Position numbers and translations under genes: made by a program
Notes under the pieces: model-generated
The model's input: the letters and a program-made list of their open reading frames with translations, nothing else
The model's database searches: none
What the model was told of the DNA's origin: nothing
Sequence record: OR427838.1
Length of the DNA stretch: 64,000 nucleotides
Direction: 5' to 3' (one strand)
DNA from: Escherichia phage fDHCT2
Shown: positions 1-64,000 of the stretch, piece by piece
Numbering within the stretch: position 1 is the stretch's first letter
Layout: each line of letters opens with the position of its first letter

Positions 1-415
1 CATCAAATACCTTAGATGGGTCTGTATAGAGGTTACGCATGATATGGGTATATGAACGAGAGTGAATGGTTTCACTAAATGTCCATGTTGCCACCCAAGT
101 ATCAAGGCTAGGGTCGGAAATCAAGGCTTGAAGAGCAGCAGAAGGAGCACGACCCTGGATACTATCCAGAAGTGATTGATACTTCAGGTTATTGGTAAAA
201 ATATTTTGTTGGAATTGCGGAAGCTTATTAAACTGGGCTGCATCCATCATCAAGTTGACTTCTTCTGGACGCCAGAAAAAACTCAACTGCTTCTCACAAA
301 GCTCTTCGAACACTTTATGACGTTGGATATCATATCGAGCAATACCCAAACCTGAACCAAAGAACATCGGTTCGGCTAAAACATCAACCGGAGTGGTATT
401 AAAAACTGTAGACAT
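1..415 (-). CDS. nrdB: Ribonucleotide reductase beta subunit, N-terminal part (gene runs off window start)
   Basis: Minus-strand translation from ATG at 415-413 reads [33 protein letters not shown]..., matching my memory of T4 NrdB N-terminus; sits downstream of nrdA as in T4. Confidence 0.85.
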
Positions 416-450
416 GTTATTCTCATTTGTTATGGGTTTAAATTATTTTA

Positions 451-1254
451 TCACATATTATGTATAAGCACTTCAGTCTGGAATGACACACCTTTTGATA
501 CTTTTTGATATCTAGTTTCAAAATATTCAATTTTGAAATTGTTAGAAAGGGCCCAATCTTTTAGAATGTTATTATCAATATCATCTGATAGATTATTAGT
601 GATAATAAATTTAGACTTTGATCGTTTAATTTTATCTAATAATTCTAATTCATCCTTTTCTTCCCACCCCGAATATTTAAATTTAGTAGAAAGATATGGT
701 GGATCGATAAATAAGTTCCTGTTTTCAAAATCTAAATCTCTGAATGATTTATTTGAAAAACTTAGCAGATGTTGTCGATTTTTAAAAGCGGCGAATTTAT
801 CCTGTTGCGATTTATTAAAAGAAGTTCTAGAGTATTTAGCCCTATCCGCAAAAGAAGCTATATACTTATCATCTTTAGAAAATTTTAGCATTGAGCTGAA
901 TGCAAATAAATGTAGAACATACAAATACAACCCGTTTTTGGTTTTATCGTATTCCTTTGCCAGAGAGTAAAACGGTTTAGGGTCCACATCATTTAAACCG
1001 AAATCATCAATAATTTGGACAACGTCATTCATTGTTGAAGTTTTCATCGCGTTGTACATATTGATGACATGATAATTAATATCATTACACTCAACTCGCC
1101 GCCCACAATTCATAGAAAATCCAAGCCCACCACAAAAGGCATCTAAAACTATGGAGTCATCAAACCCCGTCACGAATTTATTAATAAAATCCATATATTT
1201 GTATTTTGAACCCGGGTAGGTTATCGCTGAATAATATTTCATCATATTTGCCAT
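451..1254 (-). CDS. dam: Dam-like N6-adenine DNA methyltransferase
   Basis: 267 aa; FCGGLGF SAM-binding motif and DPPY catalytic motif; blocks resemble T4 Dam (LYLYVLH, IDPPYL, WEEKDELELL). Confidence 0.8.
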   Translation of the reverse strand: MANMMKYYSAITYPGSKYKYMDFINKFVTGFDDSIVLDAFCGGLGFSMNCGRRVECNDINYHVINMYNAMKTSTMNDVVQIIDDFGLNDVDPKPFYSLAKEYDKTKNGLYLYVLHLFAFSSMLKFSKDDKYIASFADRAKYSRTSFNKSQQDKFAAFKNRQHLLSFSNKSFRDLDFENRNLFIDPPYLSTKFKYSGWEEKDELELLDKIKRSKSKFIITNNLSDDIDNNILKDWALSNNFKIEYFETRYQKVSKGVSFQTEVLIHNM

Positions 1255-1297
1255 TTTGTTAGTGACTCATCCATGAGTCAATTATAATCAGATTTTA

Positions 1298-3553
1298 TTA
1301 AAGCTTACAAGCTGCACAATCGTCGGCTTTAGGAGTTTCGATTTCATAATCGTCAGTACCAGAGCCATCACGGGTATTATGATAATAAAGGTTCTTACCA
1401 CCAAAGTACCAGAAATATAACAGGTCATCAAGCATTACCGACATAGGAACTTTTCCTTTCTCATAATTCTGAGGGTCGTAATACGTATTCGCTGATGCTG
1501 ATTGGCAAACCCATTTCAACATAATTGCTACTTGGGTAAGATAAGGTTTATTACCTTTCTTAGCGAGGCTCCAAGCATAATCATAGAGGCCTTGGTTATG
1601 TTCTACATTAGGAACTACCTGACGGAAGTTACCTTCTTTAGATTCTTTAATACTTACCGGACCACGCGGAGGTTCGATACCGTTGGTAGAGTTGGAAACC
1701 TGGCTGCTTGACTCGCATGGCATAAGTGCTGATAATGTGCTATTACGGATGCCATGTTTAACCAAGTCTTCCCGCAACGACGACCAGTCACAAACATAGT
1801 TTGGGGCTGCGATTTGGTCAATCTTTTTACTGTACCAGTCGATAGGAAGCTCGCCTCGAGACCATTTAGTGTCTGAATAATACTCGCAAGGTCCTTTTTC
1901 TTCGGCCAGCTTGATTGATGCTCGGATAAGTCCATACTGTAATCTCTCAAACAGTTCATGAGTTAAATCGTTTGCGTCTTCATAAGAAGCAAAGTTGCTT
2001 GCCAGCCATGCTGCGTAGTTAGTAACACCGACACCCAGGTTACGACGTTTCTTAGCCTTCAAAGCTTCAGGAACAGGATAGCTTTGATAATCTAATAGGT
2101 TATCAAGTGCACGTACCTGTACTTCAGCGAGTTCGTTGATTTTGTCTTGGTCTTGCCAATCAAAGTTATCCAACACGAATGCAGACAGCGTACACAACCC
2201 GATTTCAGCGTCCGGACTATTCACATCGGTAGTTGGGATAGCAATTTCACAGCATAGGTTACTTTGGCGAATAGGAGCCTTTTCACGAATAAATGGTGTG
2301 AAGTTATTAGTGTTATCAACGAACTGAGGATAAATTCGTGCAGTGCCTGAACGTTCAGTCATGAACAATTCAAAGAGGTCACGTGCTTTAATACGTTTCT
2401 TACGAATACTAGAGTCTTTTTCAGCCGCTTCATACAATTCACGGAAACGTTCTTGGTCTTCAAAATAAGAATAATAAAGCTCACCACCCATTTCATGAGG
2501 ACTGAACAGCGTGATGTAATCATTTTTACCGAAACGTTCCATCATAAGGTCGTTCAACTGGATTCCGTAGTCCATATGGCGAATACGGTTCTCATCGACC
2601 CCTTTGTTGTTTTTCAGAACGAGCAGATTTTCAACTTCCAAATGCCAAATAGGATAATAAGCAGTAGCAGCGCCGCCACGGATTCCACCTTGTGAACATG
2701 ATTTAACAGCAGTCTGGAAATGTTTCCAGAATGGAATAACGCCTGTATGTTTGACTTCACCCATGCCAATACGAGAACCTTCAGCACGAATCATACCAAC
2801 GTTGATACCAATACCTGCACGTTTAGAAATGTATTCAATTATTGAGTTAGCAGTTTTGTTAATAGATTTCAGTGAGTCGCCTGCTTCAATAACCACACAA
2901 GAACTAAATTGACGGGTTGGTGTACGTGCCCCAGCCATAATAGGAGTTGGTAATGAAACCTGACGGGTACTTACAGCATCATAAAAACGAATAATATGGG
3001 CTAAACGGTTCCCTGGCTCGTCTTGGTGTAAGGCCATGCCAATACACATGATAGCGAACTGAGGGGTTTCGTAGATTTTACCGGTTGTTTTATCTTTAAC
3101 CAGATATTTCTCTTTAAGCTGCATCGCCCCAGCATAAGTCAATTCGAAATCGCGTTCATGCTTAATATGAGATTCTAAGAAAGTAATTTCTTCTGCAGAG
3201 TAACGAGATAACAACTCAGGGTCATATTTACCTTCGTTAACACAATAGGAAATATGGTCAATAAAACTACGCGGTTCAAACTGGCCATAAACTTCTTTAC
3301 GCAGGGCAAACATCAATTGCTTTGCAGCAACATACTGATAATCAGGTTCTTCAACCGAAATAAGGTTAGCTGCTACCTTAACAGTCAGATTCTGGATATC
3401 TTTGGTAGTCATACCATCACGAAGGTGGGTTTTGATTTCTTCGTATAATTCATATGGGTCGATTTGGGTTCCTTCACAGCCCCAAGTCAGAACTTTAATA
3501 ATTTTTTGTGCGTCAAAATCTTGGGATACACCACTACTCTTTTGTACTTGCAT
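1298..3553 (-). CDS. nrdA: Ribonucleotide reductase alpha subunit
   Basis: 751 aa (T4 NrdA about 754); class I RNR large-subunit blocks incl. C-terminal redox cysteine tail CAACKL. Confidence 0.95.
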   Translation of the reverse strand: MQVQKSSGVSQDFDAQKIIKVLTWGCEGTQIDPYELYEEIKTHLRDGMTTKDIQNLTVKVAANLISVEEPDYQYVAAKQLMFALRKEVYGQFEPRSFIDHISYCVNEGKYDPELLSRYSAEEITFLESHIKHERDFELTYAGAMQLKEKYLVKDKTTGKIYETPQFAIMCIGMALHQDEPGNRLAHIIRFYDAVSTRQVSLPTPIMAGARTPTRQFSSCVVIEAGDSLKSINKTANSIIEYISKRAGIGINVGMIRAEGSRIGMGEVKHTGVIPFWKHFQTAVKSCSQGGIRGGAATAYYPIWHLEVENLLVLKNNKGVDENRIRHMDYGIQLNDLMMERFGKNDYITLFSPHEMGGELYYSYFEDQERFRELYEAAEKDSSIRKKRIKARDLFELFMTERSGTARIYPQFVDNTNNFTPFIREKAPIRQSNLCCEIAIPTTDVNSPDAEIGLCTLSAFVLDNFDWQDQDKINELAEVQVRALDNLLDYQSYPVPEALKAKKRRNLGVGVTNYAAWLASNFASYEDANDLTHELFERLQYGLIRASIKLAEEKGPCEYYSDTKWSRGELPIDWYSKKIDQIAAPNYVCDWSSLREDLVKHGIRNSTLSALMPCESSSQVSNSTNGIEPPRGPVSIKESKEGNFRQVVPNVEHNQGLYDYAWSLAKKGNKPYLTQVAIMLKWVCQSASANTYYDPQNYEKGKVPMSVMLDDLLYFWYFGGKNLYYHNTRDGSGTDDYEIETPKADDCAACKL

Positions 3554-3616
3554 AATTTCCTCAATATGTTAGGTTCTACATCTATAATAACATAGAACCT
3601 GTTAAGCATGGACTGA

Positions 3617-3624
3617 TATTTATA
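3617..3624 (-). promoter_or_regulatory. Late-promoter-like TATAAATA motif upstream of nrdA
   Basis: Exact TATAAATA on minus strand, about 60 nt upstream of nrdA ATG. Confidence 0.3.
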
Positions 3625-3974
3625 GGTCTTCTAATGAGAACGTATCTTTGAAAAGTTTGTTAACAACCAGGGCTATCACATCCCCATGACAGTCCTTAGG
3701 TTTACAGGTACACGCTATTCGCATACCTCTAAGGGTTTCAAGGTGTTCTCTTTTAATTTCACCTGATTTTATTTTAGCAATAAAGTATTCTTTAAAGTTC
3801 TTGATGTTTTCCTCACGAGTCCCATCTTTAAATGGATTACCCCACATAGTTCCACGTTGGATGTTTACATCAAAATCTTCTTTATACTTGTTAACAACTC
3901 TACAGACTCTCATTATAGCACCAAATTCAGTCCGACCATAATAACCAAAAACAGAGTACAGATTATTTGAATTT

Positions 3975-5658
<1,684 letters not shown>

Positions 5659-5668
5659 TATATTTTCC

Positions 5669-5908
5669 TCACGCTTTCTTAGCGATTTTCCAGTCAGCTT
5701 TAAATTGGTCAACATCAGAATGGTGAATCCAGAAACCGGATGAGCTACCATCTTCATAAAGAGGACATCCATCACACTCATCTTTCCACCCCATCGCGCA
5801 TAAAGCTTGTTCAGCTTTTTCCAGAGCTTCCGGGTTATTACCTTGGATTGTGAAGTACCATTTGCCTTTAACTTCAGAATCGTTGATTGATTCACGTTGT
5901 AATTTCAT
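5669..5908 (-). CDS. Hypothetical small protein (start refined to ATG 5908, AGGAGA SD 5 nt upstream)
   Basis: Track ORF 5669..5929 begins at TTG; in-frame ATG with strong SD; downstream of early promoter element. Confidence 0.45.
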   Translation of the reverse strand: MKLQRESINDSEVKGKWYFTIQGNNPEALEKAEQALCAMGWKDECDGCPLYEDGSSSGFWIHHSDVDQFKADWKIAKKA

Positions 5909-5920
5909 TTTATTCTCCTT

Positions 5921-5963
5921 AGTTGACAAGGCTATAGTATCACTACCATAGCCTGATGTAAAC
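5921..5963 (-). promoter_or_regulatory. Early-type promoter element (GTTTAC -35, extended -10, conserved downstream box)
   Basis: Member of repeated element family. Confidence 0.5.
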
Positions 5964-6191
5964 TTATTTTTGAATTAAGCCCATATAAAATTTAGCGTCT
6001 TCCGGGTGCATACCGTCACAATACTCATCAGCCATAAAGCGGGTAAGGTCTTCAAGAGGACCTTGGACTTCAATTTGCATACTACAGAATTGAGTATCTT
6101 TAATATGGGTCATAACTAAAGAAGGATAACGATTACGGATAACTTCGTAAGTGTATTCAAAATCAACGATATCAATATTAACCTTAGCCAT
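5964..6191 (-). CDS. Hypothetical small protein (start refined to ATG 6191, GAGGA SD)
   Basis: Track ORF 5964..6209; SD position supports internal Met. Confidence 0.45.
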
Positions 6192-6210
6192 TTTATTTTC
6201 CTCACTCATT

Positions 6211-6253
6211 AGTTGATAGATCTATAGTATCACGTTTAAAGGCGTTATAAACA
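6211..6253 (-). promoter_or_regulatory. Early-type promoter element (GTTTAT -35 variant)
   Basis: GTTTAT-N17-TACTAT plus conserved downstream box. Confidence 0.5.
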
Positions 6254-6514
6254 TTTATTTTGAATTTTATCAAGCCACTTACCAAGTTTAATCATTTCTT
6301 TAGTAGCTTTTTCCATACTTCTGAATTTAACCAGTAAAGGTTGTGCATCAACACCCATAACTAAAGTGGTTACAAGACTATGTTCACCTACAAGCCATAA
6401 TGAATAAGTTTGGATATCGAGCCCGTAATTTCGGTCTTTATGAACTCGTACGCCCATAACTTCAAACTGTTCGCTGGCTTTTTCTACGGCATCCAGGAAA
6501 TCATCTTTAGTCAT
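6245..6514 (-). CDS. Hypothetical small protein (ATG 6514 immediately follows stop of upstream gene)
   Basis: Track ORF 6245..6526 starts at TTG; ATG 4 codons in. Confidence 0.45.
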   Translation of the reverse strand: MTKDDFLDAVEKASEQFEVMGVRVHKDRNYGLDIQTYSLWLVGEHSLVTTLVMGVDAQPLLVKFRSMEKATKEMIKLGKWLDKIQNKCL

Positions 6515-6515
6515 G

Positions 6516-6878
6516 TTAAATTCCAAAGGTAGCTTTAATCAAGGCAACAACTTCCGCCGCATTTTTATGATTGACTTGTACATGAATGGTTTGGGTATCT
6601 ATTACAGGGGTATCATCTACTTCTATGAAGTGTTTGAATTCCCATTCAGCGAGTTCAAAATATTCATCAGCATTATCTAGGCTATCTAAGATAGTACCGT
6701 CTTTCATTTCAACTTTTTCAACAAAATAATCACCGTCGATATAACACATATCCAGGACTTTAAAGGAACCACCGTGTTGTTCCATCAGTTTGACCATACG
6801 TGAGTTATCGTCAGGACTACCCTCAATGAATTTTCTTTTAGAAGAAGGGTCTAATGCGTAAGTTTTACCAGTTTCCAT
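6516..6878 (-). CDS. Hypothetical protein
   Basis: 120-aa ORF; GAGGAAAT SD before ATG; downstream of early promoter element at 6894-6937. Confidence 0.5.
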   Translation of the reverse strand: METGKTYALDPSSKRKFIEGSPDDNSRMVKLMEQHGGSFKVLDMCYIDGDYFVEKVEMKDGTILDSLDNADEYFELAEWEFKHFIEVDDTPVIDTQTIHVQVNHKNAAEVVALIKATFGI

Positions 6879-6893
6879 TTTTATTTCCTCATG

Positions 6894-6937
6894 TAGTTGA
6901 TAAGTCTATAGTATCATGTTTAAAGGCATTGTAAACC
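6894..6937 (-). promoter_or_regulatory. Early-type promoter element
   Basis: Minus-strand GTTTAC-N17-TGA-TACTAT-AGACTTATCAACTA then SD and ATG. Confidence 0.55.
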
Positions 6938-6947
6938 ATTAAATGCC

Positions 6948-6972
6948 AAAAAGGGAAGACCGAAGTCTTCCC
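6948..6972 (-). terminator. Rho-independent terminator downstream of gene 32
   Basis: GGGAAGAC-UUCG-GUCUUCCC hairpin followed by U run on minus strand. Confidence 0.6.
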
Positions 6973-6988
6973 ATTATAAATCAATAAC

Positions 6989-7894
6989 TTATAGACCAGC
7001 TAACAAATCGTCCAGACCGTCGTCATCAGAAGGACTTACTGACGGCTCAGGAGTAGTGGAACGAGCAGGTGTAGACGGTTTGGAATCATACGCATCAAGG
7101 TCTGCACTGAATGCGTCCAGGTCATCACCAATCTTATCAGCGGCTGCAGAAGCTTTAGCGGCAGCACCACCAAGAGCAGCTGTACCAACAACTTTCTTAA
7201 ACTTGGCTTCGTTAGTTTCGAATGATTTGAAATCGAGCAGTTTAGAAAGGTCGTGCATTTCTTCCATCAATTTAGCTTGGTAAGCTTCGTCATTGATGTT
7301 AGGAATTTCAGACTGACCCATGAATTTGGAATCGTCGTAGTTTTTGAAGTCGCCAACTTTCTTAGATTTCAGTACGAAGTTCGCACCATCAAATGGACAT
7401 GTTACGTCAACCGGCACTTCACCAATATCAGTATCAACTTCAACCATCTGGTTGATTTTATCCATAATTTTCTGACCGAAACGGAATTTAAACACTTTAC
7501 CTTCGTTAGCAGGCACTGCACTATCCTTAATAACAAGGATGTTAGCCCAGAAGGAAGTTTTACGTTTCATCAGTTTGTATTCGGCATTATTAGTATTATA
7601 CGTATCGTTCTGGTTCATGTATTTACATACAGGACATGAATCGAAATCACCGTGTGTAGACGTACAGTTTTCAATGTACCATTGACCATTTTTCTTGAAG
7701 CCGTGGTTAACGAGCTTAATGAATGGAGATGGATTTTCTTCGTTTTTCGAAGGTAGGAAACGAATTACCGCAGTACCAACACCGTTGTCATCTTTCAATT
7801 TCCATTCAGCTTTATCATCGGAAGAGAAAGAAGAACCACCTTTCATTGCAGACAGTTGAGCAGCCAGTTGAGCAGGGTCACGACGTTTAAACAT
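6989..7894 (-). CDS. 32: Single-stranded DNA-binding protein gp32
   Basis: 301 aa as T4 gp32; blocks [20 protein letters not shown], acidic C-terminal tail. Confidence 0.95.
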
Positions 7895-7958
7895 ATTATT
7901 TACCTTAGCAGATTTATCAGTTGTATTTTATTGACAGTTTTTAACAGATTGAGTTAGT

Positions 7959-7983
7959 ATATTAACACAGTTGATTTGAAGCA
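7959..7983 (-). promoter_or_regulatory. Candidate MotA-dependent middle promoter for gene 32
   Basis: AATGCTTCA (MotA-box-like) then 12 nt then TAATAT on minus strand. Confidence 0.4.
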
Positions 7984-8637
7984 TTAAAACTTGCAAGATT
8001 TGATAGTTTCAATGAACAATTTACGAGCTTCTAAATTATCGATTATAAGAATTTTCTTATAAGCATTTAATTTAGTCGAATACTTAGACCACACTAAATC
8101 GTTGGTCTGTTCATCATGTTTATTTATTATATCCATAAATGAATCAAGCAAAATAAACGTTTCGAACGAAATAACATTCGATTGAAGGAGCTTAAAAATA
8201 TAGCTCGAGTTAACTTTTTTATTATACTCAAAAATTTCAGAAAGCGCTTGAACTTCCACTTTCTTACTAAAATAATAAATGTTTTTGATATCATCCTCAA
8301 AAACTTGTTTTATTCTTTTAAGTCTACCGATATATTCTCGGTAAAAGACTAAGGCGTCAGCATCACTGATGTCGCCAATCCATGCGTCTTGGTTAGCCAC
8401 CAAGTTACTCATGAAGATAAGAGCAAGCTCTTTCAAAGTGTATTTATCACTCAATTTCTCGAAGAAATATTTGTCACGACGTTTTTGGTAAGCCGTATCA
8501 GAGATTCGCATGACCCAGTTATATTTTATAACGTCGTATTTGGCGTTGAAGTGATGTTTGAGCATTAAGTATAGTGAATATACGCTCTTACCATTCACCA
8601 TACGATTATTGTTTGGTGGCATGCGAATCTTAATCAT
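7984..8637 (-). CDS. 59: Helicase loader gp59
   Basis: 217 aa; near-colinear with my memory of T4 gp59 (YDVIKYNW, ALIFMSNLVANQDAWIGDISDADALVFYREYIGRL). Confidence 0.9.
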   Translation of the reverse strand: MIKIRMPPNNNRMVNGKSVYSLYLMLKHHFNAKYDVIKYNWVMRISDTAYQKRRDKYFFEKLSDKYTLKELALIFMSNLVANQDAWIGDISDADALVFYREYIGRLKRIKQVFEDDIKNIYYFSKKVEVQALSEIFEYNKKVNSSYIFKLLQSNVISFETFILLDSFMDIINKHDEQTNDLVWSKYSTKLNAYKKILIIDNLEARKLFIETIKSCKF

Positions 8638-8936
8638 AACAAGAAATCCAAGGTATTAGTTTTTTGCGTTCGTGCCATTGAAGGACGAAGCAAGTTATCA
8701 TCAATGGCTTCGTTCATAATTTTATCAATAATTCCTGCAGGCAAATAACGAGCAAAGTTACCTTCAGGGATGCTGTTCTCTTCCAACCATGCGGTAGCCG
8801 CTTCGAGGTAACTACAACCTTCAGCCTCAACAAAGGCCTCAATATCAAGGCCATTCTGTTGTTTATTTACCAATACATGGACAGGTTCAGAAGCGGTATT
8901 AACCGCTCCATCAAAATCATTCAAAGATTGTGTCAT
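8634..8936 (-). CDS. 33: Late transcription co-activator gp33
   Basis: 100 aa; position between 59 and dsbA as in T4. Confidence 0.8.
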   Translation of the reverse strand: MTQSLNDFDGAVNTASEPVHVLVNKQQNGLDIEAFVEAEGCSYLEAATAWLEENSIPEGNFARYLPAGIIDKIMNEAIDDNLLRPSMARTQKTNTLDFLL

Positions 8937-9186
8937 ACAGTTCTACCACTTCAGTTTTTTCGTCTTCGAAACGTTCACGAGTGCCTTTATGATACAGTGA
9001 GAACAGCTGGTTAAACATTTTACCGTCGACACCAAGTTCAGTCTTAGCACGGTCTTTGATATCTTTAATTTCATCGCCATAGGCTTCCATTTTTAATTTA
9101 GTATCGGAAGCAGACTTAATCAGTTGTGCCAATGTGTTACCATGTTCTTCTTGATTGAATTCAACTTTCACTTTTTCTTTAGCCAT
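8917..9186 (-). CDS. dsbA: dsDNA-binding protein DsbA
   Basis: Start refined to ATG 9186 (MAKEKVKV...); synteny with T4 dsbA upstream of rnh. Confidence 0.75.
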   Translation of the reverse strand: MAKEKVKVEFNQEEHGNTLAQLIKSASDTKLKMEAYGDEIKDIKDRAKTELGVDGKMFNQLFSLYHKGTRERFEDEKTEVVELYDTIFE

Positions 9187-9196
9187 TATATTCACC

Positions 9197-10144
9197 TTAA
9201 TAAAAATCAGCTACCGTAGCAGTTAGTTTAGACAAACCAGATTTAACGAAATAAGGATAGACTTTAGATTTCGAAGGTTTGTTATACGTATTATATCTTT
9301 CGGTAATTAAAGCAACAATATCATCTGGAATAAAGTCCATATCAATTAAGATTTGGTTTTCACAGAAACGTTCATATTGTTCCTCAGTAAGAAGTGTTTT
9401 AATTATATCATGGTCATAATAATTCAGAGCAATCGCTTCAAGTTCCTTGGCACGGGTGCTAGGAGTACGTTCGCCTTCAACCATTGTCAACCAGTAGTCA
9501 CCACGAACTTTAATACTTGCAACGTTATCCTTGCGGTCACCTTTAATAACCTTAGTCACACAATCAAGCAGAGCATCACCAGATTTTGTTTTGACGAATT
9601 TTTTCTGCATTGGAGACCATTGTTTTACACCAGGGAATTTATGAAGTTGGGTAAAGTCGCCATCAGAAGAACCAATCATAACAGGATGGCCTAAAGCCGT
9701 AAGGATGCGAGTCAATACAGCAATATGGTCATCGGCCTCTATTGTATCGATATTCATAACAATATAAGGCATGTTTTGTTCCAGTTCATCCACAATAATA
9801 TGCATTGCAGTGAATAAGCCTTCCCAATCAAATGGTGATTCGTCACGAGCCTTAGCACGGTTTTTCTTATAATAAGAAGAATAACGACGACGCCAATAAC
9901 CCGATTTAGAGTTATCAACACAAATGATTAGTTGGTTGTAACCTTGTTTACGGAAGTCTTTAATATTTTTCTTAATTGAATTCAAGACGAGGTGTCGAAG
10001 CATTGCTGTAGTTACTTTAGGAAATCCAGCGTTTTCACCAAATTCTTGGAAGGCCGCCGCCATAATGATTTGGCTGAAATCTAGGAGTAAAAATCCATCT
10101 TTTTGTTGGTCTTCTTCAGGAAGTAAAAAATCTAAATCGTTCAT
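9197..10144 (-). CDS. rnh: RNase H (5-prime to 3-prime exonuclease)
   Basis: Start refined to ATG 10144 by alignment to T4 RNase H; FEN-family acidic-residue blocks (IDNAKSGYWRR-like, YEADD, SSDGDFTQL). Confidence 0.9.
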   Translation of the reverse strand: MNDLDFLLPEEDQQKDGFLLLDFSQIIMAAAFQEFGENAGFPKVTTAMLRHLVLNSIKKNIKDFRKQGYNQLIICVDNSKSGYWRRRYSSYYKKNRAKARDESPFDWEGLFTAMHIIVDELEQNMPYIVMNIDTIEADDHIAVLTRILTALGHPVMIGSSDGDFTQLHKFPGVKQWSPMQKKFVKTKSGDALLDCVTKVIKGDRKDNVASIKVRGDYWLTMVEGERTPSTRAKELEAIALNYYDHDIIKTLLTEEQYERFCENQILIDMDFIPDDIVALITERYNTYNKPSKSKVYPYFVKSGLSKLTATVADFY

Positions 10145-10175
10145 ATGAACCTCTGTCCAAGTAGTTGAGAGGTTC

Positions 10176-10204
10176 ATTATATCATGACCCTAGAAGAAGT
10201 AAAC
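10176..10204 (-). promoter_or_regulatory. Sigma-70-type promoter for rnh
   Basis: GTTTAC-N17-TATAAT on minus strand. Confidence 0.55.
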
Positions 10205-10211
10205 ACTTTGC

Positions 10212-10219
10212 TATAAATA
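10212..10219 (+). promoter_or_regulatory. Late promoter TATAAATA for gene 34
   Basis: Exact TATAAATA about 30 nt upstream of gene 34 ATG. Confidence 0.6.
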
Positions 10220-10251
10220 GTTCTATACCCTGAAAACGAAAAGGAAATAAA

Positions 10252-13200
10252 ATGGCCGATATTTTAAAACCTGCATTCCGTGCTACATCCGGACTCGATG
10301 CTGCGGGCGAGAAAGTTATCAATGTTGCCAAAGCCGATTACAATGTATTAGATGATGGCGTCAACGTTGAATTCTTTATAGATGAGAACACCATCCAGGC
10401 GTACGACGAGACGCGCGGATATAAGAAAGGGTTTGCAGTAATCCATGACCAACGTATCTGGGTTGCTCAACGTGATATCGCTGCACCAGCCGGAACTTTT
10501 GTGCCTGGTTATTGGACCGCTACCCGTACTGACCCTAAATGGATTACCGTAGCGTCTCCTACACGCCAGCTGGCTTCCGGTGAATATATTGCGGTGGATT
10601 CTGCTGCTAGCTTTACTACATTTACCCTGCCTCCGAACCCTACTGACGGTGATACAATCGTAATCAAGGATATTGGTGGTCGTGTAGGTTATAATGAAAT
10701 TAAGCTCCAGTCTAGTTCTGCTCCAGGCGGCGGTAATCAGAAAATTGTTCGTTTTGGTAATCAGTTCACTGAGACCTTAATTACGAAGCCTTTTTCTTAT
10801 AATATGATTATCTTTGCCAACCGTTTATGGCATTTCTGGGAAGCAGCTAATGAAGAACGTGGTATTCGTGTAGAACCGAACACCGCTCAGTTCCAATCAC
10901 AAGCGGGTGATAACGTTTTGCGCCGTTATACTTCAGGTGCAGTAATTAAGTTTACTCTTCCTAAGTATGCGAACCAAGGCGATATGATTAAAACCGTTGA
11001 TATTGATGGTTTAGGAAGTAAGTTCCATTTAATCGTTGAAACGTTTGATGCTTCATCTTCATTAGGTAAGCTCGGCCAACATAGCATGGAATTCCGTACT
11101 TCCGGTGATGGATTCTTTGTTTATAACTCTACTGAAAAATTATGGTATGTTTGGGACGGTGATCGTCAAACTCGTTTACGCGTAATTCGTGACGATGTTG
11201 AACTCTTGGCTAACGAAAGCGTTATTGTTTTTGGCCCTAATAATACAACACCGCAGACGATTAATATCACTTTACCTACAGGCGTAGCCCAGGGTGATGT
11301 AGTTAAGATTGCTCTGAACTATCTCCGTAAAGCTCAGACGGTAAATATTAAGGCCGCTGTAGGAGATAAAATAGCTTCTTCGGTTCAATTGCTCCAGTTC
11401 CCTAAACGTTCTGAATATCCGCCAGATACTGAATGGGTATTGAATGATGTATTGACCTTCAATGGTAACTTAAGTTATACTCCGGTTATTGAACTGAGTT
11501 ATATTGAAGACTCCACTACAGGTGGCAAATATTGGGTTGTTGCTCAGAACGTTCCTACTGTAGAACGTGTAGATTCTAAAGATGATTTAACCCGTGCTCG
11601 TCTTGGTGTTATTGCTCTGGCGTCTCAGACCCAAGCAAACGTCGACCATGAAAATAATCCTGAAAAAGAACTGGCTATCACCCCACAGACTTTAGCCAAT
11701 CGTGTAGCTACCGAATCACGTCGTGGTATTGCTCGTATTGCTACTACTGCTCAGGTAAACCAGAACACAACTTTCGCGTTCCAGGACGATTTGATTATTT
11801 CTCCTAAGAAATTAAACGAACGTACTGCAACCGAAACTCGTCGTGGTGTTGCTGAAATTGCTACGCAAGTTGAAACTGATGCCGGTGTTGATGATACAAC
11901 CATTATCACTCCTAAGAAGCTACAGACGCGCCAGGGAACTGAAAGCCTGTCTGGTATAGTAAAATATGTATCTACCACAGGAACCACTCCTGCGGACTCC
12001 AGAGCAACTGTAGGTACTAACGTTTATAATAAGAATACAACTACTTTAGTTATTTCTCCTAAAGCTTTAGACCAGTATAAAGCCGACCAAAATAACCAAG
12101 GTGCTGTATATCTTGCTACGCAAGCCGAAGTTAATGCGGGTGCTACTAACCCAGGTTTTAGTAACTCGGTTGTCACACCTGAAACATTAGGTGCTCGTCG
12201 TTCTACTGATACTAATCATGGTTTAATTGAAATTGCTACGCAAGCAGAGACTGATACTGGAACTGATTATACTCGTGCGGTAACGCCTAAGACGTTAAAT
12301 GACAGGAATGCTACTCAAACACTTACTGGTATTGCTCGTATTGGTACTCAAGTAGAATTTGATGCAGGTGTATTAGATAATGTTATTTCAACTCCGTTGA
12401 AAGTTAAAACAAGATTTAATGATACTGCTAGAACTTCTGTCTCAGCAGCCAGTGGTTTGATTGAATCAGGAACCTTATGGAACCATTATACACTAGATAT
12501 CCGTGAAGCAAGTAATACTCAACGTGGTACAGCTCGTTTGGCGACCCAAACTGAAGTTAATACTGGTACCGATGATAAAACAATCATCACTCCGCTTAAG
12601 CTTCAAGCTAAAAAGGCTACCGAAAACGCTGAAGGTATTATCCAACTCGCTACTCAGGCCGAAGTTATTGCGGGTACGATAAGTAATAAAGCGTTTAGTC
12701 CCAAGCATTACAAATATGTCGTCCAACAGGAAAAATCCTGGGAAGCTACTTCTGCTCGTAGAGGATATGTTAAATTAACCACAGGTACCGCCACTTGGGA
12801 AGGCGATGATACTAATGGCTCTGTTGCTAACCTGGCTAAATTTGAAGACGATGGTTTTGCTATTTCACCACTTCAGATGAACACCGCATTAACTCACTAT
12901 CTTCCTATTAAAGGTAAGGCTTTTGACTCCGATAAATTGGACAACCTGGATAGCTCTCAGTTCGTCAGGAGAGATATCGACCAAATAGTTGAAGGAACAT
13001 TAACCCTTCGTAAAAACATCAGAGTGGATGGCCAGTTGGCTACAGGCGGTACCGGTGAATTTGGTGGTTCTTTAGCAGCTAATAGTACATTTACCCTCCG
13101 TAATACAGGAACGGCTACTCGTATAATATTTGAAAAAGGTCCTCAAACAGGAACTAACCCTGTTCAATCTATGAGTATTCGCGTATGGGGTAACCAGTAC

Positions 13201-14151
13201 GGCGGTGGTTCTGATACATCCCGTTCTACGGTATTTGAAGTCGGCGATGAAACATCTAATCACTTTTATTCTCAACGCAATAAAGATGGTAATATAGCAT
13301 TTAGCATTAATGGTACTGTAATGCCAATAAATGTTAATGCTTCAGGCTTGATGAATGTGAACGGCGTTGCAACATTTGGTCGTTCAGTGACTGCACAGGG
13401 CGAATTTATAACCTATAGTGCAAACGCATTTAGAGCTATTAGTGGACAGTACGGGTTCTTTATTCGTAATGATAACTCGAACATCTATTTCATGCTTACA
13501 AATGCAAATGACCAGACTGGTGGCTTTAACGGATTAAGACCATTAGCTATTAGTAATACATCTGGCCAAGTAACGATTGGTGAAAGCTTAATCATTGCCA
13601 AAGGTGCTACTATAAATTTGGGTGGTTTAACAGTTAACTCGAGAATTCGTTCGCAAGGTACTAAACCCGCTGACCTTTATTCGAGAAAACCAAATGCTGA
13701 TAACACCGGGTTTTGGTCTGTTGACGTTAATGATTCAGCCACATATAATCAGTTCCCTGGTTATTTTGAAATGGTCGAAAAAGTTAACGAAGTAACAGGA
13801 TTGCCTTACTTAGAACGTGGTGCAGAGATTAAATCCCCTGGCACATTGACCCAGTTTGGTAATACCCTGAATTCGTTATACCAAGATTGGATTACTTATC
13901 CTGCTAATGCCAACGCACGTACTACTCGTTGGACCCGTACATGGCAGCAAAGTAAAAATGCATGGTCGGGTTTTGTTCAGGTGTTTGATGGCGGTAACCC
14001 TCCTCAACCTTCTGATATCGGCGCCCTTCCGGCGGATAACGCTTCGATGAGTAACTTGACCATTCGTGATTGGTTACGTATTGGTAACGTTCGTATAGTT
14101 CCTGACCCGGTAACTCGTTCTGTTAAATTCGAATGGATTGATACACCATAA
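10252..14151 (+). CDS. 34: Long tail fiber proximal subunit gp34
   Basis: 1299 aa; T4 gp34 about 1289; internal fibre repeats; late promoter motif upstream. Confidence 0.92.
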   Translation: MADILKPAFRATSGLDAAGEKVINVAKADYNVLDDGVNVEFFIDENTIQAYDETRGYKKGFAVIHDQRIWVAQRDIAAPAGTFVPGYWTATRTDPKWITVASPTRQLASGEYIAVDSAASFTTFTLPPNPTDGDTIVIKDIGGRVGYNEIKLQSSSAPGGGNQKIVRFGNQFTETLITKPFSYNMIIFANRLWHFWEAANEERGIRVEPNTAQFQSQAGDNVLRRYTSGAVIKFTLPKYANQGDMIKTVDIDGLGSKFHLIVETFDASSSLGKLGQHSMEFRTSGDGFFVYNSTEKLWYVWDGDRQTRLRVIRDDVELLANESVIVFGPNNTTPQTINITLPTGVAQGDVVKIALNYLRKAQTVNIKAAVGDKIASSVQLLQFPKRSEYPPDTEWVLNDVLTFNGNLSYTPVIELSYIEDSTTGGKYWVVAQNVPTVERVDSKDDLTRARLGVIALASQTQANVDHENNPEKELAITPQTLANRVATESRRGIARIATTAQVNQNTTFAFQDDLIISPKKLNERTATETRRGVAEIATQVETDAGVDDTTIITPKKLQTRQGTESLSGIVKYVSTTGTTPADSRATVGTNVYNKNTTTLVISPKALDQYKADQNNQGAVYLATQAEVNAGATNPGFSNSVVTPETLGARRSTDTNHGLIEIATQAETDTGTDYTRAVTPKTLNDRNATQTLTGIARIGTQVEFDAGVLDNVISTPLKVKTRFNDTARTSVSAASGLIESGTLWNHYTLDIREASNTQRGTARLATQTEVNTGTDDKTIITPLKLQAKKATENAEGIIQLATQAEVIAGTISNKAFSPKHYKYVVQQEKSWEATSARRGYVKLTTGTATWEGDDTNGSVANLAKFEDDGFAISPLQMNTALTHYLPIKGKAFDSDKLDNLDSSQFVRRDIDQIVEGTLTLRKNIRVDGQLATGGTGEFGGSLAANSTFTLRNTGTATRIIFEKGPQTGTNPVQSMSIRVWGNQYGGGSDTSRSTVFEVGDETSNHFYSQRNKDGNIAFSINGTVMPINVNASGLMNVNGVATFGRSVTAQGEFITYSANAFRAISGQYGFFIRNDNSNIYFMLTNANDQTGGFNGLRPLAISNTSGQVTIGESLIIAKGATINLGGLTVNSRIRSQGTKPADLYSRKPNADNTGFWSVDVNDSATYNQFPGYFEMVEKVNEVTGLPYLERGAEIKSPGTLTQFGNTLNSLYQDWITYPANANARTTRWTRTWQQSKNAWSGFVQVFDGGNPPQPSDIGALPADNASMSNLTIRDWLRIGNVRIVPDPVTRSVKFEWIDTP
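11650..12740 (+). repeat. Intragenic tandem protein repeats within gp34 (about 40-aa units, pattern RRG.A.IAT....V..G.D....ITP..L)
   Basis: At least 7 repeat units visible in translation and as recurring DNA strings (cgtcgtggt..attgctac). Confidence 0.7.
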
Positions 14152-14159
14152 GAGGTAAT

Positions 14160-15284
14160 ATGGAAAGATTTATGGCTGAATTTGGACAAGATTACGTTCA
14201 AATTCCTGTACTATCTGAAAATAATGCCGTTAGTTATAAACTTAGTATAGCAGGGAGCTGTACTAAGTCTACTAAAAAGGCTTATATCAAATTTCAAGAT
14301 GAGGACTTCGGTCCTCAGAATTTCCAATCTGGCCTAAATTTGGTTGAAATAGACCCAACAAATAACACAATAGTAACTACAAAATCATACGCATTTACCA
14401 AAGACCATGATGTTATTTCCCAAGCGTTTATAACTTATATTTCATCTATACCCGCTGGTAGAATTGTTTGCTTTATTTCTTCTGGTAAATTAAACGCCTC
14501 ACAGATATTAATTGATTGGTTTAGAGCTTCCGGTTCTACAGCATTTCCGGATAAATGGCTTATTGATAAAGTGGATACTTCTTATTCAGCTTTTTACGTT
14601 TCAGGAAGAAATGCTATTGTAATGGAACATGTGCTTTATAACGACGGCGCTTTGGTAGAAGACGTTTCTACTCCATTAGAAGTCGTTTATGACAATTTTA
14701 ATGATGTAGGAGGAACTGGGTTCCCTGTTAGAGTCATTGAAGATGAAAACACTTACTATAGTGGAGCTACTCAAGAAATTAAAAGGTTTCCTACCAATTC
14801 CGCTATAACTCCTTGTGCCGGTTATAATATGGCCCCTGGAGATTTCTTTTATCTTAAATTCCAAATGACCTATGACCAGGCTTTAAAAGATTTAGGGACG
14901 ACCCAGATGTCCATACGATTTTTTAATGGCCAAGAAATGCTTCAATCCACTGATATCAATATTCCTGTAGGAGCAGGCTCTCCACCGGCAGGCGCATGGA
15001 TGACTTTTGAGCGCGTAATAGAAGTTCCGCCAAATGCCAATGGTTTTACATTATATTGTAGAAAAACTGTCTCAGGCGGAGTAGGAGGTGTTAGGAATGT
15101 TATGTTTGGTGAAATAGCTAGACCTGAAGATACCCCTAAATCCGCTGAAATCGGTGTTAATGGTATTCGTATGAGCTATGGTACCGAAACCCGTTCAATG
15201 GGTAATGTTATTGCACAATTGAATGACAAATCATCTGGTAACGCAGGTAAAGTATTTGTTCAAGAATTTAAAGAAAAATATTAA
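14160..15284 (+). CDS. 35: Long tail fiber hinge/connector gp35
   Basis: 374 aa (T4 gp35 about 372); position after 34. Confidence 0.85.
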   Translation: MERFMAEFGQDYVQIPVLSENNAVSYKLSIAGSCTKSTKKAYIKFQDEDFGPQNFQSGLNLVEIDPTNNTIVTTKSYAFTKDHDVISQAFITYISSIPAGRIVCFISSGKLNASQILIDWFRASGSTAFPDKWLIDKVDTSYSAFYVSGRNAIVMEHVLYNDGALVEDVSTPLEVVYDNFNDVGGTGFPVRVIEDENTYYSGATQEIKRFPTNSAITPCAGYNMAPGDFFYLKFQMTYDQALKDLGTTQMSIRFFNGQEMLQSTDINIPVGAGSPPAGAWMTFERVIEVPPNANGFTLYCRKTVSGGVGGVRNVMFGEIARPEDTPKSAEIGVNGIRMSYGTETRSMGNVIAQLNDKSSGNAGKVFVQEFKEKY

Positions 15285-15305
15285 GGGACCGTAAGGTCCC
15301 TTTTT
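15285..15305 (+). terminator. Rho-independent terminator after gene 35
   Basis: GGGACC-GUAA-GGUCCC hairpin followed by UUUUU. Confidence 0.65.
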
Positions 15306-15307
15306 GC

Positions 15308-15315
15308 TATAAATA
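15308..15315 (+). promoter_or_regulatory. Late promoter TATAAATA for gene 36
   Basis: Exact TATAAATA immediately after terminator, 25 nt before gene 36. Confidence 0.6.
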
Positions 15316-15340
15316 CGTTATCTAATAAAGAGGAATAACT

Positions 15341-15988
15341 ATGGCTGATTTAAAATTAGGCTCAACCGCCGGAGGTTCCGTTATATGGCACCAAGGCAAC
15401 TTTCCGCTGACGCCGGTATCAAATGATATTTTATATAAAACCTACAAAATCTATACCGAATTTAATAAGCCCCAAGCTACAGATAACGACTTTGTTTCTA
15501 AGGCAGCCGGAGGTACATATAAAGGTACTGTTAATTTTGAAAAAGGTATAACTTTTAACGACTCTGCCGGGTATGCTATTAAATTGGGTGCCAGAGAAGG
15601 CGGGCAACCTTTTACCGCTTCATTTAAGATTAAAGGGTCTTTTGGCCTTGAAACTGAAACGGGGACCCCATTTGTAATCTTCAACCCGAGCACTACAGTA
15701 GGAGCTAACCGTCTTACAGTAATGGGTGATATCCTTGGTCGTCAAATTAAAGACGAATCAGGTCGAGTGTTTTCTCCAGGGAATGCTCCGACAAAAGCCC
15801 AGGTAGGATTAAGTGATGTGGATAACGCAAAACAGGTCCAAATAAATAATAGTAACATACAATCTATGGCTGGCGTTCTTTCAGCCCCGAATTTCATATC
15901 TAGGAGCCCAGGTACATTGAACGAACACGTTCCTCGTATTGACCAGGTTGTTCTTAGAGGTACATCTGAAGATTTTGGATATTATTAA
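15341..15988 (+). CDS. 36: Long tail fiber distal connector gp36
   Basis: 215 aa (T4 gp36 about 221); late promoter and terminator upstream. Confidence 0.85.
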
Positions 15989-15996
15989 GAGGCATT

Positions 15997-18900
15997 ATGG
16001 CTACTTTAAAATCGATACAATTTAAAAGAAGTAAAACACCAGGAGCCAAGCCTACTGCAGCTCAGTTAGATGAAGGCGAACTGGCTATTAACTTGCGTGA
16101 CCGCACTATTTTTACCAAGTCAGACCAAGGACAGATTATTGATTTAGGTTTTGCTAAAGGTGGTACTGTCGACGGCGATGTGACTATTAATGGAACTTTA
16201 CGCATTAACGGTCCATTAAACAATTTTGGAAACTTTTCTACAAGCGGGTCGATTACAGCGGGCACTAGTATTTCGGGCCAAACTTTTAGAGCGTTGCAAG
16301 GCTCGTTTTATGCAAGGGCACCAAACGACGCATCGAATGCCCATTTATGGCTTGAAAATGCCGATGGTGTTGAACGGGGTGTTATATATGCTCGGCCTCA
16401 AACTACAACCGCTGGTGAAATACGTCTTAGAGTTAGACAAGGAACCGGAAGCACTATTAATAGTGAATTCTATTTCCGTTCTATAAACGGCGGTGAATTT
16501 CAAGCCAACCGTATTTTAGCATCAGATTCGTTAGTAACTAAACGCATTGCAGCTGATACAGTTATCCACGGTGGCAAAGCCTTTGGTGTATATGATACGG
16601 ATTCATTAGTTAATTATGTATATCCAGGCACCGGCGAAACAAATGGTGTAAACTATCTTCGTAAAGTTCGTGCTAAATCCGGCGGCACTATGTGGCATGA
16701 ACTTTGCACTGCCCAACTAGGCCAAGCCGATGAAATGTCTTGGTGGACAGGTAATACCCCACAGTCAAAACAGTATGGTATTCGTAACGATGGCCGAATG
16801 GCTGGCCGTAATAGCCTTGCATTAGGTACATTCACTACAGATTTCCCGTCTAGCGATTATGGTAACGTCGGTGTAATGGGTGATAAGTATCTTGTTCTCG
16901 GTGACACTGTAACTGGTCTGAAATATATTAAACAATATGTTTATGATTTAGTTGGTGGGGGTTATTCAGTTGCTTCTATTACTCCTGATAGTTTCCGTAG
17001 TACTCGTAAAGGTTTATTTGGACGTTCAGAAGACCAAGGCGCTACATGGATTATGCCAGGCACGAATGCTGCATTTTTATCAGCCCAAACTCAGGCTGAC
17101 GGGAATACAGCTGGTGATGGTCAGACACATATTGGTTATAACTCTGGTGGAAAAATGTCACACTATTTCCGCGGTAGAGGTCAAACCAATATTAACACCC
17201 AAGAAGGTATGGAACTTAACCCAGGTATTCTTAAACTAGTAACCGGTGCAAATAATGTAATGTTTTATGCTGATGGTGGTATTACATCCACTAAGCAGCT
17301 TTCAATTTATAATGGTGTTTATCTTGCAGCTAATAACTCAACCGCAGGTTTGACTTTTTCGGCAACTACCACTATTGATGGCACCAAACAAATTCTTTGG
17401 GAAGGTGGTACTCGAGCAGGCCAGAATAAGAGTTATGTAACTGTTAAAGCATGGGGTAATTCATTTAACGCCACTGGCGATAAATATCGTGAAACTGTAT
17501 TTGAAGTTAGTGACGGACAAGGATACCATTTTTATTCTCAACGTGGTGCGCCTACAGGTGACGAAACTATCGGCCCTGTATTAATGCAAGTTTCAGGTTC
17601 TTTAAATGCAAGAGGAACATTAAACGCCGGTGCCAATCTTTATGTGGGAGGATTGAGTACACATGAAGGTGCTGTGACCATGAATAATGGGCTTAATTTA
17701 ACTGGTGGGGCTTCAATTAACGGACAAGTTAAAATGGGTGGTACCGCTGATGCATTAAGAATTTGGAATGCCGAATATGGTATGATTTTCCGACGTTCGG
17801 AATCCGGTTCTTCTTCTTCATTCCATCTTATTCCTACCCTCCAGAATGCTGGCGAAAACGGTGGAATAAGTGACCTTCGCCCGCTTTCCATTAATTTGGC
17901 TAATGGCACGGTTCTAATGGGTAATAAAAGTGCTGGGTATGGTCCACTTTTCACAGTCGACAACGTAAGTAAATTTGTTCGGACCGACTGTAGACTGCGC
18001 GTTAATATGGATTCCGATGCCATTGTAATAAATGCTTCATCCCAGGCGTCATCTAACTTTATCCAGGGACGTAAAGCAGATGTTACAAAATGGTATCTCG
18101 GTATTGGCGACGGCGGCAACGTTGTTCGTTTACATAACTATACCTACTCCCACGGTATTGCATTAAACTCTGACACTGTTGATATAACCAAGGCACTTAA
18201 AATTGGTTCCGATGTTCGTATTGGTCCTGACGGTAATATTACAGGCAGCACTGCATTAGAAAACTTTAAAAACCTGAACACAACGTTAGACCGTAAAGTT
18301 AACACAGGCGGGTGGTCGGGTGGTGCTACTACAGGTTGGTATAAATTTGCTACTGTAGAAATGCCACAATCGACAGGTACAGCATCCTTTAAAATATCAG
18401 GTGGGTCTGGGTTTAATTTTAAAAGTTATGGTCAGGCTTCAATAGCCGAAATAGTCCTTAGAACCGGCAATAATAACCCTAAAGGCCTTAATGCTACGCT
18501 GTGGAATAGAACTTATGAAGCCATTTCCCAGATTGCTTCGGTTAATACAAGCGAAGATATCTATGATATTTACGTTTACATTGGTGGGTATTCTAATTCT
18601 TTGGTGGTAGAATATACCTGCAGCAGCAATAGTAAAGTAACCGTAGTGGGTATTAATAGCGGTGTCCAGCCTTTGGTAGAAACATTACCTGAAGGTCATG
18701 TTGTAGGTAAATCTGTAAGAATGCTGAACAACCTTGACGGAATGTTTGCTGCCGGCGAATCAGATATTGTTACACGTGGTGAATACGTCGCTAATAACAA
18801 AAAAGGTATGCGTATTAAATCTAGTGGTAATGATATAGATTCTAATGCCGCTTTAATTAGAAACGATGGCGGAAGTTTTTATATTTTATTTACGGATAAA

Positions 18901-19899
18901 AATACCGCAGAAAACCCAAATGCAACCGATGGTGATTGGAATGGCTTAAGACCTTTCTCTATCAACATAGCTGATGGCCGCGTTGGTATGAACCATGGGT
19001 TAAATATTACTGGCGGTGGTCTGAACGTGGCAGGTGGCCTTAATGTTACCAGTGGTAATACTAGTTTAGGTAATATCTCATCTCGTGTGGTTGCAGGTTG
19101 GCGCGGTGCCTCTGGTTGGGGTGATAACTCAGACGCAATGAAATCTAAAATCACCTTTATGGCAGACCACGGTGATTTATCTAATTCAGGTAGTTATTAT
19201 CCTATTGTCGGTGCATACAGTAACTATGGTTCGGCGGGTTATCGTCAAACCTTTGAATTTGGTTGGGTCGGTTCCGGTACCACCGCTGGATGGCGTGACG
19301 GTATTATTCGTATACGTGGCGACAATGCCAACGGCCAACAGGCAAGATGGCGCTTTACAATGGACGGTCTTTTAGATTGCCCTGGTAAAGTACAGATGCC
19401 ACAAACAAGTGCCTTTGGCGTCAACACAACTAACTCACTCGGTGGAAGTAGTATAACATTTGGCGATAGTGATACCGGTATTAAGCAAAACGGTGATGGT
19501 TTACTTGATGTTTATGCGAACAGTGTACAAGTATTCCGTTTCCAAAACGGCGATTTGTACTCGTATAAAAATATAAATGCTCCTAACGTTTATATTCGCT
19601 CTGATATTCGTTTGAAATCTAACTTCAAACCAATTGAAAACGCTCTCGAAAAGGTTGAACAGCTTGATGGTTTAATCTATGATAAAGCTGATTATATTGG
19701 TGGTGAGGTTGTTCACACTGAAGCAGGTGTTATTGCACAGAGCCTGGAAAAAGTATTACCTGAAGCTATTCGTGAAGTTGAAGATATCAAAGGTAATAAA
19801 GTTCTGACCGTTTCGACTCAGGCCCAAGTGGCGCTGTTACTTGAAGCGGTTAAAACCCTGTCGGCTAAAGTAAAAGAACTTGAAGCTAAATTAAATTAA
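15997..19899 (+). CDS. 37: Long tail fiber distal subunit gp37 with C-terminal intramolecular chaperone (peptidase S74-like) domain
   Basis: 1300 aa; C-terminal SDIRLKSNF...[13 protein letters not shown]...[15 protein letters not shown]... matches self-cleaving chaperone domains of endosialidase and T5 L-shaped fibre. Confidence 0.88.
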
Positions 19900-19908
19900 A
19901 TTAAGAAA

Positions 19909-19924
19909 AGGGCCTTCGGGCCCT
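19909..19924 (+). terminator. Stem-loop after gene 37 (weak terminator or RNA stability element)
   Basis: AGGGCC-UUCG-GGCCCU hairpin; no strong U run. Confidence 0.35.
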
Positions 19925-19935
19925 AAGGATTTATT

Positions 19936-20724
19936 ATGGCAATCGTAGGATTACCCGGTTGGGTCGGCCAATCTGCAGTTGACGAAACAGGTCAACGTTG
20001 GATGGATGCAGCAATGCGTGATGTTCGTGTAGCTGTTCCAGGTTGGATGGGTTCGATGGCTAACCAATCAAAAGAAATTTACTTATCTATAGGGGCTAAT
20101 CATAACTATGATAGGAATACCCTTATAAACTGGATGAGAGCCCAAGGCAGTGCGCCTGTAGTTATCACAATTACCGGCAACATAGTATCAAATAGCCGCG
20201 GAAACCCGTGTCTGGAATTCCCTAGCAACTTACCTAATGCATATATTCAACTTACTATTAATAGCGGTGTAACTGTTTATGGGCGAGGAGGTAACGGTTC
20301 TACTAATGGTTCTGCAGGCCAAGCAGGCGGTACAGCAATCCATAACGCTGCCGGAACCAAATTGCGTATTCGAAACAATGGTGCTATCGCTGGCGGTGGT
20401 GGTGGCGGTGGTGCTGTATCGTTACAGAACAGCTATCCAACTAACGGTACCTGTGGTGGTGGCGGTGGTAGACCATTCGGCGTCGGTGGGAAAATAGGGT
20501 CTGATGCCATATTGTCCGGTGCAAACGCATCTCTAACTGCCGCCGGTTCAGGTGGTACCACGGTCCAATACGGTGCAGGTAACGGCGGTAATGTTGGTGC
20601 TGGCGGTGGACGAGGATGGGGCAAAAACGTTTATACCTCTGCAGGTGGTTCTGCTGGAGCTGCCGTTACAGGCAATGCTCCTTCTTGGCAGAACGTAGGA
20701 ACCATCTACGGAAGCCGTGTTTAA
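19936..20724 (+). CDS. 38: Tail fiber adhesin gp38 (T2-type, glycine-rich motifs)
   Basis: 262 aa; conserved N-terminal part then multiple poly-Gly segments (GGGGGGGAV, CGGGGG) separating short variable segments. Confidence 0.8.
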   Translation: MAIVGLPGWVGQSAVDETGQRWMDAAMRDVRVAVPGWMGSMANQSKEIYLSIGANHNYDRNTLINWMRAQGSAPVVITITGNIVSNSRGNPCLEFPSNLPNAYIQLTINSGVTVYGRGGNGSTNGSAGQAGGTAIHNAAGTKLRIRNNGAIAGGGGGGGAVSLQNSYPTNGTCGGGGGRPFGVGGKIGSDAILSGANASLTAAGSGGTTVQYGAGNGGNVGAGGGRGWGKNVYTSAGGSAGAAVTGNAPSWQNVGTIYGSRV

Positions 20725-20735
20725 TACTTCTGTAT

Positions 20736-20743
20736 TATAAATA
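20736..20743 (+). promoter_or_regulatory. Late promoter TATAAATA for holin t
   Basis: Exact TATAAATA about 20 nt upstream of t start. Confidence 0.6.
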
Positions 20744-20761
20744 TCTTTAAAGGAGAAAAGT

Positions 20762-21415
20762 ATGGAACCAAAAGTAGGATTTTCATTATCAGACCTACTT
20801 TTTGGACTTCTTGATAGAATTTTTAAAGATACTTCTTCCGGGAAAGTAGTTTTTTCCCGGGTCCTAGTCGTAATATTATTGTTCTTTATGGCACTGGTTT
20901 GGTATAAAGGCGAGTATATTCTAAACTTTTACAAAGAGACAACTTATGCCTCTTATACTGAAATGATTAGACAAGACCAGGACAATAGATTTAAAATTGC
21001 GGCTATCGAGCAGCTCCGAATAGTGCATTCTTCTTCAGGCGCGGACTTCACAGCAATATATTCTTTTAGACCGACCAACATGAATTATTTTGTGGATATG
21101 GTTGCTTACGAGGGTAAATTACCGGAAACGGTAGACGCAAAAAATACGGGAGGGTTTCCGATTGACAAAACGTCAGTAGAGTATATGGCGGGAGTTAACG
21201 GGAATTACTTTGAATCAAGTACCGAAACTGTATTCCTTCCTACAAAGAAGAAAACACAATTCACGTATATGTTTTCATGCCCGTTTTTTAATTTGGATAA
21301 CGTCTACGCCGGCTCGATATCGTTGTACTGGTATGATATCAAACCGGATTTAGGATTTCCTAGACTTTCGTCTATGTGTGGTCAAGCCGGGAGGACATTA
21401 GGTCGAACACGTTAG
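20762..21415 (+). CDS. t: Holin T
   Basis: 217 aa (T4 T is 218); N-terminal TM segment; late promoter motif upstream; position after 38. Confidence 0.88.
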   Translation: MEPKVGFSLSDLLFGLLDRIFKDTSSGKVVFSRVLVVILLFFMALVWYKGEYILNFYKETTYASYTEMIRQDQDNRFKIAAIEQLRIVHSSSGADFTAIYSFRPTNMNYFVDMVAYEGKLPETVDAKNTGGFPIDKTSVEYMAGVNGNYFESSTETVFLPTKKKTQFTYMFSCPFFNLDNVYAGSISLYWYDIKPDLGFPRLSSMCGQAGRTLGRTR

Positions 21416-21687
21416 AAATTGGAGGTATACATCATTAAATAACGGTGTATATCTTCATATCCTTCATTAAATTGCTCTATAAGAGTATCACGTTCATCTT
21501 CAGTTAAAGACTTAAATAATTTGTTATAAGACAAACCATTAAGTTCCTTTCCATGTTCATTACGAATACCTAATTCATTCAAAAAGGCAATAAACTCATC
21601 ACGACGTTGCATGATGTCTTCACAATCCGTTTTAATCAAAATGGAAACAATAGTAGCAATTTCGGAAACGATTTCAATTTTAGTCAT
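21412..21687 (-). CDS. asiA: Anti-sigma-70 factor AsiA
   Basis: 91 aa; strong match to remembered T4 AsiA (VSILIK, FIAFLNE, DTLIEQFNEGYE..YRYL). Confidence 0.85.
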   Translation of the reverse strand: MTKIEIVSEIATIVSILIKTDCEDIMQRRDEFIAFLNELGIRNEHGKELNGLSYNKLFKSLTEDERDTLIEQFNEGYEDIHRYLMMYTSNF

Positions 21688-21727
21688 AATATTCTCTTCA
21701 ATTCAGTACGACATCATCTGATAGGGC

Positions 21728-21767
21728 TATACTAACATATCCTTAGGGATTGTAAACATGTTCTTCG
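21728..21767 (-). promoter_or_regulatory. Early-type promoter element upstream of asiA
   Basis: GTTTAC-N17-TAGTAT-AGCCCTATCAG. Confidence 0.5.
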
Positions 21768-21990
21768 TTCTTTTTAACATATTCCTGATACATCTCTTCT
21801 ATTGGTTCCTGGAACTTAAAATCAGCTCCCAGGAATTCCTCAAAGCACTCCTGCTCACGTGTACGCATGCCTGTTACGGTATTCTCTAAGTTATGACTCA
21901 TAGCCTTTACCCTTATGTTTCTGCTTACGCTTGGACTCTTTAAAATTTTTCTTCTTATCTTTATGGACAGAAGCCTTATTGAAATCGTGC

Positions 21991-22275
21991 TTAGCTACCA
22001 GATTGTTCATCACGTAATTTCCTTAATTGATATTCAAGAGAGCTAATAATTTCTTTATTAGTCGCAATATACATATCACGTAGGAACGGCTTCAACCCTT
22101 CCATATTCCCATGAATTGTCTTGGAACTAATATTCTTTATATATTCATGGTCTAATGCATCCCAAGCCGGTTGGTTGACATAAGTTCCCCAATTGTCTTC
22201 CACCGTGACATTCAGTCGTTTAACATGGTTAATATAGGCTTCGATTGCATCAATCTGGAGTTGTTTAAGATTCAT
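21991..22275 (-). CDS. Hypothetical protein
   Basis: 94-aa ORF in asiA-motA interval. Confidence 0.45.
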   Translation of the reverse strand: MNLKQLQIDAIEAYINHVKRLNVTVEDNWGTYVNQPAWDALDHEYIKNISSKTIHGNMEGLKPFLRDMYIATNKEIISSLEYQLRKLRDEQSGS

Positions 22276-22772
22276 TAGTAAAGGTCCTCAGAGTAAAGTT
22301 CTTTTTCACTACCACCACGTTCAATACGAACCTGATTAGCATACGTTGCAATAATCATTGCTTCTTCGCGAGTCCAATAATTTGAGTATTGGTCGATAAA
22401 TCCTTGGTCATCACCGCAGACGTGCTCGGATACAAGTTTATCACTTACCTGGTCAAGCACTTCTGCCATATCTTTAGAATAATGACGAGCTCCTGGAATA
22501 ACCAATGTCCCACCGTCTTTTAACTTAAAACGGTTGGCCGCGCATACAATTCGACGTTGGTATTTTTCATTGTTGTTCCAATAGGCAATCTGCCAACAGA
22601 TTTCTGGGACTTCATTCAAAACATCCTCTTCTGTATATTCGGTGTAATCGCCATAGGCCTGTAATTTAGCTGCTAGACTTTCAGGCGTCTCGCGAGAAAG
22701 AGCTTTATCTAACAAGGCCATTCGGTCTTTGAAGGATAATTCTTTACCTTTTAATGGATTCATTTGAACCAT
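22275..22772 (-). CDS. Hypothetical protein
   Basis: 165-aa ORF; start/stop overlap with neighbours. Confidence 0.5.
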
Positions 22773-23089
22773 CCTTTAACACGTTGCCAGAGGCTTTTCT
22801 GTTGGGCTTTATTAACACCAATTGAACGAATAACCGGCTGTGATTCCTGGTATTCTTTGTAGTCGGCTTTATAGACTTCATAAGCGGCTGGAACAAAGGT
22901 GCTGATTGCTGCCATAAAGTTCTTACGAATTCCCATAGAAGCTTCAGAACCGCCACGGATGATTAAGTATTTACCCGCTTTAATCTTAACAATAGTGCCG
23001 AGATAAGCGCCATGGTACCAAATATCCCAACCTTCTTGAGTAGGTTCTGCACAACGACGAAGTTCATTAACAATATTCAGCTTGTTCAT
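22760..23089 (-). CDS. Hypothetical protein
   Basis: 109-aa ORF. Confidence 0.5.
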
Positions 23090-23107
23090 AATAATTTCCT
23101 CAGTCAG

Positions 23108-23740
23108 TTAAATTGCGTTGGTTACGGTTTTGATAACTTCAGATGATACGTTTTGGAAGTCGATATAAGTATTCTTACCACCGGTCTTAATCTTAACATC
23201 AAGGTTCAAGGAAGTAAACACTTGTTTTTCTTTATCAGTCATATTATAACCGAAGATACGCATCATTCCATCACGACGGACTTCGATTTGACGAATACCG
23301 TTGGTACGTTTAGCGAATCGAACTTCAAGATTGCTACGGTTTTCAGCGATTTCACGAATCTCTATACGGTCTTCTAACAAAGATTTAACTTCATCCGCCA
23401 ATACCACCATTTCAGGAGTAACACCACGTGAACTACGCGTTTTACGTTTTTCCAACATCTCTGGAGCATTTTCAGAAGCGAACAGGTCAGCAGCTTTTTG
23501 AACTAGGTCCATTGCTTCACCTGTAGCCACCAGACCATCACCAGATTTTTCGATAAATCCTTTCTTAATCAATACACCGATATTAGAGTTAACTACAGCA
23601 GCACTAAATTGCTCACTCAGGGCTTCACGGACTTCGCCTGAAGTGATGAAGTTATGCTTGATGATATGTACTAAGATTGAAGCCGTTTTTTCATTCAGGG
23701 CGTCTTCAGAAGCTTTGATGATATAAGTAATTTTAGACAT
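23108..23740 (-). CDS. motA: Middle transcription activator MotA
   Basis: Start refined to ATG 23740 (MSKITYIIKAS...); colinear with remembered T4 MotA (NSNIGVLIKKG, EKSGDGL, KRTNGIR). Confidence 0.85.
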   Translation of the reverse strand: MSKITYIIKASEDALNEKTASILVHIIKHNFITSGEVREALSEQFSAAVVNSNIGVLIKKGFIEKSGDGLVATGEAMDLVQKAADLFASENAPEMLEKRKTRSSRGVTPEMVVLADEVKSLLEDRIEIREIAENRSNLEVRFAKRTNGIRQIEVRRDGMMRIFGYNMTDKEKQVFTSLNLDVKIKTGGKNTYIDFQNVSSEVIKTVTNAI

Positions 23741-23763
23741 TTTAATCTCCGATAACCATTTAT

Positions 23764-23803
23764 TTGATAGGTCTATAGTATCATGTTTAAAGCAGAAGTA
23801 AAC
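23764..23803 (-). promoter_or_regulatory. Early-type promoter element upstream of motA
   Basis: GTTTAC-N17-TGA-TACTAT-AGACCTATCAAAT; spacer contains TGCTTTA. Confidence 0.55.
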
Positions 23804-23822
23804 ACTTTTTTGCACTAAACCC

Positions 23823-23846
23823 AAAAAAGGAACCCGAAGGTTCCTT
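23823..23846 (-). terminator. Rho-independent terminator downstream of gene 52
   Basis: GGAACC-UUCG-GGUUCC hairpin plus U6 on minus strand. Confidence 0.6.
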
Positions 23847-23949
23847 ACTTTTTAAAGTGGGCTGCTATTAAACCTATAGCTAAGCCTGTTGCCAGGCCTA
23901 GGATAACAGCAAAGATACAGAGTAACAAGAACTCGACTCCAAGGCTCAT
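23845..23949 (-). CDS. Putative 34-aa membrane peptide (not in ORF track)
   Basis: ATG overlaps gene 52 stop (ATGA); fully hydrophobic MSLGVEFLLLCIFAVILGLATGLAIGLIAAHFKK. Confidence 0.3.
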   Translation of the reverse strand: MSLGVEFLLLCIFAVILGLATGLAIGLIAAHFKK

Positions 23950-25325
23950 AGAGCCTCCAAATCTTTAACATACTCAGTTACAACATCAGTGGTTTTCCAG
24001 TATTGATGCTCTTCTTTCTTGGCCTTGGCTTCCAAAGCCAGTTTCTTAGCTTCATCAGACGTGATATGGAAAATGTTCATTGCTACGAGTTTATCAGCAT
24101 ATTCGCCATAGACTTTATTGCCGGCCAATTCTTCGGTTAAAACCTTACGGGTCTTACCTTGGATAACCACTACACCATCAATAACATCTTTAATGAATGT
24201 AGCTTTAGCTAGGGCCAGTTTGAAAGCTTCTTCGGTTTCGATGATTTTACCATCAATACGTTTTTGTACAAAGGTCTTACGGACCTCAACGAAATCACGA
24301 ATCAGTTCAACTGCATCTTCGTAAACCTTAAGTTTACCTTTCTCATTAATGACAGTCAGGTTTTGTGAACGGCGTTCGATTAACCCGAAGTCCTTCATGA
24401 TTTTTTCATGCTTCTTGTTTTCTTCGGTAGGCAATTCATATTCTTTACGAATCTTAACCTTGAAGCCGAAACCGTTCTCGTCACAGTCATCGTCATACGT
24501 GATATACCCTTTGTCTTCCAGAGGGTCCAAGACCTTGGCCACATATGTTTCACGGTCGTATTTGTACGGGATTTCCGTGATATGCATTTGGGTTCGGGAT
24601 GTGAACTTATATGTTCCACGAATCTCATAACTTCCAGGTTCAATCTCAACAACATCACCACGGAATTCAGGATAAGCCACTTTAGGTTTGGTTACGCGTT
24701 TTTCCTGAAGAACTTGCAATACAGCTTTCTTAACAGAATCAAAACTATGAGGAAGAATATTAGTTGCATAACCAGTTGCAATACCGGAAACGCCATTAAG
24801 AAGAACAGTAGGAATAATAGGCAGATAAAAAGCCGGTGGCTTATGTTCGACATCCGCATGAACCGGAGCATATTCTGTGTCCTTATAAACTTTTGCAAAG
24901 TTACTTCCAATACGAGCAAAAATATAACGAGAGGCTGCCGCCTTTTGAACCAAACGAGAACCAAAGTTACCCTGGCCATCCAACAGTGGGAAGTTGTTGT
25001 TCCATGTGTTAGCCATCAAAGCCCCTGCTTCCTGAGCAGAACCTTCACCATGGTGATATCCAAGGTCGGCTACGCCACCAGCGATAGAAGCCAGTTTGTG
25101 GAATTTTTCTTTATTACCACGAGCCATATCAAGACAACGAGCAACTACAAAACGTTGTACAGGTTTAAAGCCGTCAATCATATTTGGAATGGCACGGTTT
25201 TCGACAGTATACATTGCATAAGCCAATGCTTCGTTGTCGATAATACTTTTTAAGTCGCGAGGAGTAAAAGTATCGTCGTAAACATCTAAAGCCTGTTTAA
25301 AAAGGGTATCAATTACATCAGCCAT
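23946..25325 (-). CDS. 52: DNA topoisomerase II medium subunit gp52 (GyrA-like)
   Basis: 459 aa; GyrA N-terminal blocks incl. AAMRYTE-like ASRYIFARI and active-site region. Confidence 0.9.
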   Translation of the reverse strand: MADVIDTLFKQALDVYDDTFTPRDLKSIIDNEALAYAMYTVENRAIPNMIDGFKPVQRFVVARCLDMARGNKEKFHKLASIAGGVADLGYHHGEGSAQEAGALMANTWNNNFPLLDGQGNFGSRLVQKAAASRYIFARIGSNFAKVYKDTEYAPVHADVEHKPPAFYLPIIPTVLLNGVSGIATGYATNILPHSFDSVKKAVLQVLQEKRVTKPKVAYPEFRGDVVEIEPGSYEIRGTYKFTSRTQMHITEIPYKYDRETYVAKVLDPLEDKGYITYDDDCDENGFGFKVKIRKEYELPTEENKKHEKIMKDFGLIERRSQNLTVINEKGKLKVYEDAVELIRDFVEVRKTFVQKRIDGKIIETEEAFKLALAKATFIKDVIDGVVVIQGKTRKVLTEELAGNKVYGEYADKLVAMNIFHITSDEAKKLALEAKAKKEEHQYWKTTDVVTEYVKDLEAL

Positions 25326-25329
25326 AATT

Positions 25330-25470
25330 TTACCATACTAGTGAATGAATAGCCATAATAACATCGGAAATAAAAAGCACAACTTGGATAAGTCCGAACA
25401 TTACTCCATAATACAGCGCTACTAATAAAGCAGCAAGGGCTAACGAGTAGCCCAAGATTTTCTTAATCAT
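25330..25470 (-). CDS. Small membrane protein (start refined to internal ATG)
   Basis: Hydrophobic 46 aa; ATG overlaps stop of upstream peptide gene. Confidence 0.4.
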   Translation of the reverse strand: MIKKILGYSLALAALLVALYYGVMFGLIQVVLFISDVIMAIHSLVW

Positions 25471-25624
25471 TTTTAATCGTCTTAAGTAAACCGACGGAAG
25501 TAGAAAGAATCCAGCCAATAAACAGAAAACTTAAGAATAGCGTACCCGGGGTCCACACGCCTAAAAAGAAGCAAACCGAACAGACTATAGCCATAATAAG
25601 TTCAATAAAAACTAGGATAACCAT
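25463..25624 (-). CDS. Small membrane protein (53 aa, not in ORF track)
   Basis: GAGGA SD 5 nt upstream of ATG; two predicted TM helices. Confidence 0.35.
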   Translation of the reverse strand: MVILVFIELIMAIVCSVCFFLGVWTPGTLFLSFLFIGWILSTSVGLLKTIKND

Positions 25625-25711
25625 ATTTTCCTCATTAGCGTCCGAAGACGCCTTTAGTTTTAAGATTGTTACGATAGAACTGCATCACATGTTCGTTATG
25701 GAAATTACTCA

Positions 25712-26161
25712 TTAGTAAGCCTGCAGAACGAATTTGAAGTTATCAGCCAACATACGGTTCATTTCTTCCAGTGTCTGGAAGTCGGAACTATGATTGCGAG
25801 TGAAAGCCATTGCAATTTGACCCTTACCAAAACCTGTAGTCAGAGGTTTCATTTTAGAAGCTGGTACATAAAGAACTTCATACACAACACCATTCACTGC
25901 CATAGTACGAGCTGATTGGGAACGTTTCTTACGAATGTTAGCCACGATACCATCAAGACCTTGAGCAGAACGTTGATTACCGACATAAAAACGAGCAGCT
26001 ACGACACGAGAATCAGCGCCACCTTTAACAAAGAAGTAGAAGCCTGGCTGAGCAGAGATTTCTTTAGAAGGTTTACCATTTTGGTATTCACCATTCTTAA
26101 CATAAGCAACAGTGGTAGCACCAGCAGACAGAACGTTACGGCGAGTCATATAAGTATTCAT
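25712..26161 (-). CDS. Hypothetical protein (identity not resolved; could correspond to a T4 ndd-region gene)
   Basis: 149-aa ORF. Confidence 0.5.
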
Positions 26162-26238
26162 ATCAATTTCCTCAGTAGATTAATGTTTTGTTATCCAGTC
26201 AACGAGAACCATTATAACACGATTCTCGAGGTTGTAAA

Positions 26239-26583
26239 CTATTTTTGTAGCTGTTCTAAAATAAATCCGCTCGTATAAAAGGAAGCATTATAAACCTTAT
26301 TCAGTGGGTGCAAAGCACGTCCGTATGTATCACGCAATTCTTTGATAACATTTTCATAGCTCACATAGTAAGCACTACGATAGTCCGGGTCCATGCTCAT
26401 ACGGAATTTGATGAACCGATAAAAGCCTGTTTCCGGATCTTGAACGAAAACGAAATCCGCGCTTGCCATAGTTTTTGGATTTACGCCTGGAATCATACTT
26501 TGATTGAATGATACCGTTGCCTCCTGAAGGCTGAGTTGTTTAAAGAACATAACTTTAGAGTTACCAAAAAATACTTTAGACAT
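26239..26583 (-). CDS. Hypothetical protein (start refined to ATG 26583 with AAGGAAA SD)
   Basis: Track ORF 26239..26607. Confidence 0.5.
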   Translation of the reverse strand: MSKVFFGNSKVMFFKQLSLQEATVSFNQSMIPGVNPKTMASADFVFVQDPETGFYRFIKFRMSMDPDYRSAYYVSYENVIKELRDTYGRALHPLNKVYNASFYTSGFILEQLQK

Positions 26584-26593
26584 GATATTTTCC

Positions 26594-26806
26594 TTATTCA
26601 GCGTCAACAGAAATAGCCATCAGTTCATCAACGGTAAGACATTGTACACTTGGCCCTACACAAAAGCGCTTAGTTGAATCATAGAGGTCTGTAGCATTTA
26701 CAGGCTGCAATTCAGTACCAACTTGCAAAGGAGAAATGCGAATCAATTGTTGCCCATTATGTAATACAAAGCTCTCACCAACTGCGACATCTTTAAAAAG
26801 TTTCAT
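26594..26806 (-). CDS. Hypothetical protein (start refined to ATG 26806 with GAGGA SD)
   Basis: Track ORF 26594..26848. Confidence 0.45.
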   Translation of the reverse strand: MKLFKDVAVGESFVLHNGQQLIRISPLQVGTELQPVNATDLYDSTKRFCVGPSVQCLTVDELMAISVDAE

Positions 26807-26816
26807 AATATTTTCC

Positions 26817-26927
26817 TCAGAAGTTAAAGAATACACGTACATGGTCAATCATAAAAACTATTGGGAAAATGCTCAATACTACTAACAACACAAACATGTT
26901 CCAAATTGCTTTAAGTAAGTTTTTCAT
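26817..26927 (-). CDS. Putative 36-aa membrane peptide (not in ORF track)
   Basis: GGAG SD; hydrophobic MKNLLKAIWNMFVLLVVLSIFPIVFMIDH...; directly downstream of early promoter element. Confidence 0.3.
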   Translation of the reverse strand: MKNLLKAIWNMFVLLVVLSIFPIVFMIDHVRVFFNF

Positions 26928-26941
26928 AATCATCTCCATTA

Positions 26942-26982
26942 GTTGATAGGTCTATAATATCATGTCTAATGGAGATGTAAAC
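26942..26982 (-). promoter_or_regulatory. Early-type promoter element
   Basis: GTTTAC-N17-TGA-TATTAT-AGACCTATCAACTA. Confidence 0.5.
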
Positions 26983-27072
26983 TGATTTATGCCAATTTCC
27001 ACAACAATAAACTAAAACATACACAAATCACCGGGATACAGGTCAACCAAATAAGGCACCACATTTTGCTGC

Positions 27073-27333
27073 TCAAAACACCACCTCTTTAATTTCCATA
27101 AACCCATCATTCAGTGCATGGCGGAGTTCATAATGGATATCTATACCATCGACATTATCTAATTTACCGTCGATAAGTTTTTGTAAATCTTTTTTTGACG
27201 CTATCAAAGGACGAAGAAATCTACAATTAGAAAGGGATAATTCCGTAATAACATCTTCACCTGAGGCATCGTACATTGCGGCAACAACTTTACCTGTAAC
27301 TTTGTGTTTAGCGTAATATAATTTGATATTCAC
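27073..27333 (-). CDS. Hypothetical protein, tandem paralog A
   Basis: 86 aa; N-terminus M.IKLYYAKHKVTG shared with adjacent gene. Confidence 0.5.
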   Translation of the reverse strand: MNIKLYYAKHKVTGKVVAAMYDASGEDVITELSLSNCRFLRPLIASKKDLQKLIDGKLDNVDGIDIHYELRHALNDGFMEIKEVVF

Positions 27334-27593
27334 AATTCCACCTCAATGATTTCAAGTTGATTTTCTTTGATAGCTTTCTTGATACAATTATTCACAATAT
27401 TATCCCAAGAATCGTTTAGCTCGCCCTTCGCCATACGTTGAAGATGCTCTTTTGTGGACAAATAAGGCTGGTCTGAATCCCATCTAGATAAGAACAATGA
27501 AGTAAAAGTATCACCTTGGTTATTGGATGAAGTTGTAAATGCAATAAACTCCCCAGTAACTTTATGCTTAATATAATAAAATTTAAATTTCAT
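27330..27593 (-). CDS. Hypothetical protein, tandem paralog B
   Basis: 87 aa; MKFKFYYIKHKVTG; ATGA overlap with paralog A. Confidence 0.5.
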   Translation of the reverse strand: MKFKFYYIKHKVTGEFIAFTTSSNNQGDTFTSLFLSRWDSDQPYLSTKEHLQRMAKGELNDSWDNIVNNCIKKAIKENQLEIIEVEL

Positions 27594-27616
27594 TTTGTTT
27601 CTCCAGTTTGGTAACT

Positions 27617-27660
27617 CAGTATGGAATCATTATACATAGACTCCATACTGATGTACACTA
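27617..27660 (-). promoter_or_regulatory. Candidate promoter with -10 embedded in a 9-bp inverted repeat
   Basis: cagtatgga...tccatactg flanking TGTATAAT on minus strand. Confidence 0.3.
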
Positions 27661-27668
27661 CTTTTTAA

Positions 27669-27928
27669 TTAATTGTGCATTTGTTCTTTAACTTCTTTAT
27701 ATGCACCAACTGCATTCACGACCCCAGTAAAATCTGCTGTTCCGCGATAGAGATAGAAAGCAATTTCAGTCAGGTGATAGACTTCAAATTCTGAAAGATA
27801 AACGATAACGTCATAATATGCAACTTGACCCTGGACTTCGTTGAATGCTACATCAAAAATTTCATGGGTCGGAAAATTGATGCTTGAATAAGAATTTGTT
27901 TGATGTTTTGAGTAGTAACTTGTTCCAT
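27669..27928 (-). pseudogene. Small gene apparently split by a frameshift near a 5-nt homopolymer (27855-27859)
   Basis: ATG 27928 with GAGGA SD opens a 26-codon frame ending 27848; adjacent frame is open for about 90 codons to stop at 27669 but has no start codon. Confidence 0.35.
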
Positions 27929-27975
27929 GATAATGTCCTCATTTGTTGGTGTAAGGACATTATTACATGGTTGGT

Positions 27976-28569
27976 TCAGCTTGTAAACCGGTGATAGGGA
28001 AATTTTTCTTCTGAACAAGAACGGAGGTACCAACCATCCCCTTGTGACTTCTGCACAAAACCAGACTCAGGAACGAAAGCCCCAGGTCCAGCAAGGAATT
28101 TTGGTTTAAATCTATAGCCTTTGAGAGTCTCTTTTACATCGAACATAATCATAAGGTCAGCAAGCTTGTGTTGCATAAAAGGACCAAGATTGACCCCGTA
28201 ACCATGCGGATAATCACCCTGGTGACCAGTATGCACGGATATCCATTTGGAACCAGACTGATGAGTCTTGACTTCAATTCTTACGCCTTCCTTCGAAACT
28301 ACATCAAATGCAAAGGAATAAGGATTATCGTAATCTTCATCGCCACCACATAAAAAACCGGAGGTCCATTTAGCAATAGCTTGTTCAGCCATTGTAGCCA
28401 CCATACATCTTTGCATGACTTGCTCACGGTCCTGACCAGGGTCTTTACGCAATGAATACCTGGCAGTGTCTACAATCTTTTGCAGGGATTCGGGTGTTAA
28501 GTCTTCCTTTGTATAAAGAAAGGAGGGCATCTTTTTCAGATGCTCCCATGTTTTACTCTTCTGAATCAT
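27976..28569 (-). CDS. Hypothetical protein
   Basis: 197-aa ORF downstream of rIIB region. Confidence 0.5.
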   Translation of the reverse strand: MIQKSKTWEHLKKMPSFLYTKEDLTPESLQKIVDTARYSLRKDPGQDREQVMQRCMVATMAEQAIAKWTSGFLCGGDEDYDNPYSFAFDVVSKEGVRIEVKTHQSGSKWISVHTGHQGDYPHGYGVNLGPFMQHKLADLMIMFDVKETLKGYRFKPKFLAGPGAFVPESGFVQKSQGDGWYLRSCSEEKFPYHRFTS

Positions 28570-28822
28570 CTTTTACCTCATCGATACCGACGATTCCCCG
28601 GATATGAAGCTCGCCATAGTACAAACGGTCATTATCATCAAATGTATCAGAATCCGGGTCAGGGAATTCCCCAACAACTACTTCATCACATTCCAACCAG
28701 CCATAGTGAACATCACCTTCATGCTTGATGAGCTTACCGCAGTAAACTATTCCTGCATAATGGTGACCCCGGAGATTTGAAACTTTGATGCCACGGTCTG
28801 ACACATTGAAATGCTTAATCAT
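28553..28822 (-). CDS. Hypothetical protein
   Basis: 89-aa ORF. Confidence 0.45.
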   Translation of the reverse strand: MIKHFNVSDRGIKVSNLRGHHYAGIVYCGKLIKHEGDVHYGWLECDEVVVGEFPDPDSDTFDDNDRLYYGELHIRGIVGIDEVKDDSEE

Positions 28823-28825
28823 AAT

Positions 28826-29023
28826 TTATTCACCAAAATAAGAGATACGAGTTGCCAGTACATGAGCATAAGCGCCCATCGCATCCAACTGGGCAATCAG
28901 TAACCCTTGTTGACGGATATCAAGAGTTTCAAAAACACCACCTTTAATAAACTCTTCAAGAGCATTAATTTTCAGGACCAGTTGGTCGTATTCTTCAATT
29001 ACACGTGCTTGGAAACCTAACAT
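28826..29023 (-). CDS. Hypothetical protein
   Basis: 65-aa ORF; GAGGAA SD; hairpin just upstream. Confidence 0.45.
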   Translation of the reverse strand: MLGFQARVIEEYDQLVLKINALEEFIKGGVFETLDIRQQGLLIAQLDAMGAYAHVLATRISYFGE

Positions 29024-29061
29024 AATTCCTCATTAGGAGGCCGAAGCCTCCGTTTATTGAT

Positions 29062-30030
29062 TTAGTATTTGTATTCGTTTGCGAACTGTTCAGTGACGTC
29101 TTCTAGAACTTCATAATAACATACACGCATTTTAGCATCACCGTAATCGACCGGAATACTAACAACATCACGTGGGTTAACTTTACACGAAACTACTTTA
29201 CAGCTTGAGTTACCAAAATGCCTGATATAGCTACGAGAGCAAACATGCAGACCTGTTGAACAAGTTACTTCGTCGTCATCATTTACACGCGAACGAGGCA
29301 TTTTAACTGGCTTACCTGGCGAGTTATCAAACGTGCCGGTACGGCAGTCGGTGTAATCGGAGTTAACTACCTTCCACGTAATAAAGTGGCCATCTTCAGT
29401 GATTTTGATATCGTTTGCAACCAGGAAGTCGAACAGACGCTGTACAGCTTTTTCGCTTGGGTTTTCTAACAGATTCTCAAGGAACGGCAGGTAGAATTCG
29501 AAGTCTTCACCATTTTCCATTGAGGTGATAATACGGTCAATCAACCCTGAACGCAATTCGATACCTTGATAAACCAGACGTCCACCTTCAATACGAACGT
29601 TACCTTTAACGAAAGCCTTAACAGCTTCTTTAATGGAAATCAGTTTAATCGCATCATCGAAACGAGATTCTTTAAGAGCCTGTACGATGGCATCAAAATG
29701 TTTGTTCTTATTAGTGGTATTCCATACTGTACGACCTTCAGTGATGGATACGAATTTAGAACTCGCATTCCAAATAATTTCAGGACGAGAACCACCAATA
29801 GTAGCTTCAACAGGAACTACACGAGGCTCGTTAGGAACTGTTACTTTGATATTTCCGGTAATAACCACTTGCGAACGTTTAGCTTCTTCAGCATTTTTCA
29901 GGACTTTACGAATGGTATCAACCGAAACACCATACCAGTCAGCTAGTTCTTGCTGGGTATAATTACCAGATTTATAGAGGGAAACTACTTTCTCTTGTTC
30001 AGATTTAGCCAGGCACTTAATATTGTACAT
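29062..30030 (-). CDS. rIIB: rIIB membrane-associated protein
   Basis: 322 aa; near-colinear with remembered T4 rIIB (MYNIKCL, GNYTQQELADW, FEFY.PFLENLLENPS). Confidence 0.88.
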   Translation of the reverse strand: MYNIKCLAKSEQEKVVSLYKSGNYTQQELADWYGVSVDTIRKVLKNAEEAKRSQVVITGNIKVTVPNEPRVVPVEATIGGSRPEIIWNASSKFVSITEGRTVWNTTNKNKHFDAIVQALKESRFDDAIKLISIKEAVKAFVKGNVRIEGGRLVYQGIELRSGLIDRIITSMENGEDFEFYLPFLENLLENPSEKAVQRLFDFLVANDIKITEDGHFITWKVVNSDYTDCRTGTFDNSPGKPVKMPRSRVNDDDEVTCSTGLHVCSRSYIRHFGNSSCKVVSCKVNPRDVVSIPVDYGDAKMRVCYYEVLEDVTEQFANEYKY

Positions 30031-30044
30031 AATATTTCCTTAGA

Positions 30045-32255
30045 TTAAGCCGCTTCCACGGCTTTCATGAATTTAACGATTTGAGCTACAGAAGCCTCGG
30101 TAATGGATGTTCCACGACGATACATGTAGTCCGAAACTAAATGGTAATCAGATTCAAACTGTACAGTCATTTTATCATTGTTACTTGAAGCATTATTGGT
30201 TAGCGTATTGAACGTCGTGTTACAGATTTTCTTGATAACGGAAAGCTTATCATCAGTGATATAACCATGGAAATTCATATAACGGAATATATCATAGAAA
30301 TTACTCAGACGAGTATATGCTTCAGACACCGGCTTGTCACTGAAATACTTAGTCATGAAACCAAGCTCAGGGAACTTAGCAATGATTTCAAGGTAATACC
30401 TTGCACGGGTATTACTACCAATGTAGTCATCAATATCTACCGCATCCAATGCTTCGGCATAAGCTTCTAATGTAGCTTCCATCAGGCATTCACATTGGCC
30501 TAACTTTTTAATCTTTTTGGCAATCTGAGGGCGAATGATATGGAATTCGGTAGCACCAATCAAATTAGCCATACGACACATGGTAGTGGTGTTGATGTCA
30601 AAGATACCATAAGCTTCATCCATTCCCATGATATCAGAACGACTACCAAACAATACGTACCCTGTAATTTCTTCTGCTTCGGCCGCAGTTAAGTACAGGG
30701 TTTCATTAGCCCAACGCCCGTCTTTAATGAACCAACGATAAGCACTTGGTGTTTTAGGACGAGGTTCGGATGAACGAACAGTAACCGGAATCCACGGCTT
30801 AACAATTTTATTCAGTTCAGAGACTTTATAAAAATGAATTGTGTCACCTTTAAAAAGTTCTTTAACCTTTTCGAGTTGTTGCATTTGCAGCATTGAATTC
30901 GGGTCGACAAAAATAAGGTCAGTTCCGTATTTAGGAACATTGTTCTCTTTAACAATTTTCTTAGCCGAAGCACTGCTGTCCATTGCCAGAGCCCAAAGTC
31001 CTCGAACTAGCGGTACGCGACCCTTTTCATCATCATAAACAACATGGATTTCTTTCTTATTAATGCCTAATAAACCACTAAGTCCTGCCACCGAAGAAGT
31101 ATTACCACTCGGCTTAATTCGTTTCAAACGTGGGTCTGAAACGATTTCATAAACAACGCCCAAATTAAGAAGGTCGTTTTGAAGTGTATATTTTTGATAC
31201 AGTTTTTCAAAGGTTAATTTTTCTGTAGTAAACAGGCTAGTTCCACCTTTTTTGGTAAGATAGTCACGAGCACTGTAACCAAGGTTAGAAAGGTCACGAT
31301 AAACATGGCGTGGATTATCAGATTCAACCCATTCCTTCGTATCATTTTTAAAGACCACCGCATCCAGTGCTTCGATACGGGTTGCGATATTTTCCATCGT
31401 ACGTTTATCAAGAGACAGCACTTCACGAGACGGAGCAATATCCAGTGAACCCATAGGGAACTTAATATAAACTACATCATGGCGAGTACGCATCCATGTG
31501 CCTTTATTATAAGCAGAATCCAATGGATAGACAATACCACCATAAACTGCATAAAGTCCTGAACGTTCGAAGTTGCCATAATTTGTAGTGGTTACAGGAT
31601 AGTAATCGTCAAATTCAGGGAAATAATCAACTTCAACACCGTCTACATCGCCAAGACCAATGAAAGGCCTCATGATATAACGAACTTCAGTTTCAAACTT
31701 ACGGAAATCCTCTTCGTCAACAGGAACTGTGATTTCGATACCCGTTTTATCACCAGGCTGCATAGGTTCTACGAAAGTAGGTTTAATCTGCGGTCCATCA
31801 CCGTCCATATACGCTACATATCCACGAACTTCGCCATTGTGCCATGAGGTGATATTAAACGTTTCGGTATAACTGAACGGAGATTTTGAACCAAGGCCAA
31901 AACCACCGATGAAATCGTTAGAAGCGGTTTTGGACGACGCGAAATAAGAGTTATACAAACCTGTTTCGTTTTCATCACCACGAATTTGGAAATCACTCAT
32001 GCCTGGCCCGAAGTCACGGCATACAAAACGAGGGTCCAGTTTACCAGGAACCTGTACTTTCCAACGTTCTTTATTACCATTCAGAATATGAGCATCAATC
32101 ATGTTGGTAATTAGTTCACGAACTACAGCACGCACCTTATTACTATAAAGGTCTGATGAAAGAATTTTAAAGACCTTAGGCGAGGCCTGGATAGTAAAGC
32201 CTGTGGACTTAGCGCCGTTACCAATGATTTGTTCTTTTTCGGTTTCAATAATCAT
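30045..32255 (-). CDS. rIIA: rIIA protein
   Basis: 736 aa (T4 rIIA about 725); GHKL-type ATPase-like N-terminal blocks; adjacent to rIIB. Confidence 0.9.
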   Translation of the reverse strand: MIIETEKEQIIGNGAKSTGFTIQASPKVFKILSSDLYSNKVRAVVRELITNMIDAHILNGNKERWKVQVPGKLDPRFVCRDFGPGMSDFQIRGDENETGLYNSYFASSKTASNDFIGGFGLGSKSPFSYTETFNITSWHNGEVRGYVAYMDGDGPQIKPTFVEPMQPGDKTGIEITVPVDEEDFRKFETEVRYIMRPFIGLGDVDGVEVDYFPEFDDYYPVTTTNYGNFERSGLYAVYGGIVYPLDSAYNKGTWMRTRHDVVYIKFPMGSLDIAPSREVLSLDKRTMENIATRIEALDAVVFKNDTKEWVESDNPRHVYRDLSNLGYSARDYLTKKGGTSLFTTEKLTFEKLYQKYTLQNDLLNLGVVYEIVSDPRLKRIKPSGNTSSVAGLSGLLGINKKEIHVVYDDEKGRVPLVRGLWALAMDSSASAKKIVKENNVPKYGTDLIFVDPNSMLQMQQLEKVKELFKGDTIHFYKVSELNKIVKPWIPVTVRSSEPRPKTPSAYRWFIKDGRWANETLYLTAAEAEEITGYVLFGSRSDIMGMDEAYGIFDINTTTMCRMANLIGATEFHIIRPQIAKKIKKLGQCECLMEATLEAYAEALDAVDIDDYIGSNTRARYYLEIIAKFPELGFMTKYFSDKPVSEAYTRLSNFYDIFRYMNFHGYITDDKLSVIKKICNTTFNTLTNNASSNNDKMTVQFESDYHLVSDYMYRRGTSITEASVAQIVKFMKAVEAA

Positions 32256-32262
32256 ATTTTTC

Positions 32263-32466
32263 TCAATTCAGGTTACGTTTAAAAAGGTCTGCTACTTCAA
32301 GGAGCTCGTCCTTAGTAGCGATGTCGTTGAGTATTTTATATCTGATTTCTTTAAAGCGTTCTTTAAAATCCTCAGCTGCATTGATATCAAAAAATCGTTG
32401 GATTAACCGGAATTCTTTATGGACGGCTTTATCGAACAAATCAATATTCACTTTAAAGTTTGTCAT
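32263..32466 (-). CDS. Hypothetical small protein
   Basis: 67-aa ORF upstream of rIIA. Confidence 0.45.
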   Translation of the reverse strand: MTNFKVNIDLFDKAVHKEFRLIQRFFDINAAEDFKERFKEIRYKILNDIATKDELLEVADLFKRNLN

Positions 32467-32803
32467 TTTTAACTACCTCATGTTGAACATATTCTCTGGT
32501 AGAACCGAGTTCAGCCAGAATTCTTCTCATAGAACCCATTGTACTTTTGTGCTCTCTGTGGCGATACAATATCTCCAGAACCTTTTCCTGGACAACAGGA
32601 GAGAGCGCCTGGTTATCTTTAATCTTTAAGGCAATAGATTTTACAGCCTTAAGATATTCTAGCCCCTTACCGCTTGTAATCACTACTCCTTCATCTTTAC
32701 AGTTACGAATAGCGGTTTCCATAAAGGATAAAGCCAGGTTGTCAGTGTTCACTATACTGTTATCTTGCATAATCATATTCTCACCTCTAGATAATCCTAT
32801 CAC
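32453..32803 (-). CDS. Hypothetical protein
   Basis: 116-aa ORF. Confidence 0.45.
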   Translation of the reverse strand: MIGLSRGENMIMQDNSIVNTDNLALSFMETAIRNCKDEGVVITSGKGLEYLKAVKSIALKIKDNQALSPVVQEKVLEILYRHREHKSTMGSMRRILAELGSTREYVQHEVVKNDKL

Positions 32804-32829
32804 AGTTTTGTTATGTTGTAAACCCCGAA

Positions 32830-32847
32830 AAGGGCCTTGCGGCCCTT
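32830..32847 (-). terminator. Stem-loop/terminator downstream of gene 39 region
   Basis: AAGGGCC-GCAA-GGCCCUU hairpin. Confidence 0.45.
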
Positions 32848-32852
32848 AATTA

Positions 32853-33002
32853 TTCAATTTTGTAGACTTGTCCTCGAACTTGATAAAATTCGCCTTCCCA
32901 GGTTTCTACCATAATGGTCACATACTCTGCGAACAAAGGTCTCTTCTCGGCCCAGAGATATCCAAATTCACCGGTGGCTAGCGTTATCCAGTACTTTCTC
33001 AT
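32853..33002 (-). CDS. Putative 49-aa protein (not in ORF track)
   Basis: Perfect AGGAGA SD 5 nt before ATG at 33002; between gene 39 and a hairpin terminator. Confidence 0.3.
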
Positions 33003-33045
33003 AAAGTCTCCTAATTGTATGGCACTCATGTACCATACATATTTA

Positions 33046-34863
33046 TTACGACATCCAGGCCTTACGGAGTTGAGGGTCGTTCCCGAGGAGCATTTCGAAC
33101 TGTTCTTTCCAATCTTCAGGCAATTGAACTACATCAAATTTAGGGTCTTGAATCATTCGACGGTATTCAGCCTTCTCAAGAGAACCTAGTCCTTTGATAT
33201 AACGAATAGAATGTTTTGGTAGAGAGTCCTTAGCTTTGGTATAACTAGGGACATCATAGAACCATTCTTGTTCTTTACCAATCTGAGCAATAATTACAGG
33301 AGTTTTACAGAATCGTACTCGGCCTTGTTCGAATAATTCAGGCCATTGACTAAAGAAGGCTAACAATGACGGATAAATCGAGCCTGTACCATCCACATCG
33401 GCATCAGTCATAATAGCGATATTACGATAGTTAGTTTTATCTGCAGGTTCGCCAATAACCAGTCCAGTGATTGCACAGATATCAAACAATTCTTTGTTCT
33501 TCATGATATCAACTGCAGGCATACCCCAGGTATTCATAACCTTACCACGTAATGGATAACCGCCTTGAAGGTCTTTATTACGTACTTCAATGAAAGGACC
33601 CATTGCTGAATCACCTTCAGTCAAGAACAGAGTTGTATCGGCATCTTTACCATACATATTGGCTTTAATATGCTTATGGACTTTAGCTTTCAAAGCTTTC
33701 TTAGCGGCTTTTGTTTCTGCTGCTTTTTCGGCTGCTAATTTACGTGCTAAAGCAGCTTCGACGATAGGCATAATCAACCCATCGACCTTAAGAATCATCG
33801 ATGCAATTTTCTTAGCATCAATTTGGATATGGCTACGAATCTCGCCAAACGGGGAGGTCAAACGCTCTTTAGTCTGGGAATCAAAACGCATATTACTCAT
33901 ATCACGAATGAACATTACCATCGTAAGGCATTCTTTAACACGAGCCTTAGTTACTTCAATTCCACGATATTTCTTTTTAATACCAGGCAGAAGGTGCTCA
34001 CAAATGTCATCGAATACACATTCAACGTGGTGTCCACCATTCTTGGTATGGATATTATTTACATACGTCAGTTGACGGAACCCATCCGGAGAAGGAGTAA
34101 ATGCCATCGAAACATTATCAGTTTCTTGGATTACAAAGTCATCACCAAATTGCTTAGCATACTTTTTAAAGTTGCCATCTACTTTTTTACCATTAAAAGT
34201 AAATTGGATATCAGGATAAATTACAGCTAGGGTTTTAAGACGATCTAAAGTAATATCCAGATAAATTTGGGTCAAACTATTTTCTTCGAAATGGTTAAAG
34301 TCTGGAGTGAATATAACCGAAGTGCCTTTATCTTTGGATTTCTTAGTAGTCCAACCTTTGTTTTCCATTCCGTTAGAACAGTTAACAGTAATCTCATTCT
34401 CGCCATCAGAGGTGATGCCTGTGAACAAAACAGAGAAGATATTAGTTAAACTACTACCGACACCATTCATGCCGCCTGTCTTACGCTCAGCGTCATCTCC
34501 AAAGTTACCACCAGCCTTTGGAATAGTCCATGCAGCTACAGGACCCGGAATTTGTTCCCTGTTTTGGTCAGTAACCATTGCTTGTGGAATACCACGGCCA
34601 TTATCGGAAACTGAAACCTGATTATTCTTAATTCGGACATCAATTTTGTTTGCGAATTTAAAATTAGTACGAATAGCTTCATCGACAGAGTTATCAATGA
34701 TTTCGTCAATTAATTTAACTAGCCCTGGAACATAGTTCACCTGGGTAAAATTACCAAACAGGAATCGACCGTGAGCTTCATTAGCACTTGAGCCAATATA
34801 CATCCCACTACGTTTTTTGATATGTTCAATGTCGGACAGTACTTTAATTTCATTCTTAATCAT
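33046..34863 (-). CDS. 39: DNA topoisomerase II large subunit (GyrB-like), continuous 605-aa form
   Basis: ATPase N-terminus; TOPRIM block DADVDG; the C-terminal region that T4 encodes as separate gene 60 is fused here. Confidence 0.9.
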   Translation of the reverse strand: MIKNEIKVLSDIEHIKKRSGMYIGSSANEAHGRFLFGNFTQVNYVPGLVKLIDEIIDNSVDEAIRTNFKFANKIDVRIKNNQVSVSDNGRGIPQAMVTDQNREQIPGPVAAWTIPKAGGNFGDDAERKTGGMNGVGSSLTNIFSVLFTGITSDGENEITVNCSNGMENKGWTTKKSKDKGTSVIFTPDFNHFEENSLTQIYLDITLDRLKTLAVIYPDIQFTFNGKKVDGNFKKYAKQFGDDFVIQETDNVSMAFTPSPDGFRQLTYVNNIHTKNGGHHVECVFDDICEHLLPGIKKKYRGIEVTKARVKECLTMVMFIRDMSNMRFDSQTKERLTSPFGEIRSHIQIDAKKIASMILKVDGLIMPIVEAALARKLAAEKAAETKAAKKALKAKVHKHIKANMYGKDADTTLFLTEGDSAMGPFIEVRNKDLQGGYPLRGKVMNTWGMPAVDIMKNKELFDICAITGLVIGEPADKTNYRNIAIMTDADVDGTGSIYPSLLAFFSQWPELFEQGRVRFCKTPVIIAQIGKEQEWFYDVPSYTKAKDSLPKHSIRYIKGLGSLEKAEYRRMIQDPKFDVVQLPEDWKEQFEMLLGNDPQLRKAWMS

Positions 34864-34915
34864 GTTATTTCCTCATGTAGTAGGAGAATATTATCCCATT
34901 TCACTTAAAGCATAA

Positions 34916-34931
34916 AAGGGCCGAGGCCCTT
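34916..34931 (-). terminator. Rho-independent terminator
   Basis: GGGCC-UCG-GCCC hairpin followed by UUUUAUG on minus strand. Confidence 0.5.
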
Positions 34932-35190
34932 AATCAAATCGAATGGTCGACTTTTTAAAGAATAACCCAGAACAAACTGTTCCTTCAACCCTTTTACCTG
35001 TCGGCCCTACAGCAATAAAGCCTGTACGCTGGAAATCATCTTCAGAACAGCCGAATAAGTTGTATCCTGTGATTTGGATTTGTTCGTAGCCATTTGCATC
35101 CAATACACGGGTAGCATTATCGGCATCAGTACAACCAACCAACGAAACTGCTAGTACAAGAGCCGCAATAGAACGATTAACATATTTCAT
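34930..35190 (-). CDS. Putative lipoprotein
   Basis: Signal peptide with lipobox LVGC. Confidence 0.55.
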   Translation of the reverse strand: MKYVNRSIAALVLAVSLVGCTDADNATRVLDANGYEQIQITGYNLFGCSEDDFQRTGFIAVGPTGKRVEGTVCSGLFFKKSTIRFD

Positions 35191-35196
35191 AATTTC

Positions 35197-35373
35197 TCAC
35201 TTAGTTAGCAGGTCATAGAACCCGCCGTTAACATGTTTAGGAGCTGAAACTAACCGAACAGCCAGCCGATGGCAATCAGGGCAAACATCATTATCTCTTT
35301 CAGAGATTTTCTTGATTTTTTCGTATTCTTTTGCACAGTCTTCGGATTGGCATTTGTAATCATAAAGTGGCAT
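35197..35373 (-). CDS. Zinc-ribbon protein, FmdB-like (58 aa, not in ORF track)
   Basis: MPLYDYKCQSEDCAKEYE...CPDCH; ATG one nt after upstream stop. Confidence 0.45.
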   Translation of the reverse strand: MPLYDYKCQSEDCAKEYEKIKKISERDNDVCPDCHRLAVRLVSAPKHVNGGFYDLLTK

Positions 35374-35374
35374 A

Positions 35375-35761
35375 TTATTCCTTAAAGTGGGCTTTCAACA
35401 TCTGGTAAACGGTCCAGGCTTCAGAATTATTGGAGATAGTGATTTTGGTCAAAGGGAATTCGCTTGGCTCAGATGGAGCTGCGTCTTCAGACTGGTCTTC
35501 GTCTTCACTGTCAACTTCAACCATTTCTGTAAAGAATTTACGCTCACTAGCGTATATAACCATATCTTTATTATCGCCGTAAACCAGGTCGAAGTTGATT
35601 ACGCATCCGTTTGAAATTTTAACCGGGGAAAAACCTTCACCTTCAATAATAACATCGGCTACAATATTATTGATATCTCTACGACGGAATTCAGCTTCTG
35701 CCGCATCATCTTTAAAATAGTACCATTTACCTTTTTCAAATTCGAGTTCTTGATTAAGCAT
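35375..35761 (-). CDS. Hypothetical acidic protein (start refined to ATG 35761)
   Basis: Track ORF 35375..35854; 8-nt ATGCTTAA overlap with upstream gene. Confidence 0.45.
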   Translation of the reverse strand: MLNQELEFEKGKWYYFKDDAAEAEFRRRDINNIVADVIIEGEGFSPVKISNGCVINFDLVYGDNKDMVIYASERKFFTEMVEVDSEDEDQSEDAAPSEPSEFPLTKITISNNSEAWTVYQMLKAHFKE

Positions 35762-35972
35762 TGTAAGTTTCCTTCCAGAAGTCAGTACCTTCAGCAGTGA
35801 TTTCACGGAACACTGCATAGATAGGGTTTTTATCACCTTGATTTTCGTATACATAAACCGACGTTAAATGAGAAAACGTATCAGAATGTTCCTTTTGAAC
35901 CACGATTAAATCAGGGTTGAACAGAACATCTTCAAATTCTTCACGAGTAGAGTTCACAGTAACTTTAGCCAT
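35754..35972 (-). CDS. Hypothetical small protein
   Basis: 72 aa; GAGGA SD; early promoter element upstream. Confidence 0.45.
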   Translation of the reverse strand: MAKVTVNSTREEFEDVLFNPDLIVVQKEHSDTFSHLTSVYVYENQGDKNPIYAVFREITAEGTDFWKETYNA

Positions 35973-35990
35973 TTTATTTTCCTCTCGTTT

Positions 35991-36032
35991 GTTGATAGGG
36001 CAATAATATCACTACCCTACCATAGTGTATAC
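35991..36032 (-). promoter_or_regulatory. Early-type promoter element (variant -35 GTATAC)
   Basis: Conserved downstream box TGATATTATTGCCCTATCAAC. Confidence 0.45.
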
Positions 36033-36046
36033 TGTTTTTTTAAACT

Positions 36047-36613
36047 TTATGCAAAATGAATATCAGCGTACTCAACGATAAAGCTCTCAGGAACAACCTT
36101 AAAAGTTCCAAGGAACACGATATTATACAATTTGACACCTTCTTCAACCCACTGGTCGGTGATGTAACCGGACATACTAGTGGTTTCATAAGTCGGACCG
36201 TACTTGCATTTGTATTCAAACGGTTTAGGTGAAACGAAAAAGACACCTTTACCTAATTTCCATTTGAAATCAACGCCGACATGAGATTGGTCAATAGTTT
36301 CAACGTCTTGAGCTACTACGCCACGGATATCATTGCTTTCACATACATACCCATCATGGGATTCAACTTCTTCAACTACAGGAGCGATGTATCCGGTAAA
36401 TTCAGTCGATTCCAAGAATTTAGCACGCACATAACCGAATTGAGTTTCAGTCTGGGGATTTTTAGGAATGATACGAACTTTTACTTCATAATTTTCTTCA
36501 CTGACACCTTCTTTAAGTTGGATGCTAACAACTTCAACTAAACTGCCCGCAGCTTTTGAACGAGACTTTTTGGATACACGAACGATACTGCCGATATCGG
36601 AAATAGTAATCAT
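36047..36613 (-). CDS. Hypothetical protein, paralog pair member 1
   Basis: 188 aa; C-terminal block GYITDQWVEEGVKLYNIVFLGTFKVVPESF shared with next gene. Confidence 0.5.
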   Translation of the reverse strand: MITISDIGSIVRVSKKSRSKAAGSLVEVVSIQLKEGVSEENYEVKVRIIPKNPQTETQFGYVRAKFLESTEFTGYIAPVVEEVESHDGYVCESNDIRGVVAQDVETIDQSHVGVDFKWKLGKGVFFVSPKPFEYKCKYGPTYETTSMSGYITDQWVEEGVKLYNIVFLGTFKVVPESFIVEYADIHFA

Positions 36614-36655
36614 AATTTTTCTCTCTTGGTTAAAGGTTTATAATCCATGAGAGCC

Positions 36656-36684
36656 ATTATAACATGGCTCTCGATAAAGTAAAC
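36656..36684 (-). promoter_or_regulatory. Sigma-70 promoter GTTTAC-N17-TGT-TATAAT with palindrome around -10
   Basis: Inverted repeat gagagccat / atggctctc flanks the -10. Confidence 0.5.
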
Positions 36685-36686
36685 TA

Positions 36687-37238
36687 TTAATTCAATACAT
36701 TAACCACTGCACTACGAGGTACTACGCTAAAATCACCAGCATGTACAACGTTCAGGAGTTCAACACCATCTTCAATCCACTGGTCTGTTACCCAACCACA
36801 GATAGGATTATCAAAAGGACGACGGATAGCCACTGCAGCACACAGAAGGTCGGTAGGGTCTTGTTCGACTTCGACTTCACGGAAAAGCCCAAATTCAGCT
36901 TCATAGACTAGGATTTTCTCTACTTTGTTATTATCTAACCGGCGGCCATGTATTACGTAAGATTTAGTAAACCAGTCACTTTTGGCGAATTCTTCAACAA
37001 TAAATTCGCCTTCGCCAAAAACATCAGTCAGAGTTTTATAACCGGAAATCAAGGCCTTAGTTTTAATTTCAGGTTCAACCAGTTTGTAGGTTTTGCCGAT
37101 TTCGATAGTCTGAGTAGTCATAGCGGTTTCCTTAATTTCCAGTGGTTTAACAGGGCATACATAAGTGCTTAAAACATCAAAATCAATCAGTTTAGCTGCC
37201 GGATTCGGGGTGTATTTAGGGTTGTAATTAAATTTCAT
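36687..37238 (-). CDS. Hypothetical protein, paralog pair member 2
   Basis: 183 aa; C-terminal block GWVTDQWIEDGVELLNVVHAGDFSVVPRSA. Confidence 0.5.
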   Translation of the reverse strand: MKFNYNPKYTPNPAAKLIDFDVLSTYVCPVKPLEIKETAMTTQTIEIGKTYKLVEPEIKTKALISGYKTLTDVFGEGEFIVEEFAKSDWFTKSYVIHGRRLDNNKVEKILVYEAEFGLFREVEVEQDPTDLLCAAVAIRRPFDNPICGWVTDQWIEDGVELLNVVHAGDFSVVPRSAVVNVLN

Positions 37239-37744
37239 ATTGTTCTCAATTCAATAAAATCTACGAGTTCGGCATAGGATTTGCGGAACATTACTTGGCG
37301 GTCACCAATGACAACCTCATCTTCAGGTATTTCGTAAACAGCAAGATAGAATCCTTTAGAAGATAATTCTTCACGCTCTTCACGAGTGAACCAGCGCATC
37401 ATATCATACTCGCTGGCAAAAGCAAAATGGTAGAGATTAACAAACCAACCTGGAATATAATCATCACAGCCTTCATAATCAGGCTGGTTCCACTTAGTTC
37501 TAATGCTTTTATTAGAATTTTCCACCAACAAATTGTCTTGACCGGGTAGCGGAATATTTTTATTATTGGTATGGTGGTGCCTAAAATTGGGTCTGTCGAA
37601 ACCTACTTCCAATAACCAGCCTTCACTCCATTCGTCAAATGAGCCTCTATACGGTGTTAATTGGCGGCACTGTAGGTGGGTGATTGCTATGACATCGCTG
37701 TTATCTAAGATACTAAACGATGACTCAACTCGATAAATTTTCAT
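37235..37744 (-). CDS. Hypothetical protein
   Basis: 169-aa ORF; ATGA overlap; early promoter element upstream. Confidence 0.5.
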   Translation of the reverse strand: MKIYRVESSFSILDNSDVIAITHLQCRQLTPYRGSFDEWSEGWLLEVGFDRPNFRHHHTNNKNIPLPGQDNLLVENSNKSIRTKWNQPDYEGCDDYIPGWFVNLYHFAFASEYDMMRWFTREEREELSSKGFYLAVYEIPEDEVVIGDRQVMFRKSYAELVDFIELRTI

Positions 37745-37759
37745 TTTGTTCTCCTCATG

Positions 37760-37800
37760 TTGATAGGGTAGATAATATCATGTCATGAGGAGAAGTAAAC
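37760..37800 (-). promoter_or_regulatory. Early-type promoter element
   Basis: GTTTAC-N17-TGA-TATTAT-CTACCCTATCAAC. Confidence 0.5.
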
Positions 37801-37804
37801 ACTT

Positions 37805-38479
37805 TTATCGATTTTTTACACTTAACGGGTCAGGATTCTCAGGGACATCTTCCAGGCCCAAGGCATAACGTTGAGCATATTTCAGCATCAAGATGTCCTT
37901 GGCACAGTCATGGATAGAGTCATGAGCAACAAAGCCATTCAATGTTCCGTTAGGCAGAGGACACATGCTCAATCCGCGAGTCAGTGAATAGGCTTCGATA
38001 GCCGTACGGATATCACGTTGGTTCCAGAATTTAACCGGTTCTAATTTACTGGTATCAATTTCATTCTCAGGAACACCTTCAGAACGATAAGCATCGCGAA
38101 TAAGGTCGACTAAGATAGGAAAGTCAAATGACATTCCACGACACCACATCTGTGATTTCCACTGGTCTACATCATTTTTACGGCAATATTCTAAGAAGTT
38201 GCCGATGCCGATAGAAGTGCTCACATCCATTTCGGACGGCGCCAGGTTTTTACGTGCTTCGGGCCCTTGTTCTTTCCACCACTGTAAAGTGCTTTTAGAA
38301 AACAGTCGTTTATCACGTTGAGAAGCTAGGTCAAATTTAATACGAAGGCCTCGTTGAGTAAGCTCTTCAAACGTTTCTACTACCTCTGGATTTGGGTCGT
38401 AAGCAATTACGGCTAGGTCAATAACCGCCGCATTTTGGGTAGTGGCAAAGGTTTCGAAGTCAATAATTACATCTTTCAT
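37805..38479 (-). CDS. dexA: Exonuclease A (DnaQ-like 3-prime to 5-prime exonuclease)
   Basis: 224 aa; colinear with remembered T4 DexA (IIDFET, CRGMSFDFPILVDLIRD, GFVAHDSIHDCAKDILM). Confidence 0.8.
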   Translation of the reverse strand: MKDVIIDFETFATTQNAAVIDLAVIAYDPNPEVVETFEELTQRGLRIKFDLASQRDKRLFSKSTLQWWKEQGPEARKNLAPSEMDVSTSIGIGNFLEYCRKNDVDQWKSQMWCRGMSFDFPILVDLIRDAYRSEGVPENEIDTSKLEPVKFWNQRDIRTAIEAYSLTRGLSMCPLPNGTLNGFVAHDSIHDCAKDILMLKYAQRYALGLEDVPENPDPLSVKNR

Positions 38480-38715
38480 TTAACGTACCTCATAAGGTCA
38501 CGGATTTGACCAACGGTGTAGTCTTCAATATAAACTGAAGAGATATTGTCGTCCATTAGACGCTGTATTGCGATAAAATCACTTTCAATCTCTTTAAGAG
38601 AATGCAAGACCTTATGAGCCTTGCCACGGATATTTGTATCGTCTTGGTTGACCTTAATAATATATTCTGTTTCAAATTTCAACTTATAAAATTGGTCTTT
38701 AGTTACTTTAATCAT
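38476..38715 (-). CDS. Hypothetical small protein (start refined to ATG 38715 with GAGGA SD)
   Basis: Track ORF 38476..38766. Confidence 0.45.
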   Translation of the reverse strand: MIKVTKDQFYKLKFETEYIIKVNQDDTNIRGKAHKVLHSLKEIESDFIAIQRLMDDNISSVYIEDYTVGQIRDLMRYVK

Positions 38716-38722
38716 ATTTTCC

Positions 38723-40054
38723 TCAAACATAGTAGGCATCAGTACGAGCACGAGTAATACTAACATAAGCTAGCTGTGAAGCTAAATTCGCATCAGCCAT
38801 GTGCATACATGGGGTATAGATGAAACTGTTCTGGACAGTAAGACCCTGTGATTTATGGACGGTACTCACCGGAAGAGCCCGAACCTTAGTGAACATTCGC
38901 TTGGCTTTCCAGAAATCAGCCCACTTAGGTTTCTTACCTGTTCCACGCATAGCTTTGTACTCTGTAGCAACCTTAGCCAAGAAATAATGGAACTTCTCAA
39001 CTGAAGCCTCATCGATAACCTTTAAATGCTCTACATAGTACTCGTCGTCTTCATCAACAGATTCTACTTGTAGGTCCCAGTAATTAATCATTTGACGAGT
39101 GCCTACGTCCTTAGCAGACAAGAACAATGAGGTATGATTCACATCCAGAATACGAACCATTTGCCCGTTATTAAAAATGGTTTCAGAGAATTTCTTACCG
39201 TCGTATTCGAGCTCCTTCATAAAAGGCTCTTGCATCACGAGGATTTCACCCTTGATATAAGGTGCATCAGTTTCATAAAGCTTTTTACGAATAATGCTAT
39301 TCAGCTTTTCAACCGATTTATTTGTATAAGCAAACATCCTATTTTCAAATAAGGCATCCGCGTCTTTTACGATGGAAAAATAATTCATCATAAAATCTTT
39401 TAAAGCCGTTTGAGATTTAAAACCATGGACCCCGTGACCTTCGAATATACAATCTCGGAACCATCCACCATTACGGATTTCAGTAGCAACCTCAATGATA
39501 GGGGCATTACTACGCATTACTTCAGTAAGGTGCAGCTGTTTAATTTTAGGATGGGTAAAGAATGGAGACAACTGAGGACTACCATCACTTCCTGGTTCTA
39601 CAGGTTGTAACTGTGCTCGGTCGCCAATCCCTAGTACAGTGCACCATGGTGGAACCGACGCTTCGATAATCTTAAACAACTTGCCGTCAATCATCGAGCC
39701 TTCGTCGACCACAAGAACATTACATTTGCTCAAATCAGGAGCTTCACGCTGTTCAAAAATATCCTGGTCTTCGTATGTAGTCGGGTTAATCTTTAAGATT
39801 CGGTGGATTGTTGATGCTTCTTGGCCTGCGAGTTTCGACAATACCTTCTTGGCCGCGTGTGTAGGTGCGGTCAAAATAACTCCGAGTTCGCCATTCTTGA
39901 CTAAGTGGTCAAGAATAAATTTAGTAAGGGTCGTTTTACCTGTACCCGCAGGACCATTCAATGTAATCCATTCACCCTTACGTCGTTTAATAGCTTCAAT
40001 GATTTCTTTAAAGGCCGTCCGTTGCCCAATATTCAAGTCTTCAAATGTAATCAT
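38723..40054 (-). CDS. dda: Dda DNA helicase (SF1B)
   Basis: 443 aa; Walker A GPAGTGKTT; near-colinear with remembered T4 Dda. Confidence 0.9.
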   Translation of the reverse strand: MITFEDLNIGQRTAFKEIIEAIKRRKGEWITLNGPAGTGKTTLTKFILDHLVKNGELGVILTAPTHAAKKVLSKLAGQEASTIHRILKINPTTYEDQDIFEQREAPDLSKCNVLVVDEGSMIDGKLFKIIEASVPPWCTVLGIGDRAQLQPVEPGSDGSPQLSPFFTHPKIKQLHLTEVMRSNAPIIEVATEIRNGGWFRDCIFEGHGVHGFKSQTALKDFMMNYFSIVKDADALFENRMFAYTNKSVEKLNSIIRKKLYETDAPYIKGEILVMQEPFMKELEYDGKKFSETIFNNGQMVRILDVNHTSLFLSAKDVGTRQMINYWDLQVESVDEDDEYYVEHLKVIDEASVEKFHYFLAKVATEYKAMRGTGKKPKWADFWKAKRMFTKVRALPVSTVHKSQGLTVQNSFIYTPCMHMADANLASQLAYVSITRARTDAYYV

Positions 40055-40350
40055 GCCAATTTTACTCGCTTAACATATAAAGTGTCTAAAACTAATTTCA
40101 ATTCTCGAGCTCGTTCTTCGGTAGGATATACTGTTTTAGTTTCCCACTTATCAAACCACCATTTTCTAGGTGTGCACACCGTTTCAAGGCGTCCAAGCCG
40201 AAGATACCTTTTTGTTGCCATTTCATAAACGGATAGAGCGGTGTCGGCTCCAATCTTTGTCGAATACAAAGTCACTTCACCGGCCTCTTCCAATGGAATT
40301 TCGTACCCGTCTTTGTCCTTGTGAACTAATACGTATGCATAGTACATCAC
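40051..40350 (-). CDS. Hypothetical protein (dda.1 position)
   Basis: 99-aa ORF. Confidence 0.45.
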   Translation of the reverse strand: MMYYAYVLVHKDKDGYEIPLEEAGEVTLYSTKIGADTALSVYEMATKRYLRLGRLETVCTPRKWWFDKWETKTVYPTEERARELKLVLDTLYVKRVKLA

Positions 40351-40351
40351 G

Positions 40352-41086
40352 TTAACCTCTAATCAGTGAAAAAATTGAAGCATTCAGCGGAAGACCTTTT
40401 TTCAACTTCATTTTGTCAATAAAAGAAAGGTGTTCTAAACGCTCCAGACCTTGGATAATTTTATCATACATATCGTAACGCGTTTCTGCTTCAGACAATT
40501 TAAACTTGACGCGCCAATCGGGCCCACCAATTAAAGATTTAAGGCCTTTTTCCATAGTACCGATTGAAGCGTTAGAACCGTGGATACGAGCCTTAACCGC
40601 GATGACAGAAGGGGTCTTATCAGTAGCTCCTGATTTAATAAGGTCCTTAAGACGTTTTTCACGCTTTTTAAGGCCTCTTTGAGTATCTTTAATATTTTTA
40701 ACTATTTTACGAATTTTATAATAGTTATCGGGGGTGACTTTAAAACTATTAGGCATTTTAGAACTACCTGAAATACGGACCGCTAAACGGGTTTGTGCAC
40801 GTTTCAATTCGTCTAGAGACAAATCAGCACGTAAGCTGTTGTACTTAACTTTAACCGGGATTACATTACCTTCAATATAACCGATATCATTATTAAAACG
40901 TTCAAATGAAATCTTATCACTAACTGAATTCTCATCAAAGCGCTCGCCTGAATAAGCACACACCTTTTGTTCGAGAAGTCTACGAACATACTTACTAGAC
41001 AGGTTGAAGTCCTTACCACGTTTTTTGGCGGAAGCTTTAGTGTGTTCGCGACGTTTATAAACCTTTAATTCAAATTCAGGGGTCAT
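40352..41086 (-). CDS. Hypothetical protein at the T4 srd position; contains an HNH-like segment
   Basis: 244 aa; segment CAYSGERFDE...SFERFNNDIGYIEGNV resembles HNH/His-Me finger cores; identity unresolved. Confidence 0.45.
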   Translation of the reverse strand: MTPEFELKVYKRREHTKASAKKRGKDFNLSSKYVRRLLEQKVCAYSGERFDENSVSDKISFERFNNDIGYIEGNVIPVKVKYNSLRADLSLDELKRAQTRLAVRISGSSKMPNSFKVTPDNYYKIRKIVKNIKDTQRGLKKREKRLKDLIKSGATDKTPSVIAVKARIHGSNASIGTMEKGLKSLIGGPDWRVKFKLSEAETRYDMYDKIIQGLERLEHLSFIDKMKLKKGLPLNASIFSLIRG

Positions 41087-41113
41087 GATATTTTTCTCAT
41101 CTTACGGACGATT

Positions 41114-41155
41114 AGTTGATATGTCTATAGTATCACGGTACTCGATAAAGTAAAC
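41114..41155 (-). promoter_or_regulatory. Early-type promoter element
   Basis: GTTTAC-N17-TGA-TACTAT-AGACATATCAACTA. Confidence 0.5.
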
Positions 41156-41224
41156 ACTTTTTTGCTTTAAATTTTCGACGGTATAATGAATCAAGGACTT
41201 TGCCTTTCAATTAAACCGGGTGGT

Positions 41225-41839
41225 TCAGTAAGAAAGAACGGAAAGATTCCAAATGGTGTAATTATTCCATTTAGGATTTCTCTCAATAGAGTCTACGCGC
41301 AGCGTAGTTCCCGCAGGGAACATCATCTCATCTTCATCATTGATTAATTGTAAGTTTGCTACACGGGTAGATTCAGGAAATGCGCCTGGGAACTCTTCAG
41401 GGGGCGCAGCACATAACATTTTAAAGATTTCTTCCTGATAATTGTATACAAATGGTGCATCATTAATACAAAAGATATTAAATGTTCCATAGAAGTTATA
41501 AGATGCAAAATTCCTTGCCACGTTGAAGTCTTTAGAGAAGCTCATTACTCGGTCGAATTCAATTACGGCACCTACACACATTGTGGACTCTAGATACTTC
41601 ATAGTCTTTTTAGATATGCCGCGATAGAGCTTATCAGGCACTACAGAAGTCAGGTTCTTACGGATAATTTTGTTCAGGGTTTCTTGGATGCAATCCGGTT
41701 TATTTTCCATACACTGCCAGAGGGTACTCTGTTCTAAATCAGAATACACCTCATCAATTTCTATCTGAGTATTCTCACGGAAATCATCGCATTTAGCGTT
41801 GTTGATAAATTCTGCTAATTTATGGCTTGGATATAACAT
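41225..41839 (-). CDS. modA: ADP-ribosyltransferase (ModA-like)
   Basis: 204 aa; R-S-E triad context (LYRGI, SFSKDF, EDE); paralog of next gene. Confidence 0.65.
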   Translation of the reverse strand: MLYPSHKLAEFINNAKCDDFRENTQIEIDEVYSDLEQSTLWQCMENKPDCIQETLNKIIRKNLTSVVPDKLYRGISKKTMKYLESTMCVGAVIEFDRVMSFSKDFNVARNFASYNFYGTFNIFCINDAPFVYNYQEEIFKMLCAAPPEEFPGAFPESTRVANLQLINDEDEMMFPAGTTLRVDSIERNPKWNNYTIWNLSVLSY

Positions 41840-41893
41840 ATTATTCTCCTCAGTCGATAGAAAGATAGTACCACAAGCTTCCTTGCCTGTAAA

Positions 41894-42463
41894 CTAAAAA
41901 TCCAACATTTTTAAATGAATTGTTTTATACTCGATTTCATACGGGTCTCTTTTGACGGTTTCGATTGCAACAATCTCAAATCGCGATTGGCTGGAGACCA
42001 TGAACTCACATTCAGTTTCAACCATATCATAGAGGTCAATACGAGTTTCATCAATTTCAAGTTCATCTACATTCCCTGCAAGAACAAGGTCGATAGCATG
42101 ATTGTAGTAGTCGAAAATGAACGGTGCATTCCTGAGACTTAAAATGGTTTTGGTTCCATATTCCCATGCCCCTGCGAACTGACGAGCCTGAGAGTATTGT
42201 GTACTAAAAGAAGTAACGCGACCAGGAGACCATTGACAACCTACTGAAAGGAGCTCTAATTGCTCAAGTTCTCTGGTGGTAATCCCGCGATAAAGCTCTA
42301 CAGGAACGGCCGAAGTAACATGCTTACGAACCAGTTTATCGAGGTCGTAATGAAAGTTAGGGTCCTTTTTAGCATCCAGACATTTCTCTAACAAGGCTTG
42401 TTCAGATTTTGAAAATTTGGAATTGATTCGGTCTTGATAAAGACATTTTCGTTCGATATTCAT
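41894..42463 (-). CDS. modB: ADP-ribosyltransferase (ModB-like)
   Basis: 189 aa; LYRGI, SFSTQY, ECE motifs. Confidence 0.65.
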   Translation of the reverse strand: MNIERKCLYQDRINSKFSKSEQALLEKCLDAKKDPNFHYDLDKLVRKHVTSAVPVELYRGITTRELEQLELLSVGCQWSPGRVTSFSTQYSQARQFAGAWEYGTKTILSLRNAPFIFDYYNHAIDLVLAGNVDELEIDETRIDLYDMVETECEFMVSSQSRFEIVAIETVKRDPYEIEYKTIHLKMLDF

Positions 42464-42487
42464 ATGACCTCCAGTGATTTAGAGGTC

Positions 42488-42516
42488 ATTATAACATGAA
42501 GGGAGGAGGTGTAAAA
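42488..42516 (-). promoter_or_regulatory. Sigma-70 promoter TTTTAC-N17-TGT-TATAAT upstream of modB-like gene
   Basis: Followed by GACCTC...GAGGTC inverted repeat spanning the SD. Confidence 0.5.
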
Positions 42517-42518
42517 CT

Positions 42519-42707
42519 TTATTTTACCCAAGGAGCCCAAGGTGGAGGGTCTAAGTAATAAGAAGCTAGGTCACTAAGGACCTCTTTAGGCAACTTAAAA
42601 CCATGCTTCTGTATAATCATATCAAGCTCATTGACGAGGTCAACAGGCGGCTCCTGAGTTGTTTCAGGCTCAGGATCCGGAATGACGAACATATCAAATA
42701 AGTCCAT
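42519..42707 (-). CDS. Hypothetical small protein
   Basis: 62-aa ORF. Confidence 0.4.
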   Translation of the reverse strand: MDLFDMFVIPDPEPETTQEPPVDLVNELDMIIQKHGFKLPKEVLSDLASYYLDPPPWAPWVK

Positions 42708-43198
42708 TAGTAACCACCGATAGGGCCGTACTCGTACATACGAGCTCGCACCTTAGCATCACGAATAGCGTCTTCAGTCATGGTAAAGCGCAATCCAATA
42801 TCAAAGTGCTTCCAAATCTGACGTTCAACTTCAGTAAGGTCTTCGATAGTAGAAATCAAATACGTACGGCCTTTAAGACGTTCATTGGACATTCTATCAG
42901 TATCTTTATAGAAAATATCCATGGTTCCTTCGGCATACGGGTCTGCCGGATAACGATAACCCTTGATATGCAATGCTTCAGCCAGGCTAAAAGGACAATC
43001 TTCAGCAACATCAACATTTTTGTTATGGTAAGCCTTCATCATAATATTTTCAGGCAGCTTAATATCTTTTAATCGTGTTTCTAACTGGGTTATAGAATTC
43101 ATACCATTGTCAACAAAGATAAGACACACTGTAGCATCATAAGGACGCGTTTGTCCGGCAGAATCACGAACAAAGAATTCTAGTTCATAAACTTTCAT
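42707..43198 (-). CDS. Hypothetical protein
   Basis: 163-aa ORF. Confidence 0.5.
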
Positions 43199-43352
43199 TA
43201 TGTTTTCCTCTTCTTAGTTTACCTACTAAAGGACCATCCGGAATATTATTTTCTCGGATGTATTTCTCGTTTTCTTCCATCATTTTACTACCAATTTTAA
43301 GAAGCAAATCCAATGCCTCTTTAGCTTGTTTTTCGGCCTCTTCAGTAGTCAT
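43185..43352 (-). CDS. Putative 55-aa protein (not in ORF track)
   Basis: ATGA start/stop overlap with upstream gene; GGGGA SD. Confidence 0.3.
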
Positions 43353-43549
43353 GATTTATCCCCATAGATGTCACGCATAATTCTAAGAGCTTCGCGTTCT
43401 AATTTCTTTTCGCGTTCTTCACGGATACCTTTAAGAATCCATTCTTCGGAGTCGCGTTTCATTTCTGCATTGGCTTGGTCTAACCACCCGTCATCAAGAT
43501 AATCGCCAGGACGGTCTAGCCAATCTTTAAGCCATGATAAAGGTTTCAT
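43349..43549 (-). CDS. Hypothetical small protein
   Basis: 66-aa ORF. Confidence 0.4.
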
Positions 43550-43884
43550 TAATCACACGAGCCGGACGATGAGTCACAGCTTCCTGAGTCATAAGACGAA
43601 TAAGAAGAATCACCAGTCCAAGAACTGACAGCCGCCGCAACCATAATAGGAGTGGTATCAATATGGCTTGTGCGACGAGCTTCTAGATGTTCTTTTAACT
43701 TTTTAGAATTCAATGGAAGAGCGCCAGGCCCCACATTACCTGCTTTTTCAGGTTGACGGATAACTTCTTCCATCATACCATCGCCCACATAAACATATTC
43801 CCTTAACTTAACGTCTGATGGACTAATAGGAACCGGACCTTCGCCTGGGGTAATTTTGAATAAATTCTTAAGCCACTGAATCAT
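43549..43884 (-). CDS. Hypothetical protein with Ser/Cys-rich C-terminal tail
   Basis: 111 aa ending DSSYSSYDSGSCDSSSGSCD. Confidence 0.45.
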   Translation of the reverse strand: MIQWLKNLFKITPGEGPVPISPSDVKLREYVYVGDGMMEEVIRQPEKAGNVGPGALPLNSKKLKEHLEARRTSHIDTTPIMVAAAVSSWTGDSSYSSYDSGSCDSSSGSCD

Positions 43885-44147
43885 AGGAAACCTCTCACAA
43901 ATTTTACATCGCCATTGTCTAAGCGGATTTCTGCATTAAATTCTACAGAATTATCTTCATACATCATAAAAGAATGCGTAATAACATCGTCATGATACCC
44001 TAACCCGTATTTAAGCGAAACTTCTTGAGCAATCAAAGCACCTACTGCATTATTAGGTTTAATCCAACGATTTAACATAGTGTTCTCCTCTATAAGATAA
44101 GACCATCTTAACACGGCCTTCCTAGAAAGTAAACCCTTAAAAACCAA
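43881..44147 (-). CDS. Hypothetical protein
   Basis: 88-aa ORF. Confidence 0.45.
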   Translation of the reverse strand: MVFKGLLSRKAVLRWSYLIEENTMLNRWIKPNNAVGALIAQEVSLKYGLGYHDDVITHSFMMYEDNSVEFNAEIRLDNGDVKFVRGFL

Positions 44148-44168
44148 AAAAGGAACCCGAAGGTTCCT
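44145..44168 (-). terminator. Rho-independent terminator downstream of soc
   Basis: GGAACC-UUCG-GGUUCC hairpin plus U6 (same hairpin sequence as at 23823-23846). Confidence 0.6.
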
Positions 44169-44173
44169 TATAA

Positions 44174-44407
44174 TTAAACTACTGGGGTCGGTGTGAACAT
44201 TGCTGCGTTCTTGGTCTTCCAGTCAGCAGCATCAGTCACTACAGTAGTATAGGCTGCAACGGCCGAAGGGAAAGTCTGATAATGAGAATCTGCAATACGG
44301 TGCTCGTTTGAATAAATCTCAAACGGGACAGACACTTCAACACCTTTAACTTCTTTACCTTCACCAGCTGGATGCGTAAAGGTTTTGATATTAACGAAAC
44401 CACCCAT
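44174..44407 (-). CDS. soc: Small outer capsid protein Soc
   Basis: 77 aa; VNIKTF...AHYQTFPS..AAY-type blocks as in T4 Soc; late promoter motif upstream; terminator downstream. Confidence 0.75.
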   Translation of the reverse strand: MGGFVNIKTFTHPAGEGKEVKGVEVSVPFEIYSNEHRIADSHYQTFPSAVAAYTTVVTDAADWKTKNAAMFTPTPVV

Positions 44408-44438
44408 AATAAACTCCTTTGTTGTTTAATTACAGGTG

Positions 44439-44446
44439 TATTTATA
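44439..44446 (-). promoter_or_regulatory. Late promoter TATAAATA for soc
   Basis: Exact TATAAATA on minus strand about 35 nt upstream of soc ATG. Confidence 0.55.
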
Positions 44447-44448
44447 AC

Positions 44449-44970
44449 TTAATAACCTCGGTCTTGACGAGCAAAGTTCTCGGCATTTTTCAGATAATAC
44501 AGTTTAAAGATTTCTTCAGCAGTCAGACCAAGACCTTGGAACATATTCAGAACAAAGTGCAGAATATCAATCATTTCGAATTTAATTTCGAGCTGGTCTT
44601 CAGGAGAGAGTTCGTCAATACGACGATTACGGAATTCGGCATGTTGTGCCTTCCACGGCTTCCACACACTGGATGCGGCTTTCTCACCATTACTCATACC
44701 GCCAAGAGAAGTCAGAAGTTCACGGAATTCATCATCAATATAATCTTTCTGGTTGCGAAGCCAATCAACAACTTGACCTGCTGTAGCTAGTTCATCAGGA
44801 TTGGTGTTGAATTCTGATTTTTCAGTAGCCAAACGAACCTGTAATGATTTCTGCATATCAAGCATAACCTGCAGAGGGTCTTTATCTTCGTGAATCAGAG
44901 CATTAAAATAAGCTTCTTCAGCTTTATCAACACCTGCAATAAGTTGTGAGCATTCGTTAAAGTGTGCCAT
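44449..44970 (-). CDS. 56: dCTP pyrophosphatase gp56 (MazG-like)
   Basis: Start refined to ATG 44970; size and position as T4 gene 56. Confidence 0.7.
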   Translation of the reverse strand: MAHFNECSQLIAGVDKAEEAYFNALIHEDKDPLQVMLDMQKSLQVRLATEKSEFNTNPDELATAGQVVDWLRNQKDYIDDEFRELLTSLGGMSNGEKAASSVWKPWKAQHAEFRNRRIDELSPEDQLEIKFEMIDILHFVLNMFQGLGLTAEEIFKLYYLKNAENFARQDRGY

Positions 44971-45060
44971 TATATTTTTCCTTTTCAATTCATTAGTAAG
45001 TTAGATAATTATAAACTGTTAGATTAAAGCGAATAAATATTAATTTAACAGGAGGATAAC

Positions 45061-45261
45061 ATGGGTAGTATTTTTTACCAAATCTGGAAATTGTCCGAAA
45101 AGAAAGACAAGAAAATGATGTTAGGTTTTCTTGCGCTAGACGTGTTCCTTTGGAATCTTCTAGTAGTCCCTGTAGCCGCTAGCCAAGGGATAATTTTACC
45201 AGCGGTTACAATGGAACACGTATTAAGCATAATTGGATTCTTTAGCGGAGTTCCTGCCTAA
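45061..45261 (+). CDS. Small hydrophobic protein on opposite strand
   Basis: 66 aa; strong AGGAGG SD 7 nt upstream; lies in the 56-61 intergenic gap. Confidence 0.4.
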   Translation: MGSIFYQIWKLSEKKDKKMMLGFLALDVFLWNLLVVPVAASQGIILPAVTMEHVLSIIGFFSGVPA

Positions 45262-46286
45262 ATTTTGGAATATTTAGAAAGTCTCATTTTGGCCATTAGA
45301 CCTTGGGCTATATTAGCTTTCATATATGTCAGTACATCATTTATATCAGCTTTATCTTTCATAATCATATCATTTATATCTTTAGAAGGCCATGGAGCCT
45401 TGTCCCAGAATAGAACCCTTTCGCCAGCATCAACTAATCGTTGCATACGCTTAATTGTGTCAGGATGGCGGGGTTCATTGTCCATTACCCAGGCACGAGT
45501 TTCTTTACATGGAACTATAGCCAAATCTAACGACCCACCAGTAATTGCTATTGCATTCGGTACGAATAATGAATCGATAGGACCTTCCATTACCCAGACC
45601 AATTGACGTTCGTCGACTGTATCCATTCCATATATTTTTGTAGCTTGGTCATGAGCTTTTATTGTAATATATTTTTGTGGAGCATCTTTACGCAAGGCTC
45701 GACCCTGAAAACTTTCTATTTGTTTATCCTTATTGAAAATAGGAATAACCAAACGAGGCTCAGGCATTTCTTTAGAATAGGTCCCTGGATTCACAGAGTT
45801 CACCAATGCCGGCCATTCTTTAGTAAACCACAGCCGGTTCCATTTGTTTTCAGGAATGCAACGTAGTGTTACATATTTGATAATAGGATGGTCCTTCGGC
45901 ATTCTATCTAATCGTTCACAGAAATTAAGCTTTTCGATGACAGGCATCTTAGCTTTAATTTTTTCAGATATCTCCACCTTAGGTGCAGCTTGTCTCCCGA
46001 ACGATTGCTCTTTATGTTTCTCAAGAATATATTCTCGATATAAATCCGGCTCATATTCGTATAGATACTTCTTAATTCCTGCTGAATAGTCGCAGTTAAA
46101 ACAGTGCAGCATTACGGAGCCATCATTAGCCGGATAGGCCCAAAAACGAGCTTTGTTCTCATCTTTTTGGGAGTCGCCACATACACGACAACGACAGTTT
46201 AATTTAAAATCACTACCAGTTACTTGTCTGAATTTAGGTTGGTAATTCAAGGCACGTACAGCAAATTCTCTATCGACATATGACAT
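45258..46286 (-). CDS. 61: DNA primase gp61
   Basis: 342 aa as T4 gp61; N-terminal zinc finger CRCRVC...CFNC; TOPRIM-like core. Confidence 0.9.
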   Translation of the reverse strand: MSYVDREFAVRALNYQPKFRQVTGSDFKLNCRCRVCGDSQKDENKARFWAYPANDGSVMLHCFNCDYSAGIKKYLYEYEPDLYREYILEKHKEQSFGRQAAPKVEISEKIKAKMPVIEKLNFCERLDRMPKDHPIIKYVTLRCIPENKWNRLWFTKEWPALVNSVNPGTYSKEMPEPRLVIPIFNKDKQIESFQGRALRKDAPQKYITIKAHDQATKIYGMDTVDERQLVWVMEGPIDSLFVPNAIAITGGSLDLAIVPCKETRAWVMDNEPRHPDTIKRMQRLVDAGERVLFWDKAPWPSKDINDMIMKDKADINDVLTYMKANIAQGLMAKMRLSKYSKI

Positions 46287-46324
46287 TATTTTTCCTTGGG
46301 CTCTAAATTAATAGAGCCATTATA

Positions 46325-46486
46325 TCATTCGTTTTCGGATTTTTCTTTACGCTTTTTAGATGGGATTTGTTCAGGCCCTTTATTGACGACTGCGCCTGAG
46401 GTAGTTCCGGAGGCAATAGCAGTAGGATTACCACCTGCATCGCCTGCGACCATATCTTCGTTCATAACTTCTTTAAAAGATTTCAT
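46325..46486 (-). CDS. Putative 53-aa protein (not in ORF track)
   Basis: AGGAG SD; hydrophilic. Confidence 0.3.
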   Translation of the reverse strand: MKSFKEVMNEDMVAGDAGGNPTAIASGTTSGAVVNKGPEQIPSKKRKEKSENE

Positions 46487-46502
46487 AGGCTCCTGGCCTT
46501 AT

Positions 46503-46694
46503 TTATATTACGAAAATAGCTTTATCACCATTTGCATCAGTGACTTCATAGGTATCTTCGTGGTAAAGTGGAATAATCCAAGTCACACCATCATCAGCAA
46601 TAATATGGATAGCTTCTTGGTCTTTTGATATGATTTCATATTCTTCGAATAACTCGAATACAGAAATCTTAGAGCCCGTACACATTGCACTCAT
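46503..46694 (-). CDS. Hypothetical small protein (start refined to ATG 46694)
   Basis: Track ORF 46503..46712 starts at TTG. Confidence 0.4.
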   Translation of the reverse strand: MSAMCTGSKISVFELFEEYEIISKDQEAIHIIADDGVTWIIPLYHEDTYEVTDANGDKAIFVI

Positions 46695-46890
46695 ATTGTT
46701 CCCTTCTTTCAATCAGTTGGCGATGGGCCTTTTTAAGTTTACGAAGCTGGCGCTTAGTCGGCCGTGCAACATAAGCTTGAGTAGTTACTCGCCCAAAAAC
46801 ACCGTACTTAGGTGAAGGAGAATCGATAAAGACTTCCCACTGGCAGGAGTAACCATATACCGCTTTAGAGAATTGAGTTAAAACAAACAT
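46669..46890 (-). CDS. Hypothetical small basic protein, dispersed paralog 1
   Basis: 73 aa; C-terminal block ARPTKRQLRKLKK. Confidence 0.45.
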   Translation of the reverse strand: MFVLTQFSKAVYGYSCQWEVFIDSPSPKYGVFGRVTTQAYVARPTKRQLRKLKKAHRQLIERREQYECNVYGL

Positions 46891-46891
46891 A

Positions 46892-47326
46892 TTAACCTCG
46901 ATTCATAAAGGCATTAAAAATCTGGTCGTCAATTGAATAAACCGGAGCTTCCAGAATTTTCAACAGACTGTTTTTGATATACTTGCTAGGGATATCCATA
47001 TTAACGCGGCCGTTCAATTCGTTGTCCGGGTGGATATCTTTAAATTCAAACCCATCAAACTCAACCTTGTCCGGAAACCCGTCAGCGAAAAAATAAACCA
47101 ATTGGTGCATTGCATTGAGCGAAAATAATTTAGACTTAACAGCAATAAGTTCTTGCCAATGGTTTAATTCTCTGTTAAGAAGTTTATGAGCCATTGTAAT
47201 TCGATCATCGCTATCAACAAGAAAATAACCTAGGTATTGGTGGTCGTCGCTCCAAAACATCCTGTATGCTTGTGCATTCGGATTTTTACAACGAAGCTTT
47301 TTAATAACCAAAGTTCTGTTAATCAT
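46892..47326 (-). CDS. Hypothetical protein (start refined to ATG 47326)
   Basis: Track ORF 46892..47410. Confidence 0.5.
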   Translation of the reverse strand: MINRTLVIKKLRCKNPNAQAYRMFWSDDHQYLGYFLVDSDDRITMAHKLLNRELNHWQELIAVKSKLFSLNAMHQLVYFFADGFPDKVEFDGFEFKDIHPDNELNGRVNMDIPSKYIKNSLLKILEAPVYSIDDQIFNAFMNRG

Positions 47327-47327
47327 T

Positions 47328-47621
47328 TTACTCACCTGTAACCTCTTTAACGATGTTTTTGTTATCGAAATTAGCGTCACAATACAAAACATAGTTGTAC
47401 TGCATAACACCTGTTGAAGCTAATTGGTCGGACACTTCTTTAACCATGTCAGGACGGTCACGTTTAGTGATGTTCATGATATCGGCATAAATCTGATGTT
47501 CAACATCAGTTTGGTCGGCAGTCATAGACCACTCACAAAGGTCTTTATCCAATCCGGCCGTTACTGGAGCTGTACCACATGATGCTACGGTAAGAATTGC
47601 TGCGATTAATAACTTTTTCAT
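47328..47621 (-). CDS. Exported protein/lipoprotein, 97 aa (size and position like T4 spackle)
   Basis: Signal peptide MKKLLIAAILTVASC; AGGAG SD; early promoter element upstream. Confidence 0.5.
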   Translation of the reverse strand: MKKLLIAAILTVASCGTAPVTAGLDKDLCEWSMTADQTDVEHQIYADIMNITKRDRPDMVKEVSDQLASTGVMQYNYVLYCDANFDNKNIVKEVTGE

Positions 47622-47636
47622 TTCAATCTCCTCGTT

Positions 47637-47679
47637 AGTTGATAGGTCTATAGTATCACCACCATAGACCGTTGTAAAC
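47637..47679 (-). promoter_or_regulatory. Early-type promoter element
   Basis: GTTTAC-N18-TGA-TACTAT-AGACCTATCAACTAACGAGGAG. Confidence 0.5.
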
Positions 47680-47680
47680 T

Positions 47681-47920
47681 TTATTTTAACGAATCTTCCA
47701 AATAAATTTTACGGAATTTACGTTTTGTCTGACGAATCTGACGTTTAGTAGGCTTCACAGGAAATTCGAAGAACTCCACGTATTCCTGTTCATAATCATT
47801 ATGACCTACTGAAAGAACTAGTTCCCAGCTGCTTACGGTGCGTTGGATAAACATATTATGCTTACCAAAAGATTTATTCCAAAAAGAACTAGGAGTTGGC
47901 TTCATTAGTACAATATTCAT
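47681..47920 (-). CDS. Hypothetical small basic protein, dispersed paralog 2
   Basis: 79 aa; C-terminal block VKPTKRQIRQTKRK. Confidence 0.45.
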   Translation of the reverse strand: MNIVLMKPTPSSFWNKSFGKHNMFIQRTVSSWELVLSVGHNDYEQEYVEFFEFPVKPTKRQIRQTKRKFRKIYLEDSLK

Positions 47921-48061
47921 TTATTCCTCGCCTTCATGTTTATGAGCAATTTCTTCGAATTCGTTGTCACAGTCTATACAGGTTGCATTGTCCCAAGCAT
48001 CAAATACTGCTTGGTCTTCGCGGACCGAACAACCACATACTACACATTCTACTTCTTCCAT
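47921..48061 (-). CDS. Zinc-ribbon protein (46 aa, not in ORF track)
   Basis: CVVCGC...CIDCDN; ATG directly follows upstream stop, stop directly precedes downstream ATG. Confidence 0.45.
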   Translation of the reverse strand: MEEVECVVCGCSVREDQAVFDAWDNATCIDCDNEFEEIAHKHEGEE

Positions 48062-48265
48062 TTAGATTTCCTCAATGCGGGCATCATATTCAAAAACTTT
48101 ATTGTCATTAACAAAGGCTTTCACCAGTGCATTATTCACTTCTGCATACTGCACTGTAACCCATTCAATCATTTTTTGGTCACTAACATCCAGCGCAGTT
48201 TCTTTGGTAAACATATTACCGTTTTCAAACCAACCAATAAATACTACGATCTCTAATTTAAACAT
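48062..48265 (-). CDS. Hypothetical small protein, tandem paralog A
   Basis: 67 aa; ends YDARIEEI. Confidence 0.5.
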   Translation of the reverse strand: MFKLEIVVFIGWFENGNMFTKETALDVSDQKMIEWVTVQYAEVNNALVKAFVNDNKVFEYDARIEEI

Positions 48266-48460
48266 TTAGATTTCCTCAATACGTGCATCATGTTCATAAA
48301 CTTCTACGTCATCAACATAGGCCTTAACCAAAATACTATTGACTTCGGCGAATTGGGTAGTCACCCACACAATATCATTTTCACGTACTGAAGCTTCTTT
48401 GGTAGTGGTATCACCGTTATTAAAACAGCATACAAATTTTACCTTAACCAATTTAGACAT
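48266..48460 (-). CDS. Hypothetical small protein, tandem paralog B
   Basis: 64 aa; ends HDARIEEI. Confidence 0.5.
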   Translation of the reverse strand: MSKLVKVKFVCCFNNGDTTTKEASVRENDIVWVTTQFAEVNSILVKAYVDDVEVYEHDARIEEI

Positions 48461-48778
48461 TTAGATTTCCTCGCAGAAGGCCCATTCAGCATGATAAACC
48501 GTAGCGCCTTTAGTATCATTTAAACAAACCACATCCACCGGAGCAATTACACGATAAAGACGAGGTTCTCCTCCCACCGAACGAGCAGCTCGTCCAGCAT
48601 AAATCTTAGCCAAACCAATGTCCTCAGTAAAGAACACACGATTCAAGTTTTTCTTACGACCCGTTTCAGACAGAACTCCTGTTTCCTCAGGAGGACAAAG
48701 CATATTACCAATATTAGCAACACTACAACTTCCATGGTAATACACTTTATATTCCGCTTTACAGTCGATGGTTTTCAT
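48461..48778 (-). CDS. Hypothetical protein (start refined to ATG 48778)
   Basis: Track ORF 48461..48790. Confidence 0.5.
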   Translation of the reverse strand: MKTIDCKAEYKVYYHGSCSVANIGNMLCPPEETGVLSETGRKKNLNRVFFTEDIGLAKIYAGRAARSVGGEPRLYRVIAPVDVVCLNDTKGATVYHAEWAFCEEI

Positions 48779-48790
48779 TTTGTTCTCCAA

Positions 48791-48831
48791 GTTGATAGGT
48801 CCATAGTATCATGCCTACAGGAGAAGTAAAC
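48791..48831 (-). promoter_or_regulatory. Early-type promoter element
   Basis: GTTTAC-N17-TGA-TACTAT-GGACCTATCAAC. Confidence 0.5.
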
Positions 48832-48840
48832 CATTAAAAC

Positions 48841-48863
48841 AAAAAAGGAGCCGAAGCTCCTTA
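48841..48863 (-). terminator. Rho-independent terminator at 3-prime end of gene 41
   Basis: AAGGAGC-UUCG-GCUCCUU hairpin plus U6. Confidence 0.6.
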
Positions 48864-50300
48864 AAATTTGATAGATGCTGCTAAATCATCTAAATCGCTT
48901 CTATTAACACGCGACTGGCGATTGACCTCTGCTTGGCGGTTCATTTCACCTGTGGCCTCACGAACGGTGTTCACTGGGCCTGGGTTGGAATCGTCTTCAA
49001 CTTCGTACCAACGTTGATTTCCTTTCTTAACACCAATCTTAAATTTGTTGTAGTAGCTCTTATCACCATAACGAGATTTAAGCTGCTTAACCATCTGCAT
49101 ACCCATCTGAGCAAATTCTTCTGTCTCGACCACACCCAACATGAAGTCTGCGGTATGTGCAATACCAAAGGATTCAGCAATATCAGCCATATCGATTTCG
49201 GCTGCAACGTTCGCGCCACGAGTAGTCTGGGCTGCAGTCCACAGCAATAATTTCTTCTCTACTGCAAGTCCACGTAGTTCTTCAGCAACCATCTTAATCA
49301 ATCCGTAACTGTTTTCAGAGAAAACTTTCGTACGAGACGATGCACAGATGGCCAAGTAGTCAACGATAACGACCTGTGGGACAAAGTTTTGTTTGAGCTT
49401 GTATTCGTTTAATAATGCACGGAATGTATCGGCATTCGCACCGCCGGTAGGATACTGTTTAATCTTTAAACGACCTAAGGTAGCAGTTGAACGCCATTTA
49501 TCCATCTTAGCTTTATATTCAGGCCACGAGACATGACCATCATCGATATCATCCAGTGATACATCCAGAAGGTTGGCATCGATACGCTTAGCACATACTT
49601 CCTCTGCCATCTCCATGGAGATATAAAGAACATCGTAACCCGATTGAAGGTAATCAGCAGCCAATGAACAAAGACCAAGAGACTTACCTACGTTTGTTCC
49701 TGCTAACAATACGTTTTCAGTACCAAACTCGGCGCCGCCCTTGGTAATCTTATTCAGAATATTAAGACGGAATGGAACCTTACGTGCTTTATCGGAATAA
49801 CTTTTGAATCGTTCTTCATAGTCATCCATCCAGTCATGACCTAATTCAGAATCGAAACAAATCGATAATGCATCACGCATGATATCTGGAATAGCACCAA
49901 TACCTGGAAGTTTTCTATTTTGTTGCTCAACCGGAAGGTCGGCATTAGTTTGGATTTCAATGATTTTTGAAGTTGCATTATACATCGCTGCTTTCTGAAC
50001 GTATTTCTCCGTCTCTTTAACCAACCATTCTTGGTCTTCAGGTCCGGCATTCAGCGAACTTAAAAGCTCTTTAGCGCCTTGGTGTTCAACTTCTGAAAGC
50101 GTACTGTTATCTAATGCAATGCTCAGCGCGTTCTTAGAAGGCACTGCATTATATTCATTGACATGTTTTTTAATTTCTTTGAAAAGGGTCTTTGCAGGAC
50201 CCTGGTCAAAATAAGAATCATTCATATAAGGCCAGACCTTAGTGAAATAATCACTATTGCCTAACAGTTGAGCCAAAATAGTTTCTACCACTTCCACCAC
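48861..50300 (-). CDS. 41: Replicative DNA helicase gp41 (DnaB-like)
   Basis: 479 aa (T4 gp41 475); Walker A GTNVGKS; N-terminus SDYFTKVWPYM. Confidence 0.92.
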   Translation of the reverse strand: MVEVVETILAQLLGNSDYFTKVWPYMNDSYFDQGPAKTLFKEIKKHVNEYNAVPSKNALSIALDNSTLSEVEHQGAKELLSSLNAGPEDQEWLVKETEKYVQKAAMYNATSKIIEIQTNADLPVEQQNRKLPGIGAIPDIMRDALSICFDSELGHDWMDDYEERFKSYSDKARKVPFRLNILNKITKGGAEFGTENVLLAGTNVGKSLGLCSLAADYLQSGYDVLYISMEMAEEVCAKRIDANLLDVSLDDIDDGHVSWPEYKAKMDKWRSTATLGRLKIKQYPTGGANADTFRALLNEYKLKQNFVPQVVIVDYLAICASSRTKVFSENSYGLIKMVAEELRGLAVEKKLLLWTAAQTTRGANVAAEIDMADIAESFGIAHTADFMLGVVETEEFAQMGMQMVKQLKSRYGDKSYYNKFKIGVKKGNQRWYEVEDDSNPGPVNTVREATGEMNRQAEVNRQSRVNRSDLDDLAASIKF

Positions 50301-50614
50301 CTCTTAGATTTAATTTTATCCAGTTCTTCTTGTATTTGCATTGTAACACATTTTTCTACATGAAGCGCTAGCTCTTCTTTTCGGTCTTCGGAAGGTGTTC
50401 CGAAATCAACCGACACTTTTCCATCTTTCTCAATAACAATATTCATCACATAAACGATGTGAGCAGTGCCATCGGGTAAAGTAAGCATAATTTCCTGCTT
50501 AACCGAACCCATTGACTTACGGATTATATCTAATGATTTCTCATAATAACGAGGGTCACTAGGACCCTCTTCGGTATCTTTAACAAAATTATCTAAATCA
50601 GATAAATCAGTCAT
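50285..50614 (-). CDS. 40: Hypothetical protein at gene 40 position (head vertex assembly chaperone in T4)
   Basis: 109 aa between 41 and uvsX. Confidence 0.5.
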   Translation of the reverse strand: MTDLSDLDNFVKDTEEGPSDPRYYEKSLDIIRKSMGSVKQEIMLTLPDGTAHIVYVMNIVIEKDGKVSVDFGTPSEDRKEELALHVEKCVTMQIQEELDKIKSKRWWKW

Positions 50615-51788
50615 GATCGCTCACAAAATTCATATTTTCTAAATCGTTTTCTATATCAGCGGCGCTTTGGGTATTTCCACCTAATTTAACAGCAACGTTC
50701 TTAGAGACACGAGAGTTAATAAGGTCGTTCACCGCATCGTCAACTTCTTTAATAGAATTAATTGCACCGAGCTTATACTTATTCTCGATTGCTTCACGGA
50801 ACGGAGCATGTTTAAACAGCGGTCCCCAGAACTCGACACAATCGGTAGCTTTAGCACGCCATGATTTTTCTTCTTGAACCATTTCACCTGTGGTTTCGTC
50901 AAGGAATGCACGATTATACCAACCAGCTTTAGGTTTCACAACAAAGCCAATATCAGTAGCCATTTCAAGCAATCCACTGAATGGGTCGATACCACCTTCA
51001 AAGTTCACAGTAATTGGGAACGTTGATTTCTCTTTAACAGTACGAGATTTTTCGGCCTTCAGGGTGAAGTCATAACCAGTGAGCTCGGTGCCATCTTTAA
51101 CCTGACGTTTAGAGATAAAGAATACGGTAGAAGCAGAGTACAGAATACCGGTACCGCCACCCATAATCTCTTTAGGATACATTCCACCAATTTCCATAGC
51201 CGTATGGTTAATTGCTACACAAGGGATATCCTTGATGGTCAGATAAGGTGTTACGATACGGAACAGAGATTTCAGTGACTTAGCACGGGTCATATCACCT
51301 ACAACTTTCTCGTTCAAAGCATCTTCGGTTTCTTTCTTAGAAGCGGTGTTACCGATGGAGTCGATAAAGATAATAACCTTTTCACCACGAGTAATTTCTT
51401 CTAATTGGTTGGTCATGTCAACCTTCAGTTGTTCAACTGACTGGATTGGCGTATGAACCACACGTTCCAGGTCAACACCCATTGAACGGAAATAAGATTC
51501 TGAAGCACCGAACTCAGAGTCATAGAACAAGCAAATTGCGTCTGGATATTTCTTCATATATGCTGCAACCATGGTAAGTCCAAACAATGTTTTAAAGTGT
51601 TTAGATGGAGCAGCAAAGATTGTCAAACCTGATTGTAAGCCTGCATTCAACGCACCACCCAATGCAATATTCAGCATAGGGATACGAGTAGGAACTTCGT
51701 CACGACCATTAAACAATTTGGATTTGGTCAGGTCGGCAGTCATTTTAGAAGTAGAAGCTTTAATCAAACGGGATTTTAAATCAGACAT
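50607..51788 (-). CDS. uvsX: UvsX recombinase (RecA-like)
   Basis: 393 aa (T4 UvsX 391); RecA-fold blocks. Confidence 0.92.
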   Translation of the reverse strand: MSDLKSRLIKASTSKMTADLTKSKLFNGRDEVPTRIPMLNIALGGALNAGLQSGLTIFAAPSKHFKTLFGLTMVAAYMKKYPDAICLFYDSEFGASESYFRSMGVDLERVVHTPIQSVEQLKVDMTNQLEEITRGEKVIIFIDSIGNTASKKETEDALNEKVVGDMTRAKSLKSLFRIVTPYLTIKDIPCVAINHTAMEIGGMYPKEIMGGGTGILYSASTVFFISKRQVKDGTELTGYDFTLKAEKSRTVKEKSTFPITVNFEGGIDPFSGLLEMATDIGFVVKPKAGWYNRAFLDETTGEMVQEEKSWRAKATDCVEFWGPLFKHAPFREAIENKYKLGAINSIKEVDDAVNDLINSRVSKNVAVKLGGNTQSAADIENDLENMNFVSDHD

Positions 51789-51840
51789 TATATTTTTCCA
51801 TAGGCATCATTATATTTTACTCACGTTTTAAGATAGGGTA

Positions 51841-51869
51841 ATTATATCACTTCACATTTACAGCGTTAA
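51841..51869 (-). promoter_or_regulatory. Candidate promoter for uvsX (extended -10 TGATATAAT)
   Basis: TTAACG-N17-TATAAT; downstream box resembles the early-element box (TTACCCTATC). Confidence 0.35.
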
Positions 51870-52759
51870 AGGACCACGTCCTCATAACTTGGCATTTCGT
51901 GCTCAGAATGGATATGGGCGCCGAAATAAATGAATTCAGCTAGACCAGGATGGAATACTAAACCTGGGTTCTCATGATAAATGATATGAGGTCTTGATTT
52001 CAGAATCTGATAATATTCAACCTTACTTGGTTTGAATTTAATAATCTCTACATCAGGACGATAGTCTTCACGCTTAAATGAATCATTCGGGTCGGTGATA
52101 TAAAGACGAGCACCTTCAGCCGCAGCTTGGTCTACAACTCTTTCGAATTGATAACACTTATCCGAAATACGGAATGGGTGGAAAATACCATCAATTTTAA
52201 TAGGCGCTAGACCTTCAGAGTAACGCTCAATTACTGCCGGATTAATTACCTTTTGGTCTACAAAAATCTTATCAGAGGACGCACCTCGTGACACCAGGAC
52301 GTCTTTCTGACATTGGTTCAAGACTGTAGTATAAATCGAACGTTCAACTGAAGACACGTCGGTATCAATAAACTCATCGATGTAATAACGAGGAACTTCA
52401 GGGTCCATTGTAATGTTAAAGTTGAATTGTACAGTCTGAGCACCATCATAACCAGTGATATCGGTTACTAATCCCGAGCAGTCATAGTATTCGATTAACG
52501 AATCAACGACAAACTCATTTTCGGACCAAAAATGTTTACGGGTCTCATAAGCATTTTCTTTATACCAAAGCGGCACGAAATTCAGTTCAGGAAATAATTC
52601 AATACATTCTTTGATATCGCTCGAATTTCTAGGATAAGCCAGATAATCACCTGGGCAAGCACGGTTTAAATGGAGTTGGAAATTACCGTCCTTAAGGACG
52701 GCATATTCACCTGTTTCGTAACTACGCATACTGAAAATAGGAACGATAAACAAACTCAT
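51866..52759 (-). CDS. Uncharacterised protein at the locus where T4 encodes beta-glucosyltransferase
   Basis: 297 aa; no motif I can assign; ATGA overlap with gene 42 homolog. Confidence 0.5.
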   Translation of the reverse strand: MSLFIVPIFSMRSYETGEYAVLKDGNFQLHLNRACPGDYLAYPRNSSDIKECIELFPELNFVPLWYKENAYETRKHFWSENEFVVDSLIEYYDCSGLVTDITGYDGAQTVQFNFNITMDPEVPRYYIDEFIDTDVSSVERSIYTTVLNQCQKDVLVSRGASSDKIFVDQKVINPAVIERYSEGLAPIKIDGIFHPFRISDKCYQFERVVDQAAAEGARLYITDPNDSFKREDYRPDVEIIKFKPSKVEYYQILKSRPHIIYHENPGLVFHPGLAEFIYFGAHIHSEHEMPSYEDVVL

Positions 52760-53454
52760 TTCAGGAATCCTCGAACGTAGTCAAAATCACGTTCAAATAC
52801 GTGTGCACTAACCATAGTATGGGAATACGTACCCAGACCAACACCACACTGTTCAGCAATAAAGGCCATCAGTTTACCCTGCAGATAGAAATCCAGCTGC
52901 ATAACGATAGCACAGTTCTGTGAACGCATATGAGTATGTGCATACAGACGTCCATCACGAATATAATATGTTACCGAATCGGTACATGGATATTCTAGGG
53001 ATTCGTCAGAATCAAGGAGGGCTTGGTCTTGTTCTTGGAGAATTTGGAACACAACTCGTCTCGAGTTAGGCTTTTCTTTAAGCTCTTTAAGTAGGGCTGG
53101 GAGTTGGGCCACAATTCGAGGTCCATAGAAAGTGTTGAAGTTTGCAGGCAATACGTCACTTTTCGGCTTATCAATGAACTTAGCAACATTAGGGTATTCC
53201 TTAAATGCTTCGGCAGCGTCAGTACCACCAGAAATCATAAATTTCCAAAAGGATTCGGCATATTCATAACTGATACGATTGATACGTGGGTCGGTGAATT
53301 TATAGGTGCTGGCATCCAGTACTTCTATAGAAGCAGAACCAATTTCATAACAACGTCCGATACGAGAATCAACTGCAAACTGTGGAGCTTCCAGGATTTC
53401 TTCGTTCATTTGTTTAAATGCATTTTCAAAACTAACAGCGGTAATGTGTTTCAT
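52756..53454 (-). CDS. 42: Thymidylate-synthase-fold pyrimidine hydroxymethylase/methylase, divergent gene 42 homolog
   Basis: 232 aa; blocks align to T4 dCMP hydroxymethylase: PNSRR, PCTDSVTYYIRDGRLY...MRSQN (catalytic Cys), SAHVFERDF. Confidence 0.7.
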   Translation of the reverse strand: MKHITAVSFENAFKQMNEEILEAPQFAVDSRIGRCYEIGSASIEVLDASTYKFTDPRINRISYEYAESFWKFMISGGTDAAEAFKEYPNVAKFIDKPKSDVLPANFNTFYGPRIVAQLPALLKELKEKPNSRRVVFQILQEQDQALLDSDESLEYPCTDSVTYYIRDGRLYAHTHMRSQNCAIVMQLDFYLQGKLMAFIAEQCGVGLGTYSHTMVSAHVFERDFDYVRGFLK

Positions 53455-53987
53455 TTATTCACCTTATTTTCAATATATTCGTTCAGACGTTTTAATTCTA
53501 CCATATCAACATTAAGCAAATTATTATGGCCGTCATGATTTAAGATTTTAAACACGTTTTCAAAACATGTTTCGTATTGCTGGATAGTTAGGTTGAACTC
53601 ATCTTTGGTTAATTTAATAAGGTCATCTTCGAAGTCTTCATCTAATGGATTACGGGTTAAAATAACCTCGATAACGTTAAATTCGGATTTAAACCCTTTC
53701 CAATCTTCCAGTTCTACATAAGGGTCCATTTCACCACGAAGGAATCCTGAGTAAACAATATTACTTGGATAACCACGGTCAAGGATGTAAACGAAATTAG
53801 GGTCTAAAAACTTATACAACGTCTCGACTAAAGCCTTATCATTATCAGTTCCTAATGAAATACACTTGCCATTAATCTTTTTAGGAAAATCAATAAGGCG
53901 GTATTTCTTATTGGATAACAGATTTTTAATTAAAGTGGACTTCCCGGAATTATCTGGGCCGTCTATAACAATGATTTTTGGATTCAT
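53451..53987 (-). CDS. P-loop nucleotide/nucleoside kinase (thymidylate-kinase-like)
   Basis: 178 aa; N-terminal IVIDGPDNSGKSTL Walker A. Confidence 0.55.
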   Translation of the reverse strand: MNPKIIVIDGPDNSGKSTLIKNLLSNKKYRLIDFPKKINGKCISLGTDNDKALVETLYKFLDPNFVYILDRGYPSNIVYSGFLRGEMDPYVELEDWKGFKSEFNVIEVILTRNPLDEDFEDDLIKLTKDEFNLTIQQYETCFENVFKILNHDGHNNLLNVDMVELKRLNEYIENKVNK

Positions 53988-54367
53988 GGATGATAGGCCT
54001 TATAACTATCAAGAGTTCCTTCACGAACCAATTCTTTAAAGTGGTCTGGACGGATTGCTCGGTCATCGATGATAAAAGTATAACTCGGCTTGTGTGTAAG
54101 CAAATTGTGATATTTCAATCCAATTTTTTCAAGGTTCTTAACCAATGCAGGAACTACTTCAACCAAGATTCGACCTGGGCCACATGAAGTCATGCCACGG
54201 GCAGTGAATAATGTAATCTCGTACCCTTCATCATAAAGCTTATTAATCATGGACACCATTTCGGTGTCCGGTTTAAAGTTCTCATAATCACGGTCATGGT
54301 TCCAAATCGTGATTGTGTTATCGATATCAAAACATAAATGTGGTTTATTTTCTACTCGATGCGACAT
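53984..54367 (-). CDS. HAD-superfamily phosphatase
   Basis: HAD motif I FDIDNT near N-terminus; start refined to ATG 54367 (TAATG overlap); alternative start 54382. Confidence 0.55.
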   Translation of the reverse strand: MSHRVENKPHLCFDIDNTITIWNHDRDYENFKPDTEMVSMINKLYDEGYEITLFTARGMTSCGPGRILVEVVPALVKNLEKIGLKYHNLLTHKPSYTFIIDDRAIRPDHFKELVREGTLDSYKAYHP

Positions 54368-56040
54368 TAAATTTTCTTCCATTGTTTGTGGAGTTCAGTA
54401 GAACCTGTAGGTTTATATTTTACACCAGTTTCCTGGTCAAGCAAAACCCACTTATCAGGACAACGAGTAATAATTTGAGCCGTGATAGGGTCACGAACTT
54501 CATCGACAAATTCACCAGTAATAAGCTTACGCTTACGAGGATGCCGCTTCAGCAGCACACTCAGTTGGTACAAACCGTTATAATAAGCACCCAGAGCTTT
54601 CAGAGGGTTATTCTTAAAGTAACCTGCCAGCGCCATCCAAATAACAGCAATCCAGAGCTTGTGCTTAAATGTGCACATAGGAATATCGTCTAAAGGCATA
54701 ACCTTTTCAATATCAACGAATACACGAGTTCCATTACGAGTTAATCCACCCCATAGAGGGTCTGAGTTAAATTTGTCATAGCCATCGATAGAATAAAGCA
54801 CCTTAGCTTCATCATAAATCGCAGGGCCTTTAGAACTATTACCGAAATAACCACGTGGGTCGATGATTTTAATATCACCTTCGTCCGACAGCATAATATT
54901 ACTGTAGTGCGGGTCACCATGAATAAGTTGGTACGGTTCTTTATGTTCAGACAGAATTTCTAATGCATGGCGGAGAAGTTTTTCAGGGTCGCCTACTTTG
55001 AAATCGTTGACATGGGTAATGCCCTGTGGAGCAAAGCCTTCAATCAATCCGGCAATAGAAGCATTACGAATAAGGACCTTGTCCAATACTTCTTTCTTAA
55101 CATCGGAATACCATTGTTCATCGGACGGATTATCAATAGTTCCACCAAATGAACGTAATGCACTAATGACCTTATAAACCATGAGGACTTTAGTTTCTTT
55201 GGACATAAACCGGTAGGCATCTGCCATGGTCCGACCAAAGATACGTTCCATTTTAATGAATTCGCCTGGAGAAAAGTCTACAATGCTAGGAACGAATTCA
55301 GAATCAATAGAATTATACCAATTGATTTCTTTAGATTGAATTTCTTTACCTAAATCGTTAGTTGGTACTTTAATAGCCAGATTCTCAGTGAACTCTAATT
55401 TATTAAATTCACGGTTAATTTCAGAATCTTCATGGGCCTTAGCCAGTTTCAATTTGTCACCGACATCAACCACAAAGTCCAGCTTACGTTCAGTCAAATG
55501 GACCATCGAATCCAGGTTGTCTGCAAGGTCTTCGCCATAATTAGAACGGTCGAAACCTGTCCAATTAGCCACCTGATACAAACCAACCACACCACCGCCA
55601 GTACCAATTTCACGCAAGTACGGTTCTTCAAATGTAAAACGACAGTCGGTCCCATAGGTATAACAGTAGTCGTTATCCCACTCAACTTTATGACCTTCAG
55701 GAATAATATCACACCAGTTAAACAAGACATTATGCCCAATGATATCTTCAGCAATGCAATCGATAGCATGAGCTGAACCATTAGCAACATCAACGTTACG
55801 AATAGTGAATTTAGGCTTATCACCAGTAATCATGTTAATGGATTTGATATAGCCTTTAACGAGGTCGTTAAATTTGCTGTGAATAACCAGAATAATTTCA
55901 TCTGATTGGTTACTATACAAATCATACAAATGCTTTAATACCGTATGTTGTTTGTAGTTAACCAATACCTTCGGGATTTCGTTAGTAATTGGATACAACC
56001 GTGAGCCAAGACCCGCGCCTAAAATAACAACCTTTTTCAT
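54367..56040 (-). CDS. Bifunctional sugar-1-phosphate nucleotidyltransferase (N-terminal) / sugar kinase (C-terminal)
   Basis: Start refined to ATG 56040 (GAGGAA SD); N-terminus ILGAGLGSRLYPITNEIPKVLV; C-terminal HGDPHYSNIML...IKIIDPRG Brenner-type kinase motif. Confidence 0.6.
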   Translation of the reverse strand: MKKVVILGAGLGSRLYPITNEIPKVLVNYKQHTVLKHLYDLYSNQSDEIILVIHSKFNDLVKGYIKSINMITGDKPKFTIRNVDVANGSAHAIDCIAEDIIGHNVLFNWCDIIPEGHKVEWDNDYCYTYGTDCRFTFEEPYLREIGTGGGVVGLYQVANWTGFDRSNYGEDLADNLDSMVHLTERKLDFVVDVGDKLKLAKAHEDSEINREFNKLEFTENLAIKVPTNDLGKEIQSKEINWYNSIDSEFVPSIVDFSPGEFIKMERIFGRTMADAYRFMSKETKVLMVYKVISALRSFGGTIDNPSDEQWYSDVKKEVLDKVLIRNASIAGLIEGFAPQGITHVNDFKVGDPEKLLRHALEILSEHKEPYQLIHGDPHYSNIMLSDEGDIKIIDPRGYFGNSSKGPAIYDEAKVLYSIDGYDKFNSDPLWGGLTRNGTRVFVDIEKVMPLDDIPMCTFKHKLWIAVIWMALAGYFKNNPLKALGAYYNGLYQLSVLLKRHPRKRKLITGEFVDEVRDPITAQIITRCPDKWVLLDQETGVKYKPTGSTELHKQWKKI

Positions 56041-56068
56041 TATCTGTTCCTCAAGTGAATGTAGGTAC

Positions 56069-56100
56069 ATTATACACTATTTTTAATAAATTGGTATTGC
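56069..56100 (-). promoter_or_regulatory. Candidate extended -10 promoter upstream of nucleotidyltransferase-kinase gene
   Basis: TGTATAAT on minus strand; weak -35. Confidence 0.3.
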
Positions 56101-56601
56101 TTAAATCTTATCTTTACCGATTTCAATACACTGTTCTATTGCCGCCGGTACTTTGGTCTTGAGCTTATCGATTTGTTTCTTATAATCACGAGCTTTACCG
56201 AAGCTCTCGGTTTCGAGCATTTCGTAATAACGAGCCTCGTGGATGGAAATCTGTAGATTGATATGGTTTACGCACATCGCATACAGTTTCTGCTTTTTGT
56301 ACAAATCATCTTGACGCTTCATTTCTGCCTGGTGTTTGGCTAGTACCGCTTCACGCTTAGACTCTTGTTCACGTTGGAATTCGATTTCCCTTTGAGCATA
56401 TTTTGCACAGTTATTACCGCATTGATTATTAGCTCGGGTATACACAAGTCCGGAACCAGCACGGAATTTCATTTCGCCATCGAATTGTTTCTGTTCAGCT
56501 GCGATACGAGCTTTACCAACTTCATCAGCCGAAACTGCATCGCCATATTGGACCGCGCAACCTGATAGGAGCATACTCATTGCGATAATTAACTTTTTCA
56601 T
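56101..56601 (-). CDS. Putative lipoprotein
   Basis: 166 aa; signal peptide with lipobox LLSGC; GAGGA SD. Confidence 0.55.
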   Translation of the reverse strand: MKKLIIAMSMLLSGCAVQYGDAVSADEVGKARIAAEQKQFDGEMKFRAGSGLVYTRANNQCGNNCAKYAQREIEFQREQESKREAVLAKHQAEMKRQDDLYKKQKLYAMCVNHINLQISIHEARYYEMLETESFGKARDYKKQIDKLKTKVPAAIEQCIEIGKDKI

Positions 56602-56608
56602 AATATCC

Positions 56609-56746
56609 TCAATTAAAACAGTTATACTTAATTTGTGCTATAAGAATAATCCATCCAATGATGAGTGTCGGAATCATTGGTGGAATTGCCACTGCCCAAT
56701 AAACGGTAAAGGCAGCCATTATAAGAAATAAAATAATTATCTTCAT
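56609..56746 (-). CDS. Putative 45-aa membrane peptide (not in ORF track)
   Basis: ATGA overlap with imm-like gene stop; two hydrophobic segments. Confidence 0.3.
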   Translation of the reverse strand: MKIIILFLIMAAFTVYWAVAIPPMIPTLIIGWIILIAQIKYNCFN

Positions 56747-56979
56747 TGTTTAACGATAATGATTTGTGCGTTTGATTTACGTTCAGCGACGATAGCCCAG
56801 ATTAAAGCCACTACCCAACCAATCATCGTCCACCCTAACAGGAGATTAAGGAAGAAAATTCCTACATTACTACGAGTGCCTCGCAGAAGGGCTAAAATCC
56901 ATGGTAAAAAGTAACCGATGAACATAATAACCAGAGAACCAAATCCTAAAACACCAGCACTAACGATTAAAGCTTCCAT
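56743..56979 (-). CDS. imm: Superinfection immunity protein, Imm-like
   Basis: 78 aa, two TM; LRGTRSN...LLGWTMIGWVVALIWA; T4 imm position upstream of 43. Confidence 0.55.
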   Translation of the reverse strand: MEALIVSAGVLGFGSLVIMFIGYFLPWILALLRGTRSNVGIFFLNLLLGWTMIGWVVALIWAIVAERKSNAQIIIVKQ

Positions 56980-56995
56980 TGTAATTTCCTCATGT

Positions 56996-57039
56996 AGTTG
57001 ATAGGAAGGATACTACCACGTTCCTTGTGGTATGTAAAC
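56996..57039 (-). promoter_or_regulatory. Early-type promoter element upstream of imm-like gene
   Basis: GTTTAC-N18-TAGTAT-CCTTCCTATCAACTACATGAGGAA. Confidence 0.5.
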
Positions 57040-57041
57040 AC

Positions 57042-59753
57042 TTAAAAGTCGAACATATCAAATAATGTTGCTTTTTTCTCGTAGTCGATTTTAGCAGACT
57101 CAGTAAAACCAGTCAGAGGCTTGATAAAGGTCTTTTGGAACAGTACGTTGTAGTCCATCCAACGGAGGACTTGGTCACGAATCTGAATCGGAAGTTCAAT
57201 ACCTGACGGCCACGCCATACAAGCTTCACCAAAAGGGTTGCCTTCTTTAAGCGGCAGCACATATACCTTTTCACCATCAACGATACGAGGCATGGTCAAA
57301 TCACCTGCAGAAGCACGCATGTAAGCTAAGCAACCTTTGATGTGATACGGACATTTAGAACCAGGGAAACCGCCTTCATTATATTTCTCGATGTTGTTAG
57401 CACTGGATACTGCAGCAATGCTTACATAGTTTAGTTCGTTAAATTCCTTATTAAACTGTTTGAAATACTCTTGCAAAGAGGCCTCGCCTTCTTGAAGCAT
57501 ACGACGGATACATTCTTTCAGTGCTTTCTGAACTGCTTTAGGTGTACTTGATTTCTGGGTTTCGAGGCCCATGATTTTCAAGTGTGGTTCGGCATAACGA
57601 GTACCTTCCATGTCCCAAACGTTCAGTGCATAACGTTTCTTGCCTGTCCAGAATCCACCAAGACCTTTAGAACCAAGTGGAGGACCAGCGATAGCTTCTC
57701 GGTCCATGAACATCAAGTGCTGTTTATTGTTCATGTATTCGCACATCTCACGGAAGCCTGCATCAATAGCCGGTTCCATACGTTCACGTGCAAATTTATC
57801 TAAGAAATCAACCCAGTGGTTAGTATCACGGAATTTATCTTCGCCTACTTTATTGATGATTGCGTCAGCCTTAACATAAATGGAGTCAGTATCACCATAG
57901 AGCACGAACTTCTGGTTTTCAGTCTTGCACACACCATTCAGATATTCGTTAACCTTACGTTCAATCCATTGGAGGGCCATTTGACCAAACAATGTGATTG
58001 CAGTCGCGTTCCTGAGGTCATAGTAACGGAACCATACGTTACCAAGTGCACCATAAAGGGAGTTGATAAGCAACTTACGGTTAATCTGAGCAGTCATACC
58101 TGCGACTTCAGTACGTTCGGCTTTGAACAACATTTCTTTTAAAGAAGATGCTGACAATTTTTTAATCTGAGCTTTGATTTCGTCAGAGAAGTCGAAACGA
58201 TAATCGATATCCAGTGGGCTATCAACAGACGGATTAGGATTTTCTAATGCTTCCTTAATTAACTCACCATTACGTTGAGCTGCAAGCATATAACCTTTAT
58301 GTTCTTTACGCTGTAAGAACACCTTCGTGATTTCTGTAGGAATCACGCCATCACGGTCTTTATAGTACATCATGCCGTTAGGAGAGCAACTGTAGGTGTC
58401 GCTAGGACGCGGAGCAGTTCCGGCAATATATTCATGTATCGGTGCGTTAGCGAATGTCCCTGCGATGGTCTCTGGGCTTATATTCACTTGTCGAATGATA
58501 CTCGGGTACAGAGATGTAAGGTCGAAACTCATTACATATTTGTACGCGTTAGGAATAGGTTCCTTAACGAAAGCACCTGGATAAGGTTGAACCGCATGCG
58601 ATTTGGCCTGAGGAATAACTTTACCCTGTTCTTTAAGGCTATTAAAGATAATAGCGTCCCAAGTCTTAATTGGACTGAACACCGACTGAATCTGCATCTT
58701 GGCATAGTAACCCATGTCCAGACTAAGAAGAATGAACTGGCGTTTCATATCAATCTGCACAACACGATATACGTCGATAATGTTATAGGAAATATATCGT
58801 TGGTGGTTCGTCTCACGTAACTTGGAGATAGGACCATCATATTTCAACTTACCTACTTTCAATTCATATTCAGAAACATAATCCAGAGAATAAGAAGGCT
58901 GGTTGGTAAAGCTGAATTTTTTATAAAGGTCGATATAATCCAGAACAGAGATACCGAACAGTGTAATAATTTCACGAACACCGTACATATTCTCGATAAC
59001 TTTAACACGAGTCTTACGATGCGGGCTTAATCGCTTAGCAGTGTTCTCACCAAACAGATTTTTCAGACGGTTATAAACGTATGGCACGTCAAATGATTCA
59101 ACGTTCCATCCAGTCAAAATCACAGGAGTTTTCTGTTGCCAGAAATTCAGATACTCAAGCATCATTTCTTCTTCAGAATTAAACGGAAGATAAACGATTT
59201 TGTCAATGATTTCTTGTGGAACTTCGTCACCACCTTCGTCTTGGAGTTTCTCAGCGATTTTAATCGACCACTCTTCGACCGTACCATAAGGTGAAACTAA
59301 AAGGTCAAATACATAGAATTTATCATCAATCGAGTCGTAGTGAGTAATGGCATCGATAGGATGTTTAGCCTGAGCAGGTTCAGGGAATCCATCAGGGGAT
59401 GTTACCTCGATGTCGAAGTTAGCAATACGAATCTTGGAAGAATCATACTTGATTTCTTTACGATAGGTATCAGACAAATAGGCTAATTTATAGTCGTCCA
59501 TACCAAGGGCTTCGAGACCCATATCGTCCATGCGCTTCATCCACTGAGAAGCATCGCGCATTGAATTGAATTCTTTCTTAACACAGCCCTTACCGTAGAT
59601 GTCAATATATTTTACGGCTTGCTCTGGGTTAGCATGCATAAACATTGTAGGCTTGTATGGAACTTCACGACTACGTTCGTTACCATTTTTATCGATGTAA
59701 CGTTCGAGAATATTATCACCGATTTGTTCGACTGTCAAATAGAATTCTTGCAT
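57042..59753 (-). CDS. 43: DNA polymerase gp43 (family B)
   Basis: Start refined to ATG 59753 (MQEFYLTVEQIG); 903 aa; exo motifs FDIEV, polymerase motif YGDTDS; very similar to remembered RB69 gp43. Confidence 0.95.
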   Translation of the reverse strand: MQEFYLTVEQIGDNILERYIDKNGNERSREVPYKPTMFMHANPEQAVKYIDIYGKGCVKKEFNSMRDASQWMKRMDDMGLEALGMDDYKLAYLSDTYRKEIKYDSSKIRIANFDIEVTSPDGFPEPAQAKHPIDAITHYDSIDDKFYVFDLLVSPYGTVEEWSIKIAEKLQDEGGDEVPQEIIDKIVYLPFNSEEEMMLEYLNFWQQKTPVILTGWNVESFDVPYVYNRLKNLFGENTAKRLSPHRKTRVKVIENMYGVREIITLFGISVLDYIDLYKKFSFTNQPSYSLDYVSEYELKVGKLKYDGPISKLRETNHQRYISYNIIDVYRVVQIDMKRQFILLSLDMGYYAKMQIQSVFSPIKTWDAIIFNSLKEQGKVIPQAKSHAVQPYPGAFVKEPIPNAYKYVMSFDLTSLYPSIIRQVNISPETIAGTFANAPIHEYIAGTAPRPSDTYSCSPNGMMYYKDRDGVIPTEITKVFLQRKEHKGYMLAAQRNGELIKEALENPNPSVDSPLDIDYRFDFSDEIKAQIKKLSASSLKEMLFKAERTEVAGMTAQINRKLLINSLYGALGNVWFRYYDLRNATAITLFGQMALQWIERKVNEYLNGVCKTENQKFVLYGDTDSIYVKADAIINKVGEDKFRDTNHWVDFLDKFARERMEPAIDAGFREMCEYMNNKQHLMFMDREAIAGPPLGSKGLGGFWTGKKRYALNVWDMEGTRYAEPHLKIMGLETQKSSTPKAVQKALKECIRRMLQEGEASLQEYFKQFNKEFNELNYVSIAAVSSANNIEKYNEGGFPGSKCPYHIKGCLAYMRASAGDLTMPRIVDGEKVYVLPLKEGNPFGEACMAWPSGIELPIQIRDQVLRWMDYNVLFQKTFIKPLTGFTESAKIDYEKKATLFDMFDF

Positions 59754-59821
59754 TTCATTTCCTTTATAGACGAGTGATTGTCTTTTGTTTGTTGATGAAT
59801 CATTATACTCCAAAAAGGGAC

Positions 59822-59843
59822 CGAAGTCCCTTTGCTTAAATTT
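59822..59843 (-). terminator. Rho-independent terminator between regA region and gene 43
   Basis: GGGAC-UUCG-GUCCC hairpin followed by U5 on minus strand. Confidence 0.55.
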
Positions 59844-60117
59844 CTATTGTTTGACGTTTAATGGTTGAATTACCATCTTCGTCTTTAGTTTTAATCATAG
59901 CCTGGAAGACTTTCTGACCTGGATGTAGCAACTTATGGAGTTCTTTTTGAAATTCTATTTGGAGCTCTTCGGAAAGGTCAAAAACAGTTTGAGTTGGTGA
60001 AAGTCCGTATACCTCTTTAAGACGTTCACACATTTCAATTTCAAGAATCATATTAATTACCGATGGTATACTTAGACAGTAGTTCCCAGTCATTTTTCTG
60101 CTTAAAGGAAATGACAC
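59836..60117 (-). CDS. Hypothetical small protein between regA and 43; 5-prime end overlaps regA, true start may be ATG near 60051
   Basis: 93-aa track ORF in another frame from regA. Confidence 0.3.
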   Translation of the reverse strand: MSFPLSRKMTGNYCLSIPSVINMILEIEMCERLKEVYGLSPTQTVFDLSEELQIEFQKELHKLLHPGQKVFQAMIKTKDEDGNSTIKRQTIEI

Positions 60118-60415
60118 GGAAATTATTAGTGATTTCGAACAGCTCAGAGTCGTCTACGATATCAATCAGTCCCCAGTCCTTAAGAAGCTGGGCGATAGAA
60201 TCACGGCGTTGGTAGTCTTCACCATCGATATCTACCTGGCGACCGTCCATACGCAACATCTCTTTAAAGTGGACAATATAATACCGTCCTTGCTTTTGCA
60301 AAATGTGGCAGGATTGATATAGTTTCTTTTCTTTATTATTAGCGATACCCATACGAGTCAGGGTCTCTTTCACTTTTAGGAAGTCTTCAGGTTGCTTCAG
60401 AGTAATTTCAATCAT
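60053..60415 (-). CDS. regA: Translational repressor RegA
   Basis: 120 aa; almost colinear with remembered T4 RegA (MIEITLK.PEDFLKVKETLTRMGIANNK, SCHILQK, HFKEMLRMDGRQV). Confidence 0.9.
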   Translation of the reverse strand: MIEITLKQPEDFLKVKETLTRMGIANNKEKKLYQSCHILQKQGRYYIVHFKEMLRMDGRQVDIDGEDYQRRDSIAQLLKDWGLIDIVDDSELFEITNNFRVISFKQKNDWELLSKYTIGN

Positions 60416-60421
60416 TTTAAT

Positions 60422-60994
60422 TTACCATTCCAATGCTTTCTTTTTCAAGTCTTTTTGTTCTTTCACATTTTTAGTTACGGATTTCAGGAACTCGTCCGTA
60501 ACCAACCCTTTCATCTTCTTAAGCATCGCCGGAAGATGGCCTTTAATTTTATAAGTCTCGAGATAACGATAAGCGTCATCATTATTAATTGAATGGTATT
60601 TCATCAATAAACGAGTAATAAAAACTACACTAACTTCATCATCATGGGCCTTAGCCCATTTACCAAATCTCTTACCCTTAGGAACAGCATGTAAAAGATA
60701 GTTGAAGTGACTTTGGTCGTCAAGTTTAAGACAGTTAACCATCGCGGCTTGCATAATGCAATCTACGTGTTGGCTCAAACTATTATCTAGCCAAAATTGA
60801 TTATAGTTTTCTGATTGAGCCAAGTTACGTTGGTTCTTACCATACGTGATGTCGTTCATAATGGCAAACAGTTCGTTTTCAGCCTTTTCTTTAAATGAAT
60901 CGGCTAAGGCTTGAATAGCAGCGTCGTTACGTTGTTTCCAAGCAACTTCATGTTCATTCAGTTCAACGTCATCATCAAAAAGACTTATAGCCAT
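60422..60994 (-). CDS. 62: Clamp loader small subunit gp62
   Basis: 190 aa (T4 gp62 187); position between regA and 44. Confidence 0.85.
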   Translation of the reverse strand: MAISLFDDDVELNEHEVAWKQRNDAAIQALADSFKEKAENELFAIMNDITYGKNQRNLAQSENYNQFWLDNSLSQHVDCIMQAAMVNCLKLDDQSHFNYLLHAVPKGKRFGKWAKAHDDEVSVVFITRLLMKYHSINNDDAYRYLETYKIKGHLPAMLKKMKGLVTDEFLKSVTKNVKEQKDLKKKALEW

Positions 60995-61944
60995 TGGAGC
61001 TCCAGAGCAAGTTGGATAAACAGATAAGTCAGGTGAATTTCTGGGTTAGCAGCAATACCGTGGTATTGGTTATTTTCACCGACAATTTCGTACATTCTAA
61101 CAATGCTTGGCCCAGGCAATTTACCATAGAGTTCGTTAGCCAGCGACATAATAAAGTTGGAATAATCATTGACATGACGTGGAGCTAATGCACGGAGTTC
61201 TTTAAAGTTTTTATCTTTCAGTGCGGCCACTACTTCATCAATAGGCGAATTGGTATTCATTACAATACTCAAAATGCCTGTATCGATTTTACCACTTGAG
61301 GAATAACGGTCTAGTTGGTTAATTGTTTTACGGAAGTCAGGGAAGTTTTGTTTAACTAAAGCAGCAATAACTTTAAGGTCTTCGACTTCGATATTTTCGT
61401 TTTTACAAATTGCTACTGCACGATGAATCATTTCTTTCATCATGGCAGTTTGGTCAGCTGGAGTGGCTTCACCAAATTTAATTACACGGCAACGAGATTG
61501 AAGTGGACCGATAATACCATCAATATTGTTTGCTGTAATAATTACAGAACAGTTTGAGGAATAGGCCTCTAAGAATGAACGAAGGTGGCGTTGAGCTTCA
61601 GCAACACCAGCACGGTCGAATTCGTCAATAACAATTACCTTACGTTTACCTTCGATAGATTTAGAAGATGCAAAACGAGTAAGTTCGTTACGAACGAAAT
61701 CAATACGGCAGTCAGAACCGTTAACAAACAACATGTCTGAATTTGTATCAGCACACAATGCTTTAGCTACGGTAGTTTTACCTGTGCCTGGTGAAGCAGA
61801 GACTAGGATAATGTTAGGGATTAGGCCCTTATTAACAATTGCTTGGAGAGTTTCTTTATCATGAGCAGGCAGAATACATTCAGATAAAGTACCTGGACGA
61901 TATTTCTGTTCGAACATGAATTCATTATTATTTACTGTAAGCAT
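60985..61944 (-). CDS. 44: Clamp loader large subunit gp44 (AAA+)
   Basis: 319 aa as T4 gp44; Walker A SPGTGKTT; Walker B VIVIDEFD. Confidence 0.9.
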   Translation of the reverse strand: MLTVNNNEFMFEQKYRPGTLSECILPAHDKETLQAIVNKGLIPNIILVSASPGTGKTTVAKALCADTNSDMLFVNGSDCRIDFVRNELTRFASSKSIEGKRKVIVIDEFDRAGVAEAQRHLRSFLEAYSSNCSVIITANNIDGIIGPLQSRCRVIKFGEATPADQTAMMKEMIHRAVAICKNENIEVEDLKVIAALVKQNFPDFRKTINQLDRYSSSGKIDTGILSIVMNTNSPIDEVVAALKDKNFKELRALAPRHVNDYSNFIMSLANELYGKLPGPSIVRMYEIVGENNQYHGIAANPEIHLTYLFIQLALELQWL

Positions 61945-62005
61945 ATTAATTTCCTCAGGTTTGTTTTTACATTATACTCCAAGGGAGGAATATCCTCCCT
62001 ATGCT

Positions 62006-62704
62006 TTAGAACGAGTGGCTTGAGCCTGCTTCCATGGCCAATACATAAGAAGCTTGTGAACCTTCAAACTTAGCTGCAAAACGAGCATCCTGACCTTCAC
62101 CGCGGGCCCATAACAACACATGATAATCGGCTGGCATCATTTTCATATTGGTTTTGTTAATGATGAACTTAAAGTCAGGACCATCATGGTCAGCTACTAC
62201 CAAAGAATACAGTGGACGAGTTAATTCTTTATCGTCGACTTGTTTATAACCGTTGATAACAATTTTACCATCGTCTACAGTGATTGCAAATGTATCAATA
62301 CTCAGACCAGAGGACACTCGCATCAGCTGCTGGTAATCTTCGGCTTTAAGGTCGAAAATAACTTCAGCCACAGGGAACGGGATAGCTTTGCTTGGGAATG
62401 CGATTGTGCTTGGGTCAGCAATAGGCCACTTAATTGTTGAACGTTGGTCTTTAATAATTAATGTGGTTTGGTCTTCACTTACCGAAACTTCAGCACTTTC
62501 CGATACCAAAGACAGAATACTTAAGAAGCCATTCAAATCATAGATTGCTGCTTCGATATCGAAGGTGTCGCTTACAGTGGCTTCACCATAACTTGCACCG
62601 GTAACAGATCGGGTCAGAATGGTGTTACCTGGTTTAAGCATAATGCCTGGGTTAATACCGGAGAAGTTTTTAAGAATGTTCAGGGTTTCTTTAGAGAATT
62701 TCAT
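62006..62704 (-). CDS. 45: Sliding clamp gp45
   Basis: 232 aa (T4 gp45 228); synteny. Confidence 0.88.
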   Translation of the reverse strand: MKFSKETLNILKNFSGINPGIMLKPGNTILTRSVTGASYGEATVSDTFDIEAAIYDLNGFLSILSLVSESAEVSVSEDQTTLIIKDQRSTIKWPIADPSTIAFPSKAIPFPVAEVIFDLKAEDYQQLMRVSSGLSIDTFAITVDDGKIVINGYKQVDDKELTRPLYSLVVADHDGPDFKFIINKTNMKMMPADYHVLLWARGEGQDARFAAKFEGSQASYVLAMEAGSSHSF

Positions 62705-62728
62705 AATGTTTCCTTATCAAGTCAAAAA

Positions 62729-63142
62729 TTAAGCAATAACGATCATTTGTTTACGGATTGATTCAGGCAGAGATTCAATATACTCTGGAATCTGGGAAGC
62801 AACAATAGCGCCGGCTTCAAGCAACTGCTCATCAGGGTCGACGCAATAATCATCTTCTAAACGTTCAGAACCGTCGCGGTCGATAACAAGTTTAGCACCT
62901 GCAGCCAGTGAATCATTATAATGGCGACGCATAATTTCTACCCACTTATCAGATACGTCGTTATCAATAATACCGTAGAGCATGAACTTAGTTTCTTGTG
63001 GAAGAGACTGCAATCGACGTGCGGAGTTGGTATCAATATTCAGTACCCATGATTTACGGATACGGTTCTGATTATGTGGGTTGGAATCAGTACGGATTGT
63101 TTTAACTTGGATATCTTTAACGGTAATAGCGTTAGCAAACAT
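62729..63142 (-). CDS. Hypothetical protein at rpbA position (start refined to ATG 63142)
   Basis: Track ORF 62729..63184 starts at TTG; lies between 45 and 46. Confidence 0.45.
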   Translation of the reverse strand: MFANAITVKDIQVKTIRTDSNPHNQNRIRKSWVLNIDTNSARRLQSLPQETKFMLYGIIDNDVSDKWVEIMRRHYNDSLAAGAKLVIDRDGSERLEDDYCVDPDEQLLEAGAIVASQIPEYIESLPESIRKQMIVIA

Positions 63143-63202
63143 AATATTTTCTCTCATTTGGTTGGTAGATGTATTATAAATCAATATTTTAAAGCACTTA
63201 AT

Positions 63203-63394
63203 TTAATCAAAGTATTCATAAACGAACCAGGCAGGGTTCCTGTTCGACATGATTCTATCATACTCTGACTTGAAAGCATTTCGGAGATAATCTTCAGTAA
63301 CAAGATGTTCGTCACCAGAGAAGTTATTAACTAAAACATACCGCTTTAGTTCAGGAACGGCCAACAAATGCTGGCCTGTTATAAAATCACTCAT
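63203..63394 (-). CDS. Hypothetical small protein (gene 45.2 position)
   Basis: 63 aa. Confidence 0.4.
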   Translation of the reverse strand: MSDFITGQHLLAVPELKRYVLVNNFSGDEHLVTEDYLRNAFKSEYDRIMSNRNPAWFVYEYFD

Positions 63395-64000
63395 TCCATC
63401 ACCGTGAATCGTCCAACTTTCTTCATTTGAAGATGCTGGCCATAAGCTTGTGGGTCATGGTCTCGGTGAGAGATAATGAACACGTTCGTATCCTCAAGGC
63501 TATTCAAGATGGTTGCAATGGTCTTAACGCCTTCAGCGTCAGTAGCGCTGTCAAAAACTTCATCAAGAATTAACGTGCTGATATTAACACCTGATACCTT
63601 AGAAGCAATATCACGCCATGTAAAAAGTAGTGCGATATCAATACGTGCTTTCTCACCCTGTGAAAATGAAGCATAACTAAAGTCTTCACGTCCACGTGAT
63701 TTAATCGTCTCATTGAACTCTTCGTCTAGGGTAAAGACGTAGTCGGCTTCCATAATCTTCAAATAAGAATTTATTTGCTTATTAAAGATAGGAATGTATT
63801 TCTTAATAATGGAACCTTTAATACCTGTATCCTTCAACATTTCTGTCAGAATTCCACGATGATATTTTTCCATTACCAATGACGATTTAGTAGAGACGAT
63901 TTTATCAAGCTCTGCTTGAAGCGCGGCAATCTCTTCGGCATTACTTACGAACTCAGCAGCGGCTTGGTCGATTAATACTTTAACCTTTTTAGCTTTCTCT
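63391..64000 (-). CDS. 46: Recombination endonuclease subunit gp46 (SbcC/Rad50-like), C-terminal part; gene continues past window end
   Basis: ABC signature FSQGEKARIDIAL and Walker B/D-loop LILDEVFDSATD; frame stays open upstream of the TTG track start through 64000. Confidence 0.85.
   Translation of the reverse strand, partial: EKAKKVKVLIDQAAAEFVSNAEEIAALQAELDKIVSTKSSLVMEKYHRGILTEMLKDTGIKGSIIKKYIPIFNKQINSYLKIMEADYVFTLDEEFNETIKSRGREDFSYASFSQGEKARIDIALLFTWRDIASKVSGVNISTLILDEVFDSATDAEGVKTIATILNSLEDTNVFIISHRDHDPQAYGQHLQMKKVGRFTVME

Follow-up and report, generated by a model that had tools for sequence, protein, structure and literature searches.

The interval between uvsX and gene 43 of Escherichia phage fDHCT2 very probably encodes the Dhakavirus version of the arabinosyl-5-hydroxycytosine (ara-5hoC) DNA hypermodification pathway, with the product in virion DNA predicted from sequence homology. 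This cassette is already known, since Lee et al. (NAR 2026, PMC13326640) list Dhakaviruses as carrying the cluster and extend 5hodC biosynthesis to them. Since the biology was published in 2025–2026, the DNA analysed here contributes one more example, still uncharacterized, and not a new finding.

Locus and gene layout

The window (64,000 nucleotides of OR427838.1) comes from a JS98/JS10-like Dhakavirus (96% DNA identity). Five co-oriented ORFs lie on the minus strand at 51866–56070, and successive genes overlap by 4, 4, 4, and 16 nt with ATGA-type junctions. The original prediction had placed five co-oriented, overlapping genes between uvsX and gene 43, and its limits were identical to those in the ORF list. 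The features of the locus are as follows.

About 44452–44970, minus strand: gp56 dCTPase/dUTPase, outside the cassette (JS98 gp56 homology, Pfam dUTPase_2)
50607–51788: uvsX, one flank
51866–52759, minus strand: predicted DNA arabinosyltransferase 1, compact GT-B, 297 aa (homolog of RB69 gp46:47 / DLP3 gp79)
52756–53454, minus strand: TS-fold predicted 5-hydroxy-dCMP synthase, 232 aa (homology, PDB match, signature residues)
53451–53987, minus strand: thymidylate-kinase-like P-loop kinase, RB69 gp45 homolog, 178 aa (phrog_761, homology)
53984–54382, minus strand: AfhF-like HAD phosphatase, 132 aa (TIGR01689, RB69 gp51 / HY126 AfhF homology, PDB)
54367–56070, minus strand: AfhE-like bifunctional enzyme, 567 aa (Pfam, NCBIfam, homology to HY126 AfhE and RB69 ORF052/053)
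57042–59813: gene 43, other flank

On the gene 43 side, the cassette is flanked by an ORF for a lipoprotein-like product of 166 aa, an ORF of 45 aa, and imm (Pfam Imm_superinfect, 5e-18), in addition to gene 43 itself. T4 had been described as having beta-gt, gene 42, and imm between uvsX and gene 43; this is correct, with segA and imm.1 as further T4 genes in that interval. The slot between gene 43 and uvsX is syntenic with that of RB69, HY126, Bas46, LC53, and P545. Hundreds of phage genomes encode homologs of each of the five proteins over the entire length, indicating that the ORFs are real genes and not chance ORFs.

Homology, motifs, and fold of the cassette proteins were observed in this analysis. 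All five are full-length homologs of RB69 ORF045–053 and HY126 Afh proteins, and their identities to HY126 were 80% (TS), 67% (GT), 63% (HAD), 43% (AfhE), and 38% (kinase). The suggested correspondence with the arabinose system of RB69 was thus supported. No T4-type gp42 or glucosyltransferase was found in the window, and none was reported for JS98 (Petrov et al. 2010). Profile searches upheld the predicted domains (Thymidylat_synt, 4e-14; phrog_761 P-loop; TIGR01689 HAD; NTP_transferase and APH). The gp56 dCTPase was likewise present as predicted, with 90% identity to JS98 gp56, a Pfam dUTPase_2 match (2e-6), and agreement with the JS98 annotation.

Sugar activation, transfer, and the reduced gene set

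The 567-aa protein contains NTP_transferase (3e-8, residues 13–110) and APH (1.5e-5, residues 356–427) domains in one polypeptide. Its N-terminal domain matches NCBIfam sugar-1-P nucleotidylyltransferase models and carries the nucleotidyltransferase motif G20-x-G-x-R...PK34 (GLGSR...PK, 20–34). The APH/choline-kinase-fold motifs H384-G-D-x4-N391 (HGDPHYSN) and IID402–404 are in the C-terminal domain. These catalytic motifs align with those of HY126, LC53, and DLP3, and the protein shows 42.5% full-length identity with HY126 AfhE and RB69 ORF052/053. According to He et al. 2026 as cited in PMC13326640, HY126 AfhE functions as an Ara-5-P 1-kinase and UDP-arabinose pyrophosphorylase. By homology, the window protein is predicted to be a D-arabinose-5-P 1-kinase and UDP-arabinofuranose pyrophosphorylase.

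The HAD protein (TIGR01689, capsule biosynthesis phosphatase, 6e-15) has motif I D19-I-D-N-T23 (DxDxT), is 62–63% identical to RB69 gp51 and HY126 AfhF, and matches PDB 9iqw (E 3e-54) and 1xpj (9e-12). It is predicted to strip the 5-phosphate from arabinose-1,5-bisphosphate. The nucleotidyltransferase-kinase and HAD protein match AfhE and AfhF, which are sugar-pathway enzymes. This agrees with the proposal that a phosphatase, a kinase, and a nucleotidyltransferase in a hypermodification cassette make an activated NDP-sugar, here predicted to be an NDP-pentose. The proposed order, phosphatase first, needs correction: the published order starts with the C1-kinase acting on Ara-5-P, followed by 5-phosphate removal and uridylyl transfer.

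The P-loop kinase matches phrog_761 'thymidylate kinase' (7e-40) and carries Walker A G10PDNSGKS17 and D70-R-G-Y. Its identity is 38% with RB69 gp45 and with the corresponding kinase of HY126, and 78% with the kinase of Marfavirus P545; a sequence search for a PDB relative found none. Its similarity to thymidylate kinases points to a kinase of nucleotides, not of sugars, with 5-hydroxy-dCMP as the probable substrate.

The 297-aa protein, previously left as an unknown, is a GT-B fold glycosyltransferase homologous to RB69 gp46:47 and DLP3 gp79 (67% identity with HY126 GT and 50% with DLP3 GT1). Its predicted role is that of a DNA arabinosyltransferase putting the first arabinose on 5-hydroxycytosine in DNA. 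In Table 1 of Lee et al. (PMC13326640), DLP3 gp76/77 are the only transferases marked 'confirmed experimentally', and DLP3 gp79 and RB69 gp46:47 are listed as putative transferases.

tblastn detected no match in the window to RB69 gp55 (arabinose-5-P isomerase), gp50 (U32), or gp3 (second transferase); gp3 was also missing at the rIIA–topoisomerase site, and the U32/chorismate-mutase pair was absent from the window cassette. In phage-wide searches, gp55, gp50, and gp3 each matched 137 Escherichia records, identical for the three proteins, compared with 176 for AfhE; the matches listed for these three proteins included no Dhakavirus. Judging by record counts, no Dhakavirus was found to have the isomerase. 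Since all characterized ara-5hoC phages encode an arabinose-5-P isomerase, the sugar or nucleotide carrier could differ here.

The clade without the isomerase (Dhakavirus, Marfavirus P545, and Providencia PSTCR6) coincides exactly with the clade in which the AfhE-like enzyme and kinase are outliers, showing 38–44% identity to three characterized phages that share 46–72% across subfamilies. For AfhE, the values were 42–44% to the three phages and 57–72% among them. Of the positions invariant in this trio, 181/290 (62%) are kept in the window protein, and 50 substitutions, several non-conservative, are fixed in the clade.

This divergence and the coincident isomerase loss favour an alternative that we regard as unlikely, in which the base is the same 5-hydroxycytosine and the Dhaka/Marfa-type AfhE, HAD, and kinase activate another sugar phosphate or NTP, giving DNA with a non-arabinose glycoside or with arabinose added by another route. 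The altered gene order, with the kinase moved beside HAD, also fits, as does the use of 5hoC as a platform for different sugars, e.g., hexoses in RL38J1 (Lee et al., PMC13326640). However, the transferase (67%) and HAD protein (63–69%) show the closeness to the arabinose phages expected from phylogeny, and the catalytic motifs are all conserved. Host KdsD and GutQ make Ara-5-P in every enterobacterium (Kdo pathway); therefore, a phage isomerase would be dispensable. The missing U32 gene is tolerable because DLP3 makes tri-arabinosyl-5hoC without U32. With similarly low probability, the block for sugar activation in Dhakavirus, Marfavirus, and PSTCR6, made up of the AfhE-like enzyme, HAD, and TMPK-like kinase, would have evolved separately or been exchanged; it would function with no phage isomerase and have shifted specificity, yielding a 5hoC decoration other than the Mosigvirus-type arabinofuranoside or using another precursor or nucleotide carrier.

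The base-modifying enzyme and the acceptor base

The TS-fold protein had been taken for a divergent gene 42 homolog. It shares 79–80% identity with RB69 gp48 and its HY126 counterpart and 72% with DLP3 gp80, and matches PDB 9iqu/9iqc/9ir2 with E values of about 1e-126 to 3e-126. The PDB titles name no phage; these entries and 9iqw are probably HY126 enzymes. 5-Hydroxy-dCMP synthase activity has been shown for RB69 gp48 and DLP3 gp80, and the orthologs make 5-hydroxy-dCMP with 18O2 incorporation and bound flavin (PMC13326640). In the alignment, the window protein has Asn (RSQN) where E. coli ThyA has D169 (RSCD; RSND in T4 gp42), and RB69, HY126, and P545 have Asn as well. This D169N signature has been proposed as diagnostic by Lee et al. 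(PMC13326640). The catalytic Cys (C157, equivalent to E. coli C146) is invariant. The equivalents of N177D (dCMP-selecting Asp; QLD vs PFN in E. coli) and L143E (acidic residue; LEYPC vs ALAPC) are present and common to T4 gp42. Orthology with gp42 was rejected on the basis of 25% identity over 159 aa, an E value of 6e-6 to 1b49, and replacement of the folate-contacting Asp by Asn. The TS-fold protein is instead an ortholog of the flavin/O2-dependent dCMP C5-hydroxylase, its activity being predicted from the orthologs.

It is very improbable that this protein acts as a dCMP hydroxymethylase of the gene 42 type and that the sugar is on hydroxymethylcytosine (ara-hmC), a view for which the TS-superfamily fold, the N177D and L143E residues shared with gp42, the dCMP hydroxymethylase label in older literature and several GenBank records, and the ara-hmC report for RB69 (Thomas et al. 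2018) can be cited. Enzymes 79–80% identical to it make 5-hydroxy-dCMP, the Asn lies where gp42 keeps Asp, and the RB69 assignment has been revised to ether-linked 5hoC by NMR and MS (PMC13326640; PMC13390438), so that this view is already contradicted for the orthologs. The acceptor base of the family is 5-hydroxycytosine with ether-linked arabinose and not hydroxymethylcytosine (PMC13326640; PMC13390438), contrary to the hydroxymethyl-pyrimidine acceptor first proposed.

Least probable of all is a decaying remnant with bare 5-hydroxycytosine or unmodified C in the DNA: the gene set is smaller than in Mosigvirus, Winklervirus, and Marfavirus (no isomerase, U32/chorismate-mutase pair, or second transferase), but the five ORFs are intact, translationally coupled, and 95–99% conserved in about 50 Dhakavirus genomes with their catalytic motifs kept, gp56 is in the window, and denA, denB, and alc are listed for Dhakavirus and JS98 in published tables, implying full cytosine replacement.

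Proposed pathway and comparison with known systems

For ara-5hoC formation, the preferred reading, we propose a scheme whose enzyme activities would carry over from experiments with RB69, DLP3, and HY126. Upstream of the cassette, gp56 would produce dCMP and deplete dCTP. The TS-fold enzyme would use flavin and O2 to convert dCMP to 5-hydroxy-dCMP at C5. Phage and host kinases, probably including the encoded TMPK-like kinase, would convert this to the triphosphate, and gp43 would put 5-hydroxy-dCTP into DNA instead of dCTP. The AfhE-like enzyme, through its kinase domain, would phosphorylate D-arabinose-5-phosphate at C1; because the phage encodes no isomerase, this substrate would have to be made by host KdsD/GutQ. 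The HAD phosphatase would then take off the 5-phosphate, the nucleotidyltransferase domain would form UDP-arabinofuranose, and the GT-B transferase would move arabinose to the 5-hydroxyl of cytosine in DNA. DNA modified in this way would be shielded from restriction and CRISPR nucleases. Since only one transferase gene was found within the 64-kb window, mono-arabinosylation is predicted.

Depending on what the modification is, a therapeutic T-even-like phage evades or triggers different restriction, CRISPR, and type IV (GmrSD/BrxU-type) defences; the modification also bears on sequencing, cutting, and engineering of phage DNA. JS98-type phages have been used in oral phage-therapy work. What substitutes for glucosylation in these phages is a long-open question (Petrov et al. 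2010), to which the predicted answer is mono-arabinosyl-5-hydroxycytosine made from host Ara-5-P. With five genes, the set would be smaller than any other arabinosylation module at the compared loci and useful for reconstitution.

The Mosigvirus phages RB69, HY126, and Bas46–47 (RB69 ORF045–055 and ORF003; HY126 Afh genes) use the same slot as the window. They share homologs of the synthase (80%), GT1 (67%), HAD (63%), AfhE (43%), and kinase (38%), and RB69 ORF054 is homologous to the 45-aa ORF. In contrast, the window is without the gp55 isomerase, gp50 (U32 'peptidase') and the small ORF gp49 behind it, and transferase gp3. Its kinase gene lies between the HAD and TS homologs rather than after GT as in Mosigvirus, and its imm and lipoprotein gene adjoin gene 43.

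Klebsiella Marfavirus vB_Kpn_P545 is the closest non-Dhakavirus relative (AfhE 80%, HAD 82%, kinase 78%, TS 87%, and GT 68%). It has the same gene order (AfhE–HAD–kinase ... TS–GT) and likewise no A5P isomerase, but keeps the U32 peptidase and chorismate mutase between the kinase and TS, a pair that the window lost or never had. Acinetobacter phage DLP3 (Lazarusvirus) has an isomerase–AfhE–HAD–TS–GT1–kinase core that, like the window, is without U32 (TS 72%, GT1 50%). Besides the isomerase, it has two extra GT4-type transferases (gp76 and gp77) that build the tri-arabinoside, neither with a homolog in the window.

The glucosyl-hmC system of T4 (gp42, alpha-gt, and beta-gt) occupies the same locus and follows the same logic: gp56, a TS-superfamily dCMP C5 enzyme, and post-replicative UDP-sugar transfer by a GT-B enzyme. 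Its beta-gt has no homolog in the window, and gp42 is 25% identical to the TS homolog. T4 needs no sugar-activation genes because it uses host UDP-glucose. T4 carries out folate-dependent hydroxymethylation, whereas the relatives of the window enzyme carry out flavin/O2 hydroxylation.

Organization of the cassette locus

The original prediction of five co-oriented, overlapping ORFs at 51866-56070 was exact in its coordinates, and all five are on the minus strand. Its domain calls (thymidylate-synthase [TS] fold, P-loop kinase, HAD phosphatase, and nucleotidyltransferase-kinase fusion) were upheld by profile searches, which found no Pfam family for the 297-aa protein. Successive genes overlap by 4, 4, 4, and 16 nt, suggesting that they are translationally coupled. 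T4 was correctly said to carry b-gt, 42, and imm between uvsX and gene 43; the whole T4 interval reads segA, b-gt, 42, imm, and imm.1.

Features of the cassette locus. Identities to RB69 and HY126 proteins were obtained by tblastn of those proteins against the window.
50607-51788; uvsX, downstream of the cassette
51866-52759, minus; predicted DNA arabinosyltransferase 1 (GT), 297 aa; colinear with RB69 gp47 and gp46, and 67% identical to the transferase of HY126
52756-53454, minus; TS homolog, 232 aa, thymidylate-synthase fold; 79-80% identity to the RB69/HY126 counterpart
53451-53987, minus; P-loop kinase, 178 aa; 38% identity to the RB69/HY126 counterpart
53984-54382, minus; HAD phosphatase, 132 aa; 62-63% identity to the RB69/HY126 counterpart
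54367-56070, minus; AfhE-like nucleotidyltransferase fused to an APH-type kinase, 567 aa; 42.5% identity to the RB69/HY126 counterpart over its full length
56101-56601, minus; phrog_1754 ORF, 166 aa, carrying a lipoprotein-type signal (MKKLIIAMSMLLSGC); separates the cassette from imm together with the 45-aa ORF
56609-56746, minus; hydrophobic ORF of 45 aa; its homologs are RB69 ORF054 and a 47-aa ORF of HY126
57042-59813; gene 43, upstream of the cassette together with imm and the 45-aa and 166-aa ORFs

The 166-aa and 45-aa ORFs probably encode membrane or superinfection-exclusion proteins. A 29% homolog of the former adjoins the isomerase gene of Serratia phage LC53, and small ORFs of the RB69 ORF054 type lie directly upstream of AfhE in HY126, RB69, and Bas46.

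When 50500-57200 was scanned for sigma-70 promoters and terminators, sites were no more frequent than in shuffled sequence, and MotA-box-like matches at the locus fell within coding sequence. The uvsX-GT spacer (51789-51865) contains a good sigma-70-like match, TTAACG-17-TATAAT with TG, directed into uvsX. This spacer measures 77 bp versus ~200 bp in JS98 (L005:21867-22068), JS10, and EcWhh-1; therefore, the matches of the window to these phages are split in two. The DNA of the cassette interval is 96% identical to that of the Dhakaviruses JS98, JS10, EcWhh-1, and CLB_P2, whose records mostly name the cassette genes hypothetical, 'thymidylate kinase', or 'phosphoheptose isomerase'. The JS98 record already calls them RB69 orf047c-, 048c-, 045c-, 051c-, and 052c-like.

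Correspondence with cytosine-arabinosylation enzymes

All five proteins have homologs in RB69 and HY126 (tblastn), which bears out the proposed NDP-sugar logic and link to RB69 and arabinose; the 297-aa protein, an unknown in the original prediction, corresponds to the HY126 transferase and RB69 gp47 plus gp46. Lee et al. (NAR 2026, PMC13326640) reported that cytosine in RB69 and Acinetobacter phage DLP3 is replaced by mono- to tri-arabinosylated 5-hydroxycytosine (5hoC), with the sugar ether-linked straight to C5. Hydroxymethyl-pyrimidine had been proposed as the acceptor; the base of this family is 5hoC, and ara-hmC, previously assigned to RB69, has since been called an error (PMC13326640; PMC13390438). 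5-Hydroxy-dCMP is supplied by a flavin-binding thymidylate-synthase homolog (RB69 gp48, DLP3 gp80) that takes its oxygen from O2 (PMC13326640). For RB69, the assignments of the same authors are arabinosyltransferase 1 for gp46:47, a second transferase for gp3, a nucleotide kinase for gp45, and arabinose-5-phosphate (Ara-5-P) isomerase for gp55 (PMC13326640). With reference to HY126 work by He et al. (Nat Chem Biol 2026), that paper treats gp52:53 (AfhE) as a bifunctional Ara-5-P 1-kinase/UDP-arabinose pyrophosphorylase and assigns the conversion of Ara-1,5-P2 to Ara-1-P to the phosphatase gp51 (AfhF); on this account the kinase precedes the phosphatase, whereas the original prediction placed the phosphatase first. 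The system has thus been described, and Lee et al. extended the cluster to genera including the Dhakaviruses (PMC13326640).

In the PDB, the TS homolog matched 9iqu/9iqc/9ir2 at E 3e-126 and T4 gp42 (1b49) at just 6e-6. We aligned it with T4 gp42, the td of the window, and E. coli ThyA, which served for numbering only. The catalytic Cys is kept, and Asp, Glu, and Asn occur at N177, L143, and D169, respectively. The Asn at D169 is the signature proposed for 5hodCMP synthases by Lee et al. (PMC13326640), whereas T4 gp42 has Asp at this position. As judged from sequence, the 'gene 42 homolog' is thus an ortholog of dCMP 5-hydroxylase and no hydroxymethylase. At 3975-5413 (minus), the phage also encodes a canonical td (Pfam 4e-98) and a dihydrofolate reductase, frd, so a normal folate-dependent TS is kept beside the flavin-type homolog.

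The HAD protein matched 9iqw (E 3e-54) and carries DIDNT (19-23). The PDB sequence search gave no significant match for the 297-aa protein or the P-loop kinase, and modelling was needed to obtain the fold. The kinase has a Walker A motif, GPDNSGKS (10-17), and DRGY (70-73), and is thymidylate-kinase-like; the AfhE-like enzyme has GLGSR...PK (20-34), HGDPHYSN (384-391), and IID (402-404). Overall, the original observation was confirmed and its interpretation partly supported.

Divergence of the AfhE-like enzyme and kinase

In an all-vs-all comparison, the window's GT, HAD, and TS homolog stood at roughly the distance from HY126 and LC53 expected from phylogeny, and the AfhE-like enzyme and P-loop kinase were outliers. 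The AfhE-like enzyme shares 42-44% identity with those of HY126, LC53, and DLP3, versus 57-72% among those three, and the kinase 38-43% versus 46-68%. For both proteins, HY126 is nearer to DLP3, a phage of another subfamily, than to the window. Within 53451-56070, the AfhE-like enzyme and kinase of the Dhaka/Marfa clade lie much farther from their Mosigvirus, Winklervirus, and Lazarusvirus counterparts than do the neighbouring TS, GT, and HAD. This contrast points to mosaicism in the origin of the cassette's left half.

HY126, LC53, and DLP3 share 290 invariant AfhE positions, only 181 of which are kept in the Dhaka/Marfa/PSTCR6 clade; the catalytic motifs are intact. The clade also shows 50 fixed switches, some of them non-conservative, and its divergence goes together with the lack of an isomerase and a kinase gene adjoining HAD. 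We take mosaic inheritance as the likeliest reading, with a faster-evolving module whose function is unchanged; a shift in sugar or nucleotide specificity is an improbable alternative. Providencia phage PSTCR6 has two kinase paralogs in tandem. A division of the kinases into two clean subtypes was dropped because both PSTCR6 kinases are ~40% identical to everything.

Reduced gene content and comparison with named systems

By tblastn, homologs of the Ara-5-P isomerase gp55, the U32-family gp50, gp49 (the small ORF after gp50 in RB69), and the second transferase gp3 are all absent from the window. The rIIA-topoisomerase site, where gp3 lies in RB69, holds only small, unrelated ORFs, namely rIIA.1, a DUF7367 ORF, and a 59-aa ORF.
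32453-32803, minus; 116-aa DUF7367 protein (Pfam 4e-44), between rIIA.1 and topoisomerase gene 39, at the site of the Mosigvirus second arabinosyltransferase

In a phage-wide tblastn, gp55, gp3, and gp50 matched the identical 137 Escherichia records, versus 176 for the AfhE-like enzyme, and no Dhakavirus was among the matches listed in any identity band. This suggests that none of the three genes occurs in the genus, JS98 having been examined over its first 50 kb and absence elsewhere in the genome being taken from the record counts. A GT1-family HMM, T4 beta-gt, and DLP3 gp76/77 matched only the 297-aa ORF in the window, and mono-arabinosylation is predicted since no other transferase was found. 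Ara-5-P, a universal Kdo precursor, is made by host KdsD/GutQ, which may well make an isomerase of the phage's own dispensable.

The U32-family 'peptidase' of relatives is 83-89% identical across genera, exceeding AfhE conservation, and in every case a small type II chorismate mutase (Pfam CM_2, 1e-11) comes after it.

U32-chorismate mutase pairs in relatives.
L003:11120-12525; RB69, gp50 and gp49
L008:6992-8502; LC53
L006:9187-10589; P545

The pair is absent from the window. TrhP and UbiU/V exemplify U32 hydroxylases that depend on prephenate and work without O2; TrhP produces 5-hydroxyuridine in tRNA. The pair could provide an anaerobic route to C5-hydroxylated cytosine as a backup for the O2-dependent TS homolog. 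In the paper of Lee et al., gp50 is described only as a 'sugar or heterocycle reductase' (PMC13326640), and our literature search found no paper linking the pair to anaerobic cytosine hydroxylation. DLP3 produces tri-arabinosyl-5hoC without a U32 gene; therefore, this gene is not required.

Outside the genus, Klebsiella Marfavirus P545 comes closest (AfhE 80%, HAD 82%, kinase 78%, and TS 87%). It shares the gene order of the window, AfhE-HAD-kinase-[U32-chorismate mutase]-TS-GT, and likewise has no isomerase. Judged by gene content and order, the Dhakavirus cassette looks like the P545 arrangement minus the U32 pair.

Follow-up and report, generated by a model that had tools for sequence, protein, structure and literature searches.

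A predicted 5-hydroxy-dCMP synthase of the thymidylate synthase fold, encoded with a reduced arabinosylation gene set in a Dhakavirus

A 64,000-nucleotide stretch of Escherichia phage fDHCT2 (OR427838.1, hereafter the window), which is a JS98-like Dhakavirus (~96% nucleotide identity), carries on its minus strand an intact ORF of 232 aa, from ATG to stop, that very probably encodes a 5-hydroxy-2'-deoxycytidylate synthase (5hodCMP synthase). Judging from its sequence, this enzyme of the thymidylate synthase (TS) fold would use a flavin in place of folate and install a C5 hydroxyl derived from O2. The assignment rests on orthology (80% identity) and on a set of signature residues derived from some dozen enzymes that have been assayed, and we make it because a structure has been solved at 80% identity and a definition of the family has been published. 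The family is remarkable, but it has been known since 2025-2026, and the finding is already known because Dhakaviruses have been named among the carriers of the syntenic cluster (PMC13326640). The minor new point is the reduced gene set of the Dhakavirus cluster. The features discussed below are collected in Table 1.

Table 1. The predicted synthase, genes of the associated pathway and the canonical thymidylate synthase in the window
Feature	Coordinates	Strand	Remarks
5-Hydroxy-dCMP (5hodCMP) synthase, predicted	52756..53454	minus	TS-fold ortholog of RB69 gp48, the HY126 enzyme (PDB 9IQC) and JS98 orf39
Predicted base-proximal DNA arabinosyltransferase acting on 5-hydroxycytosine	51866..52759	minus	RB69 gp46:47 ortholog
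P-loop nucleotide kinase, thymidylate-kinase fold, RB69 gp45-like	53451..53987	minus	predicted
HAD-family sugar phosphatase, AfhF / RB69 gp51 ortholog	53984..54382	minus	predicted from orthology
Bifunctional sugar kinase and sugar-1-phosphate nucleotidylyltransferase, AfhE / RB69 gp52:53 ortholog	54367..56070	minus	predicted UDP-arabinofuranose maker
gp56 dCTPase/dUTPase, predicted to remove dCTP and supply dCMP for the synthase	44452..44970	minus	RB69 gp56 ortholog
Canonical folate-dependent thymidylate synthase (td)	3975..4835	minus	286 aa, outside the modification pathway

The biochemistry of the family has been established on close relatives of the protein. RB69 gp48 and the HY126 enzyme are flavin-binding, O2-dependent dCMP C5-hydroxylases (NAR 2026, PMC13326640): FMN co-purifies with 5hodCMP synthase, the crystal structure of the HY126 enzyme contains flavin, and in 18O2 labelling experiments the labelled oxygen enters the product. 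RB69 gp48, DLP3 gp80, RL38J1 gp216 and nine other homologs with Asn at position 169 (E. coli ThyA numbering) make 5hodC in vivo (PMC13326640).

Based on tblastn over 231 of 232 residues, the window protein is 79.7% identical to the HY126 enzyme (XAN60475) and 79.2% to RB69 gp48 (NP_861738); identity reaches 71.6% with the Lazarus homolog and about 31-32.5% with RL38J1 gp216. The top matches in a PDB search (9IQU, 9IQC and 9IR2; E 3e-126) cover residues 1-231, and these entries are probably those of the paper on the HY126 enzyme, judging from sequence identity, the HY126 ORF being 100% identical to 9IQC. The alignments with RB69 gp48 and the HY126 enzyme are full-length, all active-site-proximal residues are the same, and the window protein lacks their 6-residue N-terminal extension (MGKHNT). 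The gene is widespread, with 427 phage records carrying it (tblastn), in 51 of which the identity is at least 95%, and the orthologs are 68-99% conserved across phages of Escherichia, Klebsiella, Enterobacter, Proteus and Acinetobacter. GenBank labels of these orthologs vary between hypothetical protein, thymidylate synthase and dCMP hydroxymethylase.

General-purpose family models place the protein in the TS superfamily at large. The Pfam model Thymidylat_synt (PF00303) matches residues 114-229 only (E 4.4e-14; profile positions 108-220 of 266), which bears out the TS fold proposed in the initial annotation. In PHROGs the protein falls in the generic thymidylate synthase phrog_160, and NCBIfam holds no model specific to 5hodCMP synthases, only thymidylate synthase equivalogs that it matches far below their cut-offs. 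A separate canonical td gene, also pointed out from the outset, is present elsewhere in the window and matches PF00303 over its full length (E 3.9e-98); it keeps L153, C156, D179, G183, N187 and W87, equivalent to ThyA L143, C146, D169, G173, N177 and W80. This td gene is adjoined by a DHFR gene (4832-5413). A second gp42-like gene was considered and rejected, the TS-fold genes found in the window being the synthase and td only.

The active site was mapped onto E. coli ThyA through two MAFFT alignments, and the mapping recovers the known T4 gp42 numbering (Cys148, Asp179). The catalytic cysteine is retained (C146 to C157), as are the phosphate-binding Arg132, Arg133, Arg177 and Ser178, together with Tyr110 and His218. 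The other mapped positions have changed: L143 to E154, D169 to N180, N177 to D188, G173 to V184, C168 to Q179, W80 to A91 and W83 to I94, the last two removing both folate-site tryptophans. The eight mapped residues are identical in all five hydroxylase-clade sequences, except that Ile94 is Phe in RL38J1, and Asn stands at ThyA 169 in the window protein, HY126, RB69, Lazarus and RL38J1. The Rhizobium phage enzyme RL38J1 gp216 (Pootjesviridae), whose activity has been verified, has E, C, Q, N, V and D at ThyA 143, 146, 168, 169, 173 and 177, just as the window protein does, although the two share only ~31-32% identity and gp216 has extra insertions. The 12 counterparts of the ThyA residues that lie within 6 Å of C5 are all the same in the window protein, HY126 and RB69; ThyA Tyr209, which contacts the 3'-OH, is replaced by Phe220, likewise in the verified RB69 and HY126 enzymes. 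The protein stops right after the SAHVFERDFDYVRGFLK helix, so that the last ~40 residues of ThyA, the TS C-terminal tail, have no counterpart. Thus none of the features of canonical ThyA/td (Asn177, Asp169, Leu143 and a C-terminal lid segment) is found, and those of 5hodCMP synthases are: the TS fold with Cys157, Asn180 (ThyA 169), Asp188 (177) and the acidic Glu154 (143). Asn for Asp at ThyA 169 is the published diagnostic of hydroxylation, and Asp at 177, selecting cytosine over uracil, and an acidic residue at 143 are further criteria of the family (PMC13326640). The Asp188 found at the position of ThyA N177 thus indicates cytosine specificity. The initial view that the sequence reveals neither substrate nor chemistry is out of date, Asp188 pointing to cytosine and Asn180 being the diagnostic of hydroxylation.

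The main alternative is a diverged but working T4-type dCMP hydroxymethylase that makes 5-hydroxymethyl-dCMP from methylene-tetrahydrofolate, as in the 2010 annotation of JS98, which was listed as bearing a gene 42 allele (Petrov et al. 2010); several GenBank records also call orthologs of the window protein dCMP hydroxymethylase. T4 gp42 (PDB 1B5E/1B49) does share with the window protein the TS fold, the dCMP substrate logic, the acidic residue at ThyA 143, a truncated C-terminus, the locus and the role in the pathway, namely a modified dNMP that replaces dCMP. The motif blocks recognized in the first reading also align, with gp42 NPDSRR, FMCTNTV, MRSND and SLHVYSRHF opposite PNSRR (129-133), YPCTDSV (155-161), MRSQN (176-180) and SAHVFERDF (216-224). 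Cys157 and Asp188 align with the catalytic Cys148 and the cytosine-specifying Asp179 of gp42, but their equivalents are common to the hydroxylase branch and so do not discriminate between the two. Against this reading, the protein is shorter than gp42 (232 vs 246 aa) and strongly diverged, as had been noted, the two sharing only 25% of 159 aligned residues (BLASTP E 6e-12). In phmmer searches gp42 (1B49) scores 29 bits, below MilA (57 bits) and several ordinary TS (30-43 bits), so that similarity to gp42 does not rise above that to other branches of the superfamily. The folate-dependent core of gp42 (T4 D171, G175 and W82) is replaced by Asn180, Val184 and Ala91, whereas Asp169 and Gly173 are kept by T4 gp42, the window td, E. 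coli ThyA and MilA. Finally, in direct comparison with T4 gp42, orthologs at 79-80% identity were shown to yield 5hodC rather than 5hmdC (PMC13326640), and in RB69 DNA the sugar sits on an oxygen bonded directly to C5. By orthology, the two enzymes differ in that gp42 uses methylene-THF to make the 5-hydroxymethyl product, and the window enzyme would use flavin and O2 to make the 5-hydroxy product. We consider the T4-type reading very improbable. Neither the alignment nor the specificity residues place the protein among ordinary T4-type dCMP hydroxymethylases of average divergence, and the gene is as odd as first suspected. Its description as a gene 42 homolog holds for its position, between uvsX and gene 43 and beside a glycosyltransferase, but the one-carbon framing does not, since the RB69 gp48 and HY126 orthologs hydroxylate with O2 and flavin.

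Other folate-dependent pyrimidine C5 transferases, whether they methylate dCMP or hydroxymethylate dUMP or (like MilA) CMP, share the TS fold and the catalytic cysteine. Among solved structures from outside the clade, the best match (E 2e-14, residues 5-226, nearly full length) is MilA (PDB 5JNH/5B6D), a CMP 5-hydroxymethylase that serves mildiomycin biosynthesis and that also has Asp at ThyA 177 and an acidic side chain at 143. MilA is however folate-dependent, acts on a ribonucleotide in bacterial secondary metabolism and has Asp169 and Gly173 where the window protein has Asn and Val; Asp188 argues against uracil substrates and Glu154 against a methylase, and the gene belongs to an operon for DNA precursors and DNA glycosylation, accompanied by a dCTPase gene, rather than to a nucleoside antibiotic cluster. 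We give this group of activities hardly any credence. Least probable of all is a catalytically dead gene 42 relic that survives as a structural component, such as one of the dNTP synthetase complex: Pfam covers the C-terminal half only, and neither the N-terminal half nor the folate-site residues resemble TS, but the catalytic cysteine and the other residues listed with it above are conserved, as is the whole protein across phages of five host genera, and the orthologs are active.

In enzymes of the TS family, the catalytic cysteine adds to C6 of the pyrimidine. In the predicted 5hodCMP synthase, Cys157 would accordingly add to C6 of dCMP and make C5 nucleophilic, with Asp188 reading the N3/N4 face of the cytosine. 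C5 would then attack the distal oxygen of a flavin C4a-hydroperoxide, and elimination of the cysteine would free 5hodCMP. The flavin may be seated in the remodelled former folate pocket, with Asn180, Val184, Gln179, Ala91 and Ile94 and with no C-terminal lid. In the pathway as we picture it, gp56 would supply dCMP, which the synthase would turn into 5hodCMP; phage and host kinases would convert this to 5hodCTP, and gp43 would incorporate it instead of dCTP. The AfhE-like and AfhF-like enzymes would make UDP-Araf, from which the adjacent glycosyltransferase would transfer arabinofuranose to the DNA. The end product would be DNA with O-arabinosylated 5-hydroxycytosine, resistant to restriction enzymes and CRISPR.

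The gene neighborhood fits such a pathway. Five genes at 51866-56070, flanked by gene 43 and uvsX and overlapping one another by 4-16 nt, form a translationally coupled operon and are orthologous to the arabinosylation genes of HY126 and RB69; the start codon of the synthase gene shares the sequence ATGA with the stop codon of the gene upstream and is preceded by a Shine-Dalgarno-like AAGGTG. As in RB69 and HY126, the synthase lies between gene 43 and uvsX with an arabinosyltransferase, a kinase, and AfhF-like and AfhE-like genes as neighbors, but the kinase gene is upstream of the synthase here and downstream of the glycosyltransferase there. The association with a glycosyltransferase, NDP-sugar genes and a dCTPase that is expected of a family member is found in the window, the gp56 gene (94.8% identity to RB69 gp56 over 173 aa, with a Pfam dUTPase_2 match) lying 8 kb away.

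The glycosyltransferase, whose base-proximal role was proposed in PMC13326640, is 66.7% identical over 297 aa to a 299-aa protein of HY126 and 70% to RB69 gp47. It belongs to PHROG 3891, has no Pfam match and shows no similarity to T4 beta-gt, which was compared with this protein only. A distant match is found to RL38J1 gp215, the glycosyltransferase adjoining the RL38J1 synthase (24.5% identity, E 9e-10), although the downstream sugars are galactose and glucose in that phage, not arabinose. The kinase is 38% identical to the HY126 and RB69 gp45 kinases and matches the thymidylate kinase PHROG 761 (E 6.8e-40); its JS98 counterpart is annotated as RB69 orf045c-like. The phosphatase is 63% identical to a 128-aa protein of HY126 and matches the capsule biosynthesis phosphatase model TIGR01689 of NCBIfam (E 6e-15), below its curated cut-off; according to a statement cited in PMC13326640, HY126 AfhF converts arabinose 1,5-bisphosphate to arabinose 1-phosphate. 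The AfhE-like protein has an NTP_transferase domain (residues 13-110) and an APH domain (356-427) in Pfam, is 42.5% identical over its full length to a 562-aa protein of HY126 and is only about as close to the Mosigvirus version as to those of Acinetobacter phages (43-44% identity). Its match to PHROG 4098 (E 7.5e-269) begins at residue 11, as does, at the equivalent position, the JS98 annotation of the gene; translation probably begins with the ATG at 56040.

Three genes of the RB69/HY126 pathway have no homolog in the 64 kb window (tblastn): the arabinose-5-phosphate isomerase, the 386-aa HY126 protein corresponding to RB69 gp50, and RB69 gp3, which is the second arabinosyltransferase. Between rIIA.1 and gene 39, the site of gp3 in RB69, there are only a DUF7367 ORF and a 59-aa ORF. 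These absences, together with an AfhE-like protein of only 43% identity, make the sugar step less secure than the hydroxylation. One rather unlikely reading is that the Dhakavirus cluster, with its one glycosyltransferase and relocated kinase gene, represents a minimal 5hoC glycosylation module that could need host KdsD/GutQ for arabinose-5-phosphate, and could add a single arabinose or a sugar other than that of RB69; if true, the DNA would be in a modification state for which the genus has no chemical description yet. The reduced gene set is the only new question raised here, and a modest one.

In this enzyme family, a fold known for folate-dependent one-carbon transfer has been turned to the hydroxylation of a pyrimidine with flavin and O2. 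The discovery of the family put an end to the 2018-2025 view of arabosyl-hydroxymethylcytosine in RB69-like phages, and answered a question that had been open since 2010, namely what JS98- and RB69-type phages use their "gene 42" for. For the window, the practical value lies in correct annotation, which leads to the prediction of O-glycosylated 5-hydroxycytosine in Dhakavirus DNA. Such a modification would bear on sensitivity to restriction, CRISPR and type IV restriction, on the behavior of the DNA in sequencing and cloning, and on the choice of these phages for therapy.

The 232-aa ORF lying between the genes for a P-loop kinase and a protein without a Pfam domain (see table) is best explained as encoding a dCMP C5-hydroxylase, i.e. 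a 5-hydroxy-dCMP (5hodCMP) synthase. Substrate, product, oxygen source and flavin have been shown for orthologs, and we infer from orthology and a complete signature match that the protein of Escherichia phage fDHCT2 shares their activity. The phage is a T4-like coliphage (genus Dhakavirus), and region 51800-56100 of the window is 96.3-96.5% identical in nucleotide sequence to JS98, JS10, EcWhh-1 and related records. The synthase is the fourth gene of a compact minus-strand run extending from gene 43 to uvsX, in which each gene overlaps the next by 4-16 nt, and it starts within an ATGA overlap, just preceded by AAGGTG. Both the ORF and a separate canonical thymidylate synthase are present as described in the initial annotation, which had taken the former for a divergent, thymidylate-synthase-fold homolog of gene 42 (T4 dCMP hydroxymethylase).

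Features of the synthase locus and of other loci discussed, with their counterparts or domain matches
Feature	Coordinates	Strand	Length	Counterpart or match
DNA polymerase (gene 43), flank of the run	57042-59813			
ORF between AfhE-like gene and imm	56101-56601		166 aa	JS98 orf43
Nucleotidyltransferase + kinase (AfhE-like)	54367-56070	-	567 aa	AfhE / RB69 gp52:53, 43% identity
HAD phosphatase (AfhF-like)	53984-54382	-	132 aa	AfhF / RB69 gp51, 63% identity
P-loop kinase	53451-53987	-	178 aa	RB69 gp45, 38% identity
Predicted 5hodCMP synthase, ATG to stop	52756-53454	-	232 aa	HY126 homolog, 79.7% identity; RB69 gp48, 79.2%
Protein without Pfam domain	51866-52759	-	297 aa	RB69 gp46:47, proposed first arabinosyltransferase, 67% identity
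uvsX, other flank of the run	50607-51788			
dCTPase (gp56)	44452-44970			RB69 gp56, 95% identity
rIIA.1-gene 39 gap	32453-33029			DUF7367 ORF (116 aa, E 4e-44) and 59-aa ORF
DHFR	4832-5413			
Canonical thymidylate synthase (td)	3975-4835			PF00303 full length, E 3.9e-98
DUF4326 ORF	3620-4039			DUF4326, E 2.2e-21

The family has already been described, assayed and crystallised in 2025-2026 with Dhakaviruses listed among the genera carrying the syntenic cluster, and the finding is therefore a known one. The product that gp48 of RB69 and gp80 of Acinetobacter phage DLP3 form from dCMP is 5-hydroxy-dCMP rather than 5-hydroxymethyl-dCMP, and its added oxygen comes from 18O2; the purified proteins are yellow and release FMN, and in the DNA of both phages arabinose is linked to cytosine via that C5 oxygen (Lee et al., Nucleic Acids Res 2026, PMC13326640). 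The same study found 5-hydroxy-dC (5hodC) to be made by RL38J1 gp216 and all nine further natural D169N homologs. For the HY126 homolog, a flavin-containing crystal structure and a reconstituted reaction are reported (He et al., Nat Chem Biol 2026, as relayed in PMC13326640). A separate 2026 paper confirmed 5-O-arabinosyl-dC in a Mosigvirus and called the earlier hydroxymethyl assignment in RB69 erroneous. The JS98 gene had been catalogued in 2010 as an allele of gene 42, with its modification then still a question. Labels of the orthologs in GenBank/RefSeq disagree (hypothetical protein, thymidylate synthase, dCMP hydroxymethylase, RNA polymerase binding protein).

A true gp42-type hydroxymethylase, the first alternative, is disfavoured by low similarity to gp42, by folate-core residues that fail in the ORF, and by a published side-by-side experiment on the orthologs (PMC13326640). 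The suspicion in the initial annotation that this is no ordinary gene 42 was well founded. Identity is only 25% to T4 gp42 (from NC_000866) over 159 residues by direct BLASTP, and 20% to the td of the window. The Pfam thymidylate synthase match is confined to the C-terminal half (E 4.4e-14), and scores of a PDB search are sharply bimodal. Entries 9IQU, 9IQC and 9IR2, labelled just 'Thymidylate synthase', match residues 1-231 (E 3e-126), followed by the CMP hydroxymethylase MilA (E 2e-14), ordinary thymidylate synthases (30-43 bits) and, lower still, T4 dCMP hydroxymethylase 1B49 (29 bits). The HY126 ORF and 9IQC share one sequence (100% identity), and on this basis we take 9IQC to be the structure of He and colleagues. 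Homologs from Acinetobacter phage Lazarus and Rhizobium phage RL38J1 (gp216) are 71.6% and 32.5% identical to the ORF.

At the residue level, we aligned eight sequences (the ORF, its HY126, RB69, Lazarus and RL38J1 homologs, T4 gp42, the td of the window, and E. coli ThyA, in a sequence 100% identical to PDB 1AOB). The mapping recovers the textbook numbering of T4 gp42 (Cys148, Asp179, Glu60), and this validates the alignment. ThyA C146, L143, N177 and D169 correspond to Cys157, Glu154, Asp188 and Asn180, and C168, G173, H147, W80 and W83 to Gln179, Val184, Thr158, Ala91 and Ile94. Relative to ThyA, the published signature combines D169N, which is diagnostic, with N177D for specificity towards cytosine and with either L143E or L143D (PMC13326640), and the ORF shows it in full. 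Positions 169 and 173 (ThyA numbering) are Asn and Val in 5/5 hydroxylase-clade sequences, and Asp and Gly in each of T4 gp42, td, ThyA and MilA. All 12 positions matching ThyA residues within 6 Å of C5 (list from PMC13326640) are the same in the ORF, RB69 and HY126. The protein ends immediately past the last core helix, lacking in the alignment the folate-closing C-terminal segment of thymidylate synthases. The earlier view that sequence does not reveal the chemistry is out of date, and the one-carbon framing of the initial annotation is very probably wrong: in the orthologs, the oxygen of the product derives from 18O2.

Some other folate-dependent transferase is disfavoured by the same failed folate-core residues and by the genomic context. 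A dead relic is hard to reconcile with conserved catalytic and phosphate-binding residues (nucleotide-binding Arg132, Arg133, Arg177, Ser178, Tyr110 and His218 are retained) and with strong conservation across 427 phage records.

For the favoured C5-hydroxylase, thymidylate synthase-family and flavin monooxygenase chemistry suggest that Cys157 would add to C6 of dCMP, that the activated C5 would attack a flavin C4a-hydroperoxide sitting in the former folate pocket, and that elimination of the cysteine would release 5hodCMP. Judging from synteny and the cited biochemistry, the dCTPase would supply the substrate, kinases and gp43 would lead the product into DNA, and the neighbouring transferase would arabinosylate it with UDP-arabinofuranose, which AfhE and AfhF are reported to make from arabinose-5-phosphate. 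Cluster orthologs were assigned by tblastn of HY126 and RB69 proteins against the window, in agreement with the JS98 RefSeq notes. The 297-aa putative transferase shows no similarity to T4 beta-glucosyltransferase, and is distantly but significantly related to RL38J1 gp215 (locus 2094-3125; 24.5% over 265 aa, E 9e-10), a proposed base-proximal galactosyltransferase; this suggests that one glycosyltransferase family for 5-hydroxycytosine spans unrelated phage families. AfhF-like phosphatases are widely mislabelled 'phosphoheptose isomerase' in public records. Translation of the AfhE-like ORF probably does not begin at its first ATG (56070): residue 11 marks the beginning of both the PHROG match and the JS98 annotation. 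The 166-aa ORF without a Pfam family, a hypothetical protein in JS98, has a lipoprotein-like N-terminus (MKKLIIAMSMLLSGC) and may be a superinfection-exclusion lipoprotein. The DUF4326 ORF lies directly downstream of td, before nrdA, and its longest reading overlaps the td 3' end.

Compared with those of RB69 and HY126, the Dhakavirus cluster is reduced by three genes. Within the 64 kb window, tblastn detected no arabinose-5-phosphate isomerase, no homolog of RB69 gp50 (the HY126 386-aa protein), and no second arabinosyltransferase gp3, including in the rIIA.1-gene 39 gap where RB69 carries it. A collection-wide tblastn retrieved 137 'Escherichia' records for the isomerase, 137 for gp3 and 176 for the synthase; no identity band of the isomerase and gp3 searches could fit the ~51 Dhakavirus records, and both therefore seem absent genome-wide in the genus. 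This suggests that isomerase, gp50-like protein and gp3 are missing from Dhakavirus genomes altogether. Gene order differs too: in HY126, RB69 and Lazarus the kinase gene follows that of the first glycosyltransferase, but here it is placed after the AfhF-like gene and before that of the synthase, and its product is just 38-40% identical to theirs. The AfhE-like protein stands at the same distance (43-44% identity) from its Mosigvirus and Acinetobacter-phage counterparts, whereas the neighbouring synthase shares 72-80% identity with the corresponding orthologs; such unevenness could stem from an exchange of modules or from another sugar specificity. By analogy with phage Thanatos, which is mono-arabinosylated and has a single transferase, the reduced gene set predicts that Dhakavirus DNA would be mono-glycosylated and that the arabinose-5-phosphate would come from the host enzymes KdsD/GutQ.

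Follow-up and report, generated by a model that had tools for sequence, protein, structure and literature searches.

The closest described counterpart of the locus analysed here is the 5-arabinosyl-5-hydroxycytosine pathway of the phages RB69, HY126 and DLP3, and the Dhakaviruses are among the phages that were listed as having a syntenic 5-hydroxycytosine cluster (PMC13326640). In that paper, AfhE is reported to convert arabinose-5-phosphate into arabinofuranose-1,5-bisphosphate and, at a later step, to form UDP-arabinofuranose, while the passage of it that cites He et al. 2026 describes AfhF as a Mg-dependent phosphatase that converts arabinofuranose-1,5-bisphosphate into arabinofuranose-1-phosphate. 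The same authors defined the D169N and N177D signature of the 5hodCMP synthases and proposed the role of the arabinosyltransferase. Glycosyltransferases tested singly showed no activity on 5hoC DNA, and the experiments could not place the first arabinosylation before or after replication (PMC13326640). The family of RB69 gp45, DLP3 gp78 and Thanatos TH1_064 appears as a “nucleotide kinase” in Table 1 of PMC13326640, and a 2025 preprint of the NAR paper named RB69 gp45 and DLP3 gp78 “cognate dNMP kinases”. In the published NAR version, however, the hydroxylase was co-expressed with the T4 gp1-type kinases gp159 and gp169, not with gp45 or gp78, and it was gp159 that converted 5hodCMP to 5hodCDP. 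We found no published assay of the gp45/gp78 family, which makes it the sole such conserved member of the cluster.

The window, i.e., the whole 64,000-nt stretch of OR427838.1 that was analysed, comes from a JS98/JS10-like Dhakavirus, a T4-like coliphage with 96% identity to JS10/JS98. Five genes, encoding AfhE, a HAD phosphatase, a P-loop kinase, a dCMP 5-hydroxylase and an arabinosyltransferase, lie in this order on its minus strand and are joined by ATGA or TAATG overlaps (Table 1). Judged by homology, the locus is an ordinary, already described system, namely the published pathway of RB69, HY126 and DLP3. We consider it probable that the five genes are an early transcription unit that replaces cytosine with 5-O-arabinofuranosyl-5-hydroxycytosine, including the roles that are proposed below for the HAD protein and the kinase. 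A preliminary description had placed the kinase and the HAD protein at 53451-54367, and these coordinates (kinase, 53451-53987; HAD protein, 53984-54367) and the motifs of both proteins were confirmed on the minus strand, as were the start/stop overlaps with the two flanking genes (ATGA or TAATG). It had also taken the overlaps as a sign of a shared pathway. The pair does appear to belong to one DNA-modification pathway with its neighbours, but at least 17 candidate ATGA/TAATG junctions were counted on the minus strand over the whole window, and because such overlaps are common in the fDHCT2 genome, they are on their own little evidence of pathway membership. A scan for promoters and terminators returned sites that were no more numerous than in shuffled sequence. 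Homologs of RB69 gp49, gp50, gp55 and gp3, a phage arabinose-5-phosphate isomerase and a second transferase were not found in the searched 64,000-nt window, and the Dhakavirus cluster is a minimal five-gene form, without the isomerase, the gp50-like gene and the second transferase.

Table 1. Positions of the genes, junctions and motifs of the cluster in the window
Feature	Position	Strand	Details
Putative first DNA arabinosyltransferase	51866..52759	(-)	297 aa; phrog_3891
ThyA-homolog stop / glycosyltransferase start junction	52756-52759	(-)	ATGA
Predicted thymidylate-synthase-family dCMP 5-hydroxylase (5hodCMP synthase)	52756..53454	(-)	
Kinase stop / ThyA-homolog start junction	53451-53454	(-)	ATGA
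Thymidylate-kinase-fold P-loop kinase	53451..53987	(-)	178 aa; ortholog of RB69 gp45, DLP3 gp78, Thanatos TH1_064
D70-R71 of the DR(x)Y motif (LDRGYPSNIVY)	53775..53780	(-)	Invariant in the family
Walker A, G10-P-D-N-S-G-K-S-T18	53934..53960	(-)	Thymidylate-kinase-type Asp D12
HAD stop / kinase start junction	53984-53987	(-)	ATGA
Capless HAD phosphatase, AfhF ortholog, predicted arabinofuranose-1,5-bisphosphate 5-phosphatase	53984..54367	(-)	127 aa
HAD motif IV, D-D (IIDDR)	54062..54067	(-)	Conserved in 9iqw, 1xpj
HAD motif III, Lys (THKP)	54089-54091	(-)	Conserved in 9iqw, 1xpj
HAD motif II, Thr (FTARG)	54203-54205	(-)	Conserved in 9iqw, 1xpj
HAD motif I, D-I-D-N-T (within FDIDNT)	54314..54328	(-)	Nucleophile Asp and general acid/base Asp
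AfhE stop / HAD start junction	54367	(-)	TAATG, 1 nt
AfhE ortholog, sugar-1-phosphate nucleotidyltransferase (N-term) and APH-type kinase (C-term)	54367..56040	(-)	

The assignment of the 127-aa protein to the HAD phosphatases, initially suggested by motif I, held because motifs I-IV are all present and conserved in PDB 9iqw and 1xpj, with the DIDNT of motif I aligning with DVDDC and DLDGT, respectively. The protein shares 62.7% identity over 126 residues with 9iqw (E 2.8e-54), whose sequence matches that of the HY126-encoded protein, i.e., AfhF, at 100% identity, and it also matches 1xpj (E 9e-12) and RB69 gp51 (62% identity). For both the HAD protein and the kinase, Pfam hits were sub-threshold and the classification relied on PHROGs, NCBIfam, a profile of the family and sequence searches of the PDB. 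The Pfam HAD models reached only E 0.12-0.2, below their curated cut-offs, and the capsule biosynthesis phosphatase model TIGR01689 matched with E 6e-15 at 55.3 bits, where the cut-off is 162; the protein is classified as a member of the HAD superfamily that is divergent, very short and without a cap. By homology to the characterised enzyme, it is the AfhF ortholog and a predicted arabinofuranose-1,5-bisphosphate 5-phosphatase, and the earlier suggestion that it dephosphorylates a sugar phosphate agrees with the action of AfhF, its closest characterised relative, on arabinofuranose-1,5-bisphosphate. AfhF of HY126 (9iqw), RB69 gp51 and DLP3 gp81 are 62-63% identical to it and share its length (127-128 aa) and the four HAD motifs. 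The AfhE-HAD gene order and the TAATG junction match those of HY126 and RB69, and the HAD gene follows AfhE immediately within the 5-hydroxycytosine cluster. In contrast to the AfhF reference clusters, where a gp50-like gene follows, the next gene in fDHCT2 is the kinase, and the arabinose-5-phosphate isomerase and the gp50/gp49 homologs are missing; motif I also differs, with DIDNT in fDHCT2 and DVDDC in HY126 AfhF. An alternative start at the upstream ATG 54382 (132 aa, the mechanical ORF) has no Shine-Dalgarno sequence, and the annotations of RB69 and HY126 use the start equivalent to 54367. Purifying selection was found in a comparison with Klebsiella phage kv_tblp8 (dN/dS 0.058, dS ~1.9), and homologs occur in 387 phage records. 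A working analogy is offered by GmhB, the D,D-heptose-1,7-bisphosphate 7-phosphatase, a HAD enzyme that also takes the distal phosphate off a sugar bisphosphate and leaves a sugar-1-phosphate ready for nucleotidylation; DLP3 gp81 matches it by Foldseek. GmhB belongs to another HAD subfamily, is larger and acts on a heptose. The “phosphoheptose isomerase” label that databases repeatedly give the phage HAD protein is wrong.

The neighbouring genes are consistent with the same pathway. The 567-aa neighbour (the mechanical ORF, which extends to 56070) is identified by homology as a fusion of an arabinose-5-phosphate 1-kinase with a UDP-arabinose pyrophosphorylase, i.e., an AfhE ortholog, with Pfam matches to NTP_transferase (3e-8) and APH (1.5e-5) and an identity of 41-44% to RB69 gp52:53 and 42% to HY126 AfhE. 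Its start is likely M11 at 56040: the phrog_4098 alignment begins at residue 11, the JS10 homolog is annotated with 557 aa, and a TATAAT overlaps the upstream ATG at 56070. The putative arabinosyltransferase is 64-70% identical to RB69 gp46:47, 67% to the HY126 protein and 51% to Thanatos TH1_063. The ThyA homolog had been called a gene 42 homolog, which is correct as regards the thymidylate synthase family that it shares with gp42, but not as regards the type: it matches PDB 9iqu/9iqc with E 3e-126, shares 79-80% identity with RB69 gp48 and with the homolog in HY126, and has the D169N and N177D signature (MRSQN-CAIVMQL-D). It is therefore assigned to the flavin-dependent dCMP 5-hydroxylases and not to the hydroxymethylases. 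A T4-type hydroxymethylcytosine pathway, in which a gp42 hydroxymethylase would be served by an hm-dCMP/hm-dUMP kinase, could draw on this family membership, but T4 gp42 is matched only with E 6e-6, the neighbour is 80% identical to characterised 5-hydroxylases with D169N, and the glycosyltransferase is orthologous to the putative RB69/HY126 arabinosyltransferase. This pathway is refuted at the sequence level and its probability is negligible. Because the ThyA homolog is of the 5-hydroxylase type, the relevant nucleotide would be 5-hydroxy-dCMP, which replaces the hm-dCMP or hm-dUMP suggested earlier.

The N-terminus of the 178-aa kinase (53987->53451) is MNPKIIVIDGPDNSGKST, and G10, D12, G15 and K16 of its Walker A are invariant in 30 family members. 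D70-R71 align with DRYVYSGVAY of yeast TMK and correspond to the DR(Y/H) motif, which in this kinase family binds the acceptor phosphate, although the third residue is Gly and the Tyr comes one position later. Both profile and fold are thymidylate-kinase-like, in agreement with the preliminary description, and no hits to unrelated P-loop families were obtained. Among its closest known systems are thymidylate kinases of cells (yeast 1tmk, S. aureus 4dwj) and of a poxvirus (vaccinia 2v54). YorR of the B. subtilis prophage SPbeta (PDB 2axp/3kb2), deposited as hypothetical or uncharacterised, has the P-loop GPDCCFKST, which, unlike that of the fDHCT2 kinase, is without the second Gly. The protein was not close to T4 gp1 (PDB 1dek) in sequence or structure. 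RB69 gp45, DLP3 gp78, HY126 XAN60473 and Thanatos TH1_064 belong to the same family and have GPDxxGK[ST]T, FPK, DRxYxSN and FEDDLI in common, but the fDHCT2 kinase is only 38-44% identical to them (38% between Dhakavirus and Mosigvirus), whereas the neighbouring genes reach 42-80%. Purifying selection was evident against the kv_tblp8 kinase (dN/dS 0.096, dS ~1.9), and both the kinase and the HAD ORF are taken to be real genes.

It could be argued that the protein is an ordinary dTMP kinase that raises the dTTP supply with no specific tie to cytosine modification, as its fold and profile similarity and the RefSeq/PHROGs label “thymidylate kinase” (phrog_761 and JS10) would suggest. We regard this as unlikely. 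The protein scored far below the curated cut-offs (PF02223, 15.7 vs 27 bits; TIGR00041, 18.5 vs 83 bits), and its LID region, in which only R112 is conserved, appears to lack the Arg-rich segment of the TMKs and has the family-specific FEDDLIK in place of the TMK D-R-(F/I)-E. Moreover, the dNMP kinase gp1 of T4 already phosphorylates dTMP. The distribution of the family also speaks against a general role. Homologs occur in 343 phage records; a search for close relatives gave only nine, and an exhaustive search of representatives reached further. The family is confined to phages that have the 5-hydroxycytosine cluster and is always located within it. Within the Straboviridae, the per-genus record counts of the kinase and the HAD protein are identical (Escherichia 176, Acinetobacter 57, Klebsiella 25 and Shigella 15, among others). 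The protein is filed as having a thymidylate-kinase-like fold but not as a dTMP kinase.

The ATGA overlap of the kinase and HAD genes is conserved in Dhakavirus and Klebsiella phage kv_tblp8, and the fold is common to many P-loop small-molecule kinases, both of which would be expected if the kinase were coupled in translation to the HAD protein and served the sugar or cofactor branch, acting on a pentose or regenerating UTP from UMP/UDP. However, cyanophages with a module of the HAD protein, a carbohydrate kinase and a nucleotidyltransferase lack the P-loop kinase, and the sugar kinase step is already supplied by AfhE. The gene is located between the HAD and hydroxylase genes in fDHCT2, but after the glycosyltransferase and not the HAD gene in RB69, HY126, DLP3 and Thanatos, and it adjoins the hydroxylase and the glycosyltransferase in RB69, HY126, Thanatos and kv_tblp8. 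Additionally, the DR motif, judging from the yeast TMK alignment, is typical of kinases with a nucleoside-monophosphate acceptor, and a place in the sugar branch is very doubtful.

The closest outgroup of the family (hhalign E 1e-24) is encoded in an uncultured contig, in a distant 5hoC cluster, and has an MBD4-like DNA glycosylase domain as its fusion partner. Its gene neighbours there are a ThyA homolog with D169N, an AfhE-like gene and genes for an FMN reductase and an arabinose-5-phosphate isomerase; no kinase-glycosylase fusion was found in a scan of viral contigs. Another distant relative (P0068) is fused to a ThyA-like domain, although it was seen once, on a 1.6 kb contig, and is weak evidence. 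The glycosylase fusion recalls the 5-hmdU DNA kinases (5-HMUDK) of thymidine-hypermodifying phages, of which that of SP10 carries a glycosylase-fold domain of the helix-hairpin-helix type as a fusion and which, as here, are P-loop kinases encoded beside thymidylate-synthase homologs in DNA-hypermodifying phages. By analogy, the kinase might phosphorylate or prime 5-hydroxycytosine in the polymer, the more so as the first arabinosylation has so far been unreconstituted on 5hoC DNA. Nevertheless, the 5-HMUDKs act on DNA to make a leaving group, while glycosyl transfer to a free hydroxyl requires no phosphorylation and the final modification contains no phosphate. The hhalign similarity to M6 gp54 and SP10 gp186 covers the P-loop only (21-31 columns). 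A 5-HMUDK identity was rejected since the similarity to M6 gp54 and SP10 gp186N ends at the P-loop, and an action of this kind on DNA is highly improbable.

Because gp159 already makes 5hodCDP, a second 5hodCMP kinase would look redundant. Phage RL38J1 also has both kinase types, the thymidylate-kinase-like and the gp1-type, which are thus found together in two unrelated phage families, and their coexistence in RL38J1 may point to a separate function of the former. The family and the RL38J1_214 kinase were aligned with an hhalign probability of 78% over 84 columns, which is a similarity at the level of thymidylate kinases in general; this is too weak for us to treat the triad of hydroxylase, transferase and kinase as orthologous between phage families. 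The timing of arabinosylation, the coexistence of the two kinases and the MBD4-like fusion leave some room for a kinase that is not a redundant copy of gp1 and serves a separate function particular to 5-hydroxycytosine DNA, although we think it rather improbable. In such a case, the first arabinose may be added to the mononucleotide, with the kinase then phosphorylating 5-arabinosyl-5-hydroxy-dCMP, or the kinase may act at the DNA or the replisome.

According to the preferred reading, that of a five-gene arabinosyl-hydroxycytosine unit, the kinase domain of AfhE would phosphorylate the C1 of arabinose-5-phosphate, for which the host is the presumed source because the window has no phage arabinose-5-phosphate isomerase. 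The HAD protein would then take off the 5-phosphate in a Mg-dependent reaction with Asp14 (127-aa numbering) as the nucleophile, and the nucleotidyltransferase domain of AfhE would convert the resulting arabinofuranose-1-phosphate into UDP-arabinofuranose, the putative donor for the 297-aa glycosyltransferase. In the base branch, the thymidylate-synthase homolog would convert dCMP to 5-hydroxy-dCMP, which the 178-aa kinase, together with the T4 gp1-type dNMP kinase, would most likely convert to the diphosphate; a nucleoside-diphosphate kinase of the host and then the polymerase of the phage would finish the incorporation. The HAD, AfhE and hydroxylase assignments are made by homology to characterised enzymes, while we infer the kinase substrate, the supply of arabinose-5-phosphate by the host and the translational coupling. 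The proposed role of the kinase draws support from its record counts, which parallel those of the HAD protein, from its gene neighbours, the setting of the outgroup, the ThyA-like fusion and the wording of the preprint, whereas its scores below the curated cut-offs, its low conservation between Dhakavirus and Mosigvirus, its different place in the cluster and the 5hodCMP activity of gp159 count against it.

The cluster shields the DNA of many T4-like phages, some of which are therapeutic candidates, from restriction enzymes and CRISPR. For the annotation of the window, our analysis means that “phosphoheptose isomerase” should be changed to sugar-bisphosphate phosphatase, “dCMP hydroxymethylase” to dCMP hydroxylase, and “thymidylate kinase” to a nucleotide kinase tied to 5-hydroxycytosine that is predicted to be a dNMP kinase.

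The five consecutive minus-strand ORFs that include the kinase and the small HAD protein are flanked by the genes for DNA polymerase gp43 and UvsX, in a region that is 96% identical to the Dhakaviruses JS10 and JS98. The same position is occupied by the arabinosyl-5-hydroxycytosine cluster of RB69, DLP3 and HY126, and the phages that share this synteny include Dhakaviruses (PMC13326640). The system is already published, and the window is closely related to sequenced phages. Throughout 51866-56040, the database names, also in the JS10 and RB69 records, are systematically misleading: "thymidylate kinase", "dCMP hydroxymethylase" or "thymidylate synthase", "GlmU", "capsule biosynthesis protein" and "phosphoheptose isomerase", the last of which (phrog_1238; RefSeq JS10 and RB69) is a mislabel of the HAD protein.

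Features of the window, with identity to the RB69/HY126 counterparts
Feature	Coordinates	Strand	Length	Identity
AfhE (bifunctional sugar kinase-nucleotidyltransferase) ORF	54367-56070	minus	567 aa	41-44%
HAD ORF	53984-54382	minus	132 aa	62-63%
Kinase ORF	53451-53987	minus	178 aa	38%
ThyA-homolog ORF	52756-53454	minus	232 aa	79-80%
Glycosyltransferase ORF	51866-52759	minus	297 aa	64-70%
phrog_1754 protein	56101-56601	minus	166 aa	
Second thymidylate-synthase-family gene	3975-4835	minus	286 aa	20% (RB69 gp48, weak match)

The AfhE/HAD junction is TAATG at 54367, and the HAD/kinase, kinase/ThyA-homolog and ThyA-homolog/glycosyltransferase junctions are ATGA at 53984-53987, 53451-53454 and 52756-52759. 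The preliminary description had taken such overlaps as a sign of a common pathway; they are present at the focal genes, but the minus strand has 17 or more candidate junctions, so that they are not diagnostic of one. The HAD start at 54367, which gives 127 aa, is a better choice than the ATG at 54382, since the latter lacks a Shine-Dalgarno sequence, the annotations of RB69 gp51 and HY126 AfhF use the equivalent ATG and give 128 aa, and HY126 has an identical TAATG junction. The true start of AfhE is probably M11 (nt 56040) because a TATAAT overlaps the ATG at 56070, the PHROG alignment begins at residue 11 and the JS10 annotation has 557 aa. The mechanical start at 56070 sits within TGTATAAT, an extended -10-like element. 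The phrog_1754 protein, which carries a lipoprotein signal (MKKLIIAMSMLLSGC), lies between imm-like small genes and AfhE, in the slot that holds the arabinose-5-phosphate isomerase in RB69 and HY126. Compared with Klebsiella phage kv_tblp8 (dS about 1.9), both focal genes were found to be under purifying selection, with dN/dS of 0.096 (kinase) and 0.058 (HAD gene).

The motif FDIDNT was confirmed at nt 54314-54328, in the small HAD protein. The Pfam HAD matches of this protein were all below threshold. NCBIfam returned TIGR01689, "capsule biosynthesis phosphatase" (E 6e-15), and the PDB sequence search returned 1xpj (E 9e-12) and 9iqw (E 2.8e-54, 62.7% identity). The 9iqw sequence is a 100% match to the HY126 protein encoded directly 3' of the bifunctional gene and can therefore be identified as AfhF. 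All four HAD motifs (DIDNT, FTARG, THKP and IIDDR) are kept relative to both structures, so the HAD reading survives its test on motifs II-IV. Judging from these alignments, the protein is very probably an AfhF-type phosphatase, and the general idea of a sugar-phosphate phosphatase was right. As summarised in PMC13326640, which cites He et al. 2026, AfhF is Mg-dependent and converts arabinofuranose-1,5-bisphosphate to arabinofuranose-1-phosphate, with AfhE catalysing the 1-phosphorylation before this step and the uridylyl transfer after it. Homologs of the mini HAD protein (33-38% identical) are also found in the cyanophages P-SSM2, S-CAM1, S-CAM3 and Bellamy, adjoining a "carbohydrate kinase" and a nucleotidyltransferase, in what looks like a stand-alone sugar-nucleotide module.

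The 232-aa neighbour, previously called a gene 42 homolog, does belong to the thymidylate-synthase family, but it is of the 5-hydroxylase type: its best matches are 9iqu/9iqc (E 3e-126), whereas T4 gp42 (1b49) matches at only E 6e-6. Its active-site segment MRSQN-CAIVMQL-D bears the D169N/N177D signature, which was shown to mark flavin-dependent 5-hydroxy-dCMP synthases (PMC13326640). The modified nucleotide is therefore 5-hydroxy-dCMP (5hodCMP) and not hydroxymethyl-dCMP. The second thymidylate-synthase-family gene is presumably the ordinary thymidylate synthase (td) of the phage.

The originally quoted P-loop string of the kinase, IVIDGPDNSGKST, was confirmed at residues 6-18. The protein matches phrog_761, labelled "thymidylate kinase" (7e-40), and falls short of the curated cut-offs that Pfam and NCBIfam set for thymidylate kinases (TMKs). 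The family is small: 462 representatives pass E<=1e-3 in an exhaustive HMM search, of which 44 also reach E<=1e-10. A 30-sequence profile matches YorR (2e-10) and, with values of 3e-9 to 3e-7, genuine TMKs, pairing the P-loop, the FPK/FPER segment and the DRxY motif. The family invariants (G10, D12, G15, K16, D70, R71 and D121) are compatible with an active enzyme whose acceptor would be a deoxynucleoside monophosphate. Kinship with the 5-hmdU DNA kinases of thymidine-hypermodifying phages was tested and rejected, as M6 gp54 and SP10 gp186 align at the P-loop only.

Several lines of evidence link the kinase with the base branch, which supplies 5hodCMP, rather than with the sugar branch, which supplies UDP-arabinofuranose. 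By tblastn, 343 phage records contain the kinase, against 387 for the HAD protein; their per-genus counts in Straboviridae are equal, the surplus HAD records include cyanophages with the HAD gene beside the carbohydrate kinase and nucleotidyltransferase genes, and no Synechococcus phages occur among the kinase hits listed. The kinase follows the glycosyltransferase in RB69, HY126, DLP3 and Thanatos; in kv_tblp8 its neighbours are the HAD gene and a gp50-like gene, and in the window the HAD gene and the hydroxylase. Its place varies, yet in these phages it is never outside the cluster. Moreover, a fusion with a ThyA-like domain occurs in a more distant relative, although a single 1.6-kb contig is weak evidence. 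The kv_tblp8 locus (863-6527: AfhE, a small ORF, HAD of 119 aa, kinase, gp50-like, gp49-like, hydroxylase, transferase) represents a third gene order, which falls between those of Mosigvirus and Dhakavirus and retains the 4-nt HAD/kinase overlap.

The idea that the kinase phosphorylates a modified nucleotide is plausible, with 5hodCMP as the putative substrate, but we hold the assignment as a 5hodCMP kinase only tentatively, at slightly under even chances, for the following reasons. First, the Figure 3 legend of the 2025 preprint of the NAR paper (10.1101/2025.06.16.659550) gives the thymidylate-kinase-like DLP3 gp78 and RB69 gp45 as the "cognate dNMP kinases" used in co-expression with the hydroxylase, while the published version instead names the T4 gp1-type gp169 and gp159, shows conversion of 5hodCMP to 5hodCDP by RB69 gp159, and describes gp45 and gp78 only as a "nucleotide kinase" on structural grounds (PMC13326640). 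Second, in RL38J1 a thymidylate-kinase-like protein with weak similarity to the window kinase family adjoins the genes for the glycosyltransferase and hydroxylase; this phage has a gp1-like kinase nearby as well. Third, the authors state that they could not distinguish a first arabinosylation on the mononucleotide from one on DNA, and that single transferases were inactive on 5-hydroxycytosine DNA (PMC13326640).

The link with the base branch is further supported by the closest outgroup of the kinase (hhalign probability 99.6%, E 1e-24), with which it has the DDxI motif in common and which consists of an N-terminal kinase and an MBD4-like glycosylase domain. These fusions (P0041-P0061) have about 315-357 aa, and their helix-hairpin-helix DNA glycosylase domain matches MBD4 at E 2e-9 with the catalytic Asp retained. 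One of them, at 8001-9074 of a 47-kb uncultured contig (GCA_034680565.1, JAXOUH010003483.1), neighbours a D169N ThyA homolog, an FMN reductase, an arabinose-5-phosphate isomerase (SIS) that is 49% identical to RB69 gp55 and an AfhE-like gene. The locus seems to represent a form of the 5-hydroxycytosine cluster not described before, in which the glycosylase domain might excise deaminated 5-hydroxyuracil.

Across the 64-kb window, there were no homologs of RB69 gp55 (arabinose-5-phosphate isomerase), gp50 (U32-peptidase-like), gp49 or gp3 (second arabinosyltransferase), including in the syntenic gap at 32467-33048; the rIIA/rIIA.1/gp39 locus, the site of gp3 in RB69, is present. These absences suggest a minimal five-gene cluster in which the arabinose-5-phosphate would be supplied by the host and each modified base would probably carry one arabinose, i.e., mono-arabinosylation only.

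What the first reader, a model, noticed from the sequence alone, without database searches (positions are those of the whole stretch)
54367..56040. Nucleotidyltransferase-kinase fusion protein
The N-terminus (ILGAGLGSRLYPITNEIPKVLV) matches the G-x-G-x-R-L signature of sugar-1-phosphate nucleotidyltransferases. The C-terminus carries HGDPHYSNIM...IKIIDPRG, the catalytic loop and DFG-like motif of APH/choline-kinase-fold small-molecule kinases. Such fusions are typical of salvage-type NDP-sugar (or CDP-alcohol) synthesis and are not part of the T4 core gene set.
Basis: partly seen in the sequence, partly recalled or inferred. Interest (0 to 1): 0.75.

Follow-up and report, generated by a model that had tools for sequence, protein, structure and literature searches.

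The report
Phage UDP-arabinose synthase (AfhE-type) gene
This gene encodes a two-domain enzyme (sugar kinase plus nucleotidyltransferase) that T4-like phages use to make the activated arabinose with which they coat their DNA cytosines against host nucleases; the family was described and biochemically characterised in 2018-2026, so the finding is real but not new.

Summary
Window 54367-56040 (minus strand) is a 557-aa ORF. Its N-terminal domain is a sugar-1-phosphate nucleotidyltransferase and its C-terminal domain is an APH/choline-kinase-fold kinase. All catalytic motifs are invariant across 54 homologues.

The window is a Dhakavirus (JS98-like, about 96% DNA identity). The protein is 99% identical to JS98 gp042 and collinear over its full length with RB69 gp52:53 (43% identity, E 3e-141). 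That Mosigvirus protein is the type published as AfhE of phage HY126: a D-arabinose-5-phosphate 1-kinase plus UDP-D-arabinofuranose pyrophosphorylase.

The gene heads a translationally coupled operon:
- AfhF-like HAD phosphatase
- Tmk-like kinase
- 5-hydroxy-dCMP synthase
- one DNA arabinosyltransferase

The best explanation is that it supplies UDP-Araf for arabinosyl-5-hydroxycytosine DNA.

It missed the DNA-modification role, and the characterised homologue does not salvage a free sugar.

One local twist: this phage clade has no arabinose-5-phosphate isomerase, no RB69 gp50 or gp49, and no second glycosyltransferase. It presumably draws on host Ara5P and adds a single arabinose. The sugar on Dhakavirus DNA has not been measured.

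Verdict: already known, low interest.

The parts
54367..56040 (-). AfhE-type bifunctional enzyme, 557 aa (Dhakavirus orthologue of RB69 gp52:53 and JS98 gp042)
   Evidence: ORF. It is 99% identical to JS98 and KIT01 proteins. It is 43% identical over its full length to the Mosigvirus cluster that contains RB69ORF053c, E 3e-141.
55426..56040 (-). N-terminal sugar-1-phosphate nucleotidyltransferase domain (aa 1 to about 205); inferred UTP:D-Araf-1-P uridylyltransferase
55996..56019 (-). GAGLGSRL (aa 8-15), the G-x-G-x-R-L NTP-binding loop; the signature lysine K24 lies at 55969-55971
   Evidence: Read directly from the sequence. G10, R14, L15 and K24 are invariant.
54541..55425 (-). APH/choline-kinase-fold kinase domain (aa about 206-500); inferred D-arabinose-5-phosphate 1-kinase
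54898..54921 (-). HGDPHYSN (aa 374-381), the catalytic loop (Brenner motif H-G-D-x-x-x-x-N)
   Evidence: H374, G375, D376 and N381 are invariant in 54 homologues. Positions 378-379 are H-Y in this clade against N-F in the other T4-like homologues.
54850..54861 (-). DPRG (aa 394-397), the Mg2+-binding Asp equivalent to DFG
   Evidence: D394, P395, R396 and G397 are invariant.
54367..54540 (-). C-terminal tail of about 57 aa (small beta-rich extension) plus the stop codon; function unknown
   Evidence: The model shows short strands with pLDDT 83-92. The tail is present in all homologues of 39% identity or more and in some of the 33-36% homologues, and absent from most of the more distant ones.
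53984..54382 (-). AfhF-type HAD phosphatase (inferred Ara-1,5-bisphosphate 5-phosphatase). The true start is probably ATG at 54367, overlapping the AfhE stop as TAATG.
   Evidence: 62% identical to RB69 gp51. E 2.8e-54 to PDB 9iqw, whose sequence is 99.2% identical to RB69 gp51. NCBIfam TIGR01689 capsule biosynthesis phosphatase, E 6e-15. Junction sequence read.
53451..53987 (-). P-loop Tmk/Cmk-like nucleotide kinase (RB69 gp45-like); its role in the pathway is unresolved
   Evidence: 38% identical to RB69 gp45. Only weak P-loop kinase matches.
52756..53454 (-). Thymidylate-synthase homologue, 5-hydroxy-dCMP synthase
   Evidence: 79% identical to RB69 gp48, which was shown experimentally to make 5hodCMP (PMC13326640). 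E 3e-126 to PDB 9iqu. The sequence RSQN...QLD places Asn at the E. coli ThyA D169 position, the diagnostic residue named in PMC13326640. This was read by ungapped register; BLAST's gapped alignment differs.
51866..52759 (-). The phage's only DNA arabinosyltransferase candidate (RB69 gp46:47-like)
   Evidence: 64-70% identical to RB69 gp46 and gp47. No RB69 gp3 homologue exists in the window or in JS98.

Best explanation
The gene encodes the Dhakavirus orthologue of AfhE, the enzyme that makes the sugar donor for phage DNA arabinosylation.

Proposed mechanism:
1. The C-terminal APH-fold kinase uses ATP to phosphorylate D-arabinose 5-phosphate at the anomeric carbon, giving arabinofuranose 1,5-bisphosphate.
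2. The product of the next gene, an AfhF-type HAD phosphatase, removes the 5-phosphate.
3. The N-terminal nucleotidyltransferase domain condenses Araf-1-phosphate with UTP to give UDP-D-arabinofuranose.
4. The single glycosyltransferase of the operon transfers the sugar onto 5-hydroxycytosine in replicated DNA. That base is supplied as 5-hydroxy-dCMP by the operon's thymidylate-synthase homologue.
5. The resulting arabinosyl-5-hydroxycytosine DNA resists restriction and CRISPR nucleases.

This phage has no arabinose-5-phosphate isomerase, so Ara5P must come from the host enzymes KdsD and GutQ.

Shown here: the two folds, the invariant catalytic residues, orthology to the Mosigvirus enzyme, the operon context, and the absence of a phage isomerase. 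Taken from the literature on homologues: substrates, order of steps, UDP as carrier, and the DNA product. Inferred: that the 43%-identical Dhakavirus enzyme keeps the same substrates, and that Ara5P is host-derived.
For: Domains and fold. Sixty columns are invariant across 54 homologues spanning 30-81% identity to the query. They include every canonical catalytic residue of both domains.

Orthology: 43% identity, collinear over the full length, E 3e-141 to the cluster holding RB69ORF053c. Of 127 columns that are at least 95% conserved in 24 other T4-like homologues, 115 are unchanged in the Dhakavirus, Marfavirus and Proteus-phage clade.

Context: five genes with overlapping stop and start codons lie between uvsX and gene 43. 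They are homologous to RB69 gp51, gp45, gp48 and gp46:47. The neighbours match PDB 9iqw and 9iqu, whose sequences are 99% identical to RB69 gp51 and gp48.

Literature:
- PMC13326640 section 27 reports that HY126 AfhE is a D-arabinose-5-phosphate kinase plus UDP-D-arabinose pyrophosphorylase, that AfhF is the Mg-dependent phosphatase, and that RB69 gp52:53 is the analogue.
- The same paper lists Dhakaviruses among clusters with conserved synteny and shows glycosyltransferases using UDP-Araf on DNA.
- The Thanatos homologue TH1_060 (43% identical, P0015) is essential for phage propagation (PMC12838424).

Independent fusion evidence: metagenomic proteins of 924-946 aa combine HAD, SIS isomerase, nucleotidyltransferase and this kinase in one chain.
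Against: No enzyme assay or DNA chemistry exists for any Dhakavirus that I could find. Identity to the characterised type is only 43%.

The clade lacks the phage isomerase, gp50, gp49 and the second transferase that accompany the enzyme in RB69. Two residues inside the kinase catalytic loop differ from the other T4-like homologues (N378H, F379Y).

The primary paper on AfhE (He et al., Nat Chem Biol 2026) is not held in the library, so I rely on a secondary account. The link between PDB 9iqu/9iqw and phage HY126 is inferred; the tool gives no organism.
Confidence: 0.85

Rival explanations
1. Same enzyme family and same product, but by a free-sugar salvage order. The HAD phosphatase first makes free arabinose from Ara5P. 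The kinase then phosphorylates free arabinose at C1. This is the first reader's 'salvage-type' reading and the function column of Table 1 in PMC13326640.
For: Table 1 of PMC13326640 labels the kinase domain 'Phosphorylates Ara to Araf1p' and the HAD protein 'dephosphorylates Araf5p to Ara'. The closest structural relatives of the kinase (choline kinase LicA, APH enzymes, maltokinase, glucosamine kinase) act on unphosphorylated substrates.
Against: The text of the same paper reports the biochemical result of He et al.: AfhE phosphorylates Araf5P to Araf1,5P and AfhF then dephosphorylates it. The HAD neighbour's best family matches are phosphatases of capsule and heptose-bisphosphate type. Invariant basic residues in the kinase domain (K321, R325, R396, K413, K481) would suit a phosphorylated substrate, but I could not test this geometrically.
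Confidence: 0.07
2. The Dhakavirus, Marfavirus and Proteus-phage clade has diverged in substrate. Lacking a phage arabinose-5-phosphate isomerase, it activates a different host pentose phosphate (for example ribose 5-phosphate) or uses a different nucleotide. The DNA would then carry a sugar other than arabinose.
For: No isomerase, gp50, gp49 or gp3 homologue is found in the window plus JS98. The pattern holds across the clade: 25 Klebsiella-phage records have the enzyme, and at most 3 have the isomerase. Identity to the arabinose-type enzyme is 42-43%. The kinase catalytic loop carries N378H and F379Y. There is no published DNA chemistry for this clade.
Against: 115 of 127 highly conserved columns are unchanged, and most of the 12 changes are conservative. 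All 60 family-wide invariant residues are kept. E. coli, Klebsiella and Proteus all make Ara5P for Kdo synthesis (established knowledge), so a phage isomerase is dispensable. The glycosyltransferase and the 5hodCMP synthase are 64-79% identical to the RB69 arabinosylation enzymes.
Confidence: 0.07
3. A LicA/LicC-like or AmgK/MurU-like pair fused into one chain. It would activate a non-DNA-related small molecule (phosphocholine, an amino sugar, a CDP-alcohol) for modifying the host envelope or the virion.
Against: The gene is translationally coupled to a 5hodCMP synthase and a DNA glycosyltransferase. Orthologues sit in phages with chemically proven arabinosyl-5hoC DNA: RB69, DLP3, 92A1 and Bas46/47. 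No curated equivalog family reaches its cut-off.
Confidence: 0.01

Closest known systems
AfhE of Escherichia phage HY126, equivalent to RB69 gp52:53 and Acinetobacter phage DLP3 gp82 (He et al. Nat Chem Biol 2026; Lee et al. NAR 2026, PMC13326640; predicted by Thomas et al. 2018, PMC6024577)
   Same: Same length, same domain order (nucleotidyltransferase then APH-fold kinase) and same C-terminal tail. Collinear at 43% identity. The same neighbours are present (AfhF phosphatase, 5hodCMP synthase, ara-GT), at the same genome position between uvsX and the DNA polymerase gene.
   Different: It belongs to a separate clade (Dhakavirus 99%, Marfavirus 80%, Proteus and Providencia phages 71%). That clade has no phage arabinose-5-phosphate isomerase, no gp50 or gp49 and only one glycosyltransferase. 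The catalytic loop reads HGDPHYSN rather than HGDPNFSN. The orthologue itself has not been characterised.
ADP-/GDP-heptose pathway: GmhA (SIS isomerase), HldE or HddA kinase, GmhB (HAD phosphatase), HldE or HddC nucleotidyltransferase
   Different: The kinase fold differs: HldE has a ribokinase-type kinase and HddA a GHMP-type kinase (established knowledge), whereas this one has the APH fold. The sugar is a pentose, not a heptose. The product decorates DNA, not LPS.
LicA/LicC (choline kinase plus CTP:phosphocholine cytidylyltransferase) and AmgK/MurU (MurNAc anomeric kinase plus uridylyltransferase)
   Different: They are separate proteins that act on free, unphosphorylated substrates in true salvage, with no intervening phosphatase. 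Sequence similarity is marginal (E about 1e-3 for a single sequence).
T4 glucosyl-hmC system (gp42 dCMP hydroxymethylase plus alpha- and beta-glucosyltransferases)
   Same: The same strategy and the same genome neighbourhood: a thymidylate-synthase homologue makes a modified dCMP, and the DNA is glycosylated after replication.
   Different: T4 uses host UDP-glucose and needs no sugar-activating enzyme. Here the phage must make its own donor, which is why this gene exists. The base is 5-hydroxy-C rather than 5-hydroxymethyl-C (PMC13326640).

Membership tests
AfhE-type bifunctional Ara5P kinase / UDP-Araf pyrophosphorylase | A single chain of about 550-565 aa with an N-terminal NTP_transferase domain and a C-terminal APH-fold kinase domain | tested here: met
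AfhE-type bifunctional Ara5P kinase / UDP-Araf pyrophosphorylase | Full-length sequence homology to the Mosigvirus enzyme (RB69 gp52:53, HY126 AfhE type) | tested here: met
   43% identity, 557 of 561 aa aligned, E 3e-141 to P0051. The P0051 cluster contains RB69ORF053c. The HY126 sequence itself was not available; its equivalence to RB69 is inferred from the 99% identity of PDB 9iqu and 9iqw to RB69 gp48 and gp51.
AfhE-type bifunctional Ara5P kinase / UDP-Araf pyrophosphorylase | Intact catalytic residues in both domains | tested here: met
   G10, R14, K24, D111, D192, D195, K224, E238, H374-G-D376, N381 and D394-P-R-G397 are invariant in 54 homologues.
AfhE-type bifunctional Ara5P kinase / UDP-Araf pyrophosphorylase | An adjacent AfhF-type HAD phosphatase within a 5hodCMP-synthase and glycosyltransferase cluster | tested here: met
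AfhE-type bifunctional Ara5P kinase / UDP-Araf pyrophosphorylase | Enzymatic activities: Ara5P plus ATP gives Ara-1,5-P2; Araf-1-P plus UTP gives UDP-Araf | not testable with these tools
   Known only for the HY126 enzyme, through the account in PMC13326640.
RB69/DLP3-type complete arabinosylation cluster | A phage-encoded arabinose-5-phosphate isomerase (RB69 gp55) | tested here: not met
   tblastn finds no hit at E<=1 in the window plus JS98 1-150,000, which together cover a whole Dhakavirus genome. The organism counts show the same for the whole clade.
RB69/DLP3-type complete arabinosylation cluster | A second or third arabinosyltransferase giving di- or tri-arabinosyl chains (RB69 gp3) | tested here: not met
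   No gp3 homologue: the best tblastn hit has E 1.6 over 41 aa. The rIIA.1-gene 39 interval is empty in JS98.
RB69/DLP3-type complete arabinosylation cluster | Arabinosyl-5-hydroxycytosine in virion DNA | not testable with these tools
   No chemical data for Dhakavirus were found in the literature searches.
Sugar-1-phosphate nucleotidyltransferases (Pfam PF00483) | The G-x-G-x-R-L...K signature, a score above the curated cut-off, and the Rossmann-like fold | tested here: met
APH/choline-kinase phosphotransferases (Pfam PF01636) | The Brenner motif H-x-D-x-x-x-x-N, the Mg-binding D-x-G, the beta3 Lys and alphaC Glu, and the bilobal kinase fold | tested here: met
HldE (bifunctional heptose kinase/adenylyltransferase) | A ribokinase-fold kinase domain and a cytidylyltransferase-like adenylyltransferase domain | tested here: not met
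   No PfkB or CTP_transf_like match. The kinase has the APH fold. HldE is an analogue in pathway logic only.

The most novel reading that the evidence does not exclude
The isomerase-less Dhakavirus, Marfavirus and Proteus-phage clade may not make arabinose at all. Its diverged enzyme (43% identity, altered kinase catalytic loop) could activate another host pentose 5-phosphate such as ribose 5-phosphate. That would give a DNA glycan not yet described, for example ribofuranosyl-5-hydroxycytosine. Failing that, this clade would be the first shown to depend on the host's Kdo-pathway isomerases KdsD and GutQ for its DNA modification.
Probability: 0.1. Interest if true: 0.5.

Novelty: already known. 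Interest (0 to 1): 0.2.

Why it matters
The enzyme explains how a phage can decorate its DNA with a sugar whose activated form the host does not supply. It builds the donor, UDP-arabinofuranose, from a host intermediate. The resulting arabinosyl-5-hydroxycytosine shields the genome from restriction enzymes and CRISPR nucleases, and it determines sensitivity to type IV and glycosylase defences. This is relevant to choosing and engineering therapeutic coliphages, and Dhakaviruses are used as such.

All of this is already published for the Mosigvirus and Acinetobacter enzymes. What the window adds is a minimal five-gene version of the pathway, with no isomerase and a single transferase. It is a convenient natural test of which parts are essential, and its DNA chemistry is still unmeasured.

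Tried and rejected
- **Primary papers.** I looked for the AfhE paper (He et al.) and for Mahler et al. 2025 by DOI and PMID. Neither is held, so the biochemistry is cited second-hand from PMC13326640.
- **AfhE structure.** I searched the PDB for one and found none. Only nucleotidyltransferases appear, at E>=1e-3 with the single sequence. With the family profile the kinase half gives only weak RIO2 hits.
- **HY126 taxonomy.** NCBI lists it as unclassified. I instead inferred that it is a Mosigvirus from the PDB sequences.
- **Promoter and terminator scan of the operon.** The number of sites is no higher than in shuffled sequence, so no transcription-unit claim is made.
- **Curated NCBIfam equivalogs.** None reaches its cut-off, so names seen in GenBank records such as GlmU, RmlA, MurU, 'UDP-glucose dehydrogenase' and 'phosphoheptose isomerase' are rejected as misannotations.
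- **ThyA alignment.** I rely instead on the 79% identity to the experimentally verified RB69 gp48.
- **Substrate-pocket geometry.** I could not examine it because the model's coordinates are not exposed.

Full report

**Where the window comes from.** The 5.3 kb around the gene is 95-96% identical to Dhakavirus genomes such as JS98, JS10, EcWhh-1 and KIT01. Window position 1 corresponds to JS98 position of about 140,212. The protein is 99.5% identical to a KIT01 'hypothetical protein'. It is 80% identical to Klebsiella Marfavirus proteins, 71% to Providencia and Proteus phage proteins, and 48% to Serratia phage 92A1. It is 42-46% identical to Mosigvirus (RB69), Acinetobacter, Shewanella, Enterobacter and Yersinia T4-like phages. 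It is about 28% identical to proteins of some jumbo phages.

**Anatomy of the locus.** Five genes lie head to tail on the minus strand between uvsX (50607-51788) and the imm and DNA polymerase genes (56743-59813), with overlapping stop and start codons:
- the target gene (54367-56040);
- a HAD phosphatase (53984-54382, with its start probably at 54367, giving a TAATG overlap as in RB69);
- a Tmk-like P-loop kinase (53451-53987);
- a thymidylate-synthase homologue (52756-53454);
- a glycosyltransferase (51866-52759).

tblastn with the RB69 cluster gives gp53 44%, gp52 41%, gp51 62%, gp48 79%, gp47 70%, gp46 64% and gp45 38%. The ThyA homologue matches PDB 9iqu at E 3e-126. The HAD protein matches PDB 9iqw at E 2.8e-54. 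Those two PDB sequences are 98.7% and 99.2% identical to RB69 gp48 and gp51.

**What is known.** Thomas et al. 2018 found arabinose on RB69 DNA and proposed ORF53_52 and ORF055c as UDP-arabinose synthesis genes (PMC6024577). Lee et al. 2026 (PMC13326640) made three relevant points:
- The base is arabinosylated 5-hydroxycytosine, and gp48 is a 5-hydroxy-dCMP synthase.
- DNA glycosyltransferases use UDP-Araf.
- RB69 gp52:53 is one protein split by a sequencing error, with a nucleotidyltransferase N-domain and a kinase C-domain.

They equate gp52:53 with AfhE of phage HY126, which He et al. (Nat Chem Biol 2026) showed to be a D-arabinose-5-phosphate kinase plus UDP-D-arabinose pyrophosphorylase. 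AfhF is the Mg-dependent phosphatase acting between the two steps. They list Dhakaviruses among the genera with syntenic clusters. The Shewanella phage Thanatos homologue (P0015, 43% identical to the window protein) is essential for propagation (PMC12838424). The He et al. paper is not in the library, so the substrate assignments are second-hand.

**Mechanism proposed for this gene.**
1. Kinase domain: ATP plus D-Ara5P gives Araf-1,5-bisphosphate. The residues are K224, E238, H374-G-D376, N381 and D394, all invariant.
2. AfhF-like phosphatase: the bisphosphate gives Araf-1-P.
3. N-domain: Araf-1-P plus UTP gives UDP-Araf. The residues are G10, R14, K24, D111, D192 and D195, all invariant.
4. 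The single glycosyltransferase transfers the sugar to 5-hydroxycytosine in DNA.

The folds, catalytic residues, orthology and context are shown here. The substrates and the order of steps come from the literature on a 43%-identical homologue. Transfer of that function to this clade is inference. It is supported by the finding that 115 of 127 columns conserved at 95% or more in 24 other T4-like homologues are unchanged in the Dhakavirus, Marfavirus and Proteus-phage clade. Independent support for the four-activity pathway comes from metagenomic fusion proteins of 924-946 aa carrying HAD, SIS isomerase, nucleotidyltransferase and this kinase in one chain. The adjacency of a SIS isomerase and a homologue in Sphingomonas phage PAU points the same way.

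**What is different here.** The window plus JS98 1-150,000 cover a whole Dhakavirus genome. They contain no homologue of RB69 gp55 (arabinose-5-phosphate isomerase), gp50 or gp49, and none of gp3, the second arabinosyltransferase. The place of the isomerase is taken by a 166-aa lipoprotein-like ORF with no family match. Organism counts show the same for the whole clade. The enzyme occurs in 367 phage records and the isomerase in 276. Klebsiella phages score 25 against at most 3, and Proteus phages 7 against at most 3. The simplest reading is that these phages take Ara5P from the host Kdo pathway (KdsD and GutQ; established knowledge) and attach a single arabinose. Thanatos, which also has a single ara-GT, is mono-arabinosylated. 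A change of sugar cannot be excluded. Two residues in the kinase catalytic loop differ (N378H, F379Y), and no chemistry is published for this clade. I give that about 7-10%.

**Comparison with known systems.** The protein is a member of the AfhE family: architecture, homology, catalytic residues and context are all met, and activity is not testable here. It is not a member of the 'complete' RB69-type cluster, because the isomerase and the second transferase were tested and not found. In pathway logic it works like the heptose pathway GmhA, HldE and GmhB, including the fused kinase and transferase, but with an unrelated kinase fold. The characterised homologue, however, acts on a phosphosugar with an intervening phosphatase, so 'salvage' is not the right label.

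**Verdict.** This is a real gene and its domains were correctly read. Its function is already explained in the literature, and the protein itself sits in GenBank at 99% identity as a 'hypothetical protein'. Novelty: already known. Interest is low, at 0.2. The residual interest lies in the isomerase-less minimal cluster.

Noticed in passing
window 56101-56601 (-): A 166-aa ORF with a lipoprotein-type signal peptide (MKKLIIAMSMLLSGC...) and a charged helical remainder. It occupies the position where RB69 has its arabinose-5-phosphate isomerase. It has no Pfam or NCBIfam match and is annotated orf43 in JS98.
   Followed up: partly
whole window, plus JS98 loci L003-L005: Dhakavirus lacks homologues of RB69 gp55 (isomerase), gp50 (U32-peptidase-like), gp49 and gp3 (second arabinosyltransferase). 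The modification cluster is a minimal five-gene version. Organism counts suggest the same for Klebsiella Marfavirus and Proteus phages.
   Followed up: yes
window 54365-54382 (-): The start of the HAD phosphatase gene is ambiguous. The annotated ATG at 54382 gives a 16-nt overlap with the upstream gene. The second ATG at 54367 gives a TAATG stop-start overlap and matches the N-terminus of RB69 gp51 and PDB 9iqw.
   Followed up: partly
window 56065-56075 (-): The longer ORF's ATG at 56070 lies inside a perfect TATAAT hexamer. This suggests a promoter -10 element just upstream of the real start at 56040. No -35 or MotA box was recognised, and the consensus scan did not call it.
   Followed up: partly
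window 54370-54540 (-), aa 501-557: A C-terminal tail of about 57 aa (consensus T..P.KW.L.D.ET...Y.........W). It is present in all homologues of 39% identity or more and in some of the 33-36% homologues, but absent from most of the more distant ones. Its function is unknown, and it is confidently modelled as short beta strands.
   Followed up: partly
proteins P0068, P0074, P0092; locus L006 14-2854: Metagenomic fusion proteins of 922-946 aa combine HAD phosphatase, SIS isomerase, nucleotidyltransferase and the AfhE-type kinase in one chain. In L006 the gene is followed by a sulfotransferase gene. The organism and the acceptor are unknown.
   Followed up: partly
L008 (Sphingomonas phage PAU) 4559-7731: A jumbo phage unrelated to T4 has a SIS isomerase (gp212) two genes upstream of an AfhE-like protein (gp215, 28% identical). 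No ThyA homologue is annotated within 6 kb. The same sugar-activation module may serve another acceptor there.
   Followed up: partly
window 53451-53987 (-): The Tmk-like kinase is only 38% identical to RB69 gp45. It sits between the phosphatase and the 5hodCMP synthase, whereas in RB69 it lies next to uvsX. Its substrate is unknown; in RB69 the gp1-type dNMP kinase already phosphorylates 5hodCMP.
   Followed up: no
GenBank records listed: Annotations of this cluster are inconsistent and often wrong. The HAD phosphatase is called 'phosphoheptose isomerase'. The target is called GlmU, 'UDP-glucose dehydrogenase', 'capsid and scaffold protein' or 'capsule biosynthesis protein'.
   Followed up: no
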